From IMG/VR virus record IMGVR_UViG_3300029567_000110: a stretch of 5,324 bases of DNA; one strand, written 5' to 3'. The translations under genes were made by a program, and so were the position numbers. The notes beneath the pieces were generated by a model. That model had not been told where the DNA came from, did not search any database, and saw only the letters and a program-made list of their open reading frames with translations. The stretch's first letter is position 1; each line of letters opens with the position of its first letter. Shown here piece by piece: positions 1 to 5,324 of the stretch. Source of the stretch: a virus. Taxonomy: Duplodnaviria; Heunggongvirae; Uroviricota; Caudoviricetes.

Positions 1-52
1 TTTAATAGGGTGAATTTTAGCCAATCCTTCTATTTAACCGACCAGGGTTTGT

Positions 53-80
53 TGATTAGCTGGTATGCCTGACTAGAATC
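53..80 (+). promoter_or_regulatory. Candidate sigma70 promoter (TTGATT-N16-TAGAAT) upstream of the first ORF
   Basis: Hexamers TTGATT (53-58) and TAGAAT (75-80) with a 16-nt spacer, about 80 bp upstream of the 161 start. Motif match only. Confidence 0.3.
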
Positions 81-160
81 GATTCACTTAATTAGCGCGC
101 AGGGAGAAGAGGGATGGACCCCGAGCAGGGGAGTGCTATTTATCTGGAAGGATTCTGTTG

Positions 161-421
161 ATGAAAATCGAAGAATTGGTTGAAATTTTTAGTGAAGATG
201 GCCTCTATACTGTGCGCGTTGAGAATGGCTCCATTGTCAGCCACTGCCGTATTAAATGTTTACAGTCTCAACAAAGGAAGAGTGGGGCGGCGTTAATTTA
301 CTTTGTGGATGGACTGGTGACGGATGGTTTTATTTTGCGTGAAAATGAATTTGTCACATCATTGCAGTCTCTGAAAGAAGCTGGGCTTAAGGCTGGTTTT
401 TCTGCTTTTGAAGATGAGTGA
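161..421 (+). CDS. Hypothetical small prophage protein (86 aa from ATG 161; ORF track begins at TTG 158)
   Basis: Open frame 158-421. ATG at 161 follows GGAAGG (145-150) at about 10 nt spacing. Translation has a balanced composition with no low-complexity runs. No family recognised. Confidence 0.45.
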   Translation: MKIEELVEIFSEDGLYTVRVENGSIVSHCRIKCLQSQQRKSGAALIYFVDGLVTDGFILRENEFVTSLQSLKEAGLKAGFSAFEDE

Positions 422-487
422 ATTCATCTACAATTCAGCGCAGGGCTGAACCCCTGCTGAGTAACACTGTGCCACCGGAGAAAGCCG

Positions 488-766
488 ATGGCGCAAAATT
501 CCAGATCACACAATTCTGATAATCTCGCCGTCCTTGCCAGCAGGCGCGGGCGGCGTTCTCACGCATTCAAATCTGACTGGTTCCAGCATGATCCATGCAC
601 TGAAGAACAGGCCGAATGGCTGATTCAGAACTACCGCAGACGTGGGTATGAGTTTAGGAAAGCCCTCAGCCTCGATTATCGTCACTGGATAATCTACGTC
701 AGACTCCCTTATTCCGAACGCCCACCGCGTCCGTCCCGCACATTCCAGCAACGCATCTGGAGGTAA
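488..766 (+). CDS. Hypothetical small basic prophage protein (92 aa)
   Basis: ATG 488 preceded by GGAG (477-480). Stop TAA at 764-766 is 1 nt before the GTG start of the next ORF, suggesting coupled expression. No family recognised. Confidence 0.5.
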   Translation: MAQNSRSHNSDNLAVLASRRGRRSHAFKSDWFQHDPCTEEQAEWLIQNYRRRGYEFRKALSLDYRHWIIYVRLPYSERPPRPSRTFQQRIWR

Positions 767-767
767 C

Positions 768-1826
768 GTGCGGGTATTGCTTCGACCTGTTCCGGTACCG
801 GAACTTGGGCTGGTGGTGCTAAAGCCGGGCCGTGAATCCATGCAGGTATTTCATAACCCTCGAGTGCTGGTGGAGCCGGAACCGAAAAGCATGCGTGGTC
901 TGCCGTCCGGAGTTGTTCCTGCCGTTCGCCAGCCGCTGGCGGAAGATAAATCATTACTGCCATTTTTCAGCGACGAACGGGTGATTCGTGCTGCCGGCGG
1001 CGCTGGTGCACTGTCTGACTGGCTCCTGCGTCATGTTAAATCCTGCCAGTGGCCTCATGGTGACTATCACCACAGCGAAACCGTCATACATCGTTACGGC
1101 ACCGGCGCGATGGTGTTGTGCTGGCACTGCGACAACCAGCTGCGTGACCAGACCTCAGAATCACTTGAGCAACTTGCTCAACAAAACCTGACAGCATGGA
1201 TGATTGACGTCATCCGTCACGCAATAAGCGGTGCGCAGGAGCGGGAATTATCGCTGGCTGAATTATCCTGGTGGGCTGTCTGCAATCAGGTGGCGGACGT
1301 ACTACCGGAGGTAGTATTACGTCGTTCTCTGGGGTTACGTGCGGAAAAAATCCGCTCAGTGTACCGCGAAAGCGACATCATACCGGGAGAACCGACCGCC
1401 ACCAGCATGCTGAAGCAGCGCACAAATAATATTGCGTTACCGCCTCACGTCCACCAGCAACAGAACCCACCACAGGAAAAGACGGTGGTCAGCATTGCCG
1501 TTGATCCGGAGTCTCCGACTCAGTATCTCCAGCGTCAGAAACCACAACGGGAAGAGATGCCCGTATACACGCGCTGGGTAAAAACGCAGAAATGCGTGAC
1601 GTGTGGCAATCAGGCAGATGATCCGCATCACATCATTGGTCATGGACTGGGAGGGATGGGAACAAAGGCTGATGATTTGTTTGTTATTCCGCTGTGCCGT
1701 AAATGTCATAACGAACTGCACGCCGGGGTAAAAGATTTTGAAGAAAAACACGGCAGCCAGCTGTTGTTGCTGATTCGTTTTTTAATGCACGCGAGAAATT
1801 CGGGTGTCCTGAAGTGGAAAGCATGA
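768..1826 (+). CDS. Prophage protein with C-terminal HNH-like zinc-finger motif (DUF968-like; occupies the NinG/Rap position next to rusA)
   Basis: 352-aa ORF. C-terminal motif C-V-T-C ... D-P-H-H ... C-R-K-C-H-N-E-L-H (CxxC...HH...CxxCH...H) is typical of HNH-type nuclease folds. GTG 768 follows GGAGG (759-763) with only 4 nt spacing; ATG 840 or ATG 891 are alternative starts. DUF968 assignment is from memory of E. coli prophage proteins, not from a search. Confidence 0.65.
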   Translation: MRVLLRPVPVPELGLVVLKPGRESMQVFHNPRVLVEPEPKSMRGLPSGVVPAVRQPLAEDKSLLPFFSDERVIRAAGGAGALSDWLLRHVKSCQWPHGDYHHSETVIHRYGTGAMVLCWHCDNQLRDQTSESLEQLAQQNLTAWMIDVIRHAISGAQERELSLAELSWWAVCNQVADVLPEVVLRRSLGLRAEKIRSVYRESDIIPGEPTATSMLKQRTNNIALPPHVHQQQNPPQEKTVVSIAVDPESPTQYLQRQKPQREEMPVYTRWVKTQKCVTCGNQADDPHHIIGHGLGGMGTKADDLFVIPLCRKCHNELHAGVKDFEEKHGSQLLLLIRFLMHARNSGVLKWKA

Positions 1827-2192
1827 ATGACTGAACGCATAGAATTTGTTTTGCCTTACCCGCCAACGGTGAATACCTACTGGCGACGTCATGGCAATAC
1901 GTATTTCATCTCGGAAGCCGGAAAGCGTTATCGCCGTGATGTGGCGCTTATTGTTCGCCAGCAGCGGCTGAAATTAAACCTGTCCGGAAGGCTGACGATA
2001 AAGATCATTGCAGAACCACCGGATAAGCGCCGCCATGACCTGGACAATATCCTGAAAGCACCACTGGATGCGCTGACGCATGCCGGACTACTTATAGACG
2101 ACGAGCAGTTTGATGAAATCAATATTGTGCGCGGTCAGCTCGTTCCTGGTGGGCGGCTGGGGATAAAAATCACAGAACTGGAGTGCGCATGA
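1827..2192 (+). CDS. rusA: Holliday-junction resolvase RusA (crossover junction endodeoxyribonuclease)
   Basis: 121-aa translation shares the RusA pattern with E. coli RusA as recalled: LPYPP..N.Y.R, PD(K/R)RRxDLDN, DALT.AG, DD.Q, GGRL..ITE. Size is right (about 120 aa). ATG 1827 directly follows the upstream TGA (1824-1826). Confidence 0.9.
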   Translation: MTERIEFVLPYPPTVNTYWRRHGNTYFISEAGKRYRRDVALIVRQQRLKLNLSGRLTIKIIAEPPDKRRHDLDNILKAPLDALTHAGLLIDDEQFDEINIVRGQLVPGGRLGIKITELECA

Positions 2193-2878
2193 ATAACCAG
2201 TATTTACAGTTTGTGCGTGAGCAGCTCATTATCGCCACCGCTGATTTGAGTGGGGCAACAAAAGGTCAACTTGAAGCCTGGCAGGAGAATGCCATGTTCG
2301 ATACAGGGCGTTACAGGCGTAAAAAAATCCGGTACCGCGATGAAGTGACCGGAAAAATGATCACGCTGGATAATCCACCAATCCCGGGGAAACAATCGCT
2401 GGCAAAGAGGACGTCAATTCCTCTGGTAAGTCAGGTTGAGTTTTCGACATCATCATGGCGACGGGCGGTTCTGTCTCTTGAAGAACACCATAAAGCCTGG
2501 TTGCTGTGGTGTTACAGCGGCAGCATTTGCTGGGAACACCAGATTGCGATAACACAGTGGGCGTGGAATGAATTTAACGCGCAATCTGGTACCAGAAAAA
2601 TTGCGGAGAAAACACGGGAGCGCCTGAAAAAATTAATCTGGCTGGCGGCGCAGGATGTCAGGGGATGGGTAGCCGGGCATGAGAACTACCAGCGACAGGA
2701 ACTTGCCAGGCTGTGTGGAATTAAACCTGACAACTGGAGCCATAATTATGCGAACTACTGGCGTGAGATGTGCGACATTTTTAAGAATCTTGATACAGAA
2801 TCCTTGATTTGCACAGTGAAAATGAGAACACAACAAAAAGCGACCTTTTCGCGACGAGATGTTGCAAAAATCAATTAA
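2189..2878 (+). CDS. Putative late-gene antiterminator Q (assigned by position; family not confirmed by motif)
   Basis: 230-aa ORF. ATG 2189 overlaps the rusA stop (ATGA at 2189-2192); the ORF track starts it at GTG 2183. It lies immediately downstream of rusA and immediately upstream of a promoter-like element and strong terminator, which is the canonical ninG-rusA-Q-PR'-tR' order of lambdoid phages. No lambda-Q CxxC zinc finger was seen, so this would be a different Q family if correct. Confidence 0.55.
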   Translation: MNNQYLQFVREQLIIATADLSGATKGQLEAWQENAMFDTGRYRRKKIRYRDEVTGKMITLDNPPIPGKQSLAKRTSIPLVSQVEFSTSSWRRAVLSLEEHHKAWLLWCYSGSICWEHQIAITQWAWNEFNAQSGTRKIAEKTRERLKKLIWLAAQDVRGWVAGHENYQRQELARLCGIKPDNWSHNYANYWREMCDIFKNLDTESLICTVKMRTQQKATFSRRDVAKIN

Positions 2879-2900
2879 ATCGCGTACATTTCGTGTAAAT
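2862..2900 (+). promoter_or_regulatory. Candidate late promoter PR' / Q-utilisation region overlapping the 3' end of the Q-like gene
   Basis: TTGCAA (2862-2867), 17-nt spacer, TACATT (2885-2890), followed by the AT-rich TGTAAATTTGATATT. Position relative to the Q-like gene and the terminator about 60 nt downstream fits PR'-tR' architecture. Hexamer match is modest. Confidence 0.3.
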
Positions 2901-2942
2901 TTGATATTTCGCCGATTTTGTACGCGATGGCAAAGTAAGCAA

Positions 2943-2967
2943 GGCCCGCCGCTGAGCGGGTTTTTTT
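2943..2967 (+). terminator. Rho-independent terminator (tR'-like)
   Basis: Stem CCCGC (2945-2949) pairs with GCGGG (2956-2960), 6-nt loop CGCTGA, then T7 run (2961-2967). GC-rich perfect stem, + strand only. Confidence 0.8.
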
Positions 2968-3090
2968 ATGCCTGAAAAATGGTACAGAACATTAAACACG
3001 CTGGTGGTTGCGAATACTGGTCTTTCAGCTTGCTGGCTTTTTCGACAAGAGTTATTGGTATGTCACGTTAACCAGAAAAGGAAAAAAGAC

Positions 3091-3288
3091 ATGCTAAAAC
3101 AGCAGGATATGACCGAAACCGCCAGAGTGGTGTTTAATGAATTAAGCGTCACCGAGCCGGCGACCGTCGGGGAAATTGCGCAGAATACTTACCTTTCACG
3201 TGAACGCTGCCAGTTAATACTGACCCAGCTTGTTATGGCGGGTCTGGCAGATTATCAGTTCGGTTGTTACAGACGCCTTCCGCAGTGA
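3091..3288 (+). CDS. Small winged-helix (wHTH) DNA-binding protein, 65 aa, immediately upstream of the methyltransferase
   Basis: ATG 3091 preceded by AAGGA (3078-3082) at 8 nt spacing. Translation MLKQQDMTETARVVFNELSVTEPATVGEIAQNTYLSRERCQLILTQLVMAGLADYQ has the spacing of small wHTH regulators (T-x-x-EIA ... L-x-x-L-x-x-AGL), loosely PapI/FaeA-like. The ORF track's longer form from ATG 2968 would start inside the terminator T-run and is unlikely. Confidence 0.5.
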   Translation: MLKQQDMTETARVVFNELSVTEPATVGEIAQNTYLSRERCQLILTQLVMAGLADYQFGCYRRLPQ

Positions 3289-3342
3289 AGGTTTTTTAAT
3301 TTGTGGTAATGGGCGGCTGGTGGGTGTTAGCGGCACCTGCCA

Positions 3343-3392
3343 GCCATCTGCTCATGCGTTGGGGTCACAAGCAAACCTCAGGCCCATCTGCT
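3343..3392 (+). repeat. Direct repeat CCATCTGCT x2 (3343-3351 and 3384-3392) in the wHTH-methyltransferase intergenic region; candidate operator
   Basis: Exact 9-bp direct repeat with 41-bp spacing (about four helical turns), between the wHTH stop (3288) and the methyltransferase start (3439). Flanks are also similar: CCATCTGCTcaTGCG versus CCATCTGCTtTGCG. Confidence 0.3.
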
Positions 3393-3438
3393 TTGCGCAA
3401 AAGCGGTATGAGCCTATCAGAGAAGTGCTTATTGATCT

Positions 3439-4485
3439 ATGGCTAATACTGTAAAAATATCCAGTTATGAGTTAATCAACGCTGATTGCCTGGAATTTAT
3501 CCAGACCTTACCGGAAAACTCTGTCGATCTGATAGTCACAGACCCGCCATACTTTAAAGTGAAGCCCGAGGGCTGGGATAACCAGTGGAAGGGCGACGAT
3601 GATTACCTGAAATGGCTGGATCAGTGTCTGGCGCAATTCTGGCGGGTACTGAAACCTGCCGGAAGTCTCTACCTGTTCTGTGGTCATCGCCTGGCATCTG
3701 ATATCGAAATCATGATGCGTCAGCGCTTTAATGTGCTGAACCACATTATCTGGGCGAAGCCGTCCGGACGCTGGAACGGATGCAACAAGGAAAGCCTGCG
3801 GGCGTATTTTCCGGCAACAGAACGCATTCTGTTTGCTGAACATTATCAGGGTCCATACCAGCCCAAAAATGACGGCTATGCGGCAAAGGGGCGCGAGCTA
3901 AAACAGCACGTCATGGCCCCGCTGATTTCTTACTTTCGTGATGCGCGTGAATCACTGGGAATAACGTCAAAACAGATAGCGGAAGCCACCGGAAAGAAAA
4001 ACATGGCTTCGCACTGGTTTGGTACCAGTCAGTGGCAGTTACCAAACGAGGGTGATTACAACAAATTGCAGGCGTTGTTTGCGCGTGTTGCGGCAGAAAA
4101 ACATCAGCGCGGGGAACTGGAAAAGCCACACCACCAGCTGGTCAGCACATACAGTGAACTGAACCGGCAATATGCCAGCCTGCTGGAAGAGTACAAATCC
4201 CTGCGGCGTTATTTTTCCGTATCGGCAGCCGTTCCTTATACGGATGTCTGGACGCATAAACCCGTGCAGTTTTATCCGGGCAAACATCCCTGTGAAAAAC
4301 CGGCGGATATGCTCCGGCAAATAATCAATGCCAGCAGTCGCCCTGGTGATTTGGTTGCTGATTTTTTTATGGGGTCTGGCTCAACAATAAAAGCGGCACT
4401 TTCACTGGGACGCCGTGCGATTGGCGTGGAACTGGAGGAAGAGAGATTTAATCAGACTGTAAGTGAAATAAAAAATAATCGTTAA
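3439..4485 (+). CDS. Beta-class DNA amino-methyltransferase (N6-adenine or N4-cytosine), no adjacent restriction endonuclease
   Basis: 348-aa ORF. Motif IV DPPY (LIVTDPPYF) near the N-terminus, HPCEKP, and AdoMet motif I FFMGSGST near the C-terminus. The IV-then-I order defines beta-class amino-methyltransferases. No endonuclease-like ORF on either side. Confidence 0.9.
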   Translation: MANTVKISSYELINADCLEFIQTLPENSVDLIVTDPPYFKVKPEGWDNQWKGDDDYLKWLDQCLAQFWRVLKPAGSLYLFCGHRLASDIEIMMRQRFNVLNHIIWAKPSGRWNGCNKESLRAYFPATERILFAEHYQGPYQPKNDGYAAKGRELKQHVMAPLISYFRDARESLGITSKQIAEATGKKNMASHWFGTSQWQLPNEGDYNKLQALFARVAAEKHQRGELEKPHHQLVSTYSELNRQYASLLEEYKSLRRYFSVSAAVPYTDVWTHKPVQFYPGKHPCEKPADMLRQIINASSRPGDLVADFFMGSGSTIKAALSLGRRAIGVELEEERFNQTVSEIKNNR

Positions 4486-4564
4486 ATACGGATAACATTA
4501 TTTCTGAAATTAAGAAATAATAGAAATATATACATATGTTTACGAATATTAACGTGAATTTCCA

Positions 4565-4592
4565 TTGAAAAGAGAACAGGCATCATTAGTAT
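4565..4592 (+). promoter_or_regulatory. Candidate sigma70 promoter (TTGAAA-N16-TAGTAT) in the AT-rich region after the methyltransferase
   Basis: TTGAAA (4565-4570), 16-nt spacer, TAGTAT (4587-4592), inside a stretch of about 25-30% GC (4486-4600). It would drive a + strand transcript into the ORF-poor 4600-5110 region. Confidence 0.3.
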
Positions 4593-4628
4593 TAATTTGA
4601 GTTCCGAGGGTATACCCCGAAGAACCAG

Positions 4629-4703
4629 TGCCGACTTAGTTCAGCAATCAGAGCAGGTGGCTTGTAACATCAGGTCACCAGTTCGATTTCTCAGTCGGTA
4701 CCG
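4629..4703 (+). other. tRNA-like fragment (possible decayed tRNA gene): acceptor-stem and D-arm-like, no canonical anticodon or T arm
   Basis: GCCGACT (4630-4636) pairs with AGTCGGT (4693-4699) over 7 bp including one G:U. It is followed by TA-GTTCAG...AGAGC-A, resembling the canonical tRNA U8-A9-GCTCAG...AGAGC D-arm, and 3' of the stem is A-CCG (near CCA). No 5-bp anticodon or T stem could be folded. A second T-arm-like hairpin GCGGG-TCGATT-CCCGC sits at 4707-4722. Confidence 0.2.
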
Positions 4704-5084
4704 TATGCGGGTCGATTCCCGCTGTTCCAGAAGTAACGAGATAGGTAGTTTTGGGCGCTGGCACATTAAATATGTGGGATGTTTCACCCTCTCTCCTTAC
4801 CGCATCCAGCCTGTAATGAAAGTTATTTGTTACGGTACCAGTGCCATCTTTTTACAATAGCGGAATGGTGCATTATTGGTAGATATTTTGTATTTCATGG
4901 CAGGGTCGGTGATGCATCATTCCGGTGTTGTAAATAACACCGCCGGGGTGTTCCTCAGTGCGGGGGTGGTTCAAGAGTCGGTTTAGCGGGAAGCCACAGT
5001 ATCCATACAGTATGGAGTACTTCGGGAGGCACCCGACGCCCTGGTTTTACTACAATAAAAATAACTTATCTTCTGCATTGACCA

Positions 5085-5109
5085 GCCGCCCCCACCGGGC
5101 GGTTTTTTT
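5085..5109 (+). terminator. Rho-independent terminator (+ strand)
   Basis: Stem CCGCCC (5086-5091) pairs with GGGCGG (5097-5102), loop CCACC, then T7 run (5103-5109). Confidence 0.7.
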
Positions 5110-5194
5110 ATTCTGAATTCCCCAAAAAAAGAAAACACGGACACTGATAATGCCCGTGTGGCAATGCCATGTAAGTCAGCGATGAATATGGCGC

Positions 5195-5228
5195 AAAAAA
5201 AAAGCGCGGCTGTCGGATTAAAGCCGCG
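5195..5228 (-). terminator. Candidate minus-strand intrinsic terminator (hairpin followed by a T-run on the - strand)
   Basis: On the + strand an A9 run (5195-5203) precedes a 7-bp stem CGCGGCT (5205-5211) / AGCCGCG (5222-5228) with a 10-nt loop. Read on the - strand this is hairpin then U-run. It would end a leftward transcript starting beyond the window edge. Confidence 0.4.
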
Positions 5229-5324
5229 GGACAAAGTCCGTGAAGAAGAATAAGCATCGGTCTCCTCCAGGAGACGAGTTGATATTACTAAGCTTTAAAA
5301 ATGGTTTAAATCCCCGTATTAACC

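Follow-up and report, generated by a model that had tools for sequence, protein, structure and literature searches.

Several phage-encoded orphan N6-adenine methylases, among which T4 Dam, P1 Dmt, M.EcoVT2 of 933W and promiscuous alpha-class enzymes of the M.HaeV/Hia5 type, have roles in countering restriction or in packaging that are either assumed or shown. M.EcoGII, also of prophage origin, is in wide use as a reagent for chromatin and RNA mapping. M.EcoGII and M.EcoGI of the E. coli O104:H4 C227-11 prophage are proteins of 348-349 aa with a beta-class order of motifs (Murray et al. 2018, PMC5778455). M.EcoGII methylates adenine in any sequence context and is silent in the lysogen, and clones expressing it constitutively grow slowly and are unstable (PMC5778455; PMC12707154). 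Phage 1720a-02 has been cited as the carrier of a very similar enzyme, and the upstream small gene, terminators and leader that are dealt with below are absent from the published descriptions of M.EcoGII (PMC5778455). Enzymes of this family are commonly taken to serve anti-restriction and are among the commonest prophage methylases in E. coli and in Shiga-toxin phages.

Control of DNA modification genes by small upstream elements is illustrated by com-mom of phage Mu, in which a gene for a protein of ~60 aa lies immediately 5' of the modification gene and the mom start is located inside an inhibitory RNA structure. Com is a Cys4 zinc-finger RNA-binding protein, which binds a hairpin 5' of the inhibitory stem-loop; Mom is not a methyltransferase. 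In type II restriction-modification systems, the endonuclease gene is timed via C-boxes by the C proteins, which are dimers with an Xre-type HTH. Leaders of the ermC, cat and trp type act through mutually exclusive pairings, and the gene regulated by the erm leader also encodes an adenine N6-methyltransferase. Epigenetic switches of the pap type need two spaced GATC sites inside Lrp sites. In a 2025 review Mom and M.EcoGII were paired as 'silent in lysogens and toxic' (PMC12707154).

The DNA analysed here, referred to as the window, is a stretch of 5,324 nucleotides from a virus of the Caudoviricetes (IMG/VR record IMGVR_UViG_3300029567_000110). A first-pass annotation had pointed to an orphan methylase gene preceded by a small winged-helix gene. 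We read this locus as encoding a Q-dependent late anti-restriction methylase that would be locked by terminators and by a translational switch in its leader, and we put the probability of this reading at roughly 0.6.

The methyltransferase

In the methylase, motif IV (DPPY, residues 35-38, nt 3541-3552) lies N-terminal to motif I (FFMGSGST, an FxGxG motif, residues 309-316, nt 4363-4386) with the target-recognition domain in a central position, which is the beta-class order already recognized in the first-pass annotation. A profile search matched PF01555 at residues 29-340 (153 bits vs a cut-off of 26.7, E 1.2e-44; Pfam), and PADLOC assigned the protein to MTase_II (PDLC03265, E 2.9e-152). Scores stayed below the NCBIfam equivalog cut-offs for CcrM (NF050803, 74.6 vs 830 bits) and for YhdJ-type enzymes (NF008572, 111.9 vs 292), and membership of the Dam/CcrM/YhdJ orphan methylases was rejected. 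The protein shares 295 of 347 residues (85 %) with M.EcoGII over its full length, including the target-recognition domain, in which there are no gaps; a few residues of the reference sequence (PMC11551740, Table S1) may be wrong, because this table was machine-read from a PDF.

Judged by this alignment, the window methylase is an orthologue of the already characterised, non-specific M.EcoGII and no new orphan, a point that had been missed earlier. The window enzyme comes from another prophage and is a separate allele, for which activity, specificity, timing and toxicity are predicted from those of M.EcoGII. At 85 % identity the 'target motif' of the enzyme is likely to be every adenine. The enzyme thus shares with T4 Dam, P1 Dmt, M.EcoVT2 and the M.HaeV/Hia5 type that it is a phage-encoded orphan N6-adenine methylase, whereas those enzymes are GATC-specific or of the alpha class and the window enzyme is of the beta class and, by family, probably without specificity.

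Genomic context and distribution

The features of the locus are collected in Table 1; all sequence features named in the first-pass annotation were found where it had placed them. The Q gene forms the upstream control point of the module; its product is 97 % identical to one annotated Q of E. coli NY1601. The tR'-like hairpin behind it is of the GC type with 8-9 pairs (-13.1 kcal/mol by RNA folding) followed by UUUUUUU, and was grouped by a direct-repeat search (family D1) with the second hairpin, P0. The latter was called by the terminator scan and folds at -6.7 kcal/mol with 6 pairs. P0 persists in many loci that do not have the small gene, and its U-run is clade-specific.

Table 1 Features of the methylase locus (positions in the window)
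Feature	Position	Strand	Basis or description
Late antiterminator Q gene, phage 82 / QuuD type	2183-2878	+	PF06323 Phage_antiter_Q, E 4.4e-85, 285 bits
tR'-like intrinsic terminator	2944-2969	+	Stem GGCCCGC/GCGGGUU, then U7
Conserved non-coding block, candidate promoter/operator of the small gene	3029-3066	+	cTTGCTG, 17 nt, TATTGG, tatgtcac
Small stand-alone winged-helix protein, 65 aa, phrog_331	3091-3288	+	ORF, AlphaFold2
Hairpin P0, second, weaker terminator ahead of the methylase	3275-3300	+	Overlaps small-gene stop codon, then UUUUUUAAUUU
Conserved structured leader RNA of the methylase mRNA, 137 nt	3302-3438	+	Covariance model R1, covariation, conservation
Leader 5' domain	3309-3355	+	P1 3309-3314/3350-3355 enclosing P2 3315-3328/3332-3345
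9-bp repeat CCATCTGCT, first copy	3344-3352	+	Spans the end of P2 and region 2
Alternative '2:3' hairpin	3347-3375	+	Region 2 (3347-3356) with region 3 (3366-3375)
Long-range '3:4' helix	3362-3438	+	3362-3367/3433-3438 and 3369-3373/3426-3430
9-bp repeat CCATCTGCT, second copy	3384-3392	+	Spans region 5 (GCCCAU) and the P4 5' strand
M.EcoGII-family beta-class N6-adenine DNA methyltransferase, 348 aa	3439-4485	+	ORF, PF01555, M.EcoGII alignment

The pair had been described as cargo inserted between tR' and the lysis genes. Its place after Q and the tR' terminator is seen in the window itself; the lysis genes are absent from the window, and the further order was taken from relatives, in which Q, the small gene, the methylase, tRNAs, (stx) and holin/endolysin follow each other. 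The order Q, terminator, small gene, methylase, tRNAs and stx/lysis is common to phiP27, Stx2 phages and E. coli prophages. An adjoining endonuclease gene, as in a classical type II restriction-modification pair, is absent both from the window and from the surroundings of the module in four annotated relatives, except that phiP27 has a gene for a GIY-YIG nuclease 5' of the small gene; this agrees with the earlier reading of the methylase as an enzyme without a partner. The module was matched in 2364 of 5426 complete E. coli genomes and in many Stx2 phages, making the methylase and small-gene pair one of the commonest E. coli prophage modules, which the first-pass annotation had also overlooked. 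Phage 1720a-02 has both the module and the leader described in the next section.

A conserved structured leader RNA

The methylase gene is preceded by a leader that is more conserved than either flanking gene. The leader shares 81, 68 and 80 % of its nucleotides with Salmonella, Proteus and Rosenbergiella, respectively, while the methylase gene shows 73, 64 and 67 % (39-49 % at third codon positions). Covariance model R1 matched in 63 of 100 sources, always with a single + strand copy per locus that abuts the methylase ATG. Among the annotated phage records listed, all those with a full-length match have the leader next to a methylase gene. The leader persists in 13 loci without the small gene, which is dispensable for its retention. 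Xenorhabdus and Photorhabdus do not have this leader and carry a shorter leader with a hairpin and a U-run in its place. Scanning the whole window against Rfam 15 (cmscan, E<=1, permissive filters) gave 4 weak matches, none of which in 3289-3438, and a full-text literature search with the leader sequence gave no matches; the leader is apparently a new feature, not described before.

The window leader has a minimum free energy of -63.1 kcal/mol (z -3.07). Its folds were scored on 41 distinct sequences from outside the Escherichia clade, the columns of which are self-consistent, because realignment to R1 left a register problem unrepaired. In fold X 90.3 % and in fold Y 87.4 % of the cells were paired, with 12 pairs changed on both sides in each, vs 29-42 % paired cells and 2-9 such pairs in slid controls, a margin in percent paired that is inflated by deriving the structure from the same sequences as were scored. 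For 4 of 5 measures 0 of 500 shuffles reached the observed values, and for 'further pair types' 125-145 of 500 did so; related sequences can beat shuffles even when there is no structure at all. Because MAFFT places the distal P2 and P4 in different registers from clade to clade, RNAalifold found only a portion of the structure when run on the raw alignment. A crude scan of all columns against each other was too noisy in G-rich stretches.

Covariation is found in both of the competing arrangements. Within the 5' domain, P2 shows 5 pairs changed on both sides, for example GGCUGGUGGGUG/CACC..CCAGCC vs GACUGUAAAAGUG/CACCUUUACAGUC in Proteus, and P1 (the 1:2 pairing) shows one-sided consistent changes only. 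The 2:3 hairpin, which is mutually exclusive with P1 and with the start-occluding helix, also has 5 pairs changed on both sides; its pair 3349-3373 occurs across the 41 sequences as C-G (20), A-U (8), U-A (5) and U-G (3). The 3:4 helix has 90.2 % of its cells paired and 4 pairs changed on both sides, with several mismatches in its lower part at positions matching 3361/3439 and 3367/3433. It encloses P6 and P4 (3388-3394/3400-3406) and covers -13 to -1 of the methylase AUG, including an invariant UGAUC. A canonical Shine-Dalgarno sequence is absent 5' of this start. The fold with the start-occluding 3:4 helix is the minimum-energy fold in 10 of 10 species tested; the alternative fold, when imposed, lies 3.5-7 kcal/mol higher and frees UGAUCUAUG. 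The triple covariation at 3349/3373/3426 fits one strand that pairs alternately with two partners. Pairing of region 1 with GCCCA is seen through invariant positions or one-sided changes only. A local ATCAG/CTGAT hairpin just 5' of the AUG was rejected, since 3433 is changed to G in several genera and this change is uncompensated.

The leader thus contains the three exclusive pairings of an attenuator, 1:2 (by one-sided changes only), 2:3 and 3:4, the last of which lies over the downstream start. It resembles the ermC, cat and trp-type leaders in this respect and in having a short ORF in region 1. Unlike them, it lacks a conserved leader peptide or stalling motif, its short ORF is not preceded by a convincing Shine-Dalgarno sequence, and the 3:4 helix is not followed by a terminator U-run.

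The duplicated 9-bp motif that had been noted between the two genes is present; ~0.04 exact 9-mer repeats would be expected by chance over a length of 150 nt. Only the Escherichia clade has the exact repeat, in place of which CCATTCGCT and CCCACYGCT occur in other genera. The repeat does not represent a pair of protein sites; its copies fall within two strands of the conserved structured leader.

Working model

In our preferred reading of the locus, a late-operon cargo module of a lambdoid prophage with a terminator lock and a leader switch, Q-modified RNA polymerase would pass tR' and P0 after induction. The methylase would then be made late and would methylate adenines across the replicating phage DNA prior to packaging, by which the progeny could gain broad cover against m6A-sensitive restriction systems in the next host. 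The gene would be kept locked in the lysogen because genome-wide adenine methylation is toxic. There, transcription would halt at the terminators, and in any read-through mRNA the leader would fold such that the long-range helix occludes the methylase start. We infer silence of the window methylase in the lysogen because the gene sits behind two terminators and an occluding leader. The competing fold, consisting of the 2:3 hairpin and the region 1:GCCCA pairing, would expose the start region. Candidate triggers of such a switch are translation of the region-1 uORF and binding by the 65-aa winged-helix protein.

If the leader is indeed a translational switch, it would explain how a genome-wide methylase can be carried safely, it would add an RNA family that is missing from Rfam, and it would bear on restriction evasion by Stx and other lambdoid phages moving between hosts. 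If it is not a switch, this locus carries a routine copy of a module that is already known. The locus yields testable parts, namely two serial terminators after Q, a leader more conserved than the coding sequence, in which alternative pairings would hide or expose the start codon, and a tightly linked winged-helix protein.

The small winged-helix protein

The small ORF is preceded by an AAGGA Shine-Dalgarno sequence at 3079-3083, and its start at 3091 is supported by the N-terminus MLKxxDMT, which is conserved out to Xenorhabdus. AlphaFold2 modelled the protein with confidence as a minimal winged helix (pLDDT 91), in agreement with the first-pass annotation. The recognition helix RCQLxLTQ is invariant. 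We take the protein to be a module-specific nucleic-acid-binding regulator and not a partner enzyme. It is a member of phrog_331, a tiny stand-alone family, and PGAP labels it 'TrmB family transcriptional regulator'. Membership of TrmB (PF01978) was rejected (18 bits vs a cut-off of 25.6; 65 aa with the winged helix alone, the effector domain being absent), and the name reflects similarity at the fold level. A PDB sequence search gave nothing meaningful (best match YraP, E 0.63) and PADLOC gave no match for this protein.

A gene for a small protein directly in front of a toxic modification gene recalls com-mom of Mu, with which the window module would share a broad modification activity, silence in the lysogen, late expression and a start within an inhibitory RNA structure, the latter being predicted here. 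The two window genes are separated by 150 nt and do not overlap, whereas com and mom overlap, and the window protein, a winged helix, has no more than two conserved cysteines in place of a Cys4 zinc finger; it may work like Com without being a member of the Com family. Extending this analogy, the leader could represent a new class of riboregulator for M.EcoGII-type methylases, with the winged-helix protein as its Com-like trans-acting switch factor and with Q antitermination and the second terminator as the other layers of a three-layer lock. We consider this extended version rather unlikely at present; if true, such a lock on a toxic modifier would be present in more than one third of complete E. 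coli genomes. The methylase itself might in addition feed back on the leader, because M.EcoGII methylates RNA and m6A weakens A-U pairs.

Alternatively, the small protein may bind the block at 3029-3066 and thereby autoregulate a module promoter that sets the timing or level of methylase transcription, with the leader serving as an mRNA stability or processing element only. The spacing between CTTGCTG and CAGAGTTAYNTGT in this block is constant at 17 nt from Escherichia to Xenorhabdus and Proteus, and CTTGCTG-N17-TAYNTG occurs with fixed spacing in all genera that bear the small gene and is missing where the small gene is missing. This co-occurrence, the invariant recognition helix and the many DNA-binding IclR, MarR and ArsR winged-helix domains among the closest folds all speak for such a circuit, and the position of a small protein of DNA-binding type just 5' of a modification gene, possibly with a conserved site upstream, is like that of the type II C proteins. 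However, the promoter scan made no call at 3029-3066, where the match to the sigma-70 hexamers is only 3/6 + 3/6 and a clear dyad, as expected of a C-box, was not found. Readings of the block as a sigma-54 or an extended -10 promoter were rejected by eye for unfit spacing or conservation. Moreover, the two genes have a terminator-like hairpin between them in the clade of the window, and the compensatory alternative pairings abutting the methylase AUG would be left unexplained. We therefore see an autoregulatory promoter circuit as a tentative alternative, hardly a likely one.

The first-pass annotation had proposed a self-regulated anti-restriction methylase with a controller protein. Its first part agrees with the accepted reading of the family. 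Membership of the C proteins did not hold: the protein has a winged helix and not an Xre-type HTH (no HTH_3/Xre Pfam match at E<=10), there is no endonuclease gene that needs delay, and 18 of 75 species-level loci do not have the small gene. The controller protein may still serve as a working analogy.

It is also conceivable, and in our view improbable, that the small gene is independent cargo, for example an anti-defence protein or a Zalpha-like shape binder, linked to the methylase only by the mosaic region in which both reside, so that methylase and leader alone form the functional unit. The small gene is found beside an unrelated AraC-family gene as well and is thus not strictly tied to the methylase. 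Nevertheless it lies directly 5' of the methylase in 57 of the 75 species-level loci, and the methylase followed it in all 69 viral loci for which enough sequence was available, in a scan that returned only copies of the small protein of 98-100 % identity. From Escherichia to Proteus and Xenorhabdus the genes stay in the same order and at the same spacing although the protein falls to 37-50 % identity, and in O157:H7 FRIK2455, where the methylase has been lost, the small gene is frameshifted. A winged helix, a conserved Asn and Tyr in helix 3 and a Pro-Pro-x-Trp wing characterise Zalpha domains. The residues that contact Z-DNA in ADAR1, ZBP1, PKZ, poxvirus E3L and CyHV-3 ORF112 (Asn, Tyr and Trp/Pro) are not kept in the small protein, in which the signature positions align to Q41 and T45 and the PPxW wing is absent; the winged helices of IclR, ArsR and SelB score as well against it as Zalpha does. 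Zalpha membership was rejected on these grounds.

The upstream ORF and the GATC site of the leader

The leader could in principle act as DNA, by binding a protein, or as the coding sequence of a functional leader peptide, instead of as an RNA switch. The AUG at 3309-3311 is invariant, a frame of 45 codons, which in the window extends to 3446, 5 nt beyond the methylase AUG, is open in most Escherichia-clade variants, and several blocks of the leader are invariant and hence give no covariation signal. However, this uORF has anywhere from 3 to 45 codons and encodes a peptide without conservation, changed by frameshift between genera, which also led us to reject a conserved leader peptide with its tempting Trp-Trp codons. 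The compensatory changes preserve pairing and not codons or half-sites, and abundant G-U pairs exist on the + strand only, which fixes the strand of the leader. A DNA element or a functional peptide is thus very improbable.

The epigenetic switch suggested earlier, taken here as phase variation in which a PapI/FaeA-like small protein would combine with adenine methylation (by Dam or the phage enzyme) and Lrp into heritable ON/OFF states, can practically be set aside: PapI is likewise a small winged-helix protein and a GATC is invariant at -6..-3 of the methylase AUG, but the profile search gave no FaeA/PapI match (PF04703) at E<=10, PapI is missing from the top structural matches, 2880-3460 holds a single GATC (at 3434), site-selective states are beyond the reach of a non-specific methylase, and the M.EcoGII enzyme is reported to be silent in normal growth (PMC5778455).

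A standard nin-region gene, DUF968/HNH, lies at 768-1826 and has no PADLOC match. ARAGORN and Rfam found no tRNA genes downstream of the methylase in the window, though relatives carry them, and the segment at 4625-4712 is a decayed tRNA copy.

Gene organization and late-control context

ORF mapping combined with Pfam and PHROG scans identified the content of the window as the nin/late-control region of a lambdoid prophage. The DUF968/HNH gene is preceded by two small ORFs that are conserved among phages and have no assigned function. Directly 3' of the Q stop codon, at the expected position of the late promoter and the Q-loading region, is a perfect inverted repeat of 10 nt with a 30-nt spacer (ATCGCGTACA / TGTACGCGAT, 2879-2928). 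The first-pass annotation had described the small gene and the methylase as cargo placed after the late control point, and rightly so: the gene order in annotated relatives is Q, small gene, methylase, tRNAs, (stx) and holin/endolysin. Its remark that a restriction partner is lacking also holds for the window, where no endonuclease-like gene was found beside the methylase. In this original form the finding is fairly ordinary. What is added here is a conserved RNA leader, through which the silencing of M.EcoGII becomes directly testable.

Features of the window and helices of the methylase leader (fold X, start-occluding fold; fold Y, alternative fold in which the start region is freed)
Feature	Position	Remarks
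Small phage ORF, phrog_340	158-421	Family without assigned function; no Pfam match
Small phage ORF, phrog_1212	488-766	Family without assigned function; no Pfam match
DUF968/HNH gene	768-1826
RusA	1827-2192
Antiterminator Q, 82/QuuD type	2183-2878	PF06323, E 4e-85
Strong hairpin with U7 (tR')	2944-2969	-13.1 kcal/mol; 3' of Q
Small ORF, 65 aa	3091-3288	Followed by a 150-nt gap
Hairpin over small-gene stop	3275-3300	-6.7 kcal/mol, then U6AAUUU
P1 (fold X)	3309-3314 with 3350-3355	Encloses P2
P2 hairpin (fold X)	3315-3328 with 3332-3345
Long-range helix (fold X)	3362-3367 with 3433-3438; 3369-3373 with 3426-3430
P6, P4 (fold X)		Inner helices inside the long-range helix
Region 2:region 3 helix (fold Y)	3347-3356 with 3366-3375
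Region 1:GCCCA pairing (fold Y)	3310-3314 with 3382-3386	UGGGC with invariant GCCCA
Methyltransferase, 348 aa	3439-4485

The methyltransferase and its distribution

The motif order reported earlier, DPPY (residues 35-38) ahead of FFMGSGST (309-316), was recovered in the methyltransferase, which matched PF01555 with 153 bits and has ordinary beta-class enzymes as its closest solved structures. Equivalog tests rejected Dam, CcrM and YhdJ. The BLASTP alignment with M.EcoGII spans the full length, the central four-helix target-recognition domain included, and shows 295/347 identities (85%), although a few M.EcoGII residues may be wrong because the reference sequence (Table S1 of PMC11551740) was read by machine from a PDF. 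Judged by this similarity the methyltransferase is a member of the characterised M.EcoGII family, and it very probably behaves like M.EcoGII. That enzyme methylates adenine in any context, is silent in its native lysogen, and when expressed constitutively gives slow-growing, unstable clones (PMC5778455). Its authors mentioned a very similar enzyme in phage 1720a-02 (PMC5778455), and this phage matches the window locus. The module is extremely common. Among 5426 complete E. coli genomes, 2364 have a match to positions 2880-4600, and in 1917 the match covers 80% or more of this stretch. Matches were also found in 45 phage records, chiefly those of Stx2-converting phages and phiP27.

The small gene was found 50-155 nt upstream of the methylase in 57 of the 75 methylase loci with enough upstream sequence, counting one genome per species. 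These linked loci span Escherichia, Klebsiella, Salmonella, Buttiauxella, Rosenbergiella, Proteus, Xenorhabdus and Photorhabdus, with identities at the far end of this range of 37-50% for the small protein and 60-68% for the methylase. Anchored on the small gene, all 69 of 69 viral contigs carried the methylase downstream. The link is not absolute: the small gene is missing from 18 species-level methylase loci, and two Stx2-type prophages, phiSTEC1575-Stx2k (L243 2272-3343) and that of E. coli O157:H7 FRIK2455 (L244 2297-3344), keep the small gene (frameshifted in FRIK2455), its hairpin and the 5' ~65 nt of the leader; in place of the remaining leader and the methylase they carry an unrelated gene for a 237-aa AraC-family regulator, with tRNAs and stx2 after it.

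A conserved leader upstream of the methylase gene

Alignment of the intergenic DNA revealed a block of ~140 nt abutting the methylase ATG that is conserved across genera and in which changes preserve pairing, as in GGCUGGUGGGUG..CACCUGCCAGCC of the window compared to GACUGUAAAAGUG..CACCUUUACAGUC and GACAGUGAGGAUG..CAUCCCCGCUGUC in Proteus. Nucleotide identities of the window with Salmonella, Proteus and Rosenbergiella were 81, 68 and 80% for the leader, 73, 64 and 67% for the methylase gene (39-49% at third positions) and 69, 55 and 55% for the small gene. A covariance model of the leader (R1) found matches in 63 of 100 sources; each locus has exactly one copy, invariably on the + strand and with its 3' end at the start of the methylase. 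In the phage collection a full-length leader match adjoins a methylase gene in every annotated record among the matches listed, and the leader is kept in 13 loci without the small gene. Rfam gave no match in the leader region at E<=1, a full-text search found no paper containing its sequence, and the element appears to be undescribed so far. In Xenorhabdus and Photorhabdus the long element gives way to a shorter leader. These loci (L043-L070) keep the small gene and the methylase; their short leader, ~80-130 nt upstream of the methylase ATG, retains GTGAAATGG and a P2-like hairpin, often with a terminator-like U-run behind it, while regions 3-6 are missing.

Single-sequence folding for ten species yielded one common architecture, fold X (window MFE -63.1 kcal/mol, z -3.07). 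Its long-range helix engages positions -13 to -1 relative to the methylase AUG, among them an invariant UGAUC; no canonical Shine-Dalgarno sequence was found ahead of this start. The pairings of fold Y are incompatible with fold X. Forcing fold Y cost 3.5-7 kcal/mol in six species and left UGAUCUAUG unpaired. The 9-bp repeat noticed in the first-pass annotation (CCATCTGCT) is indeed present twice, at 3344-3352 and 3384-3392; the first copy consists of the end of P2 and region 2, the second of region 5 and the 5' strand of P4.

Both folds were scored on 41 distinct leader sequences from outside the Escherichia clade with self-consistent alignment columns. In fold X 90.3% and in fold Y 87.4% of cells were paired, each with 12 pairs changed on both sides, compared to 29-42% and 2-9 pairs in slid controls, the scored structures being derived from the same sequences as were used for scoring. 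None of 500 shuffles matched the observed values on four of five measures, whereas 125-145 of 500 did so on 'further pair types'. The clearest signal was 3349:3373 (C-G 20, A-U 8, U-A 5, U-G 3). Position 3373 also covaries with 3426 of the rival helix, as expected if one strand alternates between two partners. Numerous G-U pairs are possible on the + strand alone, which identifies it as the RNA strand. Support for P1 and the region 1:GCCCA pairing consists of invariant or one-sided changes, and the lowest pairs of the long helix are mismatched in some genera. Taken as a whole, we put the probability of a cis-regulatory function of the leader RNA at roughly 0.6-0.7.

The small winged-helix protein and putative control elements

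The winged-helix fold proposed earlier for the small protein was confirmed by an AlphaFold2 model built on a 35-sequence alignment (pLDDT 91; topology H1-H2-H3 plus beta-hairpin wing). Fold neighbours include IclR N-domains, the dimerisation winged helix of O-methyltransferases, OhrR/MarR, ArsR and RNA-binding SelB domains. Family assignment fared differently. Pfam gave only sub-threshold winged-helix matches (TrmB, whose 18 bits lie below the cut-off of 25.6, followed by MarR_2, DprA_WH and HTH_24) and none to FaeA/PapI, leaving the suggested PapI/FaeA-type link unsupported; membership of the controller-protein family, to whose action the other earlier reading likened the small protein, and of TrmB found no support either. 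Nor was membership of Zalpha confirmed: its contact residues, which in our alignment fall on Q41 and T45, are not conserved, and the PPxW wing is absent. The protein belongs to phrog_331 (E 1e-37), a family without assigned function. Its homologues come from Enterobacterales prophages and are short, stand-alone proteins; among 1.84 billion representatives, searched exhaustively by profile, only 83 reached E<=1e-3, all of them short. The conserved N-terminus MLKxxDMT places the gene start at 3091, and C40, Q41, L44, T45, Q46, A50, G51 and L52 are invariant.

Region 1 of the leader contains an invariant AUG (3309-3311) that opens a uORF. In the window clade this uORF (3309-3446) has 45 codons and its stop (3444-3446) lies 5 nt beyond the methylase AUG, a layout compatible with coupled reinitiation. 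In other genera it has 3-43 codons and encodes unrelated, unconserved peptides. No convincing Shine-Dalgarno sequence was found for it. Translation of the uORF is a possible trigger of the switch, since a ribosome there would be expected to open P1 and P2 and so promote the open fold. The winged-helix protein, by binding, might act likewise; we consider it less likely than not that this protein acts on the leader.

The hairpin over the small-gene stop looks like a second, weaker terminator in the window clade, and remnants of it are left at loci from which the small gene has been deleted. A non-coding block 5' of the small gene (3029-3066; CTTGCTG-N17-TAYNTG, then T(A/G)TGT) is conserved, with constant spacing, in all genera that have the gene and is missing where the gene is missing. 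It may be a weak promoter of the small gene's own, or an operator; in the former case, production of the winged-helix protein in the lysogen might not depend on Q.

Proposed mechanism

Most likely, the module would serve anti-restriction late in the phage cycle and depend on Q. During lysogeny, transcripts would halt at tR' and the second hairpin, and any read-through mRNA would adopt the start-occluded fold. Upon induction, antiterminated transcription and a switch to the open fold would allow phage DNA, ahead of its packaging, to be methylated at adenines in a non-specific burst. For enzymology and toxicity we rely here on the M.EcoGII literature; the late timing and the translational lock we infer from the anatomy of the locus and from covariation.

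Among known systems, com-mom of phage Mu comes closest as a working analogy: there the start of a toxic, late, broad DNA modifier lies in an inhibitory stem-loop and a gene for a ~60-aa regulator is located directly upstream. The proteins of the two systems are unrelated in fold, however, and the likeness is thus one of working, not of membership. Mom and M.EcoGII were named together as silent and toxic in a 2025 review (PMC12707154). The 1:2 / 2:3 / 3:4 logic of the leader resembles erm/cat or trp-type attenuators, but the leader lacks a conserved leader peptide.

Further observations

In phiP27, gene P27p22 (L001 4700-5929), encoding a 409-aa protein of the GIY-YIG nuclease family, lies between the Q-like gene and the small gene; a gene of this type is absent from the window. 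Positions 4625-4735 resemble decayed tRNA genes, with no tRNA called by ARAGORN or Rfam. The stretch 4625-4712 shows ~80% identity to the tRNA region 3' of the methylase in relatives and keeps acceptor-stem-like pairing, and GCGGGTCGATTCCCGC (4718-4733) resembles a lone T-arm. The stretch 4917-5113, closed by a clean terminator (5084-5113), weakly resembles the Rfam sRNA STnc100; with 21.7 bits (E 0.13) the match stays below the gathering score of 47. Positions 4839-5324 are conserved with 77-87% identity in several related prophages.

Follow-up and report, generated by a model that had tools for sequence, protein, structure and literature searches.

The stretch between positions 4486 and 5110 of the window (the whole stretch of viral DNA analyzed here, 5,324 nucleotides) is probably a single non-coding transcription unit of a lambdoid prophage, in which two dead tRNA genes are followed by an intact 3' RNA that is related to the STnc100, PasD and EcOnc27 RNAs and that we infer to be a trans-acting sRNA. 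The earlier note on this DNA, which was made from the sequence alone, suggested that the stretch might be a tRNA cluster in decay or a regulatory RNA encoded by the phage, and both suggestions are partly right, each for a different segment. The first applies to positions 4630-4729, which hold the decayed version of a Thr/Gly tRNA pair that is intact in most homologous loci; the second applies to positions 4855-5109, which are conserved, structured, covarying and related to STnc100 and PasD, with a regulatory role suggested by analogy to these RNAs. The RNA belongs to a known kind of family and does not represent a new category.

The window corresponds to the part of a lambdoid prophage devoted to late regulation, with the following features upstream of the stretch:

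768-1826: DUF968/HNH protein
1827-2192: RusA
2183-2878: antiterminator Q
about 2861-2968: late promoter and terminator-like unit behind Q (terminator at ~2945-2967), read by eye
3091-3288: small TrmB-like protein
3439-4485: N6/N4 DNA methylase (moron)

The left half of the window is ~94% identical to the 'PPompW' prophages of E. coli O157, and the methylase block shows 92% identity to phage phiP27. An IMG/VR contig (L071) that contains window positions 4461-5324 at 100% identity continues with lysis and terminase-sized ORFs, which places the stretch after the last moron and before the lysis genes; a holin gene is found downstream of the unit in this contig and in the relatives.

Megablast of positions 4486-5110 against the phage and E. 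coli collections produced no match, and a more sensitive blastn mode was needed to detect the homologous loci. The relatives identified by blastn, together with those from a pattern scan of viral contigs (104 more loci), yielded 109 copies of the element that were compared in this work. Two of the blastn relatives are annotated phages that are organized in the same way: SerU-LTIIb, with two copies, and vB_EcoS-683R6. In the latter phage, as in the window, Q is immediately followed by a distinct promoter and terminator unit (by eye). At least 80% of positions 4845-5113 is present in 230 of the 5,426 complete E. coli genomes (~4%), with identity of up to 88.8%, and nearly all of these copies are unannotated; the element is also found in many viral contigs. 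E. coli LY180 (W lineage) harbors a copy in which the tRNAs are intact, at 1467377-1468283 of NC_022364, with a 750-nt gap in the annotation.

Comparison of these copies delineates the following elements in the window:

4565-4592, + strand: sigma70-type promoter (-35 TTGAAA at 4565-4570, 16-nt spacer, -10 TAGTAT at 4587-4592)
4601-4625, + strand: putative 5' leader hairpin GUUCCGAGGG-UAUA-CCCCGAAGAAC, just 5' of the tRNA start, from direct reading
4630-4703, + strand: tRNA-Thr(UGU) pseudogene, from alignment to intact copies
4707-4729, + strand: tRNA-Gly(UCC) stump (GCGGG / TCGATTCCCGCT / GTTCCA), 23 of 75 nt left
4754-4853, + strand: cloverleaf-like spacer X, with an 8-bp closing stem, three hairpin arms and a U-run at 4849-4853
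4855-4930, + strand: long hairpin H (76 nt), with 22 base pairs and a conserved loop of ~26 nt
4945-5042, + strand: five-helix junction RNA (STnc100-like core), 26 pairs
4945-4950 / 5037-5042, + strand: P1, the closing helix of the junction
within 4945-5042, + strand: P2 hairpin CCUC-AGUGC-GGGG, with P3 and P4 next
5023-5035, + strand: P5 hairpin CGGG-AGGCA-CCCG (CGGGAGGCACCCG, 13 nt)
5043-5083, + strand: AU-rich single-stranded linker UUUUACUACAAUAAAAAUAACUUAUCUUCUGCAUUGACCA, read from the alignment
5084-5109, + strand: intrinsic terminator, a GC-rich stem-loop (5084-5104) with a 5-nt loop, then T7/U7

The promoter and the terminator that the earlier note proposed as the limits of the stretch coincide with the limits of a conserved transcription unit. 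The promoter (TTGAAA-16-TAGTAT) matches 9 of the 12 consensus positions, and by itself such a match is not above chance (3 sites in the promoter-consensus scan vs 1.7 expected); the DNA upstream of it is A/T-rich and contains extra -35-like boxes (TTTACG, TTAACG). A promoter occupies the same place in many divergent relatives, given that 38 distinct upstream sequences carry TTGAAA or TTGCGA, a spacer of 16 or 17 nt, and TAATAT, TATTAT or TATCAT at a constant distance from the tRNA 5' end. Judging from this sequence comparison, the site in the window is the local version of a promoter that is conserved among the relatives, and it is distinct from the Q-dependent late promoter, which belongs to the separate unit read by eye after Q. 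The arms of the leader hairpin are alike in the relatives (GGUUCYGAGGGG ... CCCCUGAAGAACC), with a longer loop; the conserved initial transcribed segment pairs with the segment immediately preceding the tRNA 5' end. At the other end of the unit, the terminator, described as clean in the earlier note, is found at 5084-5109 and is present in nearly all relatives, with CCGCC/GGCGG replaced by CCACC/GGUGG in two of them. Several further terminators precede the holin gene in the relatives. A sigma70 scan of positions 4600-5084 revealed no promoter between the tRNA remnants and the junction core, so that the core is putatively co-transcribed with the tRNAs. The hexamer TAAATA at 4931-4936, considered as a -10 box because it looks like that of Salmonella STnc100 and has its spacing, was rejected: there is no -35, and most relatives have TAAAAG at this position (by eye).

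Between these limits the stretch is ORF-poor, as originally proposed. There are only two ORFs of 60 aa or more in 4486-5110, at 4597-4860 (+ strand, TTG, 87 aa) and 4983-5234 (- strand, TTG, 83 aa), and none is conserved among the relatives. Searches of Pfam and PHROGs with these two and with the shorter ORFs produced no match; across the relatives, no frame is conserved (the median longest stop-free run is 53 aa on the + strand and 49 aa on the - strand, out of a possible 94) and single-base indels are frequent. These observations run counter to the possibility that the region encodes a small protein, either a homologue of the annotated 'hypothetical proteins' or the product of the 83-aa minus-strand ORF, which appears extremely improbable. 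Annotators did call ORFs over the homologous stretch, at 6003-6401 on the + strand in ETEC1732, at 4361-4678 on the - strand in phage 683R6 and on the - strand over PasD1 in E2348/69, and ribosome footprints have been reported on some of the STnc100 copies of EDL933 (PMC5331693). The annotated ORFs, however, differ in strand and frame, and the minus-strand ORF of the window crosses two minus-strand terminators (partly from direct reading).

The 5' part of the unit consists of tRNA remnants. What had been described as a tRNA-like 5' fragment is indeed tRNA-derived but comprises a full-length degenerate Thr copy followed by a Gly stump, rather than a fragment. The Thr copy can be aligned with intact tRNA-Thr(UGU) over all 76 positions, with ~14 substitutions and 2 single-base deletions; the acceptor stem and the T-loop are retained, AT replaces GG in the D-loop, pairing is disrupted in the anticodon stem and in the T-stem, and CCA has become CCG. 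ARAGORN detects no tRNA in the stretch, even with 70% thresholds, and the Rfam tRNA model (RF00005) assigns the Thr copy 19.1 bits, vs a GA of 29; the intact relatives reach 57.5-73.8 bits on the same model. Its full-length alignment to intact tRNA-Thr(UGU) genes at the syntenic place indicates that the Thr copy descends from a tRNA gene. In the Gly copy, ~49 nt were deleted between two direct GCGGGT repeats (in the acceptor 5' strand and in the T-stem), four nucleotides of the 3' acceptor strand (ACCC) are missing as well, and no complete cloverleaf is left. Both tRNA genes of the window are thus dead.

Of the 109 copies of the element, Thr+Gly lies ahead of 59 and Lys+Thr+Gly ahead of 9; altogether, the Thr(UGU)+Gly(UCC) pair of the relatives is sometimes joined by Lys(UUU) or Arg(UCU). 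In SerU-LTIIb and 683R6, tRNA-Thr(UGU) or tRNA-Arg(UCU), together with tRNA-Gly(UCC), aligns with window positions 4630-4729. In ETEC1732, the Thr copy decayed independently, with the Gly gene intact, so tRNA loss in this module is recurrent and ordinary.

Conservation rises downstream of the tRNA remnants, from 81% in the tRNA part to 88% (identity to the closest viral contigs). Spacer X, with the closing stem GGCGCUGG (4754-4761) / CCAGUGCC (4838-4845), is predicted to adopt the same cloverleaf in five divergent sequence types including that of the window (z = -3.6 to -5.1). Neither ARAGORN nor the Rfam tRNA model supports the interpretation of this spacer as a third tRNA. Its terminal U-run could end part of the transcripts. 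The short repeats listed in the earlier note are real, with slight corrections: the 9-mer ACCAGTGCC is present twice, at 4624 and 4837 (0.07 chance matches expected), each one base away from the position originally given, and its second copy falls in the closing stem of spacer X; CGGTACC is present at 4696 and 4833, with only the second coordinate one base off.

The stretch had also been called structured, and the RNA fold of positions 4736-5113 agrees with this description (z = -4.05 vs shuffles). The covariation analysis across homologous prophages that the earlier note recommended shows that both hairpin H and the junction covary strongly. In the 44 distinct sequences of hairpin H, pairing is kept in 97.6% of the cells and 7 pairs carry compensatory changes, with none of the 500 shuffles reaching the observed pairing and slid controls at 28-60%. 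For the junction (47 distinct sequences), the pairing is 98.6%, compensatory changes are found in 12 of the 26 pairs, again 0 of 500 shuffles reach the observed value, and slid controls are at ~50%. In both elements, G.U cells greatly outnumber A.C cells (192:4 in hairpin H and 63:2 in the junction); therefore, it is the + strand RNA that is the folded molecule. When scored with a covariance model built for this family (R1), the window core reaches 99 bits, which implies that every helix of the core is intact.

The strong hairpin proposed in the earlier note, GGTGTT/AACACC (4924-4929/4936-4941), can form in the window but across the 44 relatives performs no better than shuffled sequences. It was rejected as a conserved structure since shuffled controls do as well and it overlaps the 3' arm of H; GGTGTT is the 3' end of this longer conserved hairpin (4855-4930). 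Hairpin H also accounts for the spurious matches to miRNA precursors; these, like the matches to Trp/Leu leaders and the remaining weak Rfam hits, are artefacts produced by long hairpins and terminators. A candidate sigma54 site in the loop of H has the wrong spacing (GG-N13-GC vs GG-N10-GC, by eye).

This evidence bears directly on the suggestion that the whole stretch is decaying junk, that is, a dead tRNA operon whose conservation results from recent divergence or frequent recombination. Both tRNA genes are dead in the window and the Thr gene decayed independently in ETEC1732, prophage late regions are mosaic, and E. coli ATCC 8739 lacks the junction core, all of which would be expected of such an operon. 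Nevertheless, compensatory changes preserve the 22 and 26 base pairs of hairpin H and the junction at a mean per-column identity of only 53%, neutral decay is difficult to reconcile with the G.U over A.C asymmetry, and the core helices of the window are intact (99 bits with R1) next to a tRNA part that is only ~81% identical to the relatives and structurally broken. Persistence of the RNA adjacent to dead tRNA genes argues for selection on the RNA itself, and we consider the junk scenario very improbable. The ATCC 8739 version of the unit retains the tRNAs, the spacer and hairpin H, and combines a different linker with the same terminator; the absence of the core in this case implies that the 3' module is exchangeable and that the core is dispensable for some versions of the unit.

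The searches suggested in the earlier note, ARAGORN for tRNAs and Rfam for other RNAs, returned no tRNA and nothing above threshold, respectively, the best relevant match being STnc100. The STnc100 model (RF02076) matches window positions 4917-5113 along its full length (model positions 1-206) with 21.7 bits (E = 0.019 when 765 nt were searched with all families), which is far below the curated gathering score of 47 bits; the 21.7 bits come mostly from the P5 hairpin and the closing helix. A full-length match to the same model is found at the same place in two phage relatives. On this model, true STnc100 RNAs score 70-88 bits, PasD RNAs 38-41 bits and RNAs of the window type 21.7-22.9 bits. 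The P5 13-mer CGGGAGGCACCCG is identical, and located at the same place, in STnc100 members that score 70-88 bits. A loose P1/P2 motif produced 87 matches in 3.56 Mb, of which 84 have P5 within 200 nt, including a bona fide STnc100 locus (L198). Scanning genome contigs with the 15-mer CGGGAGGCACCCGRC, which is too short, resulted in at least 120 matches, mostly chance occurrences in high-GC genomes, with ~10 usable enterobacterial loci among the matches listed. Model R1 also matches true STnc100 loci, but this comparison is biased because the loci were chosen for the P5 15-mer that R1 contains, so these matches are not independent evidence. An nhmmer profile of the 5' half of the core did not find true STnc100, PasD1 and PasD2 of E2348/69 have no blastn match to the window (E <= 1, word size 7), and R1 does not match the two PasD loci (L005 and L006) at E <= 10.

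PasD has been described as a diverged relative of STnc100 that is structurally related but not detectable by BLAST, and both RNAs are sited between Q and holin (bioRxiv 10.64898/2026.05.13.724894). The RNA in the window looks like a divergent relative of the same kind, that is, a new subfamily of the STnc100/PasD type, and is not a member of STnc100 by the curated criterion.

Several RNAs of this type have been described. In EDL933, 11 STnc100 copies are transcribed, one of which was confirmed by Northern blot (PMC5331693); the Hfq-bound sRNA EcOnc27, encoded just downstream of stx2B, partly overlaps one STnc100 copy (PMC12711010); and PasD1/PasD2 (EcOnc13) of EPEC E2348/69 are abundant and were captured with Hfq by RIL-seq (PMC8550237), with a predicted seed just 5' of the terminator (PMC8550237 supplement). 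By analogy with PasD, the AU-rich linker at 5043-5083 is a putative Hfq-binding and seed region. The UUGACC immediately 5' of the terminator recurs in divergent relatives.

The following scenario would account for the organization of the unit. Transcription from the conserved sigma70 promoter (4565-4592) would produce a precursor that consists of the leader hairpin, tRNA-Thr(UGU), tRNA-Gly(UCC), spacer X, hairpin H, the junction, the linker and the terminator. A 3' RNA of ~255 nt (~4855-5109), or of ~165 nt, would be released when the U-rich spacer is cleaved, either by RNase E or in tRNA-type processing, and could be stabilized by its structured 5' domain and the terminator. This RNA may then act in trans, through Hfq-type base pairing via the linker beside the terminator, as suggested by the PasD analogy. 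The terminator and the further terminators downstream would bar this constitutive unit from the lysis genes, and polymerase modified by Q at the late promoter behind the Q gene (about 2861-2968) would read through them.

The structure of the core leaves some room for other functions, given that a typical Hfq-dependent sRNA needs nothing as elaborate as a junction of five helices, and another role is conceivable. In particular, the structured RNA could be a cis-acting leader element of the late operon, either a determinant of processing or stability or a sensor that tunes termination, instead of a trans-acting sRNA. The compact junction, with five helices and almost no unpaired junction nucleotides, ends ~40 nt before the terminator, late transcription would pass through the element, which is placed between Q (2183-2878) and holin, and the additional terminators before holin in the relatives also fit this possibility. 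Against it, the unit has its own conserved promoter, the related PasD and EcOnc27 are known to be discrete sRNAs that bind Hfq and have partners in trans (PMC8550237, PMC12711010), and there is no conserved anti-terminator pairing: the candidate, GGGGGUGG (4963-4970) with CCGCCCCC (5086-5093), is specific to the window, and the terminator loops of the relatives differ (by eye). On these grounds a cis-acting role in place of a trans-acting one appears unlikely, and a riboswitch-like anti-terminator, which would depend on the window-specific pairing, was rejected (by eye). A distinctly doubtful variant is that the junction is a protein- or ligand-binding domain that acts in cis on the terminator or on the processing of the late transcript, with spacer X and hairpin H as parts of a multi-domain RNA machine built on a tRNA operon; should this be the case, the domain would help to set how much transcription that starts at the constitutive tRNA/sRNA unit or at pR' leaks into the lysis genes.

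The trans-acting sRNA thus remains the interpretation that we favor. STnc100/PasD-type RNAs are among the sRNAs that are most often annotated in enteric pathogens, beside toxin and lysis genes, and the element described here is an entry point to the function of this family. The subfamily falls under the Rfam threshold and is accordingly left unannotated or hidden by spurious 'hypothetical protein' calls, and the added diversity can be used for rebuilding the Rfam model. It also shows the family in another expression context, at the 3' end of a tRNA operon and with an added 5' hairpin. Strain W/LY180, with intact tRNAs, and ATCC 8739, a natural core-less variant, make a tractable pair.

Compared with known systems, the window RNA most directly invites comparison with STnc100. 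In both, several hairpins are enclosed by a closing helix whose 3' strand adjoins CGGG-AGGCA-CCCG, the first hairpin appears similar (CCYC..GYGCG..GRGG), an AU-rich tail is followed by an intrinsic terminator, and the locus is in the late region of lambdoid prophages, with Q or a moron on one side and the lysis genes on the other. tRNA genes are sometimes found upstream of STnc100 as well: in Salmonella diarizonae, a true STnc100 (70 bits) follows, at ~110 nt, two Rfam tRNA matches of 54.4 and 41.6 bits, of which ARAGORN calls only the first. Unlike STnc100, the internal helices of the window type are not alignable in sequence, an extra 76-nt 5' hairpin that is absent from true STnc100 loci is present, and the RNA seems to form the 3' portion of a tRNA operon, whereas true STnc100 loci have a promoter-like site directly 5' of the closing helix (by eye), which the window type lacks.

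PasD shares with the window type the location of a prophage sRNA with a terminator between Q and the holin/lysozyme genes, closing helices that covary (GCAUGGUG/CGCCAUGC in PasD against CCGGGGUG/CGCCCUGG in the window), a related 3' hairpin (GGGAGGCGCC) and a score under the STnc100 threshold (38-41 bits). It differs in the seed region (UGUGAG), in its length of 172-173 nt, in beginning at the closing helix and in following protein genes rather than tRNAs.

Lambdoid and Stx phages carry tRNA clusters (ileZ-argN-argO) upstream of their toxin and lysis genes, and the earlier note likened the stretch to such a cluster. The comparison is valid with respect to position, with tRNA genes that follow Q and precede the lysis cassette, but not with respect to content: the tRNAs of the window cluster are of other identities (Thr and Gly, not ileZ-argN-argO), both copies are pseudogenes, and the cluster is served by a conserved promoter of its own and runs on into a structured sRNA. 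A functional analogy is offered by 3'ETS-leuZ, an sRNA made from a tRNA precursor. It arises when the transcript of a tRNA operon is processed, and its 3' end lies at the terminator of that operon, as is proposed for the window RNA; there is no kinship in sequence or structure between the two.

The module, in which tRNA genes or their remnants precede structured RNA and a terminator, evolves by part-swapping. ATCC 8739 (L231:2500-2680) lacks the five-helix core, in whose place stands an unrelated AU-rich linker; its tRNAs, spacer, long hairpin and terminator are retained. In ETEC1732 (L004:5732-5805), tRNA-Thr has decayed independently next to an intact tRNA-Gly. The LT-IIb toxin prophage SerU-LTIIb (KU052038) carries the tRNA pair and the structured RNA module in two copies (L001:1122-2032 and 3028-3744), of which one opens with tRNA-Arg(UCU) and one with tRNA-Thr(UGU). 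These two tRNAs are nearly identical outside the anticodon. The block found 3' of the terminator is missing from the second copy. In Salmonella enterica subsp. diarizonae (L167:5491-5933), two tRNA-type sequences are followed, after approximately 110 nt, by a bona fide STnc100 (70 bits). The first of the two is tRNA-Arg(CCU); the second is detected by Rfam (41.6 bits) but missed by ARAGORN, and so may represent one more decaying tRNA.

In the window, a further structured element separates the stump of tRNA-Gly from the long hairpin:

4754-4853, cloverleaf-like spacer with an 8-bp closing stem, three arms and a U-run at the end

RNA folding recovers the same structure in five divergent sequence types (z = -3.6 to -5.1), but the spacer itself is not recognisable as a tRNA. 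The second copies of the repeated motifs ACCAGTGCC and CGGTACC, listed in the earlier note, are located inside it. It could serve as a tRNA-like signal for processing or termination, or represent a tRNA remnant of great age.

In public databases, the RNA element and PasD1 are overlaid by genes annotated as 'hypothetical protein', on a strand that varies between genomes:

L004:6003-6401, plus strand, over the RNA element of ETEC1732
L002:4361-4678, minus strand, over the RNA element of phage 683R6
L005:2801-3199, minus strand, over PasD1

These genes are probably spurious calls on structured non-coding RNA.

Directly 3' of Q, at 2861-2968, the window contains two signals:

late-promoter-like site TTGCAA-17-TACATT
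about 2945-2967, strong terminator CCCGC..GCGGG-T7

Together they are likely the pR'/tR' unit; the Rfam matches to Trp and Leu leaders originate from it and are spurious.

A second conserved non-coding block follows the terminator of the module (window 5110-5324) and extends to about position 1830 of L071, an IMG/VR contig; relatives have additional plus-strand terminators upstream of the holin gene. A 46-nt segment of the block (5194-5239) is matched in 5,348 of the 5,426 complete E. coli genomes, approximately 290 nt downstream of the tRNA-Ser gene serU, and the similarity spans approximately 170 nt (window 5194-5324; L003:1500-1680 in E. coli DH10B). A relic of this prophage segment seems to have been kept beside the serU integration site in nearly all E. 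coli. The block itself includes two terminator-like hairpins:

5159 to 5135, minus strand, hairpin followed by a T-run
5229 to 5204, minus strand, hairpin CCGCGGC..GCCGCGC followed by T9

These hairpins suggest convergent minus-strand transcripts in the block; the convergent minus-strand transcription proposed here would resemble that of PasA (E2348/69). PasA and the block share no sequence similarity.
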